64,000 bases of DNA from an uncultured Candidatus Saccharibacteria bacterium (GTDB lineage Bacteria > Patescibacteriota > Saccharimonadia > CAILAD01 > BJGX01), in assembly GCA_964425715.1 (NCBI GenBank), contig CAYRNO010000002.1, positions 5,443 through 69,442 of the forward strand, written 5' to 3'. The notes beneath the pieces are model-generated. The model searched no databases and had not been told where the DNA came from. It saw nothing but the letters and a program-made list of their open reading frames with translations. Below, one piece after another: positions 1 to 64,000 of the stretch. How positions within the stretch are numbered: position 1 is the first letter of the stretch; each line of letters begins with the position of its first letter. Made by a program: the position numbers and the translations under genes.

Positions 1-529
1 CACCAGGCAAGGCGATAGCACGCTTGATAAAAAAAGTTTCTGGAGAATTGGGGTATCGAAATACAAGCACATCACCACGTTTGATATCCATATTCTTTTG
101 CCCAAATAATTTTGCAACATTGTATGAAGTAAGGGGTATCTTGGATATTATCAGATAATCTTCATTACGAAAGTCAGGCTCCATACTACTGCCAGACACA
201 TAGAATGCTTGGAAAATAAAATTCTGAATGATTAGGACTATGGCTATGGTTACACCAGCCCATATCAATAGCTCCTTAAATATTGAGCGCTTTTTTTCAG
301 GTTCAAAATCTTGTGATGCATCATTTTCTTGGATCGTAGACTCATTTATATTTTCGATATCAGAATTGTATTGGTCTGTGTCGTGCTGTAATTGGTTAGC
401 GCGATTCTGTTCGGCTTGAATCTGCTCAGGTGTTTGAGGCTTTACTGTTTGACCGGGTTCAAGAACTTGATGCGTAGAATTGTTGTCCTCCGACTCGATG
501 GATTGGTTGGGGTCTGTGCTATTTTTCAT
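1..529 (-). CDS. lepB: signal peptidase I (S26 family), C-terminal part cut by window edge
   Basis: Not in the ORF track because it runs off the window. Reverse-strand translation from ATG 529-527 gives MKNSTDPNQS..., a TM helix IWAGVTIAIVLIIQNFIF, the catalytic-Ser box VSGSSMEPDF, then GDVLVFRYP...FIKRAIALPG. This is the typical signal peptidase I pattern. Confidence 0.8.
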   Translation of the reverse strand, partial: MKNSTDPNQSIESEDNNSTHQVLEPGQTVKPQTPEQIQAEQNRANQLQHDTDQYNSDIENINESTIQENDASQDFEPEKKRSIFKELLIWAGVTIAIVLIIQNFIFQAFYVSGSSMEPDFRNEDYLIISKIPLTSYNVAKLFGQKNMDIKRGDVLVFRYPNSPETFFIKRAIALPG

Positions 530-672
530 CTTTTATAGATTATACGATGGTTTAGCTTGCTACCACAAGCAACAAGTCTAGAACAAGCTCATATTAACGC
601 ATTATTTGAGTTATAATAAATTGATGCTGACGTTTTTAATGTACAATTTACTTGGATTAGCTATATAGAATT

Positions 673-2031
673 ATGACTACAGATTCGTATTCACCCAATC
701 ATGATCTATCTCCTAGACCAAAGCGAAAACGAGTTTGGCTTCGCGTTTTGCTGGCTGTAATTGTAATATTAGCCATTATCGCAGGGTTGATAGGCTATCG
801 ACTTTATAGATCATACAACAAAGTATTGGTAAAGAATCTAGGGTCTTCGGCTGTTGGGCTAAAAAGTGAAGCAGTAGAGCCTGAAAAACTCAAGGGCGAA
901 GGAGAAGGACGTATTAATATCTTGCTATTAGGTGTGGGCGATGCCGGTCACGCCGGTGAGCAACTTAGCGACACTATGATAGTAGCTAGCTATGATCCAG
1001 CAACCAAAGATACTGCTATGCTAAGCATACCGCGTGATATGTACGTAAAAATCCCAGGTGAAGGTTATTCTAGGATAAATAATGCACATGCTTTTGGAGA
1101 GCAACTCAAAGATGGTGGTGGACCAGAGCTTGCAAAAAGAACAGTATCAGAATTCTTGGGCATACCTATCCATTATTATTTACGTACGGATTTTTCTGCC
1201 CTAAAACAAGCCGTGGATTTGGTAGGTGGAGTAGATGTCAAGGTTGAACAAAATCTAACTGATCCTGAATATCCTTGTGAAAAGAATGAAAATATTTCTT
1301 GCGGGTTTAGTATCATGGCGGGCCAACAGCATTTCAATGGTAGTGCGGCTCTAAAATACGCTAGATGCAGAAAGGGTGATTGCGGAGATGATTACGGTCG
1401 TGCCAAAAGACAACAAGATATCTTAGTCGCATTAAGAGAGAAGGCAAATGCGCAAAATATACTGACAAATCCTATCAAGATAAATGAACTGTTGAGTATT
1501 GTGGGGAATAATGTGCGTACCGATCTGGCTGCTTGGGAGATAGAACGATTGAGCAAAATACTCAAAGATATAGATCCGACCTTTATCAATTCTAAGGTCA
1601 TTGATAACAAAACCTCCCAACTCGTCACGGACTCCAATATTGGTGGTGCCAGTGTAGTAGTTCCAATTGCAGGTGTTGGCAATCACAAAGCGATTCAGGC
1701 CTATGTAAGGACAATATTTGCTGATGGCTATATCAAAAAAGAAGCTGCTACCATTGGGCTATTAAACGGTACCAAAACTACCAACCTTACAAATCTAGTA
1801 TCACAGGAGTTAAAAAGTTATAATTACAATATAGTCACATCTGGCCCTGCCGAGACAACTACCGTCAAAACAACCCAGATAATTGACTATAGCGGAGGTA
1901 AGAAGCCGTATACTGTATCGCTTCTGGAAAAGCGTTTGGGTGTAAAGGCTACAATAGCTCAACCTGATCCAAACGTCCCTCCTGCAACTGATATTCAAAT
2001 AATAATTGGAGCTGATTATAAAACTTCGTGA
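673..2031 (+). CDS. LytR-CpsA-Psr (LCP) family cell-envelope glycopolymer transferase
   Basis: N-terminal TM helix, then the LCP core INILLLGVGDAGHAGEQLSDTMIVASYDP...LSIPRDMYV...INNAHAFG, with a C-terminal LytR_C-like extension. Confidence 0.8.
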   Translation: MTTDSYSPNHDLSPRPKRKRVWLRVLLAVIVILAIIAGLIGYRLYRSYNKVLVKNLGSSAVGLKSEAVEPEKLKGEGEGRINILLLGVGDAGHAGEQLSDTMIVASYDPATKDTAMLSIPRDMYVKIPGEGYSRINNAHAFGEQLKDGGGPELAKRTVSEFLGIPIHYYLRTDFSALKQAVDLVGGVDVKVEQNLTDPEYPCEKNENISCGFSIMAGQQHFNGSAALKYARCRKGDCGDDYGRAKRQQDILVALREKANAQNILTNPIKINELLSIVGNNVRTDLAAWEIERLSKILKDIDPTFINSKVIDNKTSQLVTDSNIGGASVVVPIAGVGNHKAIQAYVRTIFADGYIKKEAATIGLLNGTKTTNLTNLVSQELKSYNYNIVTSGPAETTTVKTTQIIDYSGGKKPYTVSLLEKRLGVKATIAQPDPNVPPATDIQIIIGADYKTS

Positions 2032-2827
2032 TCAACTAAAAAGAATAGAGATATTTACCCACGACCAAAGATTGGGAGTTTTTGGTAGTGTGATTATTAC
2101 AGTACTTGCAATAGGAATCATGTATTATACCCCATTCCAGCTATTGATATTACCTATAGTCTTAGTGGTAAATTATTTTCTACTGTCCAAGATATTGGTC
2201 AATCGAAAACAATCGCACATTATCACCAGACTTATCAGACCCAGTCTGTGGCTTTTGATACTTTATGGATACATATTTACAATCCATATCATATTTCTAA
2301 TACCAATATTGTGGTTTGTAGTAGCCTGTATAGTGATTGGTCTGGGTTATTATGGTATCTTGCTGCAAGAATTCACTAGTAAACCGAATGTCATACTAAA
2401 TAATATATTACAAATAATTCTTCTAATCTTTGGAGTTAGCTTTGCTAGTCTTGCGTTAGCTTACTGGCACTGGTCTACGGTTATAGTGATGGCAGTTTTG
2501 TGGTTGAGTGTATTGTATTTAGCAATAACGTGGCTTATCAGCTTCACCAATAAGCCATATATCATAGCATCTATCTGGGCTCTTATAGTAGTGGAAATAT
2601 TTTGGATAACTAGTCGTTGGATCAATCTTTATCACATTCCAAAGACTTCGTTACTAGTAAGTCAATCTGCGCTTATCGTCGGGGCGTTGGGGTATGGATT
2701 TGGTGGATTGTATTTTCATTACAAGAACAAGACGCTCAAACTAACTTTAATTTTTGAATATATTTTGGTCACAGCCGTAGTGTTTATGGCGTTAATGCTA
2801 CTAAGTAAATGGTCTGTAGCTGTTTAA
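2006..2827 (+). CDS. polytopic membrane protein, unknown function
   Basis: ORF-track ORF with 7-8 hydrophobic helices and no recognisable motif. The TTG start overlaps the LCP gene by 26 nt, so the true start may lie further downstream. Confidence 0.55.
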   Translation: MELIIKLRDQLKRIEIFTHDQRLGVFGSVIITVLAIGIMYYTPFQLLILPIVLVVNYFLLSKILVNRKQSHIITRLIRPSLWLLILYGYIFTIHIIFLIPILWFVVACIVIGLGYYGILLQEFTSKPNVILNNILQIILLIFGVSFASLALAYWHWSTVIVMAVLWLSVLYLAITWLISFTNKPYIIASIWALIVVEIFWITSRWINLYHIPKTSLLVSQSALIVGALGYGFGGLYFHYKNKTLKLTLIFEYILVTAVVFMALMLLSKWSVAV

Positions 2828-2845
2828 CATATTTTATTTAATCTT

Positions 2846-4003
2846 ATGACTAACCCATCAAAAACTACCAAAATCAATAAAACGCACAAGAACTCTTTAA
2901 ACCCCGCGCTAGTCGGAGGTGTTATTGTATTATCTGTAGTATTTGGGTTTCTAGGAGCATTTTTATACTCGTGGTGGTCATCACGAACTACTACTAGTCT
3001 AGGCATGGCTCAAAGTAAAAATATAGTCATCAATGAACAGAACGCTACTATTGAGATTGCGAAGAAAGTTGGACCAAGTGTAGTCAGTATCACGACGAAT
3101 GCGACTGCTCGGGATATATTTGGACGGTCAAGGCAGCAACAAGGAGCTGGTACGGGAATCATTATTTCCAAAGATGGGTTAATTTTGACAAACAAGCATG
3201 TTGTAGAAGATGGTAATTCATTTGAGGTAGTAACATCTGATGGTAAGTCTTACAAGGATGTAAAATTGATAGCCAAAGATCCAGTCAATGACATTGCTTT
3301 TCTAAGAGTTGGAGGAGCCAATGATTTTAAGCCAGCCGAAATAGGAGATAGCTCCAAGATGCAAGTAGGGTCTTTTGTAGTGGCTATAGGTAATGCACTG
3401 GGCCAATATCAAAATACTGTTACTACTGGAGTAATTTCGGGCAAGAGCCGCCCAATAATCGCATCGGACGATGCGGGGTCAGAAAGTTTGCAAAACCTAT
3501 TCCAAACTGATGCTGCAATCAATCCCGGTAATTCTGGAGGCCCCCTGGTGAATATAGATGGGCAAGTGATAGGCATTAATACCGCTGTAGCAGGTCAGGG
3601 CTCTGAAAACATTGGGTTTGCTATACCCATCAATGAAGCTATCAAGGATATCCGGTCTGTTACTGATAATGGTAAAATCAACAGAGCATACTTAGGCGTA
3701 AGATACGTTATTTTGGATGCAGAATCAGCCAAGGTCAATAATTTGGCTGTGGAAAGTGGGGCTTATATAGCTACCTCACAGAGTGGTGAGAGCGGTGTAA
3801 TAGCAGGAAGTCCGGCTGACAAGGCTGGCTTGAAATCAGGTGATATTATATTAAAGATTGATAATCAAACTATCGATGCGAACAATAGCTTATCTACACT
3901 TATCGGACAAAAATCTTCAGGGGACAAGGTGACTTTGATAATTTATAGAGATGGCAAGGAGCAAAAGATCGAAGCTACCCTAGCCGAAGCACCACAGGAA
4001 TAA
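2846..4003 (+). CDS. HtrA/DegP-like serine protease with C-terminal PDZ domain
   Basis: N-terminal TM anchor. Trypsin-fold triad contexts are TNKHVV (His), DIAFLRV (Asp) and GNSGGPLVN (Ser). A PDZ-like tail follows (GLKSGDIILKIDNQ). Confidence 0.85.
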   Translation: MTNPSKTTKINKTHKNSLNPALVGGVIVLSVVFGFLGAFLYSWWSSRTTTSLGMAQSKNIVINEQNATIEIAKKVGPSVVSITTNATARDIFGRSRQQQGAGTGIIISKDGLILTNKHVVEDGNSFEVVTSDGKSYKDVKLIAKDPVNDIAFLRVGGANDFKPAEIGDSSKMQVGSFVVAIGNALGQYQNTVTTGVISGKSRPIIASDDAGSESLQNLFQTDAAINPGNSGGPLVNIDGQVIGINTAVAGQGSENIGFAIPINEAIKDIRSVTDNGKINRAYLGVRYVILDAESAKVNNLAVESGAYIATSQSGESGVIAGSPADKAGLKSGDIILKIDNQTIDANNSLSTLIGQKSSGDKVTLIIYRDGKEQKIEATLAEAPQE

Positions 4004-4037
4004 CTATTAAATTTTATCACCAATTACAATCGGTGAA

Positions 4038-4856
4038 TTATAACTTTTTAAAACCTAATATAAAATAGTCTTCAAGTATCGATGATAAATTGGCGGATTT
4101 TGTTAGCTTGATCAGTGCTTCGTGCTGCCACGGATCTGACTCGTGATAAACCATACTTCCAGGTTTGATGTAATCAGGAAGTTGCTTGTAGAACTTACGA
4201 TACAGGTCAAGTCCATCCCCAGAACCACCATATAGAGCTACTGCGGGCTCTTTCTTTACCTCGGGCTTCATGTTGTCAATATTGTCTAGTGAAACGTAGG
4301 GCAGATTGGTTACTACTGTTTCATATACACCTTCAACTTCATTAAACAGGTCTGACTTTATAAACTTGATACTGTGATGCTTGATGAGGTTGGATGCATT
4401 TTGTGTCGCTACATCTAGTGCGTCTTGAGAGATCTCAGTGGCAGTAATCTCTAGATCAGGCCTCTCTTTAGCTATACTTATCGCAATAGCACCTGAGCCC
4501 GTACCGATATCGATGAGCCTGGAATGTTTAGGCGCAGATTTGATTGCATTCTCGACAATCGTTTCTGTTTCTACTCGTGGAGCAAGTACGCGCTCATCTA
4601 TAAAGAAATTGTTACCGTAAAATTCGATACTATTGGTTATATAGCAAACAGGTTCTCTATCAATACGGCGTGAAATACACCGCTCAAACTTAGTAGTTTC
4701 ACGGCTAGTAAGTACATATTCTGGATTTGCTAATAGAAATTCTCGACTTTTACCCAGAACATGTGACAGCAACAACTGTGCATCTAGTAGAAATGAAGCT
4801 ATGTCTTTTTCACGCAGTTTATCATGAGCAGACTCAAGTGTCTTTCGAATGTTCAT
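4038..4856 (-). CDS. prmC: release-factor glutamine N5-methyltransferase
   Basis: SAM-binding motif IDIGTGSGAIAI and an NPPY-type motif VTNLPYV. Its start overlaps the stop of prfA by 4 nt, the classic prfA-prmC arrangement. Confidence 0.8.
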   Translation of the reverse strand: MNIRKTLESAHDKLREKDIASFLLDAQLLLSHVLGKSREFLLANPEYVLTSRETTKFERCISRRIDREPVCYITNSIEFYGNNFFIDERVLAPRVETETIVENAIKSAPKHSRLIDIGTGSGAIAISIAKERPDLEITATEISQDALDVATQNASNLIKHHSIKFIKSDLFNEVEGVYETVVTNLPYVSLDNIDNMKPEVKKEPAVALYGGSGDGLDLYRKFYKQLPDYIKPGSMVYHESDPWQHEALIKLTKSANLSSILEDYFILGFKKL

Positions 4857-5920
4857 TTAGATTCATAGGTATCTAGATTTTTTTGTATCTCGCTATTTCG
4901 CAGTGCTTCAAATAGTACATCTAGATCTCCATCAATTATCTTTTGTAGTCCATGCGTGGTGAAGTTGATACGATGATCGGTCACTCTATCTTGCGGATAA
5001 TTGTAGGTGCGGATTTTTTCAGAACGATCTCCGGTGCCAATTTGGGATTTGCGTGTATCGCTGAGTTGCTTTTCTTCTTCTTGCATGCGCATATCAAGCA
5101 GTCTTGAGCGTAGTACATTCATGGCCTTGAGTTTGTTCTTGAGCTGAGATTTCTCGTCTTGGCAAGTTGCTACTATACCGGTAGGTAAGTGGGTGATGCG
5201 TACGGCGCTATCTGTAGTATTTACGCTTTGTCCACCATGACCACCCGAGCGAAATACATCGATCCTTAGATCATTCGGGTTGATTTCTACATCGGATTCT
5301 TCGGCTTCGGGAAGCACTGCAACAGTGGCAGTGCTGGTATGAATACGACCAGCACTTTCGGTGGCGGGTATTCTTTGGACTCGATGAACTCCTGATTCGT
5401 ATTTGAGTCTCCCATAAGCATTTTCACCACTTATCTGAACTATCACTTCTTTGTACCCGCCAGAAGTATTACTACTTTCACTCAATAGCTCGGAACGTAA
5501 TCCATGTGTTTCAGCATATCTAAGATACATCCTCAATAAATCACCGGTAAAAATACTTGATTCATCACCGCCTGCCCCCGCTCGAATTTCAATAATTGCA
5601 TTCTTGTGTTCGTTGGGATCGACTGGTAAAATGGCAACTTTGACTTTGCCTTCTAGCTCAGCAAGCTTGGGCTCTAATTGTTCGATGGTTTCTTGAGCTA
5701 TCTGTTTCATCTCTGGATCATTCAACATAGCCTTGGCTTCACCTAGCTCATCGCTCGTTTTTTTGAGCTCTACAAATAGCGCCAACTTATCATTTAAGTC
5801 TCTTTGAGATGCTACCAATACCGCACTTTTGGAGCTGGTATATACTTGGGGGTCAGCTAACTTAGCTTCAATTTCTTGCAGCTGGGCTTTGACTTCGTTT
5901 ATTTTTTCATCATTTATCAT
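4853..5920 (-). CDS. prfA: peptide chain release factor 1
   Basis: GGQ motif in RSGGHGGQSVNTTDSAVRITHLPTG, and an RF1-type tripeptide PAT in QRIPATESAGRIHTS. Confidence 0.95.
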   Translation of the reverse strand: MINDEKINEVKAQLQEIEAKLADPQVYTSSKSAVLVASQRDLNDKLALFVELKKTSDELGEAKAMLNDPEMKQIAQETIEQLEPKLAELEGKVKVAILPVDPNEHKNAIIEIRAGAGGDESSIFTGDLLRMYLRYAETHGLRSELLSESSNTSGGYKEVIVQISGENAYGRLKYESGVHRVQRIPATESAGRIHTSTATVAVLPEAEESDVEINPNDLRIDVFRSGGHGGQSVNTTDSAVRITHLPTGIVATCQDEKSQLKNKLKAMNVLRSRLLDMRMQEEEKQLSDTRKSQIGTGDRSEKIRTYNYPQDRVTDHRINFTTHGLQKIIDGDLDVLFEALRNSEIQKNLDTYESK

Positions 5921-5933
5921 ATTCGTATAATTT

Positions 5934-5972
5934 AAAAAACTGCTCTTATTATATATAGCCAGAGCAGTTTTT
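5934..5972 (-). terminator. intrinsic terminator downstream of rpmE
   Basis: Stem CTGCTCT (5940-5946) pairs with AGAGCAG (5961-5967). It is flanked by an A-run and a T-run, so on the minus strand the hairpin is followed by TTTTTT. Confidence 0.7.
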
Positions 5973-5983
5973 TATAGTTTTAG

Positions 5984-6337
5984 TTATTTTTCTGTTTTGT
6001 CTTTAGACTTTTGATCTTTTTTGATCTCAGTGGTGTTCTTTTCGCTAATTTCAGTCTCTGCTTTGAGCATAGCAGCAGCTTCTTTTTTGCTAAGCGCTTT
6101 TACAGCTTTTTTAGTAAGTGCGTCTTTTTTGGATTCAGCAGCGGCTCGCTTGGCCTTGAATCGATCTACGCGCCCAGCGGTATCTACTAGCTTTTGTTTG
6201 CCTGTATAGAAAGGATGACAGCTACTGCAAACATCTACATTCATTTCAGCAACAGTTGATTTTGAATCAAAAGTAGCCCCGCAACCACTACAGGTGACTT
6301 TGGTATCTATATAGTCTGGGTGAATCTTGGTTTTCAT
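5984..6337 (-). CDS. rpmE: 50S ribosomal protein L31 (Zn-ribbon type) with Lys/Ala-rich C-terminal extension
   Basis: MKTKIHPDY..., paired CxxC motifs (CSGC, CSSC) and HPFYTGKQK. About 50 extra K/A/E-rich residues follow the conserved core. Confidence 0.9.
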
Positions 6338-6346
6338 GTAATCAAT

Positions 6347-6375
6347 ATAATAGCATTAAGTGGTATTAAATACAA
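6347..6375 (-). promoter_or_regulatory. sigma70-type promoter of rpmE (TTGTAT-17-TATTAT); near-leaderless
   Basis: On the minus strand the -35 is TTGTAT (6375-6370), the spacer is 17 nt and the -10 is TATTAT (6352-6347). Only 9 nt separate the -10 from ATG 6337, and there is no SD. Confidence 0.5.
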
Positions 6376-6384
6376 GCCTTAAAC

Positions 6385-7022
6385 GTGAAGAGAGCCCCGA
6401 CAAAAATCGGAGCCCTTATGAACTGTGTAGCAAAGTGGTGACCCTCTCGGGTTCGGGAGTCCCGAGAGGTTTGCCGAAGCAATGTCACCCAATCCAATTC
6501 AATTTATTGCAATACGTTACCCAATATTGCAATTGCTAATGTGTCGTTTACCCGAGTATATCACCCAATCTCCTTTCGGAGAATGGTGCCGCGAACGACA
6601 GCGCGGAGTCAGACCACTAGCACCATGCTAGCCTTGGGTGACTAACCCTTGGTACACGGATCGCAGTAGCGATCGGTATGGTGAGAAGCGGGTGCTCCGG
6701 TGGACGGCGGATCCGGTCCGGAGCACCCTTCGCAGGTATCGTACCCTTTGGTAGGGCAAGCTGGCCGGGGCGGGCCGGCTTGGGTCGGCGTCGGGAGGAT
6801 CCCGAGCACTCTAGATACCTGCGCGAAGTGGTGTGATACGGGTCGAGATTTTGTGCTCTCAACCATCCAGTCACAGGGACTGTTAACTACGTCGCTCCAA
6901 AGGAGTTTTTCTCACGTAGTCCAATATCACAATTGTTGCCATTTTGTGGCACTCACCATCGAGAATATGTATACTTTTCTCTCTGCAGTGAGTGCCACAA
7001 AAGGCACTATTTGTAAGGTACC
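6385..7022 (-). ncRNA. large structured noncoding RNA, class unassigned
   Basis: A perfect minus-strand promoter lies just upstream. The core is GC-rich (38/60 G+C at 6701-6760) in an AT-rich genome. It contains many perfect helices, and UUCG (6471-6482) and GAAA (6569-6582) tetraloops appear only when it is read on the minus strand. Long-range complementary 9-mers occur at 6732-6740 and 6814-6822, and an 11-bp helix pairs 6690-6700 with 6718-6728. A terminal hairpin sits at 6392-6415. The ORFs predicted here are Arg/Pro-rich nonsense. The ends are approximate. Confidence 0.65.
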
Positions 7023-7027
7023 GCTAC

Positions 7028-7056
7028 ATTATAGCAAACATTAGCGTTATTGTCAA
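7028..7056 (-). promoter_or_regulatory. consensus sigma70 promoter (TTGACA-17-TATAAT) driving the large ncRNA
   Basis: On the minus strand TTGACA is at 7056-7051, the spacer is exactly 17 nt and TATAAT is at 7033-7028. Both hexamers are perfect. The predicted TSS is near 7021. Confidence 0.7.
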
Positions 7057-7184
7057 GTATATATTTGTGTATATTTGTATCATCAAAACACTATAAAAAT
7101 TGTTATATACATCAAGCTTAAGTATAATAATAAATGATAATCAATAATTCTATATCATAGAAATGAATTTCTTTAATCTACTAT

Positions 7185-10100
7185 ATGAAAAAAAGTAAAC
7201 CCAATTCTAACGGTATAGATATCCATGCCAAACACAAAAAAAAGGCTATAAAGCTCAATTTTTTACTTATAATCCTGTCTACACTTCTGTTTGGTTCATT
7301 AGCTATACTTACTTACTTGTTTGTACAGACAGAGAGCGCCAAGATTGATGCCAAAAACGCTCTTCAACAACAAGTAGAACTAGGTAATGCCAATGTAGTG
7401 AGTTATGTTACGGGGTATGAAAGATTCTTGCAGGTGTATAGAGCCAATCAATTGGAATTTTTGGCAATTATTATCATTGTCATAACAGGTACAGTATTCC
7501 TGATAGTGTATTTATACAAAGATCGTAAGCAAAGAAAATATCACAAACATCACTTCGAAAAATCTCATCACAATGAGCCGAAGCCCAATAAGATTCATAC
7601 TATTAGCAAGTATCGTGCTCCTTGGGAAAATATCTGGCTATTATTAGGCGGAGTATTGGTAGTAGCCCTGATAGGTATATTGGTCTTGAGGATTTCTCGG
7701 GCAAGTGATGAGATAGTACAAAATACTGCAAATCTAGAATCCTCAGCGCTTGAAGCTCAAGGGTACAAAAAGATCATATCATCAGCTGGATTTAGCCTGA
7801 TATACAACTTCAATCTATTGGATACTACGGCACAAACAACACCGGATAGTCAGCCTATTAGCTCACAAGAGCTATCAAAGGTTTCGGACTATACCATAGT
7901 CAAGATTTCTCCTAGTGAAGCTGATAGTGCATCATTAACTAGTACTAGTAGTGTACAGAATGCTGATCTGAAGTTTGAGACTACTGCTGATAAGGGCTTT
8001 TTCGACTCAGCAAAAACTCAATATGGCAATCTTAGTCAAGTAGAATTGGCAATTAGACATTTCGCACCCAAGAATGATGCCAATAATTTCGTAGAGAAAA
8101 CCAGCCAAACTGAGATAGAGATATCAGGTATCAAATATCAGGCGGTTGAGTATAAAATCGTAAATACCGAGTACGTGACCACCACTAGCAAGCTTACCCA
8201 ATATGTTGTAGTGGTGAATAATCAGCCTTTTTCGATTAGTCTGAGTGAATCAAGTCAGTCCATTCCTTCTCAGGTGCAATTGCTGCGCAATGTAATATCT
8301 TCAGTCAAATATGGAAGTGTTGCAGAGTTGAGCAGTAATACTAAACCACGACTTTCCAATGTTGCATATGCTGCCGAAGATAAGGGAGGGACTCAAACAA
8401 ATCCGGAAATATTGTCTCAATCTACAACCAATGTTCCAACGACATTGGTCAACGATACAGCATTGCTAGTTGTAGCCAAAAATCAACCAACGGTTGTTAG
8501 AGTAGGCACCAATACCTGTATGAATATCGATTTATTATTGCCAAATGGTCAAGTCGGATATTCGGCCAAAAATGCCTGCAATGCAGTGGTGGGTAGCGGC
8601 TCTATCATATCAAGCGATGGCTATATATCTACCAATGGTCATGTAGTATCAGATATTCCAGAGCTTGTTCTTCAGACATTTCTTAGTCTCAATACAGATA
8701 CAGCCAACCTCAGATCATATCTGCAGTATTTGGTAGATACAGGGGTGCTTACCAAGCCTCAGCTAGAAGCTTTGGCGCGACAGATTGCTGCCGGCAATAA
8801 ACAGGCAATTGAGAAATTCCTATCTACTACGTCCAAAATAAGTCCAGACAAGTACAAAACTAGTTCGGTTGATCGAAAATTCGTCATTCAGCTAAGCAAT
8901 GATCCTATAAAGGCTGAAGTCAACAAGACGGTAATAACAATACCTACCAGTGATACTAAGGTATCTGCTCAGCTCATAGATAAAGACTTTGATGAGCAAA
9001 CACTCAGACAATCTCTTATTGCAAATATCAAAGATCTCAAGACATCAGATGTAGCTATCCTCAAGCTTGATAGTGGAAGTAATTATCCTATCTCTACACT
9101 AGGTAGCCTGAATGAACAAAACAAATCCAACCCCAATAGTGGTAGTACCGTACTGGTAACTGCAATGGGTTTTCCGGGATTCATTGATGGCGGCTTGACT
9201 ACCAAGAAAAATACTACTATCCCATCTGCTACACAGGGAAAAGTCCTGGGGGTTGAGAGCATCGCCGAGAACAAATATCGTCTTATAGCTACAAATGTGC
9301 CAGCAGCTCAGGGTAATTCCGGAGGACCTGCTTTTGCCGAAGATGGCAGTATTATAGGGCTTGTGACTTATGTCGATCCAGGTGCTAGTGCTAAGTCTGG
9401 CAAAGAAAGCTTCGCAACTTCGAGTATTTTGCGTGATGTCAGTGATGTCAAATCGCTTCTTGAGAAGAACAATATTACTCTCAATACCAGTAGTACCGTA
9501 GACAGCACCTGGGATCAAGGAATTGAGAAATTCTCCAATGCTCACTACAAATCCGCCAATCAGCTCTTTACCAAGGCCAAGGCTGAGTATCCGGCCAATT
9601 ATCTAGCAGCTCAGCTTAGCTCTGTCGCAGAAGCTAAAATTGCTGCTGGTCTCGATGTACCAGAAATATCTCCAATGATTTCCGTATTGGTATTGTTATT
9701 TATAATTCTCTTGATTGTAGGGCTAGTAATAGTAATCATTATGACCGTAAGACATCGTAAGAAGGCCAAATCACTTCCGCCGTTACCTGATCAACCAATC
9801 AATACAAACGCTTCTATACAGCCCCCTGTAACTAATTCAACTGTTTATACTCCGAATACTACTGAGAATCCACCACCTCAACCTTCACAGATGACACCTA
9901 TTAGCGATTCATCCGTATCTCAAGGTCCGGCGATTGGGGCCAATATATCTATGAACCCTGCAGTCTCAATGTCCATCCCAGCTCCATCGGCTCAGGAGGC
10001 GGCTCAACAACAAACACCTCCAATCACCAATTCTGATTTGCAACATCCCAATACCTCGACATCAACTAGGCCACCAAATCCAAGCAATACCACTCTAGAC

Positions 10101-10202
10101 ATTAGTCCATCCCAACCAGATTCGCAGGTAAATCCAAGCAGTACTGTATCGAATACAAACAATACAAGCCCTGCCGATCCTCAGCCTCCCTTATCTAGGT
10201 AG
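7185..10202 (+). CDS. membrane-anchored trypsin-like (S1) serine protease with long low-complexity tail
   Basis: 1005 aa. N-terminal TM helices are followed by a central triad context: STNGHVV (His), SDVAILKLD (Asp) and GNSGGPAF (Ser). A late TM helix ISVLVLLFIILLIVGLVIVIIMTV precedes a ~170-aa P/S/T/N/Q-rich tail. Confidence 0.75.
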   Translation: MKKSKPNSNGIDIHAKHKKKAIKLNFLLIILSTLLFGSLAILTYLFVQTESAKIDAKNALQQQVELGNANVVSYVTGYERFLQVYRANQLEFLAIIIIVITGTVFLIVYLYKDRKQRKYHKHHFEKSHHNEPKPNKIHTISKYRAPWENIWLLLGGVLVVALIGILVLRISRASDEIVQNTANLESSALEAQGYKKIISSAGFSLIYNFNLLDTTAQTTPDSQPISSQELSKVSDYTIVKISPSEADSASLTSTSSVQNADLKFETTADKGFFDSAKTQYGNLSQVELAIRHFAPKNDANNFVEKTSQTEIEISGIKYQAVEYKIVNTEYVTTTSKLTQYVVVVNNQPFSISLSESSQSIPSQVQLLRNVISSVKYGSVAELSSNTKPRLSNVAYAAEDKGGTQTNPEILSQSTTNVPTTLVNDTALLVVAKNQPTVVRVGTNTCMNIDLLLPNGQVGYSAKNACNAVVGSGSIISSDGYISTNGHVVSDIPELVLQTFLSLNTDTANLRSYLQYLVDTGVLTKPQLEALARQIAAGNKQAIEKFLSTTSKISPDKYKTSSVDRKFVIQLSNDPIKAEVNKTVITIPTSDTKVSAQLIDKDFDEQTLRQSLIANIKDLKTSDVAILKLDSGSNYPISTLGSLNEQNKSNPNSGSTVLVTAMGFPGFIDGGLTTKKNTTIPSATQGKVLGVESIAENKYRLIATNVPAAQGNSGGPAFAEDGSIIGLVTYVDPGASAKSGKESFATSSILRDVSDVKSLLEKNNITLNTSSTVDSTWDQGIEKFSNAHYKSANQLFTKAKAEYPANYLAAQLSSVAEAKIAAGLDVPEISPMISVLVLLFIILLIVGLVIVIIMTVRHRKKAKSLPPLPDQPINTNASIQPPVTNSTVYTPNTTENPPPQPSQMTPISDSSVSQGPAIGANISMNPAVSMSIPAPSAQEAAQQQTPPITNSDLQHPNTSTSTRPPNPSNTTLDISPSQPDSQVNPSSTVSNTNNTSPADPQPPLSR

Positions 10203-10205
10203 ATA

Positions 10206-10595
10206 TTATTTGATATCAGCTTCTGGTTTGCCGACTTTGGCCTGTAAGATTACTTGGCGTGTTTCTCCGAGGTCATCAGTTACTTTGGTGTCATTGGTTT
10301 CTTGGTAGTAGCTCACTAGATAATGACTCAAGATTTCTTGCAGGTCTTTTTGTTTGGTTCGTTCATCATCCATGTCTTCACTTACTTTTTGGTAGTCTTT
10401 GTCGTCTAGTAGTGCTCGCTTTGCTGCCAATCGTTTTTCACTAAGTGCTTTTATTTCTTCAGCGATTTGTTTGTATTCGTCGTTTTGTTCCATGACGTCT
10501 TTGAGTTGTTCACGTAAATTCTTGAGTTTTTCTTTTGATTCACGCAGTTCCGGCATGATTCTGTGTATTGCTTGTAGTGTAGTTTTATCTTCCAT
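10206..10595 (-). CDS. hypothetical acidic coiled-coil protein
   Basis: 129-aa ORF with charged heptad-like sequence (LKNLREQLKDVMEQNDEYKQIAEEIKALSEKRL). No family recognised. Confidence 0.55.
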   Translation of the reverse strand: MEDKTTLQAIHRIMPELRESKEKLKNLREQLKDVMEQNDEYKQIAEEIKALSEKRLAAKRALLDDKDYQKVSEDMDDERTKQKDLQEILSHYLVSYYQETNDTKVTDDLGETRQVILQAKVGKPEADIK

Positions 10596-10760
10596 TTACT
10601 CTCTATTTCTTGATTAGTTGATATTGCAAATATTAATTATAACAAATACATAAGCACAACGTCTTAATTAAACAAAAGAATTCAAAAAACGATTTACAAT
10701 AGTCTCAAAAGATTGTATGCTACAGATAGCACCTAACCATAACAAGCGGGAGATGAAGTT

Positions 10761-11057
10761 ATGAGGCGTAGACTACGCAAGTTAGACGATCAAGTATTGG
10801 AGTACATGATTCGTGATCGTCTCAAATCCAATTCACCTGTAGAAATTACTTCAGACCCATCATTTGAGGGTAATTGTCATGTTGCTATGACAAGAGATAT
10901 CTACAAAGTAAGCAAGTCATGCGAGAGACTCTTTCGCTTGGGACTTTTACTCCGCAAGCGTCATCCCAATCGCATCTATAGTCGCTATAGGATAAACCCA
11001 GATCTTTTCGAAGACATTGTACTACGAGTACAAAAACCCTTTCCTCTTGAACAATAA
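10761..11057 (+). CDS. hypothetical small protein, possible winged-helix DNA binder
   Basis: 98 aa with an SD-like GGGAG upstream. The basic helix-turn region SKSCERLFRLGLLLRKRHPNRIYSRYRI hints at a wHTH. This is weak inference. Confidence 0.5.
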   Translation: MRRRLRKLDDQVLEYMIRDRLKSNSPVEITSDPSFEGNCHVAMTRDIYKVSKSCERLFRLGLLLRKRHPNRIYSRYRINPDLFEDIVLRVQKPFPLEQ

Positions 11058-11081
11058 TTCCAGCAAACAAAGGAGAGTACC

Positions 11082-11381
11082 ATGGCTACAATCCTGGCTA
11101 GCTGCCCTGACTGTGGAGATGTAGAATTTCTCACTCAGGATATCAAGGTAGAGGTATCCAATCTCGATGGCTCAGGCAATTATCTCTTCAGGTGTCCTGG
11201 CTGCGCGAGTATTATTGTAAAGTCAGCAGAGACTAGAACGATTAATCTTCTGCTGGCAAGTGGCGTCGAACAAGTATTTCCACTTACACGTGAAGACGTG
11301 GAGTGCTTTGCAGCAATACTTGATGATGAAGAATTTTTCCAGGCTGCTATAAGTAAACTCAAACGCGAACTACGCTGGTAA
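11082..11381 (+). CDS. hypothetical zinc-ribbon protein
   Basis: 99 aa with a strong SD (AAAGGAG) before the ATG. Two CxxC pairs are present (CPDCGD ... CPGCAS). Confidence 0.6.
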   Translation: MATILASCPDCGDVEFLTQDIKVEVSNLDGSGNYLFRCPGCASIIVKSAETRTINLLLASGVEQVFPLTREDVECFAAILDDEEFFQAAISKLKRELRW

Positions 11382-11396
11382 TCCCATCGCATTCAT

Positions 11397-11422
11397 GCCC
11401 AAGTCAAATTCAAGACTTGGGC
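11397..11422. terminator. hairpin terminator between convergent genes
   Basis: GCCCAAGTC (11397-11405) pairs with GACTTGGGC (11414-11422), followed by T-rich sequence. It lies between the 3' ends of the 11082 (+) and 11436 (-) genes. Confidence 0.6.
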
Positions 11423-11435
11423 TTATATTATATGT

Positions 11436-12134
11436 TTATATGCGCATTTGAGCATCGTGGGCGATATGCAAAATAGTATCTATATCGTCAGTGATGGTGT
11501 ATAAGCTAGTGTCTTCAGGCTCAATTGTCTGAAATTCTTCAGAAAGCATCTCTTTGTGGTGAAAGTCGATATCGAGTCTCTCCCAAAATTTAGCACCTAC
11601 TAGTATTATTGGAACTTTGTGGATTTTCTTGTTTTGGACTAGAGTAAGTATTTCATAAAATTCATCGAGTGTGCCAAACCCACCAGGAAAGTAGATGTAT
11701 AAGCGAGATGCAAAGGTCAGTGTGACTTTGCGGGTAAAGAAATAATGAAAAGGTATAGAGACTGTCTGATATTGGTTGGCTACTTGTTCCTTGGGTAATT
11801 GTATATTGAGTCCGATAGAGTGACCACCGGCTTCTTTGGCGCCGCGATTGGCAGCCTCCATGATGCCTGGCCCTCCTCCAGTCACTATAGTATAGTCTAG
11901 GTCCTTGACCAATCGAGAGGCTAGGCTACGAGCTTGTTGGTAGTAGGGATTGGCTTCGGTAAACCTCGTAGACCCAAAGAAGCTTACTTTCTTGGGGTAT
12001 CTCTCGATGATATTGAGGCCTTGAGTGATTTCTTCATTGATCAAGCATACTTTTGTATCTGTAGTGTCGCCAGTGCGTGAGCTACAGTCACGCATTATCT
12101 CGTCTAGTGTGTGAGGTTTGGTAATATCGCGCAT
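11436..12134 (-). CDS. LOG family (TIGR00730, lysine-decarboxylase-like) nucleotide phosphoribohydrolase
   Basis: Family motifs TGGGPGIMEAANRGA and YFPGGFGTLDEF. Confidence 0.8.
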   Translation of the reverse strand: MRDITKPHTLDEIMRDCSSRTGDTTDTKVCLINEEITQGLNIIERYPKKVSFFGSTRFTEANPYYQQARSLASRLVKDLDYTIVTGGGPGIMEAANRGAKEAGGHSIGLNIQLPKEQVANQYQTVSIPFHYFFTRKVTLTFASRLYIYFPGGFGTLDEFYEILTLVQNKKIHKVPIILVGAKFWERLDIDFHHKEMLSEEFQTIEPEDTSLYTITDDIDTILHIAHDAQMRI

Positions 12135-12219
12135 GTTTTAATTTTATAGGTTTTAATGTGGTTATGCTAGTATTTTGTGAACACCATATCTAGCGTAATA
12201 AAAACTTGCATAAGCACTA

Positions 12220-12249
12220 TTTACAAATAAAAATGAATGGGTGTATAAT
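12220..12249 (+). promoter_or_regulatory. candidate promoter (TTTACA-18-TATAAT) for the 34-aa ORF
   Basis: TTTACA at 12220-12225 and a perfect TATAAT at 12244-12249, about 32 nt upstream of GTG 12281. Confidence 0.45.
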
Positions 12250-12280
12250 CATAAGCAGATAAAAAACAAAAGGAGGGAAA

Positions 12281-12385
12281 GTGGCAACAACAGAAAACAA
12301 ACTAACCGATGAAGAGTGGGAAAAACCGATGAAGGTTTGTCCGATAGATCCAAAGCTGCTGGCTGAGTGTGAGTCTTGTCAGTAA
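12281..12385 (+). CDS. 34-aa Cys-rich small protein (not in ORF track)
   Basis: Strong SD AAGGAGGG (12270-12277) lies 3 nt before GTG 12281. The peptide is MATTENKLTDEEWEKPMKVCPIDPKLLAECESCQ. It has its own promoter-like hexamers and a terminator hairpin at 12434-12451. Confidence 0.5.
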   Translation: MATTENKLTDEEWEKPMKVCPIDPKLLAECESCQ

Positions 12386-12433
12386 GTATCTAATCTAGAT
12401 AGATTATAGGTATAAATCTGGTAAAAGTATAAA

Positions 12434-12451
12434 CCCCCTATAGGGGGTTTT
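12434..12451. terminator. bidirectional hairpin terminator
   Basis: CCCCC-TATA-GGGGG followed by TTTT on the plus strand and TTTA on the minus strand. It lies between the small ORF (+) and the 12477 gene (-). Confidence 0.65.
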
Positions 12452-12476
12452 GTAGTACCTAGAGTTTCTAGATATG

Positions 12477-12881
12477 TTAATTTCTGCGCTTAGAGAATTG
12501 CTGACCAGGACTTAAGTTGCGATTTCTCTTGGTTTTGCGTCTTGAGTCGGGTTCTTCCTCCTTTATTCGTTCCAATGTCTCTTCTGGAAGCAAAAAGACA
12601 GCATATTCGAGAAGTTTGTCGTCATAAAAAACTGCGACCAGCTCAACTCCTGCCAGATTGACACCAGAATTTATTACCACATGTCGTACAGAGATGTGTT
12701 TGAAAAGGCCATCTGAAGCTTGGGGTGCGGTATTGAAATTACCAAACAGTGCCTGATAAAGGGTGACTAACTTTCCATTTACTATCTGGTATCCCGCCTG
12801 TAGATTGCTAAGTCGCACCACCATATGGGGTTGAATATCAATAGCGAGCACTGTTTGCTGGTGTTCTTGTATTGAAGACAA
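12477..12881 (-). CDS. hypothetical protein with basic C-terminal tail
   Basis: 134-aa ORF with a TTG start and GAGG 9 nt upstream. No recognisable motif. The tail is KTKRNRNLSPGQQFSKRRN. Confidence 0.5.
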   Translation of the reverse strand: MSSIQEHQQTVLAIDIQPHMVVRLSNLQAGYQIVNGKLVTLYQALFGNFNTAPQASDGLFKHISVRHVVINSGVNLAGVELVAVFYDDKLLEYAVFLLPEETLERIKEEEPDSRRKTKRNRNLSPGQQFSKRRN

Positions 12882-12971
12882 AGTTAACTACCTCTGTGTT
12901 GTAGGTGCAATGCCAATGAATGTTGGACAATTATATACCATATGTACCAAGCTAGCAATAGTCTGTATAAC

Positions 12972-12999
12972 AAAAGCCCCCTTTTAAAGGGAGGCTTTT
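12972..12999 (-). terminator. terminator downstream of the Rpf-like gene
   Basis: An imperfect hairpin AGCCTCCCTT/AAGGGGGCT on the minus strand, followed by TTTTGTT. Confidence 0.55.
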
Positions 13000-13024
13000 G
13001 TGTTATTTAGTTGTTAGAACAGTC

Positions 13025-13606
13025 TTACAATAGACCAAGCTTGCGTGAACATGCAGGCCATGGAGACCAACCACGAGCGGCTTGGGTAGCACGAGCCTTG
13101 GCGTCTTGTACCTCTGGAGGTGCAAGGTCAGGTCGAGCATATCCGCCATAGTTAGCCCAAGTACGCATGTCGTACTGGTAGGCACCATAGTATCCGTTAC
13201 CGGTATTCTTGGTGTAGTCACCACCAGCTTCACAGAATCGAAGCTTGGCGAAAGCATCATCACCGCCTATTACGACAGGTTTTGCAGCAGGGGCTGAGTT
13301 TACTCGAGTAGCAGCAATTGCAGCAGCTCGATTAGCAGCTTCCTGGGCAGCAGCAGCGTCGGCAGCGGCCTTAGCAGCTTGAGCGGCTTTTAAAGGAGCA
13401 ACGACTTCTTGATCGAAGTTTCCTTTGTTGGCTTTGAGCTCAAGAGCTTCAGGTTGTGTGGTGTTGATTGTCAATGTGTAGTTACTTGGTACTACAGGTT
13501 GGGCTTCGGCAGCCTTAGCTGTATCGGTGATAGGGATATGTACCGTACTTATCACCTGGTTGGCAATCATTGCAAATGCAACAACTGCTTGACTGAGAAG
13601 GCGCAT
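13025..13606 (-). CDS. secreted Rpf-like (transglycosylase-like domain) cell-wall hydrolase
   Basis: Signal peptide MRLLSQAVVAFAMIANQV, then an Ala-rich linker. The C-terminal CEAGGDYTKNTGNGYYGAYQYDMRTWANYGG...GWSPWPACS matches the resuscitation-promoting-factor / transglycosylase-like domain pattern. It is locally GC-rich (67/120 G+C at 13021-13140). Confidence 0.8.
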   Translation of the reverse strand: MRLLSQAVVAFAMIANQVISTVHIPITDTAKAAEAQPVVPSNYTLTINTTQPEALELKANKGNFDQEVVAPLKAAQAAKAAADAAAAQEAANRAAAIAATRVNSAPAAKPVVIGGDDAFAKLRFCEAGGDYTKNTGNGYYGAYQYDMRTWANYGGYARPDLAPPEVQDAKARATQAARGWSPWPACSRKLGLL

Positions 13607-13739
13607 AATATTCTGATACGTGCTTCACCATATAGATGAAGTTACGCTGGTTCAGAGTGCGTCGTATCTCCTTTCGTTTAATGTTGTAATGAACTGTTCT
13701 GCGGGGGACTGGAAACGACCAATCCACAGAACGCCCGCT

Positions 13740-13768
13740 AGTATACCAAACATAAGCGTATTTGTCAA
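13740..13768 (-). promoter_or_regulatory. sigma70-type promoter (TTGACA-17-TATACT) of the Rpf-like gene
   Basis: On the minus strand TTGACA is at 13768-13763, the spacer is 17 nt and TATACT is at 13745-13740. This predicts a ~125-nt leader containing the hairpin GTTCTG...CAGAAC. Confidence 0.6.
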
Positions 13769-13939
13769 GTGTTTTTGTGTGCATATTATTTGCCCAACAG
13801 ATAGGAATGAGTTATATAGTTATGCTTGACAAGTAATAAACGTAACAAATTTATTAATCTTCCACTCCTTATTCGAGTTTTGACACCAATCGGTATATTT
13901 GTTAATTTAGGTTATAAAATCGTACCTTAAGGAGATAAA

Positions 13940-14248
13940 GTGCCGCTTTTCAAGCTGATAATCACCATCGCATATAGTGGATATATCGCTTGGTGGTCAG
14001 CCAAATTGATGAGCCAACTCAGGTATGTTGGTAATACCGAAGAGCAAACCAACGAAGGCTTTTTTATTGAATGGTTTATAGATAAGATGCTCCCTAGAAT
14101 CATTTGGATCATCTATCTTTCCATGGTCTATGCAATACTATCTGCTCCGGATAATACTACGGCATTGGTATATCTGTTGATTAGCTTATCTATATCAGTG
14201 CTACTATTGGGTAAGCCTCATGGGGATTGTCAATATCGAAAAATATGA
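13940..14248 (+). CDS. small membrane protein, unknown function
   Basis: 102 aa with SD TAAGGAG before GTG 13940. Three hydrophobic segments. Confidence 0.55.
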   Translation: MPLFKLIITIAYSGYIAWWSAKLMSQLRYVGNTEEQTNEGFFIEWFIDKMLPRIIWIIYLSMVYAILSAPDNTTALVYLLISLSISVLLLGKPHGDCQYRKI

Positions 14249-14366
14249 AGAGTCTGGTATCTCTGTAGCTCATAAAACTCTTTCGAGTACAACTCATTGA
14301 CTGGGTCCATGTAGGGCTCAGACGGTGGGTTCGTTTTATTTTAGAGACATGATAAACTTAGACTAA

Positions 14367-16154
14367 ATGAAAGCTATCTGGAAAATAATCAAATACTCCA
14401 AAGTACTTTGGCCATATTACGTATCTATTGCTGTAGTAGTAATTATTACTTCTATATTAAATCTAGTAACACCATTCGTCACCAAGGGATTAGTAGATGG
14501 AATTGTTGCGGCTAATAGTGGAAATTCACCTGGTTTGCAGTATCTATTTGGATTAGTCGCTCTAGGCGGTATTGCATCAATTATATTGACCCTACTGTCA
14601 AATCTAAGCGGTTATTGGGGTGATATGATGAGTGTCAAGCTCAATACACTGATGTCAAATCGCTATTTTGAACATCTCATGAAGTTACCAATTAGCTATT
14701 ATGACAATGAGATAACAGGTAAGATTACGGCTCGTCTTGATCGTTCAATCGCTACTATTTCTACACTGATGCAGACTCTAGCCAATGGGTTTGTGCAGTT
14801 TTTCTTGACTACTGTGATTACTCTAGTGGTCATAGCTTTTTACAGCTGGCCAGTAGCACTACTACTAGCAGCGATATTCCCGATATATATCTGGATAACT
14901 CACCTGAGTAGTAAAAGCTGGCAAAAGCACCAGGAGGAAATCAACAAAGATCTCGATATCGGCAATGGTCGATTTGTTGAATCAATTGTGCAAGTAAGAG
15001 TAGTTAAATCATTTGTGATGGAAGCTTCAGAACGAATGTTTTATGGAAACAAACGAATCAAGATAGAAGGCCAAACCAAGGTTCAATCAGTGCAGTGGCA
15101 CAAGTACGATGTCTATCGCAGGCTTGTTTTGAACATTATATTTACTGCTATTATGGGAGTAATAATTTATCAGGCATATATTGGGGTCTACAACCTAGGT
15201 ACTATGACACTACTATTGACTCTATCTGTTCAGGCTCAATTCCCGTTATTCGGTAGTAGTTTCATCATAGATGCCTTACAGCGTGCAACAGCAGGTAGTA
15301 AAGACTATTTTGAGATTATGGACACCCAGGCCGATATCGTAGATAAAGATGGAGCAAAACCCCTCAAAATACGTAATTCGAGGGTAGAATACCAAAATGT
15401 TGGATTTGCTTATGAAAAAGGTAAAAGTGTACTCAAAAACGTGAGTTTTACGATTGATCCTGGTAAAAAGCTAGCTTTGGTAGGAGAATCGGGTGAAGGT
15501 AAGAGCACACTTGCCAATCTGATGCTGCGATTTTATGAGCTAAATACAGGTCATATCTTGATAGATGGTCAGTCGATAGATAGCGTTACTCAAGAAAGCT
15601 TGAGATCTAATATAGGTGTAGTATTTCAAGAGCCACAATTGTTCTCCGGTACTGTAAAAGACAACATCGGCTATGGCAGCAAGAAGTCTACCGAAAAACA
15701 ACTAATTGCCGCTGCAAAGGCTGCAAATGCCTATGATTTCATCAAGAAACTTCCCAAAGGATTTGATACTGAGATAGGTGAGAGAGGTGTGAAGCTTAGT
15801 GGAGGACAAAAGCAACGTATAGCTATTGCTCGAGCCATCATGAAAAATCCTCCTATACTGATCCTCGACGAAGCTACCAGCAGTTTAGATAGCAAAGCCG
15901 AGCATGAGGTACAAGGTGCACTAGAAAGACTGATGGCAAATCGTACTACTATGATCATAGCTCACCGACTTAGTACTATTTCAGATGTAGATACTATAGT
16001 TGGTATCAAAAACGGTCAAGTCGTGGAGATAGGTTCTCCACAAGAACTCGCCAAGCGCAAGACTGGTATATACAAAGAACTACTTGATCTGCAAAATATC
16101 AGCAAGACCGCTGCTGGTAAGGCCAAGCTCAAGAAACTTGATATGGTGGGGTAA
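14367..16154 (+). CDS. ABC exporter, fused permease/ATPase (MsbA/type-1 exporter-like)
   Basis: Six N-terminal TM helices, Walker A GESGEGKST, signature LSGGQKQRIAIARA and Walker B ILILDEATS. Confidence 0.9.
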   Translation: MKAIWKIIKYSKVLWPYYVSIAVVVIITSILNLVTPFVTKGLVDGIVAANSGNSPGLQYLFGLVALGGIASIILTLLSNLSGYWGDMMSVKLNTLMSNRYFEHLMKLPISYYDNEITGKITARLDRSIATISTLMQTLANGFVQFFLTTVITLVVIAFYSWPVALLLAAIFPIYIWITHLSSKSWQKHQEEINKDLDIGNGRFVESIVQVRVVKSFVMEASERMFYGNKRIKIEGQTKVQSVQWHKYDVYRRLVLNIIFTAIMGVIIYQAYIGVYNLGTMTLLLTLSVQAQFPLFGSSFIIDALQRATAGSKDYFEIMDTQADIVDKDGAKPLKIRNSRVEYQNVGFAYEKGKSVLKNVSFTIDPGKKLALVGESGEGKSTLANLMLRFYELNTGHILIDGQSIDSVTQESLRSNIGVVFQEPQLFSGTVKDNIGYGSKKSTEKQLIAAAKAANAYDFIKKLPKGFDTEIGERGVKLSGGQKQRIAIARAIMKNPPILILDEATSSLDSKAEHEVQGALERLMANRTTMIIAHRLSTISDVDTIVGIKNGQVVEIGSPQELAKRKTGIYKELLDLQNISKTAAGKAKLKKLDMVG

Positions 16155-16158
16155 TATT

Positions 16159-16953
16159 GTGTCGGAGACCTATCAACATCTTACAGAAGACAATCCAGAA
16201 GCTCATGATATATGGGGGAATGAAACAGAGCGCAAGCAGAAGCTTGATGCTTTGAGCTCAGATGATTTTGCTAAGTGGCTAATTAAACTCAACGCAATTT
16301 TGCGTGGCAAAAATCCAGCCTTACACGGTTTTGACGGCGAAGGTGTAGTGGTAGGTGACGACGATGTACTTGATGTAGAGGGCGTTGTTGCAGAGCATCA
16401 GCCACCTGATCAAGAGGATAAACCAGAGTTGCTAACCTACGTATTGCAGACTGCCAAGAAACTACCTAACATACAAGATTCTGCTTTACTGGTAGCTGCA
16501 GGTATAAACCAGATACATCCGTTTAGAGATAAGAACGGCACATTATCAAGGCTTATTTACGCTAATCTCTCCGCAGGCAGTGAATTTGTAAAGACACATA
16601 TGAAAGAAATTGGTCAAGATAGAACTAGTATAGATATAGGTAGTTTTATACCAAATAGGTTTTTACTAAGAATAGCTCGTGAGAGATTAGGAGCAGATGC
16701 AAGCGATAGAGATGTAAGGGCTGAAGCAGCAAGAGTACTGTGTGAAGCTTTTGTGGATAATTCCATCGAGATGAGTAATGATGACATACCACTTAGAAGC
16801 TTTAAGATAGGAGAAAAAGAAAAAATATCATTAGCTGACTATATGAGACTTGCGTCACTCAACCTAGTGACTGGTGATTTGTTCGTGACGCAGTTTGGCC
16901 AAGAAGGCAAAACTCTCAATAAAAAAGACGGACGTTTTGGTAGAGAGTGGTAG
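16159..16953 (+). CDS. Fic/DOC-fold protein with degenerate active-site motif
   Basis: HPFRDKNGTLSRL occupies the position of the Fic motif HxFx[DE]GNGRxxR, with G->K and R->T substitutions. I moved the start to GTG 16159, just after the ABC stop, because the ORF-track start 16084 would overlap the ABC gene by 71 nt. Confidence 0.55.
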   Translation: MSETYQHLTEDNPEAHDIWGNETERKQKLDALSSDDFAKWLIKLNAILRGKNPALHGFDGEGVVVGDDDVLDVEGVVAEHQPPDQEDKPELLTYVLQTAKKLPNIQDSALLVAAGINQIHPFRDKNGTLSRLIYANLSAGSEFVKTHMKEIGQDRTSIDIGSFIPNRFLLRIARERLGADASDRDVRAEAARVLCEAFVDNSIEMSNDDIPLRSFKIGEKEKISLADYMRLASLNLVTGDLFVTQFGQEGKTLNKKDGRFGREW

Positions 16954-17003
16954 AGTACTAGCACAATCGCTATCTTGGATAATAATATTAATTAATGATT
17001 GCG

Positions 17004-17032
17004 TTGACCAAGTCACTAATTATTGATATACT
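17004..17032 (+). promoter_or_regulatory. sigma70-type promoter (TTGACC-17-TATACT) of rpsB operon
   Basis: TTGACC at 17004-17009, a 17-nt spacer and TATACT at 17027-17032. Confidence 0.55.
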
Positions 17033-17122
17033 AATCGAGTCAAAAAATTAACGAAACAGTATTGGCAAATGACTCCTCCCACTCGGGGAGCCAATACAAC
17101 GATAGAAGGAGAATATAAACTA

Positions 17123-17917
17123 ATGGCAGTTGCCAAAAAGACAGATAATAAATCTGACAAATCTACTACAAAAACTAAAATTGATTCTATACTCAAACAG
17201 CTACTCGAAGCGGGAGCTCATTTTGGCCAACGTACCGATCGCTGGGATCCCAAGATGAAACCATATATCTTCGGTGTGCGTTCTGGCGTACATATTATCG
17301 ATCTGACTATCACAGCGAGCCAGCTCGAAGCAGCCGAAAAAGCAGCTTATGATATCTGCAAACAGGGCGGTCAAATACTATTTGTTGGAACCAAGCGACA
17401 AGCCAAACCAATCATAGAAAAATACGCAACCGAAGCTAGTATGCCATATGTCACTTATCGATGGTTGGGTGGTATGCTTACTAATCTAGACACTATCAAA
17501 TTGCGCATCCAAAGACTTAAGAAACTCGAGGCACAACAAACTGAAAACGACTTCGCTGGTACCATCAAGAAAGAGAAGTTGCTACTGGAGAAGCAGATGG
17601 CAAAACTAACCAAAACATTTGATGGAGTGCGTGAGATGCACGGTCTACCTTCTGCGATATTTGTAGTAGACATGGTTCGAGAGGATATCGCTATCTTAGA
17701 AGCTCATAAGCTTAATATACCTGTCATCGCTATAGCAGATACCAATGCCAACCCAGAGCTAGCTGATTATCCAATTGCTGCAAATGACGATGCCATCAAA
17801 ACAATTGATCTTATTACTTCAAGAATTGCCAGCGCAAGCAGTAAGGGATACACGGAATACAAAGCCAAGGCCGCTGCAGAAGCAGTAAAAAACGAAGAAA
17901 CTAACACGGAGGAATAA
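17123..17917 (+). CDS. rpsB: 30S ribosomal protein S2
   Basis: Start set at ATG 17123 (MAVAKK...), preceded by AAGGAG at 17106-17111. Conserved S2 core: LLEAGAHFGQRTDRWDPKMKPYIFG...GGMLTN. Confidence 0.93.
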   Translation: MAVAKKTDNKSDKSTTKTKIDSILKQLLEAGAHFGQRTDRWDPKMKPYIFGVRSGVHIIDLTITASQLEAAEKAAYDICKQGGQILFVGTKRQAKPIIEKYATEASMPYVTYRWLGGMLTNLDTIKLRIQRLKKLEAQQTENDFAGTIKKEKLLLEKQMAKLTKTFDGVREMHGLPSAIFVVDMVREDIAILEAHKLNIPVIAIADTNANPELADYPIAANDDAIKTIDLITSRIASASSKGYTEYKAKAAAEAVKNEETNTEE

Positions 17918-17922
17918 CAGCA

Positions 17923-18513
17923 ATGACCATATCAATCGAAGATATCAAAAAATTACGTGAATCTACTGGCGCAGGTATGATGGATGCCAAGGCAGCACTG
18001 ACTGAAGCCAAAGGTGATTTTGACAAAGCAGTTGAGCTAATGCGCCTCAAAGGGATAGCCAAAGCCAGTAAGAAAGCTGATCGAGCGGCTAGTGCAGGCG
18101 TGATAAAGAGCTATGTGCACGGAGATAAGATAGGGGTACTAGTAGAAATAAATTGTGAAACTGACTTTGTAGCCCGTACGGATGATTTCAAAGAGTTTAC
18201 GAGCGATATTGCAATGCATATTGCTGCTAGCAACCCTAGCTTTGTCAATCGAGAAGGCGTAGACCCCAAAGAACTTCAAAAAGAATCAGATATTATCAAA
18301 AAAGAAGTAGAAAAGAGTGGCAAACCAGCCGAATTTGCTGACAAGATAGTAGAAGGAAAATTGCAAAAATGGTATCAAGAAGTATGTTTGTATGATCAGC
18401 CATTTGTAAAAAACCCCGATAAAACTGTTGGAGATCTTACCAAAGAAGTGATAGGCAAGTTGGGTGAAAACATTGTAATCAAACGATTTACAAGAATGGA
18501 ATTGGGTGAATAA
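17923..18513 (+). CDS. tsf: translation elongation factor Ts (short form)
   Basis: IKKLRESTGAGMMDAKAAL (UBA-like N-terminus) and EINCETDFVART. It follows rpsB directly. Confidence 0.92.
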   Translation: MTISIEDIKKLRESTGAGMMDAKAALTEAKGDFDKAVELMRLKGIAKASKKADRAASAGVIKSYVHGDKIGVLVEINCETDFVARTDDFKEFTSDIAMHIAASNPSFVNREGVDPKELQKESDIIKKEVEKSGKPAEFADKIVEGKLQKWYQEVCLYDQPFVKNPDKTVGDLTKEVIGKLGENIVIKRFTRMELGE

Positions 18514-18520
18514 ATATAAA

Positions 18521-18549
18521 TTGGTGTATTTGTTAAGACAAGTTATAAT
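18521..18549 (+). promoter_or_regulatory. candidate promoter (TTGGTG-17-TATAAT) of frr, very short leader
   Basis: TTGGTG at 18521-18526 and TATAAT at 18544-18549. The ATG at 18562 is only 12 nt after the -10, and there is no SD. Confidence 0.45.
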
Positions 18550-18561
18550 AGAAACATTCAT

Positions 18562-19122
18562 ATGGACGGTCAATATATAAAAACAGCAGAATCTAAGATG
18601 CAGGCTGCTTTGCAGCATCTGCAAGAAGAGCTTACTGGGGTTCGATCTGGTCGTGCCAATGCTGGATTGGTAGATACCATCAAGGTCAATGTGTATGGGC
18701 AAGAATCGCCTCTTAAGACTATAGCGACAATTACTACGCCAGATGCCAAAACGATACAGATACAGCCCTGGGATGTAAGTAATATTAGTGCTATCGAAAA
18801 AGCCATATCTGAGAATCATACACTTGGTCTCAACCCTAGTAGCGATGGTAGGGTAGTGCGTATCAATGTCCCGACTCTGAGCGAAGAAACAAGAAACCAA
18901 ATGGTCAAATTGACTCGAGAAAAGGCAGAAAATGCTAATATCAGCCTGCGCAATGCCCGACATGAGGCTATCAATGACGCTAAGAAAGCAGAAAAAGCCA
19001 AAACCATGTCTCAAGACGAATTGTCCAAAGTTGAAAAAGATATCTCTAACCTCCTAGACAAATATCAAAAGCAGATAAATGATACTATTGCCGAAAAAGA
19101 AGCTGAACTTTTAAAGACCTAA
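18562..19122 (+). CDS. frr: ribosome recycling factor
   Basis: Full-length RRF pattern (LQEELTGVRSGRANAGLVD...LNPSSDG..VRINVPTLSEETR). Confidence 0.92.
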   Translation: MDGQYIKTAESKMQAALQHLQEELTGVRSGRANAGLVDTIKVNVYGQESPLKTIATITTPDAKTIQIQPWDVSNISAIEKAISENHTLGLNPSSDGRVVRINVPTLSEETRNQMVKLTREKAENANISLRNARHEAINDAKKAEKAKTMSQDELSKVEKDISNLLDKYQKQINDTIAEKEAELLKT

Positions 19123-19130
19123 GACTTTTT

Positions 19131-19823
19131 ATGACACAAAAACCACCCTTAGATCACATCGGATTTATTCTAGACGGTAATAGACGTTGGGCAAAGCAGC
19201 ATGGTCTCAAGACGATAGAGGGGCATATGGCTGGCTATAAGAATCTCAAAAAAATAGCCGAATCTTGCTGGGAAAAAGGCATCTCTTACATGAGCTGTTA
19301 TCTTTTTTCTACTGAGAATTGGCAAAGGAGCAATGAGGAGGTAAGCTATCTGATGAGCTTGACATTGCGAGTCATCTTGAAAGATGCCAAGGAATTGCAC
19401 GCCAAGAATGTCAGACTCAAGATCATTGGTTCTAGAGATAAGTTAGATAAAAAACTAGTAAAATCAATCGAGAAAGCCGAAGAATTGACCAAGGATAATA
19501 CAGCAGGTACTTTTATTGGCTGTTTTAATTATGGTGGTCGTAATGAGATAGTAGATGCTGTAAAAAATATCATAGACCAAGGAGTAGAATCTGGAGATAT
19601 TGATGAAGAATTCATAAAAAATAATCTATACACCGCAGAGATTCCTGCCCCTGATCTAATAGTCCGAACATCTGGCGAGAAGCGCTTGAGTAATTTTTTA
19701 CTATGGGATAGTGCATACTCAGAACTCAGCTTTGTAGATAAGCTGTGGCCTGACTTTAATGATGCCGATCTTGATAATGTATTGAGTGACTACACTCATC
19801 GTAAAAGGCGCTTTGGCTCATGA
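19131..19823 (+). CDS. uppS: undecaprenyl-diphosphate synthase (cis-prenyltransferase)
   Basis: HIGFILDGNRRWA and the RTSGEKRLSNFLLWDSAYSEL motifs. Confidence 0.92.
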   Translation: MTQKPPLDHIGFILDGNRRWAKQHGLKTIEGHMAGYKNLKKIAESCWEKGISYMSCYLFSTENWQRSNEEVSYLMSLTLRVILKDAKELHAKNVRLKIIGSRDKLDKKLVKSIEKAEELTKDNTAGTFIGCFNYGGRNEIVDAVKNIIDQGVESGDIDEEFIKNNLYTAEIPAPDLIVRTSGEKRLSNFLLWDSAYSELSFVDKLWPDFNDADLDNVLSDYTHRKRRFGS

Positions 19824-20905
19824 TAGTTTTGATACTTAGTATCATCGGAGTAATAATAGTCTTTTCACTTCTTGTGATAGCTCATGAATATGGTCACTTT
19901 GCTACCGCTAGACGTAATGGAGTCAAGGTAGATGAATTTGGCATAGGATTTCCGCCCAAAGTATTTTATAGGAAAAAAGGCGGCACAATATACAGTATCA
20001 ATGCCTTGCCGATAGGGGGATTTGTGAGGCTACGCGGGGAAGACGGCTCAATAACTGGAAAAGGTAGTTTTGCTAGCGCTAGCTTCAGGTCCAAGACCAA
20101 GATTATAATGGCCGGAGTAGTAGTCAACTTCTTGATAGCATATGTGATATTTACAGTATTGCTTTGGATAGGCATGCCCCCGATTGGCCAACAGTTACCT
20201 AGCATTGGACCGATCAAACCTAGTACAATAGATACAGGTGAGCTTACTGTGCTCAATGTGACTAAAAACAGTGCAGCTGAAAAGGCCGGTATCAAACAAG
20301 GCGACAATCTTATCACGATAAATTCTCAAAAATTTACAAGTAATGACGAACTACGGTCATTTACCAAGCAGAATGCTGGCAAATCAGTCGAGATTATTGT
20401 CAAGCAAAATGGGGTCACCAAGCAATACTCAGTAACACTTGGTAATGATGAACAATCTGGGATACTTGGCATCAGCGCTCAACAAATAAGTTTGCAGCGT
20501 TATAGCTGGTGGGCAGCACCAATTGCAGCACTATATATCATGGCTATGTTGGTAATTGCCACTTTAGCCGCATTTGGCAATCTGATACTTGGCATTTTCT
20601 CGCGTGGTCAAGTAAGTGAGCAAGTAGCTGGGCCTATCGGAATAGTTTCTGTGTTTTCTCAAGTGGTCAATTTTGGTCCGCGCTTTATTTTGCTGTTTAT
20701 CGCATCAATATCTTTGAGCCTAGCAGTCATCAATGCATTACCTCTTCCTGCACTGGATGGAGGTAGGCAATTTATTTTGATATTGCAAAAGCTGGGTTTA
20801 AAAATCACGCCTGAAAAAGAAAATTTCGTTCATATCATTGGCTTTGTTGCTCTCATCGGACTGATGATAATAATAAGTATTTCAGATATATCCAAATTAC
20901 TCTAA
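19820..20905 (+). CDS. rseP: RIP metalloprotease RseP (site-2 protease, M50) with PDZ domain
   Basis: HEYGHF (HExxH) in the first TM helix, a central PDZ (AEKAGIKQGDNLITIN) and the NALPLPALDGG motif. Confidence 0.9.
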   Translation: MIVLILSIIGVIIVFSLLVIAHEYGHFATARRNGVKVDEFGIGFPPKVFYRKKGGTIYSINALPIGGFVRLRGEDGSITGKGSFASASFRSKTKIIMAGVVVNFLIAYVIFTVLLWIGMPPIGQQLPSIGPIKPSTIDTGELTVLNVTKNSAAEKAGIKQGDNLITINSQKFTSNDELRSFTKQNAGKSVEIIVKQNGVTKQYSVTLGNDEQSGILGISAQQISLQRYSWWAAPIAALYIMAMLVIATLAAFGNLILGIFSRGQVSEQVAGPIGIVSVFSQVVNFGPRFILLFIASISLSLAVINALPLPALDGGRQFILILQKLGLKITPEKENFVHIIGFVALIGLMIIISISDISKLL

Positions 20906-20923
20906 AGGATAAGGGCTAAAGCT

Positions 20924-21658
20924 ATGCGCAAAGATATAACTATAGCAAAGATACCATGGGGCGTTCGGGATGTATTGAAATTACTAATTCTTACTTTCCT
21001 GATACCAACGCTTTTATTCATATCTTTAATCTTATTAGCGAGATTTGGAATACTACCTGAAAGTTTTCGCGAAGCTATCAAAAACGAGGATACGATAGTC
21101 ACCAGTATATTGTCTGGTGTTACAGTGCTGACTGAAGTAGGACTGATCATATGGTTGTTAAAAAAATACAGACTCAAGCTATCGGATATAGGTATTAGAA
21201 AATTTTCAGTGTTAAAAGGTATCGGATATATTGTAGGAGGTATTGTATTATTCTTAATACTAGTAAGTATTGCATTCGTACTTGTTGTCATGATAGCTCC
21301 AAGTATTGATCCAAATCAATCTCAAGATGTGGGATTTGAATTTGGCAAAATTGGTTGGGGGCTATGGGTAAGTTTTGTCTTTACTGTCATAGTAATACCT
21401 ATTATTGAGGAATTATATTTCCGTGGGATAATCTTTCCAGCGGTCACCAAGAGATTCGGTTGGATCATCGGGATAGCTGGATCAAGTATGGTATTTGCGG
21501 TATTACACGGACAGTATAATGTGATGATTTATACATTTATTTTAGGCTGTGTATTATGTGTGATGTATGTCAGACTCAAAAGTATTGTGCCCGGTATAAT
21601 ATTTCACATCATCAATAATGCTGTTGCATTTAGTTTGATAGCTGGCTTGATAAAATAA
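20924..21658 (+). CDS. CPBP family intramembrane glutamic endopeptidase (CAAX protease-like)
   Basis: Motifs EELYFRG, FAVLHG and FHIINN within a polytopic membrane protein. Confidence 0.8.
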   Translation: MRKDITIAKIPWGVRDVLKLLILTFLIPTLLFISLILLARFGILPESFREAIKNEDTIVTSILSGVTVLTEVGLIIWLLKKYRLKLSDIGIRKFSVLKGIGYIVGGIVLFLILVSIAFVLVVMIAPSIDPNQSQDVGFEFGKIGWGLWVSFVFTVIVIPIIEELYFRGIIFPAVTKRFGWIIGIAGSSMVFAVLHGQYNVMIYTFILGCVLCVMYVRLKSIVPGIIFHIINNAVAFSLIAGLIK

Positions 21659-21661
21659 GTT

Positions 21662-22273
21662 ATGAGAAAGCTAGACGTCAACAAAATTACAATCGCAAGT
21701 TATGATTGTTATATAGAAGAATATATTAAAAAGGATTTGAGTGATATAAAAAGGCGAGAAGCTTATTGGCCTGCGGTAGATAGATTTTTATTGCAGCTCA
21801 AACCTGGATCAGAGATATTCGAGATAGGTAGTGCTATGGGTCGTCATGCCAAAGTGATGGAGGAAAATGGATTTAAGGTAATAAGAAGTGATGCTTCGCG
21901 ATCTTTTGTAAACTACTTATTGTCAAAAGGATATGAAGCTCAGTATTTTGATGTTTTAAATGCAGAGTTACCAGATAAATACCCTGCTGTATATGCTCAC
22001 GCTGTATTATTGCACTTTCCTCTGCTTGAATTTCGCAAAGCACTCAATACTATCCGCAATGGTCTCAATCCAAATGGGCTGTTTTGCTTCAGCATGAAAG
22101 TGGGTGATTTTGAAGGATGGTGTGACAAAGGTTTGAGCGGGAAACGATATTTTAAATATTGGAATATCAAAGATTTGACGAAAGAATTAAAATCTGCTGA
22201 GTTTAGTATCACAAATAAATTTTTGACAGAAGATGAGAGTTTTGTATTTGTTACCGCAGAAAAGAGCCATTAA
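21662..22273 (+). CDS. class I SAM-dependent methyltransferase (substrate unknown)
   Basis: Motif-I-like IFEIGSAMGRHA and the size and layout of a small methyltransferase. Weakly diagnostic. Confidence 0.55.
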   Translation: MRKLDVNKITIASYDCYIEEYIKKDLSDIKRREAYWPAVDRFLLQLKPGSEIFEIGSAMGRHAKVMEENGFKVIRSDASRSFVNYLLSKGYEAQYFDVLNAELPDKYPAVYAHAVLLHFPLLEFRKALNTIRNGLNPNGLFCFSMKVGDFEGWCDKGLSGKRYFKYWNIKDLTKELKSAEFSITNKFLTEDESFVFVTAEKSH

Positions 22274-22312
22274 CACCTAGTAGCAAGCAGCTTTGCTTGG
22301 TACACTAATAGT

Positions 22313-23365
22313 ATGATTAATTCGATTTTAGGCAATTTTAGTCATGATATTGGTATTGACCTAGGTACTGCCAACACTTTGGTGTATGTACGTGGTAAAG
22401 GTATCCTTATCAACGAACCATCGGTAGTTGCTATAAATACTAAGAACAAACAAATACTAGCAATAGGCGATGAAGCGAAGCGAATGGTTGGCAAGACCCC
22501 AGCCAATATTATCGCTACTCGACCACTCGTAGATGGGGTTGTTAGTGATTTTGAGATTACCGAGCAAATGCTAAGATATTTTATCGAAAAAGTTCACAAA
22601 GAAAGTTTTGTACTTTTTCCACGCCCAAGAGTAGTGATAGGTATACCATCTGGAGTTACTGAGGTAGAAAAAAGAGCTGTTGAAGATGCAGCTACCAATG
22701 CTGGAGCTAGGCAGGCTTTTTTGATAGAAGAGCCAATGGCCGCTGCGGTAGGCAGTAATTTGCCAGTACATGATGCCGCCGGAAGTATGATAGTCGATAT
22801 CGGTGGTGGTACCTCTGAGGTTGCAGTTATTTCTCTTGGAGGAATAGTCTCTAGTCGTAGTATCAGAATCGCTGGTGATGAGCTGACCGAAGACATCATT
22901 GCATACGCCAAAGAAGAATTTAGCTTACAAATAGGTGAGCGAACAGCAGAAGCTATCAAAATAAATATTGGTTCTGCTGCCAAATTAGACAAGGTACTCG
23001 ATGCGCCTATACGGGGAAGAGATATGGTGAGCGGTTTGCCCAAAGAATTAAAAATTGATTCCGATCAGGTGCGTAAAGCACTGGCTCGTAGCGTACGAGC
23101 TATAGTTGATGCTGTAAAGCACACTATTGAGGAAACTCCACCTGAACTTCTTGCGGATATCATGGATAAAGGTGTATATCTTGCAGGGGGAGGAGCGCTC
23201 TTGAGGGGATTAGATGTATTGTTGTCCAATCAGACCAAAATGCCAGTGCATGTCTCGGATGATCCATTGACCGCCGTGGTGAGAGGTACAGGCATGGTCT
23301 TAGAAGACATAGATAGCCTCAAAGATGTGCTTGTTACTACTCAATATGAAAAAGTGCCTTATTAG
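22313..23365 (+). CDS. mreB: rod-shape-determining actin homologue MreB
   Basis: DIGIDLGTANTLVY, IVDIGGGTSEVAVISLGG and LAGGGALLRGLD. It is followed by mreC, mreD and pbp2. Confidence 0.95.
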   Translation: MINSILGNFSHDIGIDLGTANTLVYVRGKGILINEPSVVAINTKNKQILAIGDEAKRMVGKTPANIIATRPLVDGVVSDFEITEQMLRYFIEKVHKESFVLFPRPRVVIGIPSGVTEVEKRAVEDAATNAGARQAFLIEEPMAAAVGSNLPVHDAAGSMIVDIGGGTSEVAVISLGGIVSSRSIRIAGDELTEDIIAYAKEEFSLQIGERTAEAIKINIGSAAKLDKVLDAPIRGRDMVSGLPKELKIDSDQVRKALARSVRAIVDAVKHTIEETPPELLADIMDKGVYLAGGGALLRGLDVLLSNQTKMPVHVSDDPLTAVVRGTGMVLEDIDSLKDVLVTTQYEKVPY

Positions 23366-23386
23366 TTCTGGGACTGCTAGAAAGAT

Positions 23387-24184
23387 ATGAAAAAACAAGT
23401 ACTGATACCAATAATCACTGTTAGTATTATCGCACTTATGATAATAGTATTAAAAATAACCGGATTTTTTTGGCCGTTTCAGCTAATCTTGGATCAAATT
23501 ACCAACCCCATAGGTGCACAATTAGTGCGGGTTCGAAATGGTATAGGTGAACAAGTAAGTTTCTTGAGCTCAATCAATGAATTGAATAAGCAAAACAAAC
23601 AATTGCGCTCACAAGAGTTGGAATTGCGGCAACAACTTGCTTCACTAAAGGAAATATCTAGAGAAAATGACATCTTGCGAGCGCAACTAAACTTCAATTC
23701 TAGACTCAATCTAGAACTTACACCGGCGAGAGTGGTAAGTGTAGACCCTGAAAATACGAGACAGTTTTTTACTATCGATCGGGGCGGTGCTAGTGGTATA
23801 AAAAAAGGACAAGCTGTTGTGAGTAGCGGAGTATTAGTGGGTACAATTGATGAAGTAAATGATTATAGCTCTAAAGTGTTGCTTATAAATGACCCAGATT
23901 TTAGAATCCGAGGAATTGGGCAAGACGGACGTGCTCAAGGAATAATTCGTGGCCAGATAGGCCGGGGTTATGTGTTTGAAAAGATAGCGCAAAATGAGTC
24001 TATATCTCTCAAGGAACAAATCGTAACAGCAGGCTCTGGGCTAGTCCCGCAAGGTATACTAATCGGTACTGTGGACTCAGTATCTAAGTCAGACAACGCA
24101 GTATTTCAGTCGGCCAACATCAAGCCACTAGTCAATACCAACTCGCTTGAATTGGTATTTGTAGTAACGGGACTTAAACAATGA
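23387..24184 (+). CDS. mreC: rod-shape-determining protein MreC
   Basis: N-terminal TM helix, a coiled coil (NKQLRSQELELRQQLASLKEISRENDILRAQL) and a C-terminal beta domain. Its position is between mreB and mreD. Confidence 0.8.
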   Translation: MKKQVLIPIITVSIIALMIIVLKITGFFWPFQLILDQITNPIGAQLVRVRNGIGEQVSFLSSINELNKQNKQLRSQELELRQQLASLKEISRENDILRAQLNFNSRLNLELTPARVVSVDPENTRQFFTIDRGGASGIKKGQAVVSSGVLVGTIDEVNDYSSKVLLINDPDFRIRGIGQDGRAQGIIRGQIGRGYVFEKIAQNESISLKEQIVTAGSGLVPQGILIGTVDSVSKSDNAVFQSANIKPLVNTNSLELVFVVTGLKQ

Positions 24185-24705
24185 AAACATTCTTGTCATG
24201 GTTGATAGTATTGATATTAACTACATTGCAGGTGATATTATCACAAAGCTTTGGATTTGTATTCGCAGTACCGCTAAGTGTAATAATACTGATAGTATTC
24301 TCACTTTTTTTGAGTATAGAACAGCTTCTATATATGGCACTGGTAGCAGGATTTGTACTGGATATGGCAAGTGGTAAAGATTTCGGATTTAATATTAGTT
24401 TTTTGATATTTACGGTAGTATTTTGCAAAATAGTAATGAAATTTGGTAAACGAGATATTGGTTTGCCACTTATAGTCCTGCTCGCTTGCTTATTTACAGT
24501 GCTATATGAGTTTCTCAAGTTTGTTACTGTTTTTTCATCTGATCAACTTGCTGGATTAAATGTCTATCTGTCACAAATAGGTTTGCAGTTGGTTGCTACT
24601 ATTGTATGGACAATCGTTTTTTATTATCTTGCTATGCAAGGATCGAGAATGCAATTCTCTTTACAGCACAAAAATCTTATTAAATTTAACAAATATAGAC
24701 TATGA
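24181..24705 (+). CDS. mreD: MreD-like membrane protein
   Basis: 174 aa with 5 hydrophobic helices. It overlaps the mreC stop and the pbp2 start by 4 nt each. The call rests mainly on synteny. Confidence 0.6.
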   Translation: MKTFLSWLIVLILTTLQVILSQSFGFVFAVPLSVIILIVFSLFLSIEQLLYMALVAGFVLDMASGKDFGFNISFLIFTVVFCKIVMKFGKRDIGLPLIVLLACLFTVLYEFLKFVTVFSSDQLAGLNVYLSQIGLQLVATIVWTIVFYYLAMQGSRMQFSLQHKNLIKFNKYRL

Positions 24706-26678
24706 ACATATTCGGTGATTTTTACGACAACACACTGAAGCTACAAACTTCAAAAAAAGAACAGCGTATGCAAGCTGCAGAAGATTGGTCTGCTGCAATT
24801 CTTTCGGGAAGTAACGAAAAGATTCAACTAGAAGAGCCTATAAAATCTAGGATTTATTATATGTTGGCATTTGCATTTTTATTGTTGGGTATAGCTATGA
24901 TTGCTAGATTGGCGTATTTGCAAATAATTACTGGAGAGCGAAATAGCTTGTTGGCTAGTGGAAATCGGATACGTAGTAATGCTATTGCTGCTCCACGCGG
25001 TGCTATTTATGATCGTAATGGCTTGATTTTGGCACGCAATAATGCTCATTTTGACCTAGTAGTGATACCTGCTCAATTACCCCAAAACGAACAGTCAAGA
25101 AAAACTACATATGATCTTATAGCTTCACTTGCTGGCAAATCATCTCAAGAAATCCAAGCTATCGCAGAATCAAAAACCTTGCGATACAGCTTGCCAATAG
25201 TAGTAGTTGATAACATTAGCCGCGATACCGCCCTTAATATCGAAGAGCGTCACGGTGAACTTGCTGGCTTTAGCATAGATACCAATCCTACTAGAGAATA
25301 TCTAGACGGAGGAGGGCTGGCGCCCTTCCTAGGTTATATTGGCAGAATATCCGCTGAGGAATTTGAGGTCAATCCAGAATATAGGCCAATCGATATGATT
25401 GGTAAAACAGGACTTGAGAAAGCCTATGAATCAGACCTTAGAGGAATATATGGTAAAGAACAAACTGAAGTAGATGCCACTGGTTTACCAGTACGAGCAT
25501 TGGCAAGAGTTGAGCCCAAACCGGGCAATAGTGTGGTGCTGAGTATCGATAAGACTTTGCAGGATGTAATGCAACAAAGCGTAAAAACCGCAGTTGAAGC
25601 TGCTGGAAGCAAGGCTGGAGTTGCGGTAGCGGTAGATCCGCGCAACGGTCAAGTATTGGGTGCCGTCAACTACCCAAGCTACGACGGCAATCTATTTGCC
25701 AATGGTATTAGCCAAAATGATTATCAAAATCTTTTAAATGATCCAGCTAAGCCACTATTCAATCGAGTAAATTCAGGAGAATATCCGATAGGTTCCACGG
25801 TGAAGCCATTTATATCTATTGCTGGCTTGCAGGAGGGAGCAATAAACGCCAATACCTCGGTTGTTGATAATGGAAAAATTGAAGTACCCAATCAGTATAA
25901 TCCATCGATAGTGTATACCTACAAGGGGTGGAAGCCAGAGGGATTGGGGGTAGTAAATCTGTTTAGAGCTATTAGTTGGAGCTCGGACATTTACTATTAC
26001 ATATTGGGAGGTGGCTACCAGGGAGTTAAGGGCATAGGACCTACTAAATTAACTGATTGGTATAAGAAATTTGGTTTTGGTAAGTCCACAGGATCTGATA
26101 TAGGTGAAGGCGCTAAAGGATTTGTGCCTACGCCAGAAAACAAGAAAACATACTCTAAGGAGCAGTGGACTGTAGGTGATACATACAATATATCGATTGG
26201 TCAAGGTGATATGAAAGCTACACCAATCCAGCTAGCTATGGCTACAGCTGCAATTGCCAATGGTGGAACTCTATATGAGCCGCGCTTTGTCTCGGCTATC
26301 AAGAACGATACTGGTCAGATAGTTCGCAATGTAGATCCTGAAGCGGTAGTGAGTGGCATCGCAAATCCTGCCAATATCAAGCTAGTCCAACAAGGTATGG
26401 AAGGAGTAGTCGAATCTGGTACTGGGTGTTGTTCGATCAAATCCGAAGTACCAGTAAAAGTTGCTGGTAAAACTGGAACTGCAGAAACAAGCTCCGAAGG
26501 ATTTGACGGTAAGAACCCTCGTACTAAAGCTCATGCTTGGTTTACAGCCTATGCTCCCGCCGAGAACCCCAAGATAGCTATTGTAGTGATGGTAGAAAAT
26601 GCCGGCGAAGGCTCCGAATTTGCCTTACCAGCTGCGAAAAACATTCTCAAATGGTATTTTTCTAGCCCGCGCAATTAA
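24702..26678 (+). CDS. mrdA: penicillin-binding protein 2 (class B transpeptidase)
   Basis: N-terminal TM helix and dimerisation domain. Transpeptidase motifs are GSTVKP (SxxK) and AGKTGTAE (KTG). Confidence 0.9.
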   Translation: MNIFGDFYDNTLKLQTSKKEQRMQAAEDWSAAILSGSNEKIQLEEPIKSRIYYMLAFAFLLLGIAMIARLAYLQIITGERNSLLASGNRIRSNAIAAPRGAIYDRNGLILARNNAHFDLVVIPAQLPQNEQSRKTTYDLIASLAGKSSQEIQAIAESKTLRYSLPIVVVDNISRDTALNIEERHGELAGFSIDTNPTREYLDGGGLAPFLGYIGRISAEEFEVNPEYRPIDMIGKTGLEKAYESDLRGIYGKEQTEVDATGLPVRALARVEPKPGNSVVLSIDKTLQDVMQQSVKTAVEAAGSKAGVAVAVDPRNGQVLGAVNYPSYDGNLFANGISQNDYQNLLNDPAKPLFNRVNSGEYPIGSTVKPFISIAGLQEGAINANTSVVDNGKIEVPNQYNPSIVYTYKGWKPEGLGVVNLFRAISWSSDIYYYILGGGYQGVKGIGPTKLTDWYKKFGFGKSTGSDIGEGAKGFVPTPENKKTYSKEQWTVGDTYNISIGQGDMKATPIQLAMATAAIANGGTLYEPRFVSAIKNDTGQIVRNVDPEAVVSGIANPANIKLVQQGMEGVVESGTGCCSIKSEVPVKVAGKTGTAETSSEGFDGKNPRTKAHAWFTAYAPAENPKIAIVVMVENAGEGSEFALPAAKNILKWYFSSPRN

Positions 26679-26865
26679 ATATACGATCATGGACTTGACA
26701 CCATATCTCTTATTTGAGAGAATAAAAACAAACTAAACAGGATTTTTCCAAAAAATTATCGGCCTTAGCGTTTGTCAATGTAAGTCAAACAAGGGGTCAT
26801 TTTTCTTGGAGACATTATAATACTCAAAATCATACTGAAATTCGAAAGAGGGAGGAAATAAAATT

Positions 26866-27327
26866 ATGAAACAACAAGATTTTTACTTAACACCAGAGGG
26901 CATAAAAGATCTAAAACTAGAGCTTGATGACCTGACCAAAAATAAACGTAAAGAAATAGCTAAAGCCCTAAAAGAAGCCAAAGAACAGGGAGATCTCAGC
27001 GAGAACTCTAGCTGGGATGATGCCAAGGAACGTCAAGGATTTGTGGAAGGTCGAATAGCCGAAATTGACAATATTCTAAAAAGAGCTAAGACTATCAAAA
27101 ATAATGGCGGTGATACTGTCACTGTAGGATCAAAAGTACATGTAGAGATAGATTCTGGCAAACAGATGTTCCATATCGTAGGAAGCACCGAAGCAGATCC
27201 AGATAGTGGAAAGATTTCAGACGAATCTCCAATTGGCCAAGCACTAATTGGTAAGAAAGTTGGTGATACTGCGGAAGTTGTAGTGCCAGCAGGTACAATT
27301 TCTTACAAAATAATTGCCGTGGCATAA
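26866..27327 (+). CDS. greA: transcription elongation factor GreA
   Basis: N-terminal coiled coil with DLSENSSWDDAKERQGFVEGRI, and a C-terminal FKBP-like domain. Confidence 0.9.
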   Translation: MKQQDFYLTPEGIKDLKLELDDLTKNKRKEIAKALKEAKEQGDLSENSSWDDAKERQGFVEGRIAEIDNILKRAKTIKNNGGDTVTVGSKVHVEIDSGKQMFHIVGSTEADPDSGKISDESPIGQALIGKKVGDTAEVVVPAGTISYKIIAVA

Positions 27328-27377
27328 CAAGGTCTACAGCATTTAAAAGTAACCACAAAGACGGTATACTATAAAAC

Positions 27378-28901
27378 ATGGCCAATCTTAAAGAACTAAG
27401 AGACGAACGTCTCCAGAAACTATCAGCCCTTAAAAAAGCTGGAATTGATCCATATCCACAGTTGGGTGATCGTACAGCTCAAAATATGGTATTGGTAGAA
27501 GAATTTGACACTCGCGAAGGCAGTGAAGTCAAGGCAGTAGGTAGAATTACTAGCATCCGTTTGATGGGTGGGATGTGCTTTGTAGATATTACAGACGAAT
27601 CGGGAAAAATTCAGGCAGTTATCAATAAGAAATCTCTTGAAGCTGATACCAAGAGTAATCAACTTGATTTTGCCCAACTCAAGCTTTTAGACAATGGTGA
27701 CTTTATACAGGCTTCGGGTAAATTGCAAAAGACAAACGCTGGAGAAGTAAGTGTATTTGCTCAAAATATTACATTTCTTGCAAAAAGCTTGCGACCTATG
27801 CCTGATGTACATGATGGCTTCAAGGACGTCGAGCGTCGATACAGACAGAGATATATTGACTTGCACATAAACCCCGAAGTAAAACGACATATCGAGATGC
27901 GTAGTAAGGTAACAGAAGTGATTCGTCAATTTCTAATAACGCGTGGTTTTATTGAGCTAGAGACTCCGATTTTACAGCCATTATATGGTGGCGCCAGTGC
28001 AAGACCATTTACCACTTATCATCACAAATTAGAGTCAGACTTGTACTTGCGAATTAGTAATGAGCTATATCTCAAGCGAGCAATTGTGGCTGGATTTGAA
28101 CGAGTTTTTGAATTTTCTCGTGATTTCCGAAACGAAGGAATCGATAGAAGTCACAATCCTGAATTCACGATGTTGGAATTGTATCAAGCTTATGCGAACT
28201 ACGAAGATTTGATGGTTCTTACAGAGCAGTTGATTTCTGAAGTTTTGATGGCTACTCACGGACAATTGAAATTTAGCTATCAAGGAAAAGAGCTAAATTT
28301 CAAACCCCCATACCGTCGAGTCACTCTAAACGAATTGGTACTGGAAGAAACCGGCATCAATTACGAAAAAGTTACTCGCGATGAACTGATTGAAGAATTT
28401 AAGAAGCGTAAATTAAAAATAGACCCTAGTGCTAATCCGCCCATGAAGGATTTGTTTGATGAATTTTACAAACAAACTTGTCGAGAAAAGATTACTGACC
28501 CAATTTTTCTACTTGATTATCCAGCCGAGATGATCCCTCTCGCCAAACGTAAAGCAGATAAACCTAGTCATATTGCTAGCATGCAATTGGTCTGTGCTGG
28601 TTTTGAGCTTATCAAGGCCTATAATGAGCTCAATGACCCGATTGACCAGCTGCAAAGATTGCAAACCGAGCAGTCTGCTCTCGATAAAGGTGAGAGTGAA
28701 GAAGCTCAACCATTAGATTATGACTTTATCCGGGCTCTTGAGATTGGCCTACCACCTACTGCAGGTTGGGGTATGGGAATTGATAGATTTGTATCATTTT
28801 TGGCGGACCAACCAGCCATCAAGGATGTGATATTGTTCCCAACACTTAGACCAGAAGAAATAGACCCATCTGAATTTACCGTCGATGAGGAGCTTAAATG
28901 A
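27378..28901 (+). CDS. lysS: lysine--tRNA ligase (class II)
   Basis: OB-fold N-domain, class II motifs FRNEGIDRSHNPEFTMLE and GLPPTAGWGMGIDR. Confidence 0.95.
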   Translation: MANLKELRDERLQKLSALKKAGIDPYPQLGDRTAQNMVLVEEFDTREGSEVKAVGRITSIRLMGGMCFVDITDESGKIQAVINKKSLEADTKSNQLDFAQLKLLDNGDFIQASGKLQKTNAGEVSVFAQNITFLAKSLRPMPDVHDGFKDVERRYRQRYIDLHINPEVKRHIEMRSKVTEVIRQFLITRGFIELETPILQPLYGGASARPFTTYHHKLESDLYLRISNELYLKRAIVAGFERVFEFSRDFRNEGIDRSHNPEFTMLELYQAYANYEDLMVLTEQLISEVLMATHGQLKFSYQGKELNFKPPYRRVTLNELVLEETGINYEKVTRDELIEEFKKRKLKIDPSANPPMKDLFDEFYKQTCREKITDPIFLLDYPAEMIPLAKRKADKPSHIASMQLVCAGFELIKAYNELNDPIDQLQRLQTEQSALDKGESEEAQPLDYDFIRALEIGLPPTAGWGMGIDRFVSFLADQPAIKDVILFPTLRPEEIDPSEFTVDEELK

Positions 28902-30121
28902 TAGATATCAAAAAATTACGTGAAAACCCACAGCCTTATCAGGAGAGCGCTAAGCGAAGAGGTCTTGATGTAGATATTGAGGGATTATTGAGTCTAGATA
29001 GAGACAGGACTGAACTTATCCATAAATCTGAGACACTAAGATCTCAGCTCAAGATTGATGGCAAACCAACAAAAGAAGAGCTTGAAGCACTACAAGTTAA
29101 GAAAAAAGAATATGAATCAATAAGTAAAGATTTAGAGCAACTAAATGCAAAATATCAAGATATCCTAAGCCAAGTACCCAATCTCTTGGCTGATGATACT
29201 CCGGACGGTGATGAAAAGAACAATAGAGAAGAGCGCAAATGGGGTAAAACTGAATTAGAGTTTGAAGCCAGAGATCATGTAGAGCTAGGTGAAATAAATG
29301 ATTTGTTTGATTTTGAGGCTGGCGCAAAAGTATCTGGAGCAAAATTTTATTTCACAAAAGATAAAATGCTTCGTTTGTGGCAGGCAATCGAATTATTCGC
29401 ACAAAACATAGTAAGAGCAGAAGGCTTTGAAATGATGGGTGTACCACATATGGTGAATTATGATATAGCAGCTGGTACTGGATATATGCCTAGGGGTGAA
29501 GAAAATCAAAACTATATTGATAGTGATCAGAAATTAGTGATGATAGCTACCTCTGAGATTCCGATCACCGGATATCATAAGGATGATGTCTTGGATTTAG
29601 CTAAGCCCAAGCTGTATGCAGGCCTTAGCCCTAGCTATCGTCTTGAGGCTGGTGCATACGGTAAATTTAGTAAAGGTTTGTATCGTACTCATCAATTTGA
29701 AAAATTGGAGATGTATGTGTTTTGCTATCCCGATCAAAGTGATAAATGGTTACAGAAGATAGTCGAAATAGAAGAGAAAATTTGCCAAGAATTGCAGATA
29801 CCATATCGGGTGATACGCATTGCTGCTGGTGATATGAGTACTCCAGCATATGAGAAATATGATTTGGAATACTTCAGTCCCGCTGAGAAAGACTACCGTG
29901 AATTGACTAGCTGCAGCAATTGTACAGACTTTCAGTCACGCAATCTCAATATCAGATATCGTACCGAGGATGGCAAGCTAGACTTTGTCCATACTCTCAA
30001 CGGCACTACCGTAGTGAGTAGTCGGATGACAATAGCAATACTTGAAAATTATCAGCAAGCCGATGGCACCGTGAAGATCCCAGAAGTTTTACAAAAGTAC
30101 TATGGTGCCGAAGTGTTATAA
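28898..30121 (+). CDS. serS: serine--tRNA ligase
   Basis: N-terminal coiled-coil arm and a class II core (RTHQFEKLEMYVF, TLNGTTVVSSR). Confidence 0.93.
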   Translation: MIDIKKLRENPQPYQESAKRRGLDVDIEGLLSLDRDRTELIHKSETLRSQLKIDGKPTKEELEALQVKKKEYESISKDLEQLNAKYQDILSQVPNLLADDTPDGDEKNNREERKWGKTELEFEARDHVELGEINDLFDFEAGAKVSGAKFYFTKDKMLRLWQAIELFAQNIVRAEGFEMMGVPHMVNYDIAAGTGYMPRGEENQNYIDSDQKLVMIATSEIPITGYHKDDVLDLAKPKLYAGLSPSYRLEAGAYGKFSKGLYRTHQFEKLEMYVFCYPDQSDKWLQKIVEIEEKICQELQIPYRVIRIAAGDMSTPAYEKYDLEYFSPAEKDYRELTSCSNCTDFQSRNLNIRYRTEDGKLDFVHTLNGTTVVSSRMTIAILENYQQADGTVKIPEVLQKYYGAEVL

Positions 30122-30142
30122 TAGTATTATAGTGGAGGCAAT

Positions 30143-30496
30143 ATGATAGATATAAAATTGAGTAGTAGAAAATACGAAATAAATGACAGCTTGCGTAAAT
30201 ATGTCCAGAAAAAGCTTGGTAGACTGGACAAATATATGCCAAAAGACCACAAAGCTATAGGAATGGCAGTAGAAATATTTCGTGATCCATCCGGTAAAGA
30301 AGACAATAAATACAAAGTGACCGCGGTACTAGAAGTACCCGGACCTGATATAGTTGCTGAAACTGCCACTATCAATCCTCACTCTGCAATAGATATAGTA
30401 GAGCAAAAGCTAAGACTACAAATCAAGAAGTACAAAGACAAGAATTCTCCACGTCGTTTTCGTGTCAAAGAGATGTGGAATAGATTTCGGGACTAA
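30143..30496 (+). CDS. hpf: ribosome hibernation-promoting factor (short HPF/RaiA type)
   Basis: MIDIKLSSRKYEINDSLRKYVQKKLGRLDKY...AIDIVEQKLRLQIKKYKDK. It sits immediately upstream of secA, as in Firmicutes. Confidence 0.75.
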   Translation: MIDIKLSSRKYEINDSLRKYVQKKLGRLDKYMPKDHKAIGMAVEIFRDPSGKEDNKYKVTAVLEVPGPDIVAETATINPHSAIDIVEQKLRLQIKKYKDKNSPRRFRVKEMWNRFRD

Positions 30497-30559
30497 AACA
30501 TTTGGATTACTTGTATATAATATAATCTGGTATAATTAACAGATGTATAAGAGCTTACT

Positions 30560-33163
30560 ATGTCTATAATTTCTAAAATATTTGGCGATCCCAACGCACG
30601 AGAGATCAAAAAAGCCAAGATTCGAGTAGATCGGATCAATGCACTTGAGGATGAGATCAAGGCACTTTCGGATGAGAAACTCAAGGCTAAAACAGCTGAG
30701 TTTTTGGAACGCATAGATCATAAAAAGCTTGAATCATCACTTGATAGCATACTGGAGGAAGCTTTTGCAGTTGTAAGAGAAGCCAGTCGACGTGTTCTCA
30801 ATCAGCGTCATTTTGATGTACAGCTGATAGGTGGTGTAGTACTTCACAGCGGAGCTATCACCGAGATGAGAACCGGTGAAGGTAAGACTTTGGTAGCAAC
30901 TGCCCCGCTTTACCTCAATGCACTTAGCAAAAAAGGCGCCCACCTAGTGACTGTCAATGACTATTTGGCCAAACTTCACGCTGGATGGATGGGGCAAATC
31001 TATCATTTCTTGGGACTGTCTACAGGTGTGATTGCGCATGATAGCGCATTTATATATGATCCAAAGTTTACCGACGAAAGCCACGAAGACGAAAGACTGC
31101 GTCATCTTCGGCCGGTAGAGCGCAAAGAGGCATACAATGCAGATATTACATACGGCACCAACAACGAGTTTGGCTTTGATTATTTGCGTGACAATATGGT
31201 GCAAGAGCTCTCTCAGATAGTGCAACGCAACCTCAACTATGTCATTGTCGACGAAGTAGACTCTATCTTGATAGACGAAGCCAGGACCCCTCTTATTATT
31301 TCCCAGCAGGCCAATAAAGGTACTGACAGATATTATACCTTCGCCAAGATAGCTCGATCACTGGATCCGAAGACAGATTATACGGTCGATGAGAAGCAAA
31401 AAGCTGTCAGTGTCACGGAAGAAGGAATCACAAAGATAGAAAAATCTCTCGGAGTAGACAATATATATGAAGCTGGGCGTATCGAAGATGTGCATCACAT
31501 AGAAGCCGCTCTCAAGGCTGAAGCATTGTTTATTAAAGATAAAGATTATGTCGTATCTGCAGATGGCGAGATAGTGATAGTAGACGAATTTACAGGACGT
31601 ATGTTGCCCGGAAGGCGATATAGCGAAGGATTGCATCAAGCCATTGAAGCGAAGGAAAATGTTCAGATTCAGGCTGAGAGTCAGACTCTTGCTACGATTA
31701 CATTCCAAAACTTATTTAGACTCTACAATAAGCTAGCCGGTATGACCGGAACTGCCATGACCGAAGCAGAAGAATTTGCCAAGATTTATTCACTTGAAGT
31801 CACCCAAATACCTACCCATCGACCAATGATCAGACAAGATTTGCAAGACAAGATCTATCGAACCGAGATAGGTAAGTTCAAAGCCGTGGTTCAAGAAGTA
31901 AAAGAACGTCATGAAAAAGGTCAAGCAGTGCTAATCGGTACAGTGAGTATTGAGAAAAACGAGATATTGAGCACGATGCTCAGAAAGGCAGGTATAGATC
32001 ACACTATACTTAATGCCAAAAACAACGAAGCGGAAGCTGGTATCATTGCTGAAGCTGGTCGAGTAGGTGCTGTCACCCTGGCTACAAATATAGCTGGACG
32101 TGGTACCGACATTGTCTTAGACGAAAAGGTCAAAGAACTTGGAGGATTGCATGTACTTGGAACTGAGCGTCATGAATCACGCCGTATCGACAATCAGTTG
32201 CGTGGTAGAGCTGGCCGACAAGGTGATCCAGGCTCTAGTCAATTCTACGTAAGTGTAGAAGATGATTTGATGCGAGTGTTTGGTGGTGATCGCATCGGCT
32301 CGCTTATGAATACACTCAATGTGCCCGAAGATGTTCCAATTGAGAACAAGATGATATCAAAGACTCTCGAAACAGCCCAAAAACGAGTCGAAGGACACAA
32401 TTTTGACATCCGAAAGCACCTAGTTGAGTATGATGACGTGATGAATTCACAGCGTGAGATTATCTACAAGAAACGCCGTAGGTACCTGGAGTCCAAAGAT
32501 CTCAAACCAGATATTTTTGAAGCTCTGGAGCAAGAATTTGGAGTAGTAGTGGCTACGCACACTAACTCTTCTACTTCTATGGTGGAGCTTGATGAAGTGG
32601 CTAAGAGTGCTCGTAAGATCATTCCGGTGCCCAAAGATTGGCCCAAGACAATCAAAAGTAAGCTACCCCAAGATATTGTCTCTAATCTTATGAATATCGC
32701 TCAAGATTTTTACTCTGAAAGGGCTAAACAGTTTGGTGATGATACAATGCAGCTTATCAATAGACTGGTGTGTTTTAAGGTAATAGATTCGGCATGGTTA
32801 CAGCACCTAGAGACTATGGACCATCTGCGTGATGGTATAGGATTGCGAGGCTATGGTCAGCGAGATCCGCTAGTAGAATACAAGTCTGAGGCGTTTAGAC
32901 TGTTTACCCAGCTTCAAAACGGTATCAACTACGAGATAGCTACCACGATATTCAAAGTAGAGATACAGCCACAAGAAGTAGTTGAAGCTCCTACTACTGA
33001 GATTACTGAAGGGGCCAAGTATGCTACCAGCCAGACCACTGAGGCCGAAGTCGTAAAAACCAAGAAATCTAAATCTGCAAAAATTGATACGAGCAAACAG
33101 GTCAAGCTAAGTCCTATGCGCAAAGTCAAAAAATCCAAACGCAAAAAGAAAAAAAGACGCTAA
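30560..33163 (+). CDS. secA: preprotein translocase ATPase SecA
   Basis: MRTGEGKTLVAT (Walker A), VIVDEVDSILIDEARTPLIIS and ATNIAGRGTDI, with a lysine-rich C-terminal tail. Confidence 0.97.
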   Translation: MSIISKIFGDPNAREIKKAKIRVDRINALEDEIKALSDEKLKAKTAEFLERIDHKKLESSLDSILEEAFAVVREASRRVLNQRHFDVQLIGGVVLHSGAITEMRTGEGKTLVATAPLYLNALSKKGAHLVTVNDYLAKLHAGWMGQIYHFLGLSTGVIAHDSAFIYDPKFTDESHEDERLRHLRPVERKEAYNADITYGTNNEFGFDYLRDNMVQELSQIVQRNLNYVIVDEVDSILIDEARTPLIISQQANKGTDRYYTFAKIARSLDPKTDYTVDEKQKAVSVTEEGITKIEKSLGVDNIYEAGRIEDVHHIEAALKAEALFIKDKDYVVSADGEIVIVDEFTGRMLPGRRYSEGLHQAIEAKENVQIQAESQTLATITFQNLFRLYNKLAGMTGTAMTEAEEFAKIYSLEVTQIPTHRPMIRQDLQDKIYRTEIGKFKAVVQEVKERHEKGQAVLIGTVSIEKNEILSTMLRKAGIDHTILNAKNNEAEAGIIAEAGRVGAVTLATNIAGRGTDIVLDEKVKELGGLHVLGTERHESRRIDNQLRGRAGRQGDPGSSQFYVSVEDDLMRVFGGDRIGSLMNTLNVPEDVPIENKMISKTLETAQKRVEGHNFDIRKHLVEYDDVMNSQREIIYKKRRRYLESKDLKPDIFEALEQEFGVVVATHTNSSTSMVELDEVAKSARKIIPVPKDWPKTIKSKLPQDIVSNLMNIAQDFYSERAKQFGDDTMQLINRLVCFKVIDSAWLQHLETMDHLRDGIGLRGYGQRDPLVEYKSEAFRLFTQLQNGINYEIATTIFKVEIQPQEVVEAPTTEITEGAKYATSQTTEAEVVKTKKSKSAKIDTSKQVKLSPMRKVKKSKRKKKKRR

Positions 33164-33170
33164 GTATTGC

Positions 33171-33199
33171 TTGACTTGAGCATAGATAATTCTTATGAT
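33171..33199 (+). promoter_or_regulatory. sigma70-type promoter (TTGACT-17-TATGAT) at the left edge of the unknown-function island
   Basis: TTGACT at 33171-33176, a 17-nt spacer and TATGAT at 33194-33199. It lies just after the secA stop and 79 nt before ATG 33278. Confidence 0.55.
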
Positions 33200-33277
33200 A
33201 GTATTTAAGCATAAGTATAAAACTTGCAATGACAAATATTAAATCCTCAAGGGATAACAGGGATAATAAGGACAAAA

Positions 33278-35530
33278 ATGGCAAATAGTGTAGAGACGAC
33301 TCCAGGTGGAAGTTCAGCAGAATCATTCGATCCACCTACTCCAGAAGAGGTAGCAGCCAGACTAATGGCCCCACCCGAACCACCACCAGGCACCGATACA
33401 AGAGAGCCATCTACTCGTACTGCAGCTTCTGCTACCACCAGTGAACCCACACCGCCTCCCACGCCAAGTGCCGAAACACCAAAACCTGTCTTTGACACTC
33501 CAGATCGCACTGATACAGAAGCAGCTATTGAGAGAGCCGATGAGAGAGCCGAAATTAAAGGTAAAATAGATGGAGTCAAAAAAGACATAGAAGAAGGAAG
33601 GGCCAAGGGTCTTTCTACTAGATCTCTAGAAGCGTATTTGGGCATATTAGAAACAGATTTGGCCTCAACTACAGAGCCAACACCTGCGAAGCCTGAAAGG
33701 TCAGCAGCTGTAGCGCTCGAAACTCTTACTCCAGAGCAAGTCAAAGAAGAGATGGCAGCATCTTGGGAAAGACTCAAAGATTTGCGCCGTAAAGAAAAGC
33801 CACTTCTTCATGATGAGATGGTTATTTCTGGCAGGACAGGTGAACTCAAGTATGATCCTGATATTGTAGCTACTCACCTTGATAGATGGAGGGAAGAACA
33901 ATGGCTAGCACTTTTGGATACTTCAGGTGAACATGTAGAAGGAGTTAGACTTAGCCCAGTAGAAATTGCTGCCATGACAACTTATCTCAAAGATCAACGA
34001 GCATCTCTAGGTAAAGAAGATGTTGATGAGAAAGCAAGAATCAGTGAAGATTTGGCATTGTTAAAAAAATATGACAAAGCTGTTTTGAAAGAATGGCTTG
34101 AGACTGGCGGCGCTAGTTGGGAAGAAATGGACAAGCTTAGAGATAAGGGCCAAGAGTGGAATGACTTTAAGATAGAAGTACCAGTTATAGAGCAAAAAAC
34201 TAAAATCAAACCGTCCGAGCCCGAACCACAGCCCGAGCCCGAACCACAGCCCGAGCCCGAACCACAGCCTGAGCCCGAACCACAGCCTGAGCCTCAACCC
34301 CAACCAGAACCTCGTCCAATTGAACCCATACCTGATATCACCGAAGCACAAGCTGCCTATGATGAAGCCACTGAGCGATGGGCGGCAGCACGAATAAGAT
34401 CCGAGAAGATGTTTGCTGGCAAAGAAGCCAAAGAAAATCTTGCTCGAGAAAAAGAAAACATGGATCGAGCCTTCGAAGCTTATTGTGCTGCGTTATCACA
34501 AAAGCATGTTGAAAACATGCGAAATGGTCTACAAAATTCCGAGCTATCAAAAGACTATGTGAGTCAGTCCGAATCTATCCAAAGAACTCTAGACCACCAA
34601 AGATTACTTGCACCTGCTGATAGAGATCCAAAATATCGCGATTACACAGATGCTCAATTTGCAGCTGAGATACAAGAACAGATAGACTATCAAGCTAAAC
34701 AAGCTGATTACCAACGTAATATGGAGAGTCTACTCGAACAAGAATTGGTTAGATTCAACCAGGTCAAAGTCGAAGAGTTGTTGAAGGTACGAGCCAGAGT
34801 GGATGCTGAGATGCTACGTCAACGTACAGCAGAGCACCCCAAACTTGCCAAGATGAATGAATGGCTCAAGAAACACCCTAAGACTAGAATGGTTGCAGGA
34901 CTTGCTCTTACTGGTATTGGTATCACGGGTACAGTAACTGGTTTAGCCCCCTTAGCAATATTAGGTTTCGGAGGTAGGACTGCTGTGGGAATGTATGGTG
35001 CATACAATGCAAGTAGAGGTGTAGGAGAAATGGTAGGCGCCCGTAGTGAGAAATTCGGCCTAGGGTCTCAGAAGTTCAAAGAGTCTGGCGACCCAAATAG
35101 AGACAAGACAAGAAAAGAAAATATTGGTCAAGAACTTACAGCTCAAGAAAAACAAACCAATACACGTAGATGGAGCAAACGTGCCGGAGCAGCCTTAGCG
35201 GGCATAGTCGGTGCCATAGGCGCCTACAAGCTGGTGAATGCCATTGATAATCCTCCAACACCCGGACCAGACACTGACCATCGGTATGGATCTATCAACA
35301 ACCCAGAGCTCATTGACAGGCTTGCAAAAGGAGACTTTGTATCTGGTGCAGAGCGCACGGAAGCTATTGCTAGACTCAAGGGTGTGATAGGTAATAATGC
35401 ATATAATAATTTATTAAATTCCGGTCCTGCAGGCAGACAGCAGCTCGAAGCACTACTCCTACTCAAAAACCCTCAAATCGATCTAGCACCCCAGTATTTC
35501 CAGCATTTAACCGCCGGACATTTCGGATAA
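33278..35530 (+). CDS. 750-aa hypothetical membrane protein: Pro-rich/acidic N-terminal region, coiled coils, 2-3 TM helices near the C-terminus
   Basis: No signal peptide. The Pro/Thr/Glu-rich N-terminus has intermediate GC (65/120 G+C at 33301-33420). It contains a (EPEPQP)n repeat and TM segments MVAGLALTGIGITGTVTGLAPLAILGF and AGAALAGIVGAIGAYKLV. No family recognised. Confidence 0.7.
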   Translation: MANSVETTPGGSSAESFDPPTPEEVAARLMAPPEPPPGTDTREPSTRTAASATTSEPTPPPTPSAETPKPVFDTPDRTDTEAAIERADERAEIKGKIDGVKKDIEEGRAKGLSTRSLEAYLGILETDLASTTEPTPAKPERSAAVALETLTPEQVKEEMAASWERLKDLRRKEKPLLHDEMVISGRTGELKYDPDIVATHLDRWREEQWLALLDTSGEHVEGVRLSPVEIAAMTTYLKDQRASLGKEDVDEKARISEDLALLKKYDKAVLKEWLETGGASWEEMDKLRDKGQEWNDFKIEVPVIEQKTKIKPSEPEPQPEPEPQPEPEPQPEPEPQPEPQPQPEPRPIEPIPDITEAQAAYDEATERWAAARIRSEKMFAGKEAKENLAREKENMDRAFEAYCAALSQKHVENMRNGLQNSELSKDYVSQSESIQRTLDHQRLLAPADRDPKYRDYTDAQFAAEIQEQIDYQAKQADYQRNMESLLEQELVRFNQVKVEELLKVRARVDAEMLRQRTAEHPKLAKMNEWLKKHPKTRMVAGLALTGIGITGTVTGLAPLAILGFGGRTAVGMYGAYNASRGVGEMVGARSEKFGLGSQKFKESGDPNRDKTRKENIGQELTAQEKQTNTRRWSKRAGAALAGIVGAIGAYKLVNAIDNPPTPGPDTDHRYGSINNPELIDRLAKGDFVSGAERTEAIARLKGVIGNNAYNNLLNSGPAGRQQLEALLLLKNPQIDLAPQYFQHLTAGHFG
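34217..34312 (+). repeat. 18-nt tandem repeat (GAGCCCGAACCACAGCCY x4 plus a degenerate tail) encoding EPEPQP units
   Basis: Four head-to-tail 18-mers at 34217-34288, then GAGCCTCAACCCCAACCAGAACCT. The repeat is in frame inside the 33278 gene. Confidence 0.9.
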
Positions 35531-35547
35531 GGAATACAGAAAGGTAA

Positions 35548-35976
35548 ATGGTACAAACTATGAAATCAGACATACTAGACGACAAAATATTTGATCAGCT
35601 CGACATGAATGACTTGAGCCCAACAGAAAAAGAGAATTTCTCTAAGACTTTCTTTGTGATACTAAATACCAGAGTCAACGCTAAGCTAGTAGAACAAATG
35701 GACCAGGCTCAACAAGACGAATACATCCGCCTAATTGGTGAAGGTGATGAGGCTAATATCACAGCATTTAAGGAAAAATCGTTTCCCAATCTCAAATCTA
35801 TAGTTGATTCAGAAGTATCAAGGCTCGTAGCGGATATCAAATCGGGTGCGGAAGCTATCACGGAAGACACTACAGAAATGGTCGGTGCTTCAGCATCTGT
35901 AGATAATGATCCCTTCTTGACCTTGAGCTCAGCCCCACCTCCTCAACCACCACCTGGAGTGACAAGTAATACCTAA
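35548..35976 (+). CDS. small acidic helical protein, paralogue of the next gene, with Pro-rich tail
   Basis: 142 aa. It shares an architecture with the 35995 product (see findings) and starts 18 nt after the previous stop. Confidence 0.6.
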   Translation: MVQTMKSDILDDKIFDQLDMNDLSPTEKENFSKTFFVILNTRVNAKLVEQMDQAQQDEYIRLIGEGDEANITAFKEKSFPNLKSIVDSEVSRLVADIKSGAEAITEDTTEMVGASASVDNDPFLTLSSAPPPQPPPGVTSNT

Positions 35977-35994
35977 TACAAGAAAGAGTAAACT

Positions 35995-36333
35995 ATGCTT
36001 ACACGTGAACAAATATTAATAAAATTGGGTGCACAAGATATGGACAAGGCTGTCCAGGACGACTTGCTGCAGCAACTTGCTGATACAGTGTGGACTAGAT
36101 TATTGCAAAAGATAAGTGAAAGACTTAGCGAAGAAGATATGACAGAGCTAGAAAAGCTGATTGAAGCTGGTCAAGATGATGAAGTAGAGAGTTATATCAT
36201 TTCCAAGATAGATAATTATGATACCTGGTCTGCCAAGATAGAAGAAGATACCATCAACGAACTCGAAAACAATCGACTAGCCATGGACGAGCAAGTCGAT
36301 GCTATGCTCAAAGAAACAACCCCCATCGACTAA
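35995..36333 (+). CDS. small acidic helical protein (paralogue of the 35548 gene)
   Basis: 112 aa. LIKLGAQDMDKAVQDDLLQQLADTVWTRLLQKISERLSEEDMTELEKLIEAG aligns by eye with the 35548 protein. Confidence 0.6.
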   Translation: MLTREQILIKLGAQDMDKAVQDDLLQQLADTVWTRLLQKISERLSEEDMTELEKLIEAGQDDEVESYIISKIDNYDTWSAKIEEDTINELENNRLAMDEQVDAMLKETTPID

Positions 36334-36348
36334 GGATAAATAGACACA

Positions 36349-38070
36349 ATGGCCCTACGAAGCGAAGTAAGTTCCCCGGTCTTTCAAGAGGCTACTGAAG
36401 TCGTACGTCCAGATATTACTGAGAGATTAGTGCAGGAAGGCTCTCTGGCGCGACTGAGTGATATACATGAGTTGTGGCATGGTAGAAAAAACGGAACAGG
36501 TGAGCATTGGAAGGTAGGTCCATTTCATGATTCAAAGGGTTCACATAATGTGTATAGCTATACTTTTTATGCCACTCCACATCGAGAAGACGCTGAAGCT
36601 TTTGCCAGGGTCAGATCTGGCTCAAGGCCACAGGATGCCACTGTAGAGCAAATAAAAGCGATAGACAGAGAAAGATTTGTAGTACGTAGCAATTGTTCAC
36701 CTGAAGAAGGTCAAAGATTGGTAGCGGACATCTCTCTGACAGAAGGTTTGCCAGTGGAGTCAGACAAGCCTTGGCAATCACTTGCTGCAAATTATATAGA
36801 GACCACCATCGCTCAGGCCCTACAGATTAATAACACCCACTATATCTCTCGTGATAAAAATACACTACAAACTATTCGTGAAACTTCACTTTACTATAAG
36901 CCTAAAGATGTTGAGTTGTCGGATTGGAACAAAGCTATAGACAGGTATATACAGGCGTTCAATAGTAGACAATTGATAGCAGATGGTAGAATAGCTGATG
37001 CTGGTGTTGTATTTCTGACAGATAGACCACCAGTAGCAAGCATCCAAGGCCCGAATACCAAGAAAAAACTAAACGTTGCTCTATCCAAGAGCTTTTTATT
37101 GGAAACATTTAGAAGAGCACATATATCTGGTATACAGTCAGATTTTCATAGTGGCAATCTGGGTAGAGGTATCAAAGACGTAGTTGCATTGTGGGATGTA
37201 AGTGCCATTCAGCAAATCGAAGCTCGAGAAAGTCTAGAGGATCTGCAGTCATCGATGCTCAAAGGATTTGAAGGATTCTTCTCAGAATTTAGTACTATCA
37301 CCAACCCTCACGCTAGAGCTGAAAAGCCAAGCGTACCCGCTAGCTTCAAAGATGTATTTGATAAACTCAACAAATTCGAGACGATACTCGATGCAGATGG
37401 CGCCATGAGACTGAGAAATGTCTTACAAGATTACTACAGTTCACCAGAGCACATCATCGCCACAGCCAAGGAAGTCTCGCCTGATCTTAAGCTACTACTA
37501 GAGTCTAGCACTGGTACCTGGGAAGGCTATACCTTAGAAGAACATACCGAGGCAGTACTGGGTATGTTTGAGCGATACTATGCCAGCAAAGTTCCGGCCG
37601 AAATAGTTGGATTTATCAAGACTTTTCTATTCATGCAAGATGTCGGTAAGTCGCTGTGCGTGGCGATTGATGGTAATAAACAACGTCAAGCTCTATACAA
37701 TAGCTTTGTAGCTGAGAAATTGCTCTTGCAAATGGGTTATCGCAAAGAAACAGTTGAGCTGATGCTATCGATGATGGGTGAGGGCAGCGATCTAGTTACT
37801 AGTGTCCATGTAAGTAAGTCCAAACAATCAGAGCTGTTGAAGTACAGTAGAGATATAGCATCTGGCATATTGTCTAAACCTGCCAACAAGAATCAAGCAG
37901 GTCTGTTTGCAGCTATATTACGTGTCACTCAGATCTGTGACGGAAGTGCTTATACTCAGCACGCTAGATACCATAAGGATGGAGCTATGATAAGAGCTCA
38001 GAGATCATTTGACAGTAGTTTTGATGTAGCTAATCGCAGTAGTGCTATTAGGATCAAGCAACCAAAATAA
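36349..38070 (+). CDS. 573-aa hypothetical protein; possible N-terminal ART-like (H-Y-E) module and C-terminal degenerate HD-like domain
   Basis: The ORF is tightly packed behind the two small genes. N-terminal features are ELWHG (H44), YSYTFYAT (69-76) and RERFVV (E108). C-terminal features are LEEHTEAVL (H399) and FMQDVGK (Q430-D431 where HD domains have H-D). The domain calls are low-confidence pattern matches. Confidence 0.65.
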   Translation: MALRSEVSSPVFQEATEVVRPDITERLVQEGSLARLSDIHELWHGRKNGTGEHWKVGPFHDSKGSHNVYSYTFYATPHREDAEAFARVRSGSRPQDATVEQIKAIDRERFVVRSNCSPEEGQRLVADISLTEGLPVESDKPWQSLAANYIETTIAQALQINNTHYISRDKNTLQTIRETSLYYKPKDVELSDWNKAIDRYIQAFNSRQLIADGRIADAGVVFLTDRPPVASIQGPNTKKKLNVALSKSFLLETFRRAHISGIQSDFHSGNLGRGIKDVVALWDVSAIQQIEARESLEDLQSSMLKGFEGFFSEFSTITNPHARAEKPSVPASFKDVFDKLNKFETILDADGAMRLRNVLQDYYSSPEHIIATAKEVSPDLKLLLESSTGTWEGYTLEEHTEAVLGMFERYYASKVPAEIVGFIKTFLFMQDVGKSLCVAIDGNKQRQALYNSFVAEKLLLQMGYRKETVELMLSMMGEGSDLVTSVHVSKSKQSELLKYSRDIASGILSKPANKNQAGLFAAILRVTQICDGSAYTQHARYHKDGAMIRAQRSFDSSFDVANRSSAIRIKQPK

Positions 38071-38101
38071 AGTATTTATAAAAGCTTAAGGTTAGTAGTT
38101 A

Positions 38102-38130
38102 TTGACAAATTATCTGTTTTGTAGTAGACT
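38102..38130 (+). promoter_or_regulatory. sigma70-type promoter (TTGACA-17-TAGACT) in the AT-rich spacer ahead of the first GC-rich gene
   Basis: TTGACA at 38102-38107, a 17-nt spacer and TAGACT at 38125-38130, followed by GGAGGGAGG-N9-GTG 38223. Confidence 0.5.
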
Positions 38131-38222
38131 CTTTCGTGACGAGATAGTGTGGAGTAATCCCGCTGTCCGTAGATGTTTCCAACTACTACCCGCCAGAATA
38201 TGGCGGAGGGAGGTCACTTTAA

Positions 38223-39614
38223 GTGACGACCGACGAACAAGTCGATCGCAAGATCGACGCGGCCGACGAAGAGCCGCAGCCTCGCACCGACTTGGGTGCG
38301 CAGTGGACCGCTTGGCAGCTGGCCGAGCGGTACAACCTGTGCATGCAGGCCAACGGTGTGGAGATGACGGAGTTCACCTGGCAGGAGATCCTGATGCTGG
38401 ACGGCTACCGCCGAAGTGGCATCGAACTCCGGTGCCTCGACGACGTCGAGCAGCATTCCGAACTTCTCGGTCCGAACACCAAGGTCGAGAAGAAGAAGGT
38501 GAAGGCTGCGCTCAAGCGGGCCAATGACCCGCGTGGGCTGTACATCGAGGCTCCGCAGGCCAAGATCGACGCTCTCACCAACCCGCCTGTCACGGCGGAC
38601 GACGAGAGCGACGACGACATCGACGGTGAACACGCTGTCGACACCACCGCCAGCTCTTCGGAGCCGTTGGTGGTCGAGCCGGAGCCGCAAGATGACCCCG
38701 ATGACCTCGGTGTCGGTGAGTACCTGGACGAACTGCTGGATCGTGACTGGTCCCAGATCGACACGTGGCTCAACGAGCGTGTCCAGCAGTTCAAGGAGCG
38801 CAACTTCGATCCGAAGGAGCCGAACGACACTGTGAGCGCTCTTCGTACCGAGATCGCCGATCTCGAGGTGGAGTTCGCTCGCCTGCTGCTGTTCGAGCTG
38901 GCTGCCCCGAGCGATCAGCTGTTCCCGGACTACCGCTCCAAGCTGCGGCAGACCCTCCTGCTGGAGGAGCTGCTCAAGCACGACGAGCGGTACATGGAGA
39001 TCATGAGCTCCGGCGAGCAGTCGGATGTCGACAACCTGCCCTTCCGGGCAGGCCAGGCAGCGCGTGCGCTGACCTATGGCAACCGCCGCCTGAACGAGGG
39101 CGATGACTATGAGGGTCGGGATCAGCTCCCGATCATCAGCTTCGTCGACGAGCGCAGGGGCAGGAACGCACCGGCCGACACGAGCAACTCGGATGAGCCG
39201 GAGGAAACCCCTCCGACAACCCCCGACGAGCCCGAGCCGCCCGAAGCCTCTGAGCCCCCCGTGGGTGAGGATGTGGACGATGAGCCCGAGCTCGATCTGG
39301 TGCTCGTCGACCCACCGGTCGACACGAGCAACTCGGATGAGCCGGAGGAGACCCCTCCGACGACCCCCGACGAGCCCGAACCGACCACTGTCGTCGTGAT
39401 CGAGCCCCCGGCCCCCGAGCCGGTGGTGGGCATCGCCGATGTCGAGCCCGAGCCGCCCGAAGCCTCTGAGCCCCCCGTGGGTGAGGATGTGGACGATGAG
39501 CCCGAGCTCAATGACGTCGACGACGACAGCGAGCTCCTCGCGGAACTCGACGGCCTGCTCACCAGCGGACGAGCGCGAGTCGCCGAGATGGCAGAGCTGG
39601 GTTTCACGGCCTGA
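38223..39614 (+). CDS. GC-rich gene 1: 463-aa highly acidic protein with duplicated Pro/Glu/Asp modules
   Basis: GTG start with a strong SD. 15 of the first 20 codons end in G/C, and G+C is 38/60 at 38223-38282. A 12-bp hairpin lies just downstream. The antisense 487-aa ORF is R/G/L-rich nonsense. No family recognised. Confidence 0.7.
   Translation: MTTDEQVDRKIDAADEEPQPRTDLGAQWTAWQLAERYNLCMQANGVEMTEFTWQEILMLDGYRRSGIELRCLDDVEQHSELLGPNTKVEKKKVKAALKRANDPRGLYIEAPQAKIDALTNPPVTADDESDDDIDGEHAVDTTASSSEPLVVEPEPQDDPDDLGVGEYLDELLDRDWSQIDTWLNERVQQFKERNFDPKEPNDTVSALRTEIADLEVEFARLLLFELAAPSDQLFPDYRSKLRQTLLLEELLKHDERYMEIMSSGEQSDVDNLPFRAGQAARALTYGNRRLNEGDDYEGRDQLPIISFVDERRGRNAPADTSNSDEPEETPPTTPDEPEPPEASEPPVGEDVDDEPELDLVLVDPPVDTSNSDEPEETPPTTPDEPEPTTVVVIEPPAPEPVVGIADVEPEPPEASEPPVGEDVDDEPELNDVDDDSELLAELDGLLTSGRARVAEMAELGFTA
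39177..39509 (+). repeat. intragenic duplicated modules (A: 39177-39235 / 39321-39379 near-identical; B: 39228-39293 / 39444-39509 identical 66-mers)
   Basis: Direct comparison of the sequence lines. Module A encodes DTSNSDEPEETPPTTPDEPEP and module B encodes EPEPPEASEPPVGEDVDDEPEL. Confidence 0.9.
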
Positions 39615-39630
39615 CACTGCCGAGAGGTTT

Positions 39631-39660
39631 CTTTGGAGGGGGAGCAATCCCCCTCCAAAG
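39631..39660 (+). terminator. 12-bp GC-rich hairpin after GC-rich gene 1 (no U-tract)
   Basis: CTTTGGAGGGGG (39631-39642) pairs with CCCCCTCCAAAG (39649-39660), with loop AGCAAT. Confidence 0.55.
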
Positions 39661-39768
39661 GAGCTGTAATTTAACAATTTATGAGTATCATCTGAAGCCG
39701 AATAGACATAGATTCGACTTCTGTAGTACCCATAAACCCAACCAAGCCAACCGACCTAGGAGGTCAAC

Positions 39769-40455
39769 ATGGCACAGTCAGATATCAACCAGAGGGTCGC
39801 GGAGATCCTCCGCGAACACGACAGACTCCACGGAGCGCACGCCGGCGTCGCCCGGCAGGTCGTGGATCACGAGGGTCGCCTCGCTGGTGTTCGCACCGAC
39901 GTCGATAGCGTCACGGACCGCGTCAACGAGCTCCTCGCCGACGACGGCCGCATCGCCCAGCAGGACGAGGCGATCGTCGCGGTGACCACGGAGTTCCGAG
40001 ATCACCGGGTCGAGGCCAGGCGTCGCCTGCTCGATCTCGAGTCGTGGCGCAACCGCGTCGACGGCAACTTCCCCTGGCTCCACTGGGGAGGAATCACCTC
40101 TTTGGGCTTCATGATCAGCATGCTGTTCTGGCGCACCGTGATGTACGCCTGGAACTGGCATCCCTGGCTGGAGGACCGTGGCGGGGCCAACTGGTGGGAG
40201 AACAACCAGACCGGTGTGCTCAACGCCCACTGGTGGGTGCTGGTGATCGCCAGCACCATCATCATCTCGGCCATCGCCTGGGCACTGCTGCCGCGTCAGC
40301 CACGTGACAACGGAGCGGGCAACAACGCCGACGCCAACGCCGATCAGACGGCCCAGGCGGACCGTGTCGGTCCCCTCGGGCCAGTCGGTACACCACCGCC
40401 ACCCCCGACCCCGCCTCCCGGCGTCAACACCGAGCAGCTCGCCGCGCAGCGGTAG
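39769..40455 (+). CDS. GC-rich gene 2: 228-aa coiled-coil plus two-TM membrane protein with poly-Pro tail
   Basis: AGGAGG-N5-ATG. High GC3. The N-terminal region is helical, the TM segments are ITSLGFMISMLFWRTVMYAW and WWVLVIASTIIISAIAWALL, and the tail is GTPPPPPTPPPGV. Confidence 0.7.
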   Translation: MAQSDINQRVAEILREHDRLHGAHAGVARQVVDHEGRLAGVRTDVDSVTDRVNELLADDGRIAQQDEAIVAVTTEFRDHRVEARRRLLDLESWRNRVDGNFPWLHWGGITSLGFMISMLFWRTVMYAWNWHPWLEDRGGANWWENNQTGVLNAHWWVLVIASTIIISAIAWALLPRQPRDNGAGNNADANADQTAQADRVGPLGPVGTPPPPPTPPPGVNTEQLAAQR

Positions 40456-40473
40456 AAGTTCGGTGGAAGCCGT

Positions 40474-40499
40474 CCTGGGGGAACGCAAGTTCCCCCAGG
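40474..40499 (+). terminator. 11-bp hairpin with GCAA loop after GC-rich gene 2
   Basis: CCTGGGGGAAC-GCAA-GTTCCCCCAGG. Confidence 0.55.
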
Positions 40500-40520
40500 A
40501 TGTGCTACTATCCTTATAGG

Positions 40521-40549
40521 TTGTAACTATTAGTAAGTTCTAATATAGT
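40521..40549 (+). promoter_or_regulatory. sigma70-type promoter (TTGTAA-17-TATAGT) ahead of GC-rich gene 3
   Basis: TTGTAA at 40521-40526, a 17-nt spacer and TATAGT at 40544-40549, in an AT-rich spacer. The ~85-nt leader contains mutually exclusive hairpins. Confidence 0.5.
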
Positions 40550-40640
40550 GACTTTTTCACTTTCTTGCCTTTGAAAGTGGAGAAGTGTTCTGTATTCGAA
40601 AGGCAATCCAATTCACGAACCCCAGAAAGGGGGTAGTACC

Positions 40641-41633
40641 TTGAACACCACCAGAGACAGAATGTCTGCGGCGATGATCGTCATCGCCGGAGCGCTGGGT
40701 CTGTTGCTGCTTCTGAGCGGGCTGGGAGTGATCCCCGTTGGGGCCAACCCCGGTCCGGAAGATCGGTGCCAAGGCGCCGAGGCCAAGTTCTACGCCTACC
40801 AGGCACGGAGCAACGGCCAGTTCGGTCCCGCCGTCACCACGGACAACGTCCAGGAGGCCGTTGCCGAGCTGTACTCGCGCATGGACTGCGACCCACTGCT
40901 TGCAGTGGTGATCGCGGCCGACGTGAGTGGTCAGTGGGGCAACGATGTCCAGCTGTACAACTACGCACAACGGATCCTGCGGGATCGGCAGGCGTGGGAT
41001 GCACTCGTGGCTCGCACTCGTGCGATCCTCGACCAGTGCAACCCGGTCTTCCGGACACGGTCGAACCGCTACATGACACTGGGGATGCACCGCGGTGCCA
41101 ACCCACAGATCATGCCAACGCTCTTCCAGGTGAGCCCCGACCGGCCCACCTTCCGAACGTTGGAGTTCGACTGCGGTGGTGGTCGCGTGGTGGTGCTGAA
41201 GCTGGATTGCGGGTTCCAGCCCGTGCATCCTTTCTTCAGCCTCATCTCGACCACGCCTGCGAACCCCGGTAGCACCCCGAGCATCAGTCCTCCCGGTACG
41301 CCGCCGACTTCGCCGCCGCCGACGTGGACGGTTCCGCCGACCACACCGCCACCGACGACACCGACGACGACACCGCCAACGACGGTGCCTCCGGGTTGCC
41401 CGACGGGACCGGACGGCTGCAAGCCGCCAATCCCACCGACACCGGCAACTTGCAACTTGCCGGACGACCTGTGCCATGGCGGCACAGGACCTCCGACACC
41501 GCGCCCGCCCGCTACGGTGCAGCCGACGCCGACGGTGGCACCGCCACCGGCACCGCCACCTCCTCCGGTGTACACGGTGCCCGGCCCGGACCCGACCACT
41601 CCGGTCACATCACCCTCAGGGGTGCCTGACTGA
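40641..41633 (+). CDS. GC-rich gene 3: 330-aa signal-anchored/secreted Cys-containing protein with long Pro/Thr-rich tail
   Basis: AAGGGGG-N7-TTG. The N-terminal hydrophobic segment is MSAAMIVIAGALGLLLLLSGLGVIPVGA. A ~190-aa domain with 6 Cys follows. The tail is PT-rich (TPPTSPPPTWTVPPTTPPPTTPTTTPPTTVPP...). Confidence 0.7.
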   Translation: MNTTRDRMSAAMIVIAGALGLLLLLSGLGVIPVGANPGPEDRCQGAEAKFYAYQARSNGQFGPAVTTDNVQEAVAELYSRMDCDPLLAVVIAADVSGQWGNDVQLYNYAQRILRDRQAWDALVARTRAILDQCNPVFRTRSNRYMTLGMHRGANPQIMPTLFQVSPDRPTFRTLEFDCGGGRVVVLKLDCGFQPVHPFFSLISTTPANPGSTPSISPPGTPPTSPPPTWTVPPTTPPPTTPTTTPPTTVPPGCPTGPDGCKPPIPPTPATCNLPDDLCHGGTGPPTPRPPATVQPTPTVAPPPAPPPPPVYTVPGPDPTTPVTSPSGVPD

Positions 41634-41686
41634 GGGTGGTATCCCAGGGCTTCGACTTCGGTCGAGACCCTGGAAGCCTCGATTCT

Positions 41687-41738
41687 CGGGTGCTCGTTCT
41701 CCTCACGGAGAGCGGGCACCCGGTCTCGGGGTGTTTTT
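41687..41738 (+). terminator. intrinsic terminator closing the GC-rich cassette
   Basis: CGGGTGC (41687-41693) pairs with GCACCCG (41716-41722), with an inner stem, then TTTTT at 41734-41738. It is preceded by a UUCG-looped hairpin at 41644-41673. Confidence 0.6.
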
Positions 41739-41886
41739 GATTAGAGCAAAAAACTATTCAAATTTATCAGATAAATATTGACAATAAGCATAAGTACTTA
41801 TACAACAAAATTATTACGACAATCTGTAATGAAAATATACGAATTTAACATAATATATTTAACCATAAAAAGTACTCCCAAAAGCA

Positions 41887-41915
41887 TTGACATAAGAATC
41901 ATGATATGATATGAT
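41887..41915 (+). promoter_or_regulatory. sigma70-type promoter (TTGACA-17-TATGAT) of the LPXTG surface-protein gene
   Basis: TTGACA at 41887-41892, a 17-nt spacer and TATGAT at 41910-41915. A weaker TTGACA-17-TACAAC lies at 41778-41806. Confidence 0.6.
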
Positions 41916-42037
41916 ACTCACCAGAACAGAAAAGTTACTTAAAAATTAAATATATCTGAATGAACTGCGCTTATTTCTTTTGGAAAGCTGTTGTACTTAA
42001 CAAATTAACTTAAACATCTTTTAAAAGGAGGTAGCTT

Positions 42038-43351
42038 ATGAAACTTACTACCAAAATCGGCCTAGGTGCCATGGCAGCTCTTGTGGCTGTGATAGTTCCT
42101 ATGATGGCTTTTGCCGGATGGTATCCCGATCGTCCTACCAAAAAATGGGATGGTCCATTGACCACAGGCTTTGACCATGTACAATTCAACTCGTTTTACA
42201 ATACTCCAATGTATGGTAATGAGACTGAATTTTTTGATGGTAAACAAACCGGACAAGGTCCGTTTTATGACAATATCAACGTAACAGTTGGCCAAGAAAT
42301 AACCTTGCGAACTTATGTTCACAACGGCGCAGACCCAAGTCTAAACAGTGCAGCAAATAACTATCGAGGAATAGCTCGAAATACCAAAGTAAAAGTTGGT
42401 TTGCCAGCTGGATTTGGTACCAAGATGAATGCAGTAAGTCAAGTGTCAGCTGACAATGCCCAACCAGGCAGTGTGTTTGACACAGTAGACTTCACTAGTG
42501 CAAATGGTACACCTTTCAAAGTGAGTTATGTACCGGGATCGGCTTATGCCAGTACCCATAGTGTTACTCAAATGCCACTTAGCGACAGTATAGTTACTAC
42601 AGGTGCATTGATAGGCGAAACAGCTCCAGACGGTAATGTACCAGGATGTTTTCAATATGCTAGCTACGTAGTGATAAAAGTAAAAGTAGAAGCTGTACCA
42701 CTCAAGATAGAAAAATCTGTAGGATTTCCAAAACAGACTTTCCAACAACAAGTTGAAGCCAAAGCTGGTGATCGTCTATACTTCAAGATAGACTTCAAAA
42801 ACCAAGGTACTGACAAGATGAATAATGTGGTAATAACTGACAAGTTGCCATCACAATTTGAACTCTTGCCAGGAACAGTCAAGCTTTACAACTCAACTTA
42901 CCCTGAAGGTCATTTGATACCTGATGGAGCGTTGTTCACGGCAGGTGGAGTAGGCGTAGGTAACTATGCCGCTGGAATCAATGGATATATCTTATTCCAG
43001 GTAAAGGTTAAAGATGAAGCCAAAGGATTGCTAACCAACGTTGCTTGTGTCCGTTCGACCGAAGTGCCTTACGACACTTGTGATGATGCCAAAGTAACCA
43101 CACCAGAACCACCTAAGCCACAGGAATGTTTACCAGGAATACCAGTAGGAGATTCACGTTGTAACCCAACACCTCCTCCAACTCCTGAAACACCTGTTAC
43201 TGAAGTACCAGCTGGAACATTGCCTGATACAGGTCTTGAGTCTGGATTGAGCGCAATGCTTGGCATGACCACCCTGAGCGCAGGTATACACGCTTACCGA
43301 AAAAGCAAAAAAGCTGCAAAAGATGTAGTACTTAGCAAGAATCGAAAATAA
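42038..43351 (+). CDS. LPXTG-anchored surface protein with DUF11-like repeat domain
   Basis: Strong SD AAAGGAGG and signal peptide KIGLGAMAALVAVIVPMMAFA. A DUF11/conserved-repeat-like stretch is present (AGDRLYFKIDFKNQGTDKMNNVVITDKLPSQFELLPGTVKL). The C-terminal sorting signal is LPDTG plus a hydrophobic stretch plus RKSKKAAK. Confidence 0.85.
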   Translation: MKLTTKIGLGAMAALVAVIVPMMAFAGWYPDRPTKKWDGPLTTGFDHVQFNSFYNTPMYGNETEFFDGKQTGQGPFYDNINVTVGQEITLRTYVHNGADPSLNSAANNYRGIARNTKVKVGLPAGFGTKMNAVSQVSADNAQPGSVFDTVDFTSANGTPFKVSYVPGSAYASTHSVTQMPLSDSIVTTGALIGETAPDGNVPGCFQYASYVVIKVKVEAVPLKIEKSVGFPKQTFQQQVEAKAGDRLYFKIDFKNQGTDKMNNVVITDKLPSQFELLPGTVKLYNSTYPEGHLIPDGALFTAGGVGVGNYAAGINGYILFQVKVKDEAKGLLTNVACVRSTEVPYDTCDDAKVTTPEPPKPQECLPGIPVGDSRCNPTPPPTPETPVTEVPAGTLPDTGLESGLSAMLGMTTLSAGIHAYRKSKKAAKDVVLSKNRK

Positions 43352-43381
43352 CTAAGTAACAATTCTTAAAAGCTACAAATT

Positions 43382-43414
43382 GACCCCAATGATAATTTAT
43401 CAAGGGGTCTTTTT
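43382..43414 (+). terminator. intrinsic terminator after the LPXTG gene
   Basis: GACCCC (43382-43387) pairs with GGGGTC (43404-43409), followed by TTTTT. Confidence 0.65.
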
Positions 43415-43430
43415 GTATTATGCAGTTTTG

Positions 43431-44516
43431 TTATTTGGAAATATTTTGTTCTAAGTAGGCTTCGATAAATTGTCCGATGTCGCCATTTAACACTCCACTA
43501 GTATCGGAGGTTTCGTAGTTGGTCCGATGATCTTTGACTTTGTTGTAGGGATGCAAGACATAACTGCGTATTTGTGCACCCCAATCTGCAGACTTGACCT
43601 TGCCACGCAATTTCTCAATATCATCAAGTTTTTGGGCGCGTGCTAGTTCGGAAAGTCTGGCAGCTAGTATGGAGAGAGCTGTGGCTTTATTCTTGAGCTG
43701 AGAACGTTCGTTTTGGATAGAAACAGTGGTGCCGGTAGGCAAGTGTGTGATACGCACTGCGCTATCGGTGGTATTGACGCTTTGTCCACCATGTCCGCCG
43801 GCTCGATATACATCGATGCGTAGATCCTTTTCATTGATATGCACTGCCTTATCATCTATTTGTGGTACTACATCGACTAAAGCAAATGACGTTTGGCGTA
43901 AATTATCGCTATTGAAGGGTGAAAGCCTTACAAGTCGATGGACACCTTTTTCACACCTAAGTAATCCATAGGCAAATGGTCCTGTGATAAGTAAAGTAGT
44001 AGACTTGATACCAGCTTCTTCACCAAAAGATGTATCGAGTATTTCTACCCCAAGGCCAGTTGAGTTGGCGTATTTGACATACATTTGCTGTAGCATTTGT
44101 GCCCAATCTTGAGCATCCGTCCCACCTACACCAGCTGATATCTGGACAATTGCAGGATTCTTATCGAATTCACCCGATAATTTTACGGCTACTAACATAG
44201 TATCGGCTCTAGTGCTGAGCTCTTTTAGGATATTATCAAATTCTATTTTGGCTGATTCTCCAGATTCTAGTTGTGCCAGATCAAGCGTAGTTTGAAGATC
44301 TGATTGAAGTTTTTGCCAACTTTCGATGTATTTCTTGAGTTCGCTTGCTTCGCGTGATATTTTCTCTGCATTGGCACTATCGCTCCAAAAATCCGGCTCG
44401 GCAATACAGTCTTCTAGTTTAGCTAGCTTGGATTGTTCAGACTCGATATCGAGTTGCTTGATTGCTAGATTGACTGACTCGAGTAATTTAGATAGTGAAT
44501 TTATGATAGGTTTCAT
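43431..44516 (-). CDS. prfB: peptide chain release factor 2 (single frame, no programmed frameshift)
   Basis: Start set at MKPIINS (ATG 44516-44514). The SPF tripeptide is in RLSPFNSDN and the GGQ motif is in RAGGHGGQSVNTTDSAVRITHLPTG. The ORF-track extension to 44675 is non-homologous read-through of the promoter region. Confidence 0.93.
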   Translation of the reverse strand: MKPIINSLSKLLESVNLAIKQLDIESEQSKLAKLEDCIAEPDFWSDSANAEKISREASELKKYIESWQKLQSDLQTTLDLAQLESGESAKIEFDNILKELSTRADTMLVAVKLSGEFDKNPAIVQISAGVGGTDAQDWAQMLQQMYVKYANSTGLGVEILDTSFGEEAGIKSTTLLITGPFAYGLLRCEKGVHRLVRLSPFNSDNLRQTSFALVDVVPQIDDKAVHINEKDLRIDVYRAGGHGGQSVNTTDSAVRITHLPTGTTVSIQNERSQLKNKATALSILAARLSELARAQKLDDIEKLRGKVKSADWGAQIRSYVLHPYNKVKDHRTNYETSDTSGVLNGDIGQFIEAYLEQNISK

Positions 44517-44587
44517 GATTATATTATAACAACTATCTTGTAAGAATGTTGATTTGTATCTAGCGTGGCTATACATAAGCATATTCT

Positions 44588-44616
44588 TTGCACATGTAGT
44601 GTAATTGAGATACAAT
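44588..44616 (+). promoter_or_regulatory. promoter (TTGCAC-17-TACAAT) placing the ftsE ATG at the predicted TSS (leaderless)
   Basis: TTGCAC at 44588-44593 and TACAAT at 44611-44616. ATG 44624 lies 7 nt after the -10, with no SD. Confidence 0.5.
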
Positions 44617-44623
44617 ATGACAT

Positions 44624-45304
44624 ATGATTCTACTAGATAGAGTCTCAGTGATGTACCCAAATAAAACGGTTGCATTGTCTGGTGTCTCTCTACATATAAA
44701 CCCCAAAGAATTTGTAACTATTGTCGGTGCCTCCGGGGCCGGCAAAAGCACACTTATACGTCTTTTAATCAAAGAAGAGGTACCTACAAGCGGCAAGATA
44801 ATTGTAGGAAGTATAGATTATGACACTATAGACAAAGCCAATATTCCGCATCTCAGACGTAGAATAGGTGTAGTATTCCAAGATTTCAAACTACTCCCGA
44901 ACATGACTGTATTTGAAAATGTGGCATTTGCACTAGAAGTATCTGGAGTGAGTAATCGCGAAATCAAACGAGCTGTTCCAAAAATCCTACAATTAGTAGG
45001 ACTTAGTGAGAAAATGCATAGTTATCCAAGTGAGTTATCTGGCGGTGAAAAGCAACGCACCGCGATAGCTAGAGCATTGGTAAGAAATCCCAAAATACTT
45101 ATCGCCGACGAGCCTACTGGCAATCTGGACCCCAAAAACTCATGGGATATTATAGAGCTATTGCTCAAAATAAATCGGTTTGGAACCACGGTACTTCTAA
45201 CTACTCACAACAAAGAAATAGTTGATGCATTGAAAAAAAGAGTCGTAACAATCAACCGTGGAAGAATAATTAAAGATGAAAAGATCGGGAGATATAGTCT
45301 ATGA
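44624..45304 (+). CDS. ftsE: cell-division ABC ATPase FtsE
   Basis: Walker A GASGAGKST, signature LSGGEKQRTAIARA and Walker B ILIADEPTGNLD. It is followed by ftsX with a 4-nt overlap. Confidence 0.9.
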   Translation: MILLDRVSVMYPNKTVALSGVSLHINPKEFVTIVGASGAGKSTLIRLLIKEEVPTSGKIIVGSIDYDTIDKANIPHLRRRIGVVFQDFKLLPNMTVFENVAFALEVSGVSNREIKRAVPKILQLVGLSEKMHSYPSELSGGEKQRTAIARALVRNPKILIADEPTGNLDPKNSWDIIELLLKINRFGTTVLLTTHNKEIVDALKKRVVTINRGRIIKDEKIGRYSL

Positions 45305-46215
45305 CTACATTACTCAGGATCTTAAAAACTGGATTTAGAAATATATTCAGAAACGCGTGGCTCAGTACTGCTGCTACAGCAATAATGGTGGTGACATTAT
45401 TGATAATGACGTTTTTTGCATTTTCAACTATATTTGTGAATACTCAGTTAGCTCAAGTCAGAGAAAAAATTGATCTAAGTATCTTCTTGTCTGATGATGC
45501 TACTCAAACTCAGATTCAAGAATTACAGTCTAAGCTGGGTGCGGTAGAAAATGTATCATCTGTAACCCTAGTAACAAAAGCAGATGCGCTTAAAAAATTG
45601 GAGAGCTCAAGTGAAGAGGGTCAAAAACTTGCCAAATCAGCATCTGAGATTGGCAATCCACTTCCAGCTAGTTTTGAAGTCAAATTAATCAATATCGACA
45701 AGATATCAGAAACAAATGCAAATATACGAGCTCTTGCAGAAGCTAAAATCGTTACTGACACGAGTTTTGACAACCGTGACGACAATAGAAAAGGGGTAGT
45801 AGAAAATGTCATTAGGATAAGCAACTCTGTAAGTCGTATAGGACTTGTTCTTAGTATTGTATTTTTGGTAATTGCACTACTTATCATATTCAACACAATA
45901 CGTATGGCAATATTCACTAGGCGTGAAGAAGTAGAAATTATGAAGCTAGTAGGTGCTACCAAATGGTTTATACGTGGGCCATTCTTGGTAGAAGGTGGGC
46001 TGTATGGTATCTTCGGTGCAATCATATCGCTTTTGATACTGATACCTTTCTCTCGTGCCATATCTTCGTTTTTGATAGAAAAATTAGGTGCAGGTCCAAC
46101 TCTAGAGTATTTTGTAGCTCACTTCTGGCTAATAGCTAGTGGAATGTTCGGAGTAGGAATACTCATCGGAGTTGTCTCTAGTTGGTTTGCACTTATTAGA
46201 TATCTCAAGCTGTAG
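45301..46215 (+). CDS. ftsX: cell-division permease-like protein FtsX
   Basis: FtsX topology: TM1, a large extracytoplasmic loop, then three C-terminal TM helices, with the MKLVGATKWFIRGPF motif. Confidence 0.85.
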   Translation: MTTLLRILKTGFRNIFRNAWLSTAATAIMVVTLLIMTFFAFSTIFVNTQLAQVREKIDLSIFLSDDATQTQIQELQSKLGAVENVSSVTLVTKADALKKLESSSEEGQKLAKSASEIGNPLPASFEVKLINIDKISETNANIRALAEAKIVTDTSFDNRDDNRKGVVENVIRISNSVSRIGLVLSIVFLVIALLIIFNTIRMAIFTRREEVEIMKLVGATKWFIRGPFLVEGGLYGIFGAIISLLILIPFSRAISSFLIEKLGAGPTLEYFVAHFWLIASGMFGVGILIGVVSSWFALIRYLKL

Positions 46216-46285
46216 TATTCAAGCATAACCTATTTGATTTAGTATAAAAAAATTGGTATAATATGATAGGTCAAAGGAGGGTGAC

Positions 46286-47398
46286 ATACAAATCAATACT
46301 ATAAAAACAAAATTATTTACAGCTCTAAGCATAGCTATAGTAGCTGTTTTGTTGTCTCTAGTATCATCTAGTGGTATTGCCTATGCCGATGAATTTGATG
46401 CCCAAATAAATGCACTTAAAACACAGATCAATCAAAATCAAGCTGCGGCCAATCAGAAACGCAACGAAGCAGATACACTGCAAAATAAACTAGATACTAT
46501 CAATGCCCAGATAAGAGCCGCCGAAGCTTCTCTGAATCTTACTAAAACTCAGATATCCAATACCAATCAGCAAATAGAAGATCAAAATAAAGAACTTAAT
46601 CGTCAAAGAAATATTCTTAAAGAAAACTTGCGAATTATCTACAAACAAGGTGAAGTTACTCCGCTAGAAATAATTGCATCTAGTAAAAATCTGAGTGATT
46701 TTATAGCACAACAACAATATTTTAACGCTATAAAAAATAAAATAGAACAAAATCTAATAAAAATTGATCAAATAAAAAAAGAACTGGACAATAAGAAGGC
46801 AGAATTGACCAGTCTGTCTGCTCAACAACAAGGACAAGTAGATTCAATAGCAACACAAAGAGCTGAACAGTCTAATATCTTGAGTCAAACCAGGGGAGAT
46901 GAAGCAAGGTATCAGCAGATAGTAAGTGAAGCTAAGAAGCAATTGACTGCCGCTCAAGCCGCTCAAGCCGCAAGTATTGCATCAGCATCTTCAAATAATA
47001 CTTATGGGGGAACCGGCGGATACCCTTGGGTAAATGCACCATGGCCAAACCTACTGGCTGATTATTGGAATTTTTATCAAAGACAATGCACATCGTATGC
47101 GGTTTGGAGATTTTCTGCACTACATCCTGGTAAACCTATACCTACCTGGTGGGGTACAATTGTTCCGACCAATGCCAAGCATTTTCCCGCACGCGCATCG
47201 GTAACTCCGGGATTTAGCGTGAGTTCTACCCCTCGAGTTGGAGACATTGCTATCTATTCCGCTGGCGAGTATGGGCATGCTATGATAGTAGAGAGTATTA
47301 ACGGCAACACCGTAAGAGTGAGCCAGTACAACGCTGGATGGGACGGCCGATACTCTGAGAGTACTTGGCCAATATCAGCGTTAACATTTATTCACTAG
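46286..47398 (+). CDS. secreted coiled-coil CHAP-domain peptidoglycan hydrolase (PcsB-like); start codon uncertain (probable ATA 46286, canonical TTG 46349)
   Basis: A long coiled coil precedes a C-terminal CHAP domain (QCTSYAVWRF...GHAMIVES). The frame is open from 46262. GGAGG (46276-46280) lies 5 nt before ATA 46286, and starting there restores a full signal peptide (QINTIKTKLFTALSIAIVAVLLSLVSSSGIAYA). Confidence 0.8.
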   Translation: MQINTIKTKLFTALSIAIVAVLLSLVSSSGIAYADEFDAQINALKTQINQNQAAANQKRNEADTLQNKLDTINAQIRAAEASLNLTKTQISNTNQQIEDQNKELNRQRNILKENLRIIYKQGEVTPLEIIASSKNLSDFIAQQQYFNAIKNKIEQNLIKIDQIKKELDNKKAELTSLSAQQQGQVDSIATQRAEQSNILSQTRGDEARYQQIVSEAKKQLTAAQAAQAASIASASSNNTYGGTGGYPWVNAPWPNLLADYWNFYQRQCTSYAVWRFSALHPGKPIPTWWGTIVPTNAKHFPARASVTPGFSVSSTPRVGDIAIYSAGEYGHAMIVESINGNTVRVSQYNAGWDGRYSESTWPISALTFIH

Positions 47399-47407
47399 GA
47401 GGAAATA

Positions 47408-48514
47408 TTGAATTTAGTTAGAAACAGAGTCATCACAAATCTGGGCATCTGGACAACAGCGATCATAGTCTTGTTGGCTGGATTTGTGTACAATCCTACA
47501 CAGGTCAATGCTGAGAGTGCACAGGAAAAGATTAATCGACTCAATAAAGAGATACAACAATATCAAGAAGCTGCAAATGCAAAACGCTCTGAGGCCAACA
47601 CCCTCAAAGACGTATTAGCTAATCTTACGGCCGAAATTACAACTGCTCAAAAGGCATTGGATTTGACCTCGGCCCAAATCAGCGAAAACACTGCGCAAAT
47701 AGATAGAGCCAATCAAGACCTCGATCGACAAAAAACTATTCTCAAAGACAATCTGAAGGTGGTTTATAAGCAAGGAGAGGTAACTCCAATAGAGATAATT
47801 GCTTCCAGTAAGAATCTTAGTGATTTTGTATCGCAACAAGAATACTATTCTGCTATCAAAAAGCGTATTGATGAAAATTTGGTCAAGATAAATGAACTCA
47901 AAAAAGAATTGGATACAAGACGCGCAGAACTTACTGAACTGTCTACCAAACAAAGAGGTCAAGTAAATGCTATAGCCGAAAAACGCGCTCAACAATCAAG
48001 TCTACTCGCTAAGACCCAGGGTGAGGAAGCGAACTATCAAAAAGTAGCCTCTGATCTTGCTGCTCAACGAAAACAAGCAGAAGACCAGGTGCGTGCACAA
48101 GCAGCAGCTGCGGTGGCGGCATTTCGATCAGGCAAATTAGTTAGCCTTGGCAATGTGAATACCGGTGACATAATAGGCTATATGGGAAGTACTGGTAATT
48201 CTACTGGTACCCATTTGCATTTTTCAGTCTTAAATTCTAGCGGTGGGTTTATCAATCCAAATGGATCTGGATTTAATTATGCACAAGCTACCACTGGAGT
48301 GGTAACTCAAAACTACGGCACTGCCACTTGTTCAGTGTGTGGATATAGTTTTCATAATGGTATAGATATAGCAAACCCATCAAATCCTCCAGTACGAGCT
48401 GTTGCTGCTGGACAGATCATTTTCAATGGCTGGGATCCATATGGATTTGGTCATAAGGTCATGATATTACATCCTAACGGCTATATTACCTTGTACGCTC
48501 ACCTACTTAATTAA
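47408..48514 (+). CDS. secreted coiled-coil M23 (LytM-type) peptidase (EnvC-like), paralogue of the preceding gene in its coiled-coil half
   Basis: GGAGG-N5-TTG start. The coiled coil is nearly colinear with the CHAP protein (VYKQGEVTPIEIIASSKNLSDF...). The C-terminal M23 motifs are GSTGNSTGTHLHF and HNGIDI. Confidence 0.85.
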   Translation: MNLVRNRVITNLGIWTTAIIVLLAGFVYNPTQVNAESAQEKINRLNKEIQQYQEAANAKRSEANTLKDVLANLTAEITTAQKALDLTSAQISENTAQIDRANQDLDRQKTILKDNLKVVYKQGEVTPIEIIASSKNLSDFVSQQEYYSAIKKRIDENLVKINELKKELDTRRAELTELSTKQRGQVNAIAEKRAQQSSLLAKTQGEEANYQKVASDLAAQRKQAEDQVRAQAAAAVAAFRSGKLVSLGNVNTGDIIGYMGSTGNSTGTHLHFSVLNSSGGFINPNGSGFNYAQATTGVVTQNYGTATCSVCGYSFHNGIDIANPSNPPVRAVAAGQIIFNGWDPYGFGHKVMILHPNGYITLYAHLLN

Positions 48515-48534
48515 ATTCAGACACCAATATATAT

Positions 48535-49773
48535 ATGCAAAACCAGACCAATCCAGATAAAGAAACTATAAAAAATAAAAACAATAATTATTTGAAATTT
48601 TCTATTATTGCTATCGTATTTTTTATATTTGGATATTTTGTCAATGCAGTAGGCCCAAGCATATCGATTGGTCCGACCAAAATAAGCCAAAATAGCAAAA
48701 TAGAACTAACAAAATTCTGGAAAGTTAATGATATACTACATGCCAAATACGATGGAGATATTTCTGCTGAAAAACAAAGTGAAGGAGCAACCGCTGGTAT
48801 GGTCGCATCGCTCGGAGATCCCTATACTACTTATCTAGATGCCAAGTCCAATAACGAACTAAATGATCAACTCGCTGGAAAATTAAGCGGGATTGGTATA
48901 GAAATAGGTATTAAGAACAATAGACTTACAGTAGTAGCCCCTATAGACGGTACACCTGCGTCAAAAGCTGGACTCAGGGCTGGAGATATCATTGTATCAA
49001 TTGATGGACAAGATACTTCTAACATGACGGTAGATGAAGCAGTGACAAAGATAAGAGGCCAAAAAGGGACAGAAGTCAAACTAGGTATAATCCATCCGGG
49101 GAGCTCTCTGGAGGAAATAACCATTGTTCGAGATGATATTACTGTGCCGAGTGTAAGCTATGAAATCAAGCCAAACAACATTGGATATATCAAGATTAGT
49201 ACTTTTGGAAGTGACACCGCAAGCCAGATTGAAAAAATTGCAAATGAGTTTAGTGCCAAGGGGGTCAAAGCGATAGTTCTAGATGTAAGAGATAACCCAG
49301 GCGGATATCTTGATAGTGCTGTGAAGATAAGTTCAGAATTCTTAAAAGAAGGCGTGATAGTCAAAGAAAAATCAAAACATTCCAAGGACAAAACATTCTC
49401 AGCCAGTGGTACTGGTAAATTGACGAATATACCTATCATAATGCTTATCAATGGTGGTTCGGCATCGGCTTCTGAAATACTTGCAGGAGCATTACACGAT
49501 AACGGTAGAGCTACACTAGTAGGTGAGAAGACATTTGGTAAAGGTAGCGTACAAGAGATAGTGTGTCTCAAAGAAGGTGGGCCTATTCTAAGCTCAGAGT
49601 GTAAGTCAGATGCACTGAAGGTAACTATCGCCCACTGGTTCACCCCCAAAGACGTGAATATCTCCAAGGAAGGCATTAAACCAGATATAGAAGTTAAGCT
49701 ATCAAATGAAGATTATAATGCTAATCTAGATCCTCAGCTTACAAAAGCTTTAGAAATTGCAAGCCAAAAGTAA
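48535..49773 (+). CDS. C-terminal processing (S41, Ctp/Tsp-like) serine protease with PDZ domain
   Basis: PDZ (SKAGLRAGDIIVSIDGQ), the S41 core GGSASASEILAGAL and TFGKGSVQ. Confidence 0.88.
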   Translation: MQNQTNPDKETIKNKNNNYLKFSIIAIVFFIFGYFVNAVGPSISIGPTKISQNSKIELTKFWKVNDILHAKYDGDISAEKQSEGATAGMVASLGDPYTTYLDAKSNNELNDQLAGKLSGIGIEIGIKNNRLTVVAPIDGTPASKAGLRAGDIIVSIDGQDTSNMTVDEAVTKIRGQKGTEVKLGIIHPGSSLEEITIVRDDITVPSVSYEIKPNNIGYIKISTFGSDTASQIEKIANEFSAKGVKAIVLDVRDNPGGYLDSAVKISSEFLKEGVIVKEKSKHSKDKTFSASGTGKLTNIPIIMLINGGSASASEILAGALHDNGRATLVGEKTFGKGSVQEIVCLKEGGPILSSECKSDALKVTIAHWFTPKDVNISKEGIKPDIEVKLSNEDYNANLDPQLTKALEIASQK

Positions 49774-49867
49774 ATTTACAATAGAATATTGGATTAATAT
49801 TCAAAAACTATTGCCGAGTAAGCGTCATAAGCAGTATCATATATGTATAAGTGAGGGGATTTTAAAT

Positions 49868-51541
49868 ATGAAAAAGAAAACAAAAAAGCAAACCAAGCAT
49901 ACAAAATATATTTTTGTAACTGGTGGTGTCGTCTCAGGATTAGGAAAGGGAATTACTGCAGCAAGCCTCGGGAAAATTTTATGCTCTCGAGGTTTTTTAG
50001 TAAATATTCAAAAATGTGACCCGTATCTCAATACCGATGCTGGTACACTCAACCCTTCCGAGCATGGAGAAGTCTTCGTGACCCATGATGGAGCTGAGAC
50101 TGATCTAGATCTGGGTCATTACGAAAGGTTTATTGACAGAGAACTCGACAAATCTAGTTCGGCAATATCGGGACAAATATTCTCTAGTGTGATAGAAAAT
50201 GAGCGCAAAGGAAAATACTTGGGCAAAACTGTGCAAATAATTCCTCATGTAACTGATGAGATTCAGCGTAGAATCATAGATGCTGGTAAAGGATTCGACA
50301 TACATATCGTGGAGATTGGTGGCACAGTTGGAGACTATGAAGCGATGGCTTTTATCGAGGCTATCAGACAGATGAAACAAAAGGTAGGTCAAGAGAATGT
50401 ACTCTATGCACACCTGGTCTTTTTGCCGTTTTTGGAGGCTAGTAAGGAATTAAAAACCAAACCAGCTCAAAATAGTGTTCGTGATCTAAGAGAAGCGGGC
50501 GTATTGCCTGATGTACTATTTGTAAGGACTGATCACCCAATTAGTGCCGAAGCACTCAATAAAATGAGTTTGTACTGTGATGTGGATAAAGATGCAATTG
50601 TTGCGCTTCAAACTGCCAAGTCTGTATATGAAGTACCTCTTAGTATGGAAAATACCGGTATAGGTGAATATATACTGAAGCACTTTAAATTGTCCAATAA
50701 GACCCCAGACTTGATTGAATGGAGTATGCTAGCAGATAAAATAAAGGATTTGAAAAAAGAAGTATCTGTAGGAGTCATCGCCAAATATATGGCTCATGAA
50801 GATACATATATGAGCGTTTTCGAGGCGATAAAAGCAGCTGGATGGAGCAATAATACAAAAGTAAATATTGAGTGGATAAATGCTGAGAATGTGCAATTTA
50901 TCAATAAGGATATTTCTAAGCTGGATGGCATAGTAGTACCGGGTGGATTTGGTGATAGAGGAGTTGAAGGGAAAATAGCTGCTGCTAAGTATGCCAGAGA
51001 AAATAATTTGCCCTATCTTGGACTATGTTTGGGCATGCAAGTAGCAGTGATAGAATTTGCTAGACATATATTAGTAACTGATGATGCCAACTCAACTGAA
51101 TTTGATAAAAACACAAAAAACCCCGTCATACATATTATGCCGGGTCAGCTAGGAGTACAACTAGGGGGTTCGATGCGTCTTGGCAATTATCCGTGTGTTA
51201 TTACTAAAAATACTCGAGCACACCTTGCATACCAAAAAACTAAAATCATCGAGCGACATCGCCATAGATTCGAGTTTAATAATAAATATCGAGATATTTT
51301 TAGTAAAAATGGAATGAAATTTAGTGGAATAAATCCGGATTCCAATCTAGTGGAAATCATTGAGCTTGAAGGCCACCCGTTCTTTGTAGCTAGTCAATTT
51401 CATCCCGAATTCAAATCCAGACCAAATCGTGCACATCCATTGTTTGTAGACTTTATTGCAGCTGTTAATAGAAGGAATGACTTGAATTCTAAAAATAATG
51501 CTTCTAGTGCAAATGTTCAGCACGAAGTACTAAATAATTAG
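49868..51541 (+). CDS. pyrG: CTP synthase
   Basis: Start set at ATG 49868 (MKKKTKKQTKHTKYIFVTGGVVSGLGKG), preceded by GAGGGG. The C-terminal glutamine amidotransferase has GLCLGMQ and HRHRFE. Confidence 0.95.
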   Translation: MKKKTKKQTKHTKYIFVTGGVVSGLGKGITAASLGKILCSRGFLVNIQKCDPYLNTDAGTLNPSEHGEVFVTHDGAETDLDLGHYERFIDRELDKSSSAISGQIFSSVIENERKGKYLGKTVQIIPHVTDEIQRRIIDAGKGFDIHIVEIGGTVGDYEAMAFIEAIRQMKQKVGQENVLYAHLVFLPFLEASKELKTKPAQNSVRDLREAGVLPDVLFVRTDHPISAEALNKMSLYCDVDKDAIVALQTAKSVYEVPLSMENTGIGEYILKHFKLSNKTPDLIEWSMLADKIKDLKKEVSVGVIAKYMAHEDTYMSVFEAIKAAGWSNNTKVNIEWINAENVQFINKDISKLDGIVVPGGFGDRGVEGKIAAAKYARENNLPYLGLCLGMQVAVIEFARHILVTDDANSTEFDKNTKNPVIHIMPGQLGVQLGGSMRLGNYPCVITKNTRAHLAYQKTKIIERHRHRFEFNNKYRDIFSKNGMKFSGINPDSNLVEIIELEGHPFFVASQFHPEFKSRPNRAHPLFVDFIAAVNRRNDLNSKNNASSANVQHEVLNN

Positions 51542-51549
51542 AGTATTAT

Positions 51550-51828
51550 TTAATTTGCAACGACATTGACGAGTGTCTTACGATGTTTGGAGCCGGTAAA
51601 TGTTGTGCGTTTTAGTGTGGAGAATTTTACTACACCTGAAGTTGTAGAAAAAATGGTGTAGTCTTTTCCTGTGCTCACTCCAGTGCCGGGGTAGAATTTC
51701 GTACCTCTTTGTCTAACTATAATATCTCCAGGTTTTACTTCCTGGCCACCATATAACTTGACTCCTAGACGTTTTGATTGCGAATCGCGACCATTCTTGG
51801 ACGATCCACCTGCTTTAGTCTTTGACAT
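51550..51828 (-). CDS. rpmA: 50S ribosomal protein L27
   Basis: [43 protein letters not shown]. Confidence 0.95.
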
Positions 51829-51835
51829 TTCTTCC

Positions 51836-52993
51836 TTACTTATTAGTTTTAAGTGATATAATCTGTCTTCCTACGATTTGATTATCTCTTTTGTATATAA
51901 TCTTGTCGTAGGGAACAGATTGAAACTGATTAATAGTATAACCCAGTTTTTGTATTTGGTCAATAATATTAAGACATTCAAGACCCCCCGAAATCTTCCA
52001 GCAGGGCAATGCCAATACGATACTTTCAGGTACTCTAGAGGCTTGTTTGATACTTCTCAGAAAATCTAAATATAACGGTGATAATTGATTGCGAAAACCC
52101 TGAATGTCGCCTGTGCTTGGCATATGATGCAGAGGAGACCCTAAGTATCCTTCTGTAACTATGTGGTATTTGGCTTCAGGTATCTTCGTAAGCTTCGTGG
52201 CGTCGGCATTGAATAATTTAAAATGTTTAATTGTAGAGAAATTGTCATGAAGCCAATTTAGGTTTAACTGTGAACACTTGACCATTTTATCGGAAATATC
52301 AGATCCCCAGGTTTCGAAGTTTTGAAGTAGTGCTTCTTGTAATACAATCCCGCTTCCACAAAATGGATCATACACTATAGCACCTTCTTGAACTTTGGCC
52401 ATGTTTATCATGCTTTGAGCAAGTTTTGGGGGGAACATACCTACCTTCATATCCCTACACGGTCTTCCATAATCTCGTTTGGAGTAAGCGTCTATATCTT
52501 GTACAGCATAAGTTTCACCGATGACAACATGATTTTTTGAAAAAGCAATTATTAGCTCAATGCCATTTGTCACCAATTTGTTATGTTTTATTTGAGCTGC
52601 ATTCAAAATGTAATTATTTGATTCTACAAAACGACTTTTAAGATTATATTTTGCAAGATATTTTTTAGAGCTTATAAGTAATTTTTTATATGTCTTGTGA
52701 CTAAAATTTTTACCATATATACTAATTCCAAAGTCTAGACTACTTATATTCTTGCTTTTGGTGATTTCTAGTAGTATTTCGGGTATTTTTGTAGTGATAT
52801 CTGTATCATTTTCTAAGTGCTCTATAACTTTAGCTAGTTTTATAACTGAACCAAATTTACTAATCTCTGGAAGGGTATTATTCTTATTTTGAAATACAAC
52901 ACAATCCAAGCTGATCTTCTCGAAATCGCCCAACTCTGACTCTAGTTCAGCGTAGGCTAAGTTTGTTTCTCGTCCGATGATTGCACATAGCAT
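51836..52993 (-). CDS. putative RNA/DNA N-methyltransferase (UPF0020-type SAM-dependent)
   Basis: The C-terminal half carries [15 protein letters not shown] (motif I). The N-terminal ~170 aa could be a THUMP-like RNA-binding module. The substrate is unknown. Confidence 0.5.
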
Positions 52994-53060
52994 AGTATTA
53001 TTATAATTGAATTTGCGCAGAGTAACCGCATAATAAGGTACAATATAAGTAGAAAAATAT

Positions 53061-54062
53061 ATGAAACTTCGTCATTTTCTATTTTTTATAGCTCTAATAG
53101 TAATAGTTGTACTTGCTTACAACCAATTTAACCAAGTACAGTCTTTCAAAGACCTGTTTAAGACTATTAATTGGTGGATATTGGCTTTGGTGATACCAAT
53201 GCGCTACTTATATTATAGATTTAATGCCAAATATTTTGAGTCGTTCTTTGCTATTTTTAAACAAAAAGCCAAGTTCAATCTTGTATTTGAATCAACTATT
53301 ACAATGAACTTTGTAAACATCGTCTTTCCATCCGGAGGTATTTCCGGGTTGTCTTATATCAGAAAGGTACTTAAAGACGATGTGGATAGCGCAAATGTAA
53401 CACTAGCTCAACTTAGTTGGTATGTTCTTAGCTTTATTGCCTATATCGGATTTTTGTTATTTGGATTTGTATTACTACTATTATCAAATCAAGTAATCAA
53501 AGTCAGTTCAAGGTTAATTATTTTAGTGATGTTTATAATTATTACAGTAAGTATTGCGCTGATATTGTTTATATTCAATAAGAAATTTGTAGAAAACGCG
53601 GCTTATTTTGCTGTAAAGCCACTTAATAAAATACTAGGCCTAGTACGAAAACGAATACTAGGTAGAAATAGAATTAAGAATTTTATCGGTCAATTACACG
53701 GATCAATTCTATTTCTCAGAGACAATAGAGATAAGCTGGGTAGACCACTTCTTTATACTAGTCTTATGATCCTGTTTGATTTACTTACAATCTATATTGT
53801 GTTTTTGTCATTTGGACAGATTATAAATCCAGGCATCGTGATAGCGGGATATGTCATCGCACTAATTACTTCACTAGCTTCTGTAGTGACAGCAGGGGTA
53901 GGAGTATATGAAGCTGGAATGGTGGCTACTTTTGTGGGATTAAATATACCTTTCGATATTGCATTCGCAGTTACCATAGTCTATCGAATAGTTTCGCTTT
54001 GGTTATTTATACCCGTAGGATTGTTATTTTATAAAAGGACATTATTGGATAAAAAAGAATAA
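53061..54062 (+). CDS. polytopic membrane protein, YbhN/UPF0104 flippase-like (tentative)
   Basis: 333 aa with ~8 TM helices. The size and topology recall the LPG-synthase-TM/UPF0104 family. There is no decisive motif. Confidence 0.45.
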   Translation: MKLRHFLFFIALIVIVVLAYNQFNQVQSFKDLFKTINWWILALVIPMRYLYYRFNAKYFESFFAIFKQKAKFNLVFESTITMNFVNIVFPSGGISGLSYIRKVLKDDVDSANVTLAQLSWYVLSFIAYIGFLLFGFVLLLLSNQVIKVSSRLIILVMFIIITVSIALILFIFNKKFVENAAYFAVKPLNKILGLVRKRILGRNRIKNFIGQLHGSILFLRDNRDKLGRPLLYTSLMILFDLLTIYIVFLSFGQIINPGIVIAGYVIALITSLASVVTAGVGVYEAGMVATFVGLNIPFDIAFAVTIVYRIVSLWLFIPVGLLFYKRTLLDKKE

Positions 54063-55252
54063 TGGATATAATAGAAGATCAAGTATATAGTGTATCGGAA
54101 TTCGTAGGGCTACTAAATAATAATTTGGAATATTCTTATCCTGAAATAATTGTCACTGGAGAAGTATCAAGTTTTAAAATAAATCAAAATAAATGGGTGT
54201 TTTTTGATATCAAAGATAATGAATGTAGTGTGAGTTGTTTTATGACAATTTATCAACTCAAGACACCTATAGAAGATGGGATGCTGATAAAGGTTCGATG
54301 CACTCCAAAGCTTACAAACTGGGGTAAATTTTCACTCACTATCAAGTCTATCGATCTTGCAGGTGAAGGGTCTATCAAAAAATCTTTTGAGATTTTGTAT
54401 GCCAAGCTGGAAAAAGAAGGTCTATTTTTGGATTCTAAGAAACGAAACTTACCTACATATCCGAAAAGAATAGGGCTAATTACATCAAAACAAGCCGCTG
54501 CTTATAATGATTTCGTCACTATTATCAACCAAAGATGGTCGGGTCTCGCGATAGATCACGCCCAGGTCCAAGTACAGGGGGAGAGTGCAGTGGACCAGAT
54601 AACATCAGCTATAGAATATTTTGGTACTAAAAGTGACATATATGACATTATTGTTATTACTAGAGGCGGAGGTAGTTTGGAAGATTTGCAAGCTTTCAAT
54701 ACTGAACCACTAGTAAGGGCAATCAGCGGATCTAAAGTTCCCACGGTGGTTGCAATTGGTCACGAGGACGATATAAGCCTCGCAGAACTCGCTGCAGACC
54801 AAAGAGCTACTACCCCAACTAATGCAGCCCAACTGATTACACCCGATAAGACCGAGCAAGCTACAACAATAAATAATGCCATTAGGCATATGGTTTTCGA
54901 ACTTGAATCTAAAATAATGGTACAACGTAAATACATCGAAGAGTTTAGCTCAGTATTTAGAACTATAGCTGCTAATACTACTGAAAAGTTAAATAGTCTG
55001 ATTAATAAGCTGTTTGGTAACATTGATGCAGTTGTTGTAAATAATATCAATCTTGTAAATAACTATCAGCAATCTTTAAAGCTATTGGATCCAAACCTTG
55101 TTCTTAAAAGAGGGTATTCTCTTGTAAGACTAGAAAATACCATAATAAGCTCTGTCAATCAGATAAATAATGATGATATTTTAGATATACAATTCACAGA
55201 CGGCAATGCGAGTGCTAGAGTAATTGATACAATTAAACAAAAGGAGAAGTAA
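54062..55252 (+). CDS. xseA: exodeoxyribonuclease VII large subunit
   Basis: N-terminal OB fold (VTGEVSSFKINQNKWVFFDIKD), then GLITSKQAAAYNDF and ITRGGGSLEDLQAFN. It is followed by xseB with a 1-nt overlap. Confidence 0.85.
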   Translation: MDIIEDQVYSVSEFVGLLNNNLEYSYPEIIVTGEVSSFKINQNKWVFFDIKDNECSVSCFMTIYQLKTPIEDGMLIKVRCTPKLTNWGKFSLTIKSIDLAGEGSIKKSFEILYAKLEKEGLFLDSKKRNLPTYPKRIGLITSKQAAAYNDFVTIINQRWSGLAIDHAQVQVQGESAVDQITSAIEYFGTKSDIYDIIVITRGGGSLEDLQAFNTEPLVRAISGSKVPTVVAIGHEDDISLAELAADQRATTPTNAAQLITPDKTEQATTINNAIRHMVFELESKIMVQRKYIEEFSSVFRTIAANTTEKLNSLINKLFGNIDAVVVNNINLVNNYQQSLKLLDPNLVLKRGYSLVRLENTIISSVNQINNDDILDIQFTDGNASARVIDTIKQKEK

Positions 55253-55467
55253 TGACAAAAAGCAATAATACCAAGATAACAAAAGATTTTGACTTTGCTA
55301 GTGCCATGAAAGAACTATCTGAGATTACACAGTATCTTGAGAATTCTGAGGTAGATCTAGATAAGGCTGTTACAAAGTTCAAACGAGGCAGTGAGCTTGC
55401 AAGAAATCTGAAAAAATACCTAGAAGAGACTGAGAATACAATACAGACTATAAAAGCCGACTTTTAG
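55252..55467 (+). CDS. xseB: exodeoxyribonuclease VII small subunit
   Basis: 71-aa helical protein (FASAMKELSEITQYLENSEVDLDKAVTKFKRGSELARNL) immediately after xseA. Confidence 0.7.
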   Translation: MTKSNNTKITKDFDFASAMKELSEITQYLENSEVDLDKAVTKFKRGSELARNLKKYLEETENTIQTIKADF

Positions 55468-55516
55468 TTAAAATACATTTACAAATTAGTACTAATATGG
55501 TATTATTTGTTCAATT

Positions 55517-55918
55517 ATGAAAGATCAGATACCAGAATACTTTTTAGCGCTTATTAAACAATTTGCCAATTTATCTAGTAACCAGCAAGCGGAGCGAGCA
55601 GTTATCAACATATCCGAATCCCTGGATAAATGTTTAGATTATGGGTCGAGAAAATTATTTTTTGATCTCGTTCCTAAATATTTATATAATAATCACACTA
55701 CTTTTTTATCAAATTTAAGAACTAGAAATACACTCTACGATCACTCGATTCTTATTGATAGAATCAAGCTCAAGCAAAATCTTACAGACGATACAGAAGT
55801 AAGAAGTCTATTAAAAGCATACATAGAAACAATTAATATTGTAGTAGGTCAGTCTAGTGCAAATAAAATTAAGAATGTGATTCCATCTGAATTAAAAAGC
55901 TATATTGATTATAAATGA
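55517..55918 (+). CDS. hypothetical protein
   Basis: 133-aa ORF with no recognisable motif. Confidence 0.45.
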   Translation: MKDQIPEYFLALIKQFANLSSNQQAERAVINISESLDKCLDYGSRKLFFDLVPKYLYNNHTTFLSNLRTRNTLYDHSILIDRIKLKQNLTDDTEVRSLLKAYIETINIVVGQSSANKIKNVIPSELKSYIDYK

Positions 55919-55921
55919 AGT

Positions 55922-56764
55922 ATGTATAATATAAAGCTCACAATTCAAGATGATTCAATAGACTATCAAAAGATTCTTTTCGAGAGACCTATTAGCAGAT
56001 TGCATACAAAGCATATTGGAGTAATTGCTAGTAGAAATATTAAGATATCGAAGCTAAATAACATTTATAATATAGTTAATGATTTTAAGCATCAAATACA
56101 TGTCATAGCTGAACCTGAGATCAAACAGCTTGGAATACCAGCTGATTTATACTTATCTAGTCCTAACAAAAAAAGTGTAGCGTATTCTAATACTGATATT
56201 GCAATCGAGATACTAAATAGCTGTAATTTTTCAATTCTTGGTATTGGATATGATCAAAATTCAAAGATGCAACTTTTGTTAGAAGAAATATTTAAATCAG
56301 CTCATACAAGTTTGGCAATCTACCCGAAGTGCCTTGATATGCTTAAAACATCGATGGAAATATTGCAAAATAGAGAAGGTGAAATTCTACTTTGCAATAC
56401 AGATAGTATTACTAAATTGATAAAATACCTTGGATTAGATATACATATCAATACTGGTTTGTCGATTACAAAAACTGCAGAGATTCTTGCGGTCTTAGCT
56501 CATAATATTCGAAGCAATATAGTTTATTTTCAAAAAGATCAAATAATAATGGCTGATTATCTTACACCTGGATCAATAGGTGTAATTAACTTAGATCATC
56601 AAACAGCTACTTTACCTTCAGAAATTTTTGTAGCAATATTTACGAGTTTGCTATGTGATATATCTGACACACAGAGTGATATGATGCTGAGATTCCTAAC
56701 TTCAGGATATTTATTGAAAAAATATTTATTTGATTATAACAATTTCAAAAGTGCTTTAAAATAG
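55922..56764 (+). CDS. hypothetical protein
   Basis: 280-aa ORF starting 4 nt after the previous stop. No decisive motif. Confidence 0.5.
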   Translation: MYNIKLTIQDDSIDYQKILFERPISRLHTKHIGVIASRNIKISKLNNIYNIVNDFKHQIHVIAEPEIKQLGIPADLYLSSPNKKSVAYSNTDIAIEILNSCNFSILGIGYDQNSKMQLLLEEIFKSAHTSLAIYPKCLDMLKTSMEILQNREGEILLCNTDSITKLIKYLGLDIHINTGLSITKTAEILAVLAHNIRSNIVYFQKDQIIMADYLTPGSIGVINLDHQTATLPSEIFVAIFTSLLCDISDTQSDMMLRFLTSGYLLKKYLFDYNNFKSALK

Positions 56765-56776
56765 TAAATAATTTCT

Positions 56777-56861
56777 TGGTGCCGCTGGTCGGACTCGAAC
56801 CGACATGTCGTTAGACACACGATTTTGAGTCGTGCGTGTCTACCAGTTCCACCACAGCGGC
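56777..56861 (-). tRNA. tRNA-Leu (anticodon CAA), CCA encoded
   Basis: The minus-strand sequence is GCCGCTGTGGTGGAACTGGTAGACACGCACGACTCAAAATCGTGTGTCTAACGACATGTCGGTTCGAGTCCGACCAGCGGCACCA. It has a 7-bp acceptor stem, the anticodon loop CTCAAAA, a long variable arm and the T-loop GGTTCGAGTCC. Confidence 0.92.
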
Positions 56862-56939
56862 AAAAACCTTACAGTTATTTTTAAGCTCATGTGGATCATT
56901 TGTATTATAATAGTAATAACATAAAATTCCAATGTATTT

Positions 56940-58094
56940 ATGAGCCCCAAAACCCCCAAACAATCACTTGAATTACCGGATATAAATCCTAAAGCCCAAC
57001 TACCTAATCAAAATACTGGGTTTAATATCAACAACATTCCACGATTTCACAATCCAAATGCTTCCAAGCCTAAATCCACTATTACGCTCAAAGACAAGGT
57101 AAGCCAGCTCAAACAAGAGGAGCTTAACCAAAAAGAATTACCCAAAAAGCCCAATACAATGCCAGAAATTCATAGCCCAGTAAATCCAGATATGGCTAAA
57201 AAACAAAAAGCCCAAAAAAAACTCCAAAAAATGCGAGCGCATAAACACTTTACTACTATAAGATTTGCAATAATCAGCTTCATAGTATTCATACTAATCT
57301 TCAACTCTCAGTTTCTATATAGTCAAGCTCTTTATCTTTACTCCAGAACACCTTTCGCACCCAAAATACAAACTACAATAAATCCCGTAAATCCAACGAA
57401 TGTACCGACTCAATCTGCACAAGTTGTTGGTCCTGAAAATCTTATTATTATTCCAAAAATCGGTGTCACCGCACCCTTGATATTCCCGGAGACCATCGAA
57501 GAGAGAGCAGTGTTAAGAGCCCTTCAAGATGGTGTAGTACATTACTCCGGAACAGCCAACCCAGGTGAAAATGGAAACGCTGTATTTTTTGGTCATTCAA
57601 GTAATGACATATGGGAACCAGGAAATTATAAATTTGTATTCGTACTTTTAGAAAAGTTAGTTCCAGGTGATCAATACGAGATACATTATCAATCTAGAAA
57701 ATATATATATACAGTTGAAGAAACAAAAGTAGTCGAACCAACTGAGCTATCCGTGTTAGACCAAACATCTGCACCTTACTCAACTTTGATCACCTGTACA
57801 CCACCTGGAACCAACTGGAGAAGGTTTATTGTTAAGGCTAAGCAAACAGAGCCAATTCCTAAGGCTTCACAAGCGCCCGTAGTTACTACTCAGGTACAGA
57901 AAGATGTCCAAACTACCTTACCAAGTGCTCCACCTACTCTGATAGAGCAGATCCAAGTATTCTTTAGTAATTTGCTCAATACAATTTTAGGCAAAAATTC
58001 AAACGAGAATACTCAGCCATCCACTCAACCCAATCAGCCAAGCAATCATTTACCTGAAGTTTCTCGTAAAGTTGAAATGCCGACTACTTTTTAG
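56940..58094 (+). CDS. sortase family transpeptidase with long N-terminal extension
   Basis: A TM helix (FAIISFIVFILIFNSQFLY) precedes the sortase core: FFGHSS (His), TLITCTP (Cys) and NWRRFIV (Arg). Confidence 0.85.
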   Translation: MSPKTPKQSLELPDINPKAQLPNQNTGFNINNIPRFHNPNASKPKSTITLKDKVSQLKQEELNQKELPKKPNTMPEIHSPVNPDMAKKQKAQKKLQKMRAHKHFTTIRFAIISFIVFILIFNSQFLYSQALYLYSRTPFAPKIQTTINPVNPTNVPTQSAQVVGPENLIIIPKIGVTAPLIFPETIEERAVLRALQDGVVHYSGTANPGENGNAVFFGHSSNDIWEPGNYKFVFVLLEKLVPGDQYEIHYQSRKYIYTVEETKVVEPTELSVLDQTSAPYSTLITCTPPGTNWRRFIVKAKQTEPIPKASQAPVVTTQVQKDVQTTLPSAPPTLIEQIQVFFSNLLNTILGKNSNENTQPSTQPNQPSNHLPEVSRKVEMPTTF

Positions 58095-59484
58095 TCAGAT
58101 AGAGCTTATATAGTTTGCCGGAATTATTAAGAGGTATAATACTTTTTTGGCTTGGTTGAATACCGAAATCAACAATGTCATTTATAGGGGTCAAAAGATA
58201 GTTATTTTGACCATCATAATCTAAAAATCTTACTGTATTATTTTGCTGTATCACCAAATGATAATCATCATACCATTGCCAATTTTGTAAACCGAGCAAA
58301 TTAGCTTCATAGCTCTCATCTTGATTGAATTCCAAATCTAGTGATCTAAGAATATTGTTCTGATTATAAACTAAGAATCTACTATTAGGATTAATGGACT
58401 GGTTTGATACATTTAATCCAATTTGTTTGGTTGACTTCGATCCACTGGTTTTTTGATAGGGATTTTTTGTAAGCTCAGCACGCATGTCAGTTTTATAGAT
58501 AAGACTGAGATATTCAGCGTATCTCGATCTAATAAATAAAATATCATAACCTTTTGGGTCAAATTCGATTTGATTTATGAGTATTTCATTGGTACCTGAC
58601 AGGTCATAGCTCAATAGACGCGCTAATTGTTTATTTTCAGGATCTTGTTTTACAACCATCAGCCTATCTTCCTCAACGTCTAGCTGAAAAATAGAATCGA
58701 TAATATTGGACGAGATGCTGTTTTCAGATATTTGTATTTTCTTGAGCACTCCAGATTCTAGCCAAAATAACTCTGAGCTATTCTTGGGGTTGAATCTTAA
58801 ATCATTAAAACTAAAACCAAATTCTTGCGTAAGATTAGTTGTTTTTGAGTTCGAAGTATCTAGTACTAATGTCTGGATAGCAGTACTAGATAATTTTTGA
58901 TTAAATAACAGACGTTGACCGTCACTTGAGAGCTGTATGCCATATATTTCTATAACTTGTGTATCTGGATTGTTTGATTGAGGGGCTACATATAGAGCCT
59001 TTATTGTATCTTCGTCAGAAAGCGAATATATTGTGAGTGATTTATTCGATACACCGAAAGTTTTTTTGTTTTCAGATTGCACAATATCGCTAAAAATAAT
59101 ATCCTCACTTATTTGTTTTTGACCCAAAACACTCGGTAGTAATATGGAATAATTTACAAATGTAACCTCACCAGGAATTACTACTGATTCTTTCAGCCAA
59201 TCTCTATATCCGTCTTTCTTAAGCTCAACCCCTATATTACCAGCAGGAGCACTGCTATATCTAAATGGAGTTTTTTTGTTTATGCTTTTACTGTTTAGAA
59301 ATATCTCGGCATTATTAGGATTAGAATCTATCAACACTAAACCTGTTTTATATATCTGATTGTGAAGAGCGTCGTAATTGTACCCTTGAGCGAATGCTAC
59401 GAGTATCAAAGTACCAATAACTATAATGATAATCGCGGTAATTGAAACAATCCACTGTCTGAAGCTGGTGACTTTTTTTACCAT
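58084..59484 (-). CDS. PEGA-domain membrane-anchored protein with beta-propeller-like C-terminal region
   Basis: N-terminal TM helix and a PEGA-like segment (IDSNPNNAEIFLNSKSINKKTPFRYSSAPAGNIGVELKKDGYRDW). Its 3' end overlaps the sortase 3' end by 11 nt (convergent). Confidence 0.65.
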   Translation of the reverse strand: MVKKVTSFRQWIVSITAIIIIVIGTLILVAFAQGYNYDALHNQIYKTGLVLIDSNPNNAEIFLNSKSINKKTPFRYSSAPAGNIGVELKKDGYRDWLKESVVIPGEVTFVNYSILLPSVLGQKQISEDIIFSDIVQSENKKTFGVSNKSLTIYSLSDEDTIKALYVAPQSNNPDTQVIEIYGIQLSSDGQRLLFNQKLSSTAIQTLVLDTSNSKTTNLTQEFGFSFNDLRFNPKNSSELFWLESGVLKKIQISENSISSNIIDSIFQLDVEEDRLMVVKQDPENKQLARLLSYDLSGTNEILINQIEFDPKGYDILFIRSRYAEYLSLIYKTDMRAELTKNPYQKTSGSKSTKQIGLNVSNQSINPNSRFLVYNQNNILRSLDLEFNQDESYEANLLGLQNWQWYDDYHLVIQQNNTVRFLDYDGQNNYLLTPINDIVDFGIQPSQKSIIPLNNSGKLYKLYLTKK

Positions 59485-59566
59485 AGTTTTTACATATTAT
59501 ACTATTTTTTTGCAAATAAGTGAAGGTATTTTGGCTATAAGCCAATAAATTTGTTAAAATGTTTGT

Positions 59567-60574
59567 ATGTTTTCAAAAAGAATTGCGATTGATTTAGGTA
59601 CCGCTAATACCAGGGTTTATTTACCTAAAAAAGGAATAGTAGCAAATGAGCCGTCTGTTGTTGCTGTAAGTGTAGATGACAATAGAATTGTAGCTATAGG
59701 GAATGAGGCAAAAGAAATGCTTGGGCGGACTCCCGATATAATCACTGCCTCTAGACCTTATAAAGATGGAGTAATTGCTGATTATAGAATAACTCAAGCA
59801 TTATTAAAGTATCTGATCAACAAAATAGCAGGTCGACTTAGATTTAGAAGGCCAGAGCTCATGATAAGCGTCCCGACCGGTATAACATCTACCGAACGCC
59901 GAGCTGTAATAGATGCGGCAATGAGTGCAGGTGCCAAGAGAGTATATATAGTCAGAGCCCCCGTAGCAGCAGCGATAGGGGCAAATGTACCAATTGCAGC
60001 TCCTGCAGGTAATCTTGTTGTAGATATCGGTGAAGGTACTACTGAAGTTGCAATTATCAGCTTAGGGGGAATAGTAGCGCAACATAGTGTAAGAATAGCT
60101 GGGGGTAAAATAGACAATGCAATATCAGACTATATTCGCAAGAAGTATGGATTGGTTATTGGGTCTAGGACAGCGGAAGATATCAAAAAAGAAATCGGTT
60201 CAGCATTACAGCTAGAAAAACCTCTAAAAATGCAGATACGTGGTCGTGATGTTGTTGCAGGCTTACCTAAAACTATAGAGCTAAATTCTACCGATGTCAC
60301 CGAAGCGATCAGCGAAAGGTTAGATGACATTATCTTGGCAGTAAAAGCAGTATTGGAGCAAACACCACCAGAATTATCAAGTGATATTATCGACAGAGGA
60401 ATGATTATGACTGGTGGAGGTAGTTTGTTACGTAATATCGATAAACTTATGACCAAAGTCACCGGCGTGCCTAGCTATGTCGCAGAAGAACCATTGCTTT
60501 GCGTAATAAAAGGCACAGGGATTGCTCTAGAAAACTTAGATGACTATATGCGATCAGTTATTTCTAATCGTTAA
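59567..60574 (+). CDS. second MreB/Mbl-type actin homologue
   Basis: IAIDLGTANTRVY, VVDIGEGTTEVAIISLGG and MTGGGSLLRNID. It is a paralogue of the 22313 gene. Confidence 0.9.
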   Translation: MFSKRIAIDLGTANTRVYLPKKGIVANEPSVVAVSVDDNRIVAIGNEAKEMLGRTPDIITASRPYKDGVIADYRITQALLKYLINKIAGRLRFRRPELMISVPTGITSTERRAVIDAAMSAGAKRVYIVRAPVAAAIGANVPIAAPAGNLVVDIGEGTTEVAIISLGGIVAQHSVRIAGGKIDNAISDYIRKKYGLVIGSRTAEDIKKEIGSALQLEKPLKMQIRGRDVVAGLPKTIELNSTDVTEAISERLDDIILAVKAVLEQTPPELSSDIIDRGMIMTGGGSLLRNIDKLMTKVTGVPSYVAEEPLLCVIKGTGIALENLDDYMRSVISNR

Positions 60575-60577
60575 CTA

Positions 60578-61864
60578 ATGACAAAAAAACTATCATACAT
60601 AAATATCGCCGCGGTGCTTCTCGCATTACTTTTGATAATCATGCCTTTTCATGCTGCACTAGTAACTATATATGGCAATTTTTTACCTTATAAGATAGCT
60701 TTGATGGCCTGGAAAGAAGTCTTGATTTCGATTATTGGAGTACTCTGCGCGTTTGCAGTATACAAAGATAGAAGCCTGCTAAAGCTAGATATAATCAATA
60801 AAATAGCAATTGGTATTTTGCTATTTAGTGTATTTATATCACTGGTTAATTACAGTGAGCTAAGTGCTCTAATAGTTGGCATTAAGACTAATCTCGTAGT
60901 ATTTGTTCTGTATCTAGAAGCCCAAGTGTTGGCAAGCAAGTATAATTATGTCAATATCGTCAAGATTGTACTTATTCCAGCTAGTATAGTCGCAATTATT
61001 GCGATATTACAACCTGTTTTATTCAAGCCAGAAGTACTAAATATGATTGGCTATGGAAGTGATTCGATTGATTCATTGCAATATGTAGAATCGGCACAAG
61101 ATTCGCTAAGAGTATTCTCAACACTCGGTGGACCAAATCAACTAGGTGCATACTTAATAGTCCCATTTACCCTAAGCTTGGCATTGGCCATAAAGTCCAG
61201 AAAGATTATTTGGTATTTTTTGCCATTATTTTTCTTACTTCCAATATTCATGAGCTATTCAAGGAGTGCATGGATTGGCACTATAGTTGCTGCAATCACC
61301 GTAATTTTGATGCAGTTTAAATTTAAGATACAGTTGATTGTAGGCATGATGCTCATAATTTTGTTGGCTACTTTTGGATATTTATTCTATAGCGGAGGAG
61401 TGTGTAAGTATTTTTCAGATCCTATAGGTATATTGGTCCATGGAAGTTGCCAATCTGGCAATCTAGGTGGATCAGACATGATTAGAGTGAATTCCATCCA
61501 AAACGGTATAAACACGATTACTTCCAATCCATTGGGAAATGGAGTAGGTACCGCTGGGCCGGCCAGCTTCTATACCAGTAAGCCTTTGATCGTCGAGAAC
61601 TGGTACATACAAATTGCAATAGAAATAGGAATTATAGGACTGATGTTATACATAGCTTTTATATTTATGAACTTAAAAAAGCTATACAAAGAAAGTATGC
61701 ATAAGAAAAATTCTGTTTTGCCTATTACTTTGCTTGCATCATTATGCGGTATATTAGTAACTTCATTATTTCTTCATACTCTTGCAGATAGTACGCTAAG
61801 TATTTTGTTGTTTGGCTTACTGGGATTAGTAATTAACAATAGATTTAAGGAGCAAGTTTTGTGA
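60578..61864 (+). CDS. O-antigen ligase/polymerase (Wzy_C) family membrane protein
   Basis: About 10-12 TM helices, with the YSRSAWIG motif before the large periplasmic loop. Confidence 0.7.
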   Translation: MTKKLSYINIAAVLLALLLIIMPFHAALVTIYGNFLPYKIALMAWKEVLISIIGVLCAFAVYKDRSLLKLDIINKIAIGILLFSVFISLVNYSELSALIVGIKTNLVVFVLYLEAQVLASKYNYVNIVKIVLIPASIVAIIAILQPVLFKPEVLNMIGYGSDSIDSLQYVESAQDSLRVFSTLGGPNQLGAYLIVPFTLSLALAIKSRKIIWYFLPLFFLLPIFMSYSRSAWIGTIVAAITVILMQFKFKIQLIVGMMLIILLATFGYLFYSGGVCKYFSDPIGILVHGSCQSGNLGGSDMIRVNSIQNGINTITSNPLGNGVGTAGPASFYTSKPLIVENWYIQIAIEIGIIGLMLYIAFIFMNLKKLYKESMHKKNSVLPITLLASLCGILVTSLFLHTLADSTLSILLFGLLGLVINNRFKEQVL

Positions 61865-62994
61865 AAGTTGCACTTGTGTATGACTGGCTCAATGTTAAGG
61901 TTGGTGGGGGTGAGACCACATTTATAGAAATATCAAAACTATACCCCGAAGCTGATATATATTGTCTAGTTTACAACCAAAGTAAATTCCAAAAGTATTT
62001 TGATAACCGTCATATAAAGACAAGTCGACTTCAAAAACTACCAAATTTCATTAAGAAACGACCTCAATTTATGTTACCGTTTATTAAAAATACTGTAAAT
62101 AATCTTAATTTGAAAGGATATGATCTAGTAATATCGGTATCTAGTGCTTGGGTGAAGAACATACGAGTTGACGATAAAACAATTCATATTTGTTATTGTT
62201 ATAGCCCCGCTCGGATGATATGGGATAGCTGGCCAAAATACTTAGATACCCAAAAGATTGGTCCACTTCGATTGGGTGCAATTTCTAGGTTTTTCATTAC
62301 TAAAATGGTTTCAAAGATTAGACTGTGGGACTTTTACTCTACTGACCATGTAGATGGCTTTATTGCAATCAGTAAATTTATTCAAGGTAGGATAACTAAA
62401 TTTTATAGAAGAAAAAGTGAATTGGTATATCCTCCTGTTATTTTAGGAGAAGGAACACTCGTACCCAGCAATAAAAGAGATTATTTTTTGATACTCTCTA
62501 GTTTAAGTAATTATAAGAATATAGATATTGCTATTAAAGCATGCATGGAATGTAATAAAAAACTAGTCATTGTGGGCGATGGTCCAGATAAAAAAAGGTT
62601 GATGGATATTGCGGGTAATAATAAGAATATTGAATTTGCCGGAAGGGTAGATGAAGATAAAAAATGGGAATACCATAAACGTGCAAAAGCTCTGATATTT
62701 CCAAGCATTGAAGATTTCGGAATAGCACCAGTGGAAGCTATGAGTGTCGGTACACCAATTATTGCACTTAAGGGCGGCGGACTGTCTGAGACAGTTCAGG
62801 ATAAAATAAGTGGAATATTTTATAATGACTACAATAGTCTTACGGTTGTATTGAACAACTTCGAAACATATAGCTTTATACCTAATAAAGTTCGAAACTC
62901 AGCGATGCAGTATGATATAGATAAGTTTAATACTAACTTTGTGCATAAAGTTAATAAATTATATAAATTAGGTAAGTATGAAAAACAAAACTAA
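61861..62994 (+). CDS. glycosyltransferase family 4
   Basis: The C-terminal GT-B signature is FPSIEDFGIAPVEAMSVGTPIIALKGGGLSETV (EX7E type). Confidence 0.8.
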   Translation: MKVALVYDWLNVKVGGGETTFIEISKLYPEADIYCLVYNQSKFQKYFDNRHIKTSRLQKLPNFIKKRPQFMLPFIKNTVNNLNLKGYDLVISVSSAWVKNIRVDDKTIHICYCYSPARMIWDSWPKYLDTQKIGPLRLGAISRFFITKMVSKIRLWDFYSTDHVDGFIAISKFIQGRITKFYRRKSELVYPPVILGEGTLVPSNKRDYFLILSSLSNYKNIDIAIKACMECNKKLVIVGDGPDKKRLMDIAGNNKNIEFAGRVDEDKKWEYHKRAKALIFPSIEDFGIAPVEAMSVGTPIIALKGGGLSETVQDKISGIFYNDYNSLTVVLNNFETYSFIPNKVRNSAMQYDIDKFNTNFVHKVNKLYKLGKYEKQN

Positions 62995-63835
62995 TCCGGT
63001 TTCCAAGATCAATATACTCGGTGTTGGTATTGACAACCTCGACATAGATGGAGCCAATCTATACATCAAAAATCTTGTCCAAAATACTAACTCTACAAAT
63101 CACTATGTAGTAAAACCATATGTGGAATTTATGACCAAAGCACATAATGACCACCGTATAAAAACAATATTAAACGATGCTGATCTGGTGCTCCCTGATG
63201 GAATTTCACTGCAGTGGGCTTCGAGTTATTTATACGGTAATCCAAAAAGAGCCTTTTTAAAAACTATTCGTAGCTTATTGTTTTGGATGCATGATGATAA
63301 GTGGCGTACACAGATTCTAAAACAAAATCTAGGTGGTCCAAACCAAACCATTCCATTGCTAAAAATGGCTGAAGAAAATAACTGGAGTATTGGAATCGTG
63401 GGTGGAAAACAAGCAGAGCAAAAACACAGAAAACATAACCTTAATAAGATTTTCCCTGGAATTAAACGACTATATTGCTGGGAGGGATACTATAATCAAG
63501 ATAGTATTCGAGATATTATCACGGAAATGAAATCTAAGAAATTAGATATCTTATTTGTAGCGATGGGATTCCCTAAACAAGAAGAATTTATTTTTCGTTA
63601 TAAAAAAGAAGGTATCGCCAAAGTTCTCATTGGCGAGGGTGGTACTTTTGACTATGATGAATTAGGCGGCACAACCAAAAGAGCGCCAAAAAAGATACAG
63701 CTTATAGGGCTAGAATGGGCCTGGCGAATCATAGTCCAACCCAAACGGATACTAAGATTATTTAGTATATTAAAGTTTATCATTTTGATAAAGCAATTTT
63801 CTCGATCAACTACAACTAAACTGTTTACGCTTTAG
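62978..63835 (+). CDS. WecB/TagA/CpsF (GT26) family glycosyltransferase
   Basis: INILGVGIDN...DLVLPDGISLQWA...ILFVAMGFPKQEEF is the typical GT26 pattern. Confidence 0.75.
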   Translation: MKNKTNPVSKINILGVGIDNLDIDGANLYIKNLVQNTNSTNHYVVKPYVEFMTKAHNDHRIKTILNDADLVLPDGISLQWASSYLYGNPKRAFLKTIRSLLFWMHDDKWRTQILKQNLGGPNQTIPLLKMAEENNWSIGIVGGKQAEQKHRKHNLNKIFPGIKRLYCWEGYYNQDSIRDIITEMKSKKLDILFVAMGFPKQEEFIFRYKKEGIAKVLIGEGGTFDYDELGGTTKRAPKKIQLIGLEWAWRIIVQPKRILRLFSILKFIILIKQFSRSTTTKLFTL

Positions 63836-63884
63836 TATAGATATATTACAATAATTACAATGCTTAATAGAAATGTAACTACTT

Positions 63885-64000
63885 ATGAAGTGTAAAATTT
63901 GTGATTCAAAAGATCAAATAGAGATAGCTGGTAAAACATTCTGTGCCAACTGTGGTGGTGTCAACTCATTTGTAGACAATAATACTATTCCTGACTCAAC
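63885..64000 (+). CDS. zinc-ribbon protein, N-terminal fragment (runs off window)
   Basis: ATG 63885 gives MKCKICDSKDQIEIAGKTFCANCGGVNSF..., with two CxxC pairs. It is truncated by the window end. Confidence 0.4.
   Translation, partial: MKCKICDSKDQIEIAGKTFCANCGGVNSFVDNNTIPDS

Follow-up and report, generated by a model that had tools for sequence, protein, structure and literature searches.

The 64,000 nt stretch of Saccharibacteria DNA analysed here (the window) carries on its minus strand an RNA gene whose neighbours are a gene for a coiled-coil protein, a gene for a membrane trypsin-like protease and the genes rpmE-prfA-prmC. In the window, as in loci L106 and L115, the RNA gene lies directly upstream of rpmE and in the same orientation. 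A first-pass annotation had described a stand-alone, highly structured RNA gene on this strand; its own promoter, a terminator hairpin and a conserved fold bear this out, and all of the sequence features listed were found again where they had been placed (Table 1). That observation is confirmed, and the interpretation given to it is partly supported. In public metagenome-assembled genomes the region is unannotated or bears a spurious 44-aa open reading frame call.

The promoter had been called flawless, and in a promoter scan it scores 12/12 as a sigma-70 promoter, with the TG extension; no other perfect sigma-70 match is found in the 64-kb window. Its hexamers are identical across all homologues (L085, L086, L088), the divergent L106 included. 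Transcription would start at about 7021-7022, 6-7 nt past the -10 element, which would give an RNA of ~640 nt up to the end of the terminator tail. Homology with the relatives begins ~20 nt upstream of the -35 element and stops at the terminator, whose hairpin shows compensatory changes in L106 and L086. A consensus terminator scan made no call. Its U tract is weak, so that transcription may continue into rpmE in strains in which the RNA gene adjoins it. The G-U pairs in the conserved helices fit the minus strand alone, in agreement with the orientation first proposed.

Table 1. Features of the RNA gene and of the adjacent rpmE promoter, in window coordinates
Feature	Position	Strand	Remarks
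Promoter	7028..7056	minus	-35 TTGACA 7056-7051, 17-nt spacer, extended -10 TGcTATAAT 7036-7028
RNA block, whole conserved	6381..7027	minus	homology with relatives; folding z = -9.9
5′ leader GUAGCGGUACCUUACAAAUAG	7007..7027	minus	predicted single-stranded; invariant in 8/8 sequences of alignment A5
P1, 25-bp hairpin, AU-rich apical loop	6937..7006	minus	4 pairs changed on both sides; 96.5% of cells paired
13-bp helix near the 5′ end	6989-7001 / 6945-6957	minus	
Four-way junction	6835..6928	minus	closing stem P2 around hairpins P3, P4 and P5
P2 closing stem	6924-6928 / 6835-6839	minus	one compensatory change
P3 hairpin, GAGAAA internal loop	6885-6921	minus	loop invariant; one compensatory change
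P4 hairpin	6868-6882	minus	one compensatory change
P5 hairpin	6841-6864	minus	invariant
Second multi-helix junction	6731..6823	minus	5 pairs changed on both sides
P6, 10-bp closing stem	6814-6823 / 6731-6740	minus	with GCAGGUAUC / GAUACCUGC (6814-6822 / 6732-6740)
Hairpins inside P6	6790-6806, 6757-6782, 6742-6753	minus	the last UACC/GGUA
Unpaired AUCUAGAG in second junction	6809-6816	minus	invariant
P10, 11-bp + 5-bp hairpin GGGUGCUCCGG-AC-CGGAU-CCGCC-GUCCA-CCGGAGCACCC	6690..6728	minus	almost invariant, stem included
P10 11-bp helix	6718-6728 / 6690-6700	minus	
3′ domain	6416..6689	minus	fast-evolving; alignable only with L088/L089, L115 and L106
3′ domain hairpins	6659-6674, 6617-6631	minus	
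Hairpin CCGCG...CGCGG	6589-6606	minus	common to window and L106
GAAA loop (hairpin 6570-6581)	6569-6582	minus	
UCGGGUAAACG	6545-6555	minus	conserved
AU-rich hairpin	6508-6531	minus	
Three-way junction	6437..6490	minus	kept in window, L088, L115 and L106
Pa GGUGAC / GUCACC	three-way junction	minus	compensatory change G-C to C-G
Pb tetraloop hairpin, UUCG loop	6471-6482	minus	3 pairs with compensatory changes
Pc hairpin, loop CCCGAA	6443-6469	minus	loop conserved; outer pair compensatory, C-G to A-U
Terminator-like hairpin GGGCUCCGA-UUUUUG-UCGGGGCUC, then CUCUUCACGUUU	6381..6415 (hairpin 6415-6392)	minus	conserved in all variants
rpmE promoter CTTGTAT-N17-TATTAT	6347..6376	minus	not part of the RNA; directly after the RNA terminator

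The G+C content first given for positions 6701-6760, 38/60, is exact, and the core at 6600-6860 has 62.5% GC versus 40.6% over the whole window. The claim that no credible open reading frame is present also holds: reading frames in the interval have no Pfam match, substitutions among the homologues show no 3-periodicity, and the GC-rich core has no codon-position GC bias. A phmmer search with the 85-aa sense reading frame against 1.84 billion proteins gave a single marginal low-complexity match, and the 44-aa frame miscalled on the RNA, used as a query, matched itself alone. A 3.6-kb high-GC foreign island is found behind a native-type promoter in the same genome, and its gene has codon-position GC values of 0.73, 0.40 and 0.82; because the genome carries this island, the GC-rich core of the RNA could partly reflect a foreign origin. 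Another GC-rich cassette behind a perfect promoter is found in L085 and L099.

The minimum free energy is -274 kcal/mol, the z-score in Table 1 being relative to dinucleotide shuffles. In the 5′ domain of ~400 nt, 118 pairs are drawn, and 97.8% of the cells are paired across the homologues. Covariation was examined in the relatives collected: 13 pairs of this domain have changed on both sides versus 0-2 in slid-partner controls, and 0/500 shuffles match this count, but it should be noted that the set consists of ~7 distinct sequences (covariance model effective sequence number 0.88), and because all are close relatives the covariation comes from few independent events, and relatedness alone can exceed the shuffle control. 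The perfect helices first noticed, of 13 bp and 11 bp and a long-range one of 9 bp, are present and are kept through compensatory changes. Most constant is P10, in which 15 of the 16 pairs never vary and the remaining one covaries (U-A / C-G); its pattern is found in all type-I variants. For the 21-nt 5′ leader no covariation-supported partner was found. Relatives of the L085/L088 type display an extra 51-nt hairpin inserted just 5′ of the second junction. A candidate pairing of GUGAGAA (6907-6913) with UUCUCAC (6681-6687) was rejected, since L086 does not keep it and no covariation speaks for it.

The 3′ domains of L085 and L086 are unrelated to that of the window. The three-way junction, its UUCG loop and the GAAA loop are present as first described. 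Four copies of GGGU(A/G)A occur versus 0.28 expected from mononucleotide shuffles (P ~2e-4), together with one UCACCCAA. These copies had been counted correctly; however the pseudoknots proposed between AUUGGGUGA and UCACCCAA are not supported, as the repeats are not conserved in the homologues. L088 has one copy, L085 and L086 have none or one, and only the copy in UCGGGUAAACG is kept in relatives. Palindromic loops were also considered as kissing sites and were set aside, such palindromes being expected by chance in AU-rich loops.

Homologues are found on ~20 metagenome contigs, which represent ~7 distinct sequences, and so far the family is seen in one Saccharibacteria sub-lineage only. Samples with the RNA include SRR14932634, SRR32910792 and JGI 3300043411, 3300006092 and 3300015360, and one carrier is the metagenome-assembled genome GCA_030917065.1. 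Searches of 116 sequences (1.1 Mb) with nhmmer, using a single sequence and profiles, and with covariance model R1 revealed no further copies, and no second copy was found in the window. A first metagenome pattern scan gave no match in a collection that is incomplete, since the pattern matches JGI-derived loci; a second scan added one partial locus, L115. Pattern scans of viral contigs (IMG/VR) and a BLAST search against 50,697 phage and 72,556 plasmid records gave no match. Between the window and L086 the identity is 82% for the 5′ domain, 76% for prfA, 79% for rpmE and 71.5% for the protease. Purifying selection on the 5′ domain is thus shown, and base pairs in it have changed in a compensatory manner.

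The RNA gene is found on either side of the inserted protease gene, depending on the strain. Three lineages, L085/L097, L086/L087 and L088-L094, have a protease gene of 3 kb in convergent orientation between the RNA and rpmE, and in them the promoter, the 5′ domain and the terminator are still intact. In L084 the RNA is absent, though the flanks are 94-97% identical; the missing unit is a cassette that extends exactly from the -35 element to the terminator, and the empty site is intergenic. The RNA is likewise absent at the syntenic site in all other Saccharibacteria examined. By comparison of loci, the RNA gene is shown to be accessory cargo of a variable spot between the coiled-coil gene and rpmE, and it is evidently dispensable because a nearly identical strain is without it. 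The cassette is flanked by duplicated relics of the 3′ end of the coiled-coil gene and of the rpmE promoter. L085 and L088 have the 5′ domain in common (~89%) and not the 3′ domain, while L106 and L088 have the 3′ domain in common (nhmmer E = 0.002) and model R1 misses the 5′ part of L106. Because the two domains show conflicting similarity between lineages, their apparently discordant histories indicate recombination. No partner protein or conserved neighbour gene that points to a function is present in the loci examined.

All 4227 models of Rfam 15 were searched with cmscan, also at permissive E-values (E <= 10 for the window and L106; E <= 0.5 for L085, L086 and L088). At the gathering score, the whole window and 13 Saccharibacteria prfA loci gave tRNA-Leu only. 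At the permissive cut-offs, the RNA region and its homologues in L106, L085, L086 and L088 gave only chance matches to microRNA and sRNA hairpins, and those to microRNAs fall on P1. Thus no Rfam family is matched in the window or in the homologues, no cmscan match to the RNA is significant, and the initial failure to assign it to a known class is borne out. With ARAGORN, run for tmRNA, the window gave tRNA-Leu only, and L085, L086, L088, L106 and L115 were negative. RNase P RNA and tmRNA resemble the window RNA in order of size, in being GC-rich in an AT-rich genome, in a strong promoter and in a core with a variable periphery; they differ in their defining motifs, model matches and universality, which the window RNA does not share. 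The RNaseP_bact_a/b models give no match, the CR-I GGAAAGUCC and CR-V ACAGAA..GGCUUA motifs are absent, and in relatives the sole RNase P-like element, AACAGUCC, is replaced by AACAGCUA, AACAGCCC or AACAGCCA. Neither an Rfam tmRNA match nor a tRNA-like end or tag frame is found in the window RNA, and a possible pairing of its 5′ and 3′ ends, GUAGCGG / UUGCUAC, is confined to the window variant. A tRNA or tmRNA interrupted by an intron was also rejected, the 5′ end being without a tRNA-half fold and the end pairing not being conserved. Models of SRP RNA and 6S RNA are not matched, and the window RNA is 3-4 times larger and multi-branched. The suggestion that it is a tmRNA or RNase P RNA that has diverged strongly is not upheld by ARAGORN or the covariance models, nor by the absence of the RNA from L084.

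We consider it probable, with modest confidence, that the locus is an independent gene for a ~640-nt non-coding RNA of an undescribed family, accessory and acting in trans. The general traits of a large structured trans-acting RNA are found here, i.e., a promoter and terminator of its own, a lack of coding potential and a multi-helix fold kept through compensatory changes. Judging from the promoter, the RNA would be transcribed strongly and constitutively, and it may be abundant, as first supposed. By analogy with OLE, ROOL, GOLLD and raiA-type RNAs, it may work in trans by virtue of its fold, either as a scaffold that binds proteins or as a self-assembling or catalytic RNA, and it would be neither a cis-regulator nor a base-pairing sRNA. 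Its spread from strain to strain may be by homologous recombination, together with the genes that flank it.

The Rfam 15 covariance models of OLE, ROOL, GOLLD, raiA and HEARO are not matched, and no oap genes, prophage/tRNA clusters or IS605-type nuclease contexts are found among the neighbours of the RNA gene. Literature searches on large non-coding RNAs of Saccharibacteria or the Candidate Phyla Radiation (CPR) yielded nothing relevant. OLE RNA (RF01071) is similar in its ~600 nt, its many conserved helices, its stand-alone gene and its restriction to one bacterial lineage; it is thought to be a structured RNP rather than a base-pairing RNA, and its biochemical function was not known at discovery. 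However OLE occurs in Firmicutes that are anaerobic or extremophilic, where it belongs to the core genome and lies beside its partner genes (oapA and others). The window RNA is without covariance-model similarity to it and comes from Saccharibacteria; no conserved partner gene lies near it, and among near-identical strains it is dispensable. The raiA motif RNA, also stand-alone and structured, is widespread in Firmicutes and Actinobacteria and, at ~200 nt, is much smaller than the window RNA; its model gives no match. The closest behavioural match is the accessory, horizontally exchanged character of ROOL and GOLLD, which are large (~580-800 nt), ornate and patchy in occurrence. They differ from the window RNA, which matches neither model, has no prophage or tRNA-cluster context and is unmatched in phage or plasmid records or by the IMG/VR patterns. 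ROOL and GOLLD have been shown to assemble as RNA-only homo-oligomers (PMC12286853), and raiA motif RNA is reported to reach a cellular abundance comparable to that of rRNA and tRNA (PMC12968392).

A regulatory sponge or base-pairing RNA, in which the GGGU(A/G)A repeats or the 21-nt leader titrate an RNA-binding protein or pair with mRNAs, is unlikely. The excess of repeats, the single-stranded leader that is invariant in all type-I variants, and a strong promoter of the kind usual for titrating RNAs, e.g., CsrB and 6S, would suit such a role. However the repeats are not conserved, an antisense target search of the 64-kb window gave chance-level matches only, and a conserved core of 400 nt and 12 helices far exceeds the structural needs of a sponge or seed. 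Pairing of the leader with the 3′ region of 16S rRNA, tried by hand with a generic Saccharibacteria 16S end since the window has no 16S gene, was judged no better than chance.

It is quite improbable that the RNA serves the rpmE-prfA-prmC operon in cis, as a leader or attenuator that would respond to L31, zinc or the state of translation and govern read-through of its terminator into rpmE. Such a role is consistent with the arrangement in the window, L106 and L115, and with the hairpin that lies ~40 nt ahead of the rpmE promoter and is followed by a weak U tail. However a promoter belonging to rpmE itself is conserved in all strains, an identical element with and without the RNA; the convergent protease gene intervenes in three lineages; rpmE is expressed without the RNA in most relatives and in L084; and the Rfam L31-leader models give no match. 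Membership in the rpmE (L31) leaders is rejected on account of the intervening gene and the rpmE promoter, and the independence from rpmE that had been proposed at the outset is sustained.

Little probability attaches to the RNA of a mobile ribozyme or element, i.e., a highly divergent group I or group II intron, a retron RNA or an IS guide RNA. The patchy presence, the change of position between close strains and the absence from a near-identical strain are as expected of a mobile element, the size suits an intron, divergent introns abound in Patescibacteria, and a defence-system scan with PADLOC matched the protease next to the RNA gene weakly to the RT-Protease_XI retron, in its protease part only and with no reverse transcriptase. 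But genes for a reverse transcriptase, a transposase, TnpB/IscB or a homing endonuclease are found at none of the loci examined, intron, HEARO and retron-type Rfam models are not matched, and the movement is accounted for by the recombination relics. The unit gained or lost has a terminator and a sigma-70 promoter whose -10 element abuts the RNA block, which is unexpected for an intron. Group I and group II intron models gave no match, a negative of little weight since the Rfam group I model, RF00028, is one that patescibacterial group I introns escape (PMC13011429). These introns are from the same phylum, similar in size, structured and mobile (PMC13011429), but they reside inside tRNA or rRNA genes, whereas the window unit interrupts no host gene. 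Decisive against a group I or group II intron are the intergenic empty site of L084 and the inclusion of the promoter in the missing unit.

Non-functional foreign DNA, a decaying high-GC fragment from a host or phage that came by chance to lie behind a promoter, is highly improbable. The foreign island, the GC-rich cassette of L085 and L099 and the dispensability of the RNA would be in keeping with it; however the 5′ domain is conserved above the neighbouring essential genes, stem substitutions are compensatory, the promoter and terminator are exactly conserved, no protein homology is found, and the codon-position GC signal of the island gene is missing. A very divergent housekeeping RNA (RNase P RNA, tmRNA, SRP RNA or 6S RNA) that escapes the standard models has hardly any probability left, for although the strong promoter and the GC-rich, highly structured RNA fit it, unusual RNAs occur in CPR lineages and no RNase P RNA, tmRNA or SRP RNA lies within the 64-kb window, the searches described above are negative even at permissive E-values and in five homologue loci, the P4 / GGAAAGUCC motif, the tRNA-like end and the tag frame are lacking, AACAGUCC varies freely, the RNA is much larger than 6S or SRP RNA, and neither L084 nor any of the other Saccharibacteria examined has it at the syntenic site.

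Bacterial non-coding RNA classes longer than ~500 nt with complex conserved folds number only about a dozen, and almost every one has proved to be a ribozyme, the core of an RNP or, in recent cases, an RNA cage that assembles itself. Saccharibacteria are tiny symbiotic bacteria. Beyond an independent accessory RNA gene, the family may represent the first class of large “ornate” RNAs that is peculiar to the CPR, modular and 550-840 nt long, with a slowly evolving multi-junction core, exchangeable peripheral domains and a distinct biochemical role, be it catalysis, self-assembly or the formation of an RNP with some partner, that recombines as a promoter-to-terminator cassette among episymbiotic Saccharibacteria; this wider proposal is plausible but is advanced tentatively. 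If true, another large class would be a test case in minimal-genome Saccharibacteria, in which every retained kilobase is informative, and it would be a rare case of a large RNA gene carried as accessory, strain-variable cargo. The natural presence/absence pair of the window and L084 would offer an immediate handle on the role of the RNA.

The flawless TTGACA-17-TATAAT promoter that the first-pass annotation had placed on the minus strand is present, and the helices, loops and motifs read downstream of it were each found where they had been located. No other site in the 64-kb window matches perfectly; two sites have one mismatch, and about one such match is expected there by chance. A nearly alike promoter, TTGACAAATACGCTTATGTTTGGTATACT (13740-13768, minus strand), precedes a 193-aa resuscitation-promoting-factor / transglycosylase-like gene (13025-13606). 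The likeness includes the spacer (BLAST, 25/29 identities in a frame shifted by 2 nt), which suggests that the two share a promoter module or that it was copied.

The core of the RNA (6600-6860) has 62.5% G+C compared with 40.6% for the genome, and a 638-nt stretch has a folding energy of -274 kcal/mol (z = -9.9). Because the complementary strand also folds well (z = -8.3), the strand was assigned by the promoter and the conserved G-U pairs, and both back the minus strand proposed at first.

Features of the RNA, its neighborhood and the high-GC island
Feature	Positions	Strand	Remarks
RNA promoter	7056-7028	minus	TTGACA-17-TATAAT with TG extension; score 12/12
Hairpin P1	6937-7006	minus	25 bp; 5′ domain
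Four-way junction	6835-6928	minus	5′ domain
Second multi-helix junction	6731-6823	minus	5′ domain
16-bp hairpin	6690-6728	minus	almost invariant; 5′ domain
Three-way junction	6437-6490	minus	
rpmE	5984-6337	minus	flanks RNA
prfA, prmC		minus	flank RNA with rpmE
Membrane trypsin-like protease	7185-10202		1005 aa; divergent
Coiled-coil gene	10206-10595		129 aa; after protease
Island gene 1	38223-39614	plus	463 aa; GTG start; acidic and proline-rich repeats
Island gene 2	39769-40455	plus	228 aa; membrane
Island gene 3	40641-41633	plus	330 aa; proline-rich

Relatives of the RNA were located by way of neighboring proteins and one DNA pattern scan, and the RNA was found in about 20 contigs with nhmmer. 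Besides the window type, variants of the L088/L089, L085/L099/L098 and L086/L087 types are present (L numbers denote Saccharibacteria comparison contigs or loci), together with a partial copy in L095 and the 3′ end only in L115. A divergent version is at the equivalent position in L106, where the same TTGACA-17-TATAAT promoter directly follows the stop codon of the coiled-coil gene. The 3′ motifs UCGGGUAAACG and the three-way junction are present in it too, its terminator is homologous, and its 3′ part matches L088 (E = 0.002). The true distribution may be wider, because the scanned metagenome collection evidently misses contigs in which the RNA is known to occur.

Among the aligned homologues, neither the promoter hexamers nor the first 21 nt vary, and a 5′ domain of about 400 nt is alignable over its full length. 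The structure model of this domain has 118 pairs, with standard pairing in 97.8% of cells. Changes on both sides are found at 13 pairs, as opposed to 0-2 pairs in a control in which the 3′ partners were slid by 1-3 columns, and none of 500 shuffles attained the observed value. L085/L088-type variants display an extra 51-nt hairpin between the two junctions, and pairing in the three-way junction and the terminator is retained through sequence changes in L106 and L086. Between the window and L086, the 5′ domain (82% identity) is more strongly conserved than rpmE (79%), prfA (76%) or the protease (71.5%). The proposed helices display compensatory changes; given a small set of close relatives (effective sequence number 0.88 in the covariance model), the fold is supported but its details fall short of proof.

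The early reading that the region has no credible ORF held up. A Pfam search of ORFs within the RNA interval gave no match, and an 85-aa sense-strand ORF had a single marginal low-complexity match among 1.84 billion proteins. Variable columns of the alignment lack 3-periodicity (24, 34, 35; p = 0.30), and codon-position GC in the GC-rich core is flat across all three positions in all six frames, in contrast to a real high-GC gene of the window. A 44-aa "hypothetical protein" is annotated in public records antisense to the RNA 3′ domain (L089 7099-7233, minus strand, likewise L088, L090 and L092-L094; QG675_666 in MAG GCA_030917065.1). A homologue search with it revealed nothing beyond itself, and it is almost certainly a spurious ORF.

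The contrasting gene belongs to a high-GC island of three plus-strand genes (38100-41750; 57-65% GC versus 41% for the genome). Codon-position GC of 0.73 / 0.40 / 0.82 marks the island as foreign DNA, for which a high-GC host or its phage is a plausible source. A native-type promoter, TTGACA-17-TAGACT, lies ahead of it (about 38103-38131). At the end of the island, an element of about 110 nt (41634-41740, plus strand) is rich in GC and folds strongly, with several hairpins, one UUCG-capped, and a terminator-like end, GGGCACCC...GGGGUGUUUUUG. The enclosing gap (41634-42037) has a folding z of about -6; profile resemblance of the element to the RNA three-way-junction region is non-significant (E = 0.15). 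Further along, about 2 kb of ordinary GC (0.40; 46216-48181) have no ATG-start ORF of at least 90 aa and could represent a pseudogene, a non-ATG-start gene or small genes.

Rfam 15 at gathering thresholds detected tRNA-Leu alone in the whole window and nothing in 13 Saccharibacteria prfA loci; with permissive filters (E <= 10), the RNA region matched solely microRNA-precursor models, on hairpin P1. The RNA homologues were likewise negative, in keeping with the initial placement outside known classes. The suggestion of a very divergent tmRNA is not supported, as ARAGORN found no tmRNA in the window or in five homologue loci. No similarity to the RNA was present among 50,697 phage and 72,556 plasmid records. 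The region is very probably a real structured non-coding RNA gene, and one that likely belongs to no described family.

The closest prfA relatives are from Candidatus Saccharibacteria MAGs (identity <=71%), and the locus is identical in three Logan contigs. The commonest gene order (L005, L102-105, L107-112) is coiled-coil gene, about 50 nt, rpmE, with the RNA spot empty; L004 and L113 have an unrelated 145-aa minus-strand ORF there. The order is coiled-coil, RNA, rpmE in L106; coiled-coil, RNA, protease (convergent), rpmE in the L085/86/88/89 types; and coiled-coil, protease, RNA, rpmE in the window. The RNA is dispensable; the close strain L084, whose genes are 94-97% identical to those of the window, has coiled-coil, protease, rpmE, and the absent block spans exactly the -35 to the terminator. 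In both arrangements the cassette is flanked by short relics of the coiled-coil gene 3′ end and the rpmE promoter. This pattern fits a cassette that is gained and lost when related chromosomes recombine, rather than one that transposes.

Across loci L004-L116, the spot between the coiled-coil gene and rpmE holds varied cargo, in some strains the RNA, a 1005-1029-aa membrane trypsin-like protease, or both; with cargo differing between strains, it behaves as a hot spot of integration or recombination. In L085 (about 7231-7730, minus strand) and equivalently in L099, a second cassette directly follows the RNA terminator. Its promoter is a further perfect TTGACA-17-TATAAT, and its GC-rich sequence of about 470 nt would, by manual reading, encode one or two small, hydrophobic proteins, each about 40 aa long, with a GGAGG Shine-Dalgarno and a GTG start. 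L085 and L088 are alike in the 5′ domain (about 89%) and not in the 3′ domain. The similarity between L106 and L088 is in the 3′ domain, and the L106 5′ part was not detected with covariance model R1. This discordance indicates that the RNA gene is itself a recombinant mosaic.

The RNA gene is an independent promoter-to-terminator unit with a conserved multi-junction fold, and it is non-coding. A role as a sponge via its four GGGU(A/G)A repeats, first noted as suggesting pseudoknots or alternative pairings, is weakened: the copies exceed chance (P about 2e-4), but they are not conserved in relatives. The two most serious alternatives are contradicted. A cis leader of rpmE is at odds with those lineages whose RNA and rpmE are separated by a convergent gene; the RNA is not tied to rpmE, in line with the independence originally proposed. 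The Rfam group I model by itself is insufficient to exclude a divergent mobile intron, but the gained or lost unit brings a promoter of its own, and no gene is interrupted by it.

Judging from its consensus promoter, the RNA would be transcribed strongly and constitutively. It may act in trans via its fold, by scaffolding an RNP, by self-assembly or by catalysis. This ornate-RNA mechanism is a tentative proposal; it rests on a core that is far larger and better conserved than an attenuator, a sponge for proteins or an sRNA with seed pairing would require. OLE, ROOL, GOLLD and raiA are precedents for large structured bacterial RNAs of such a kind.
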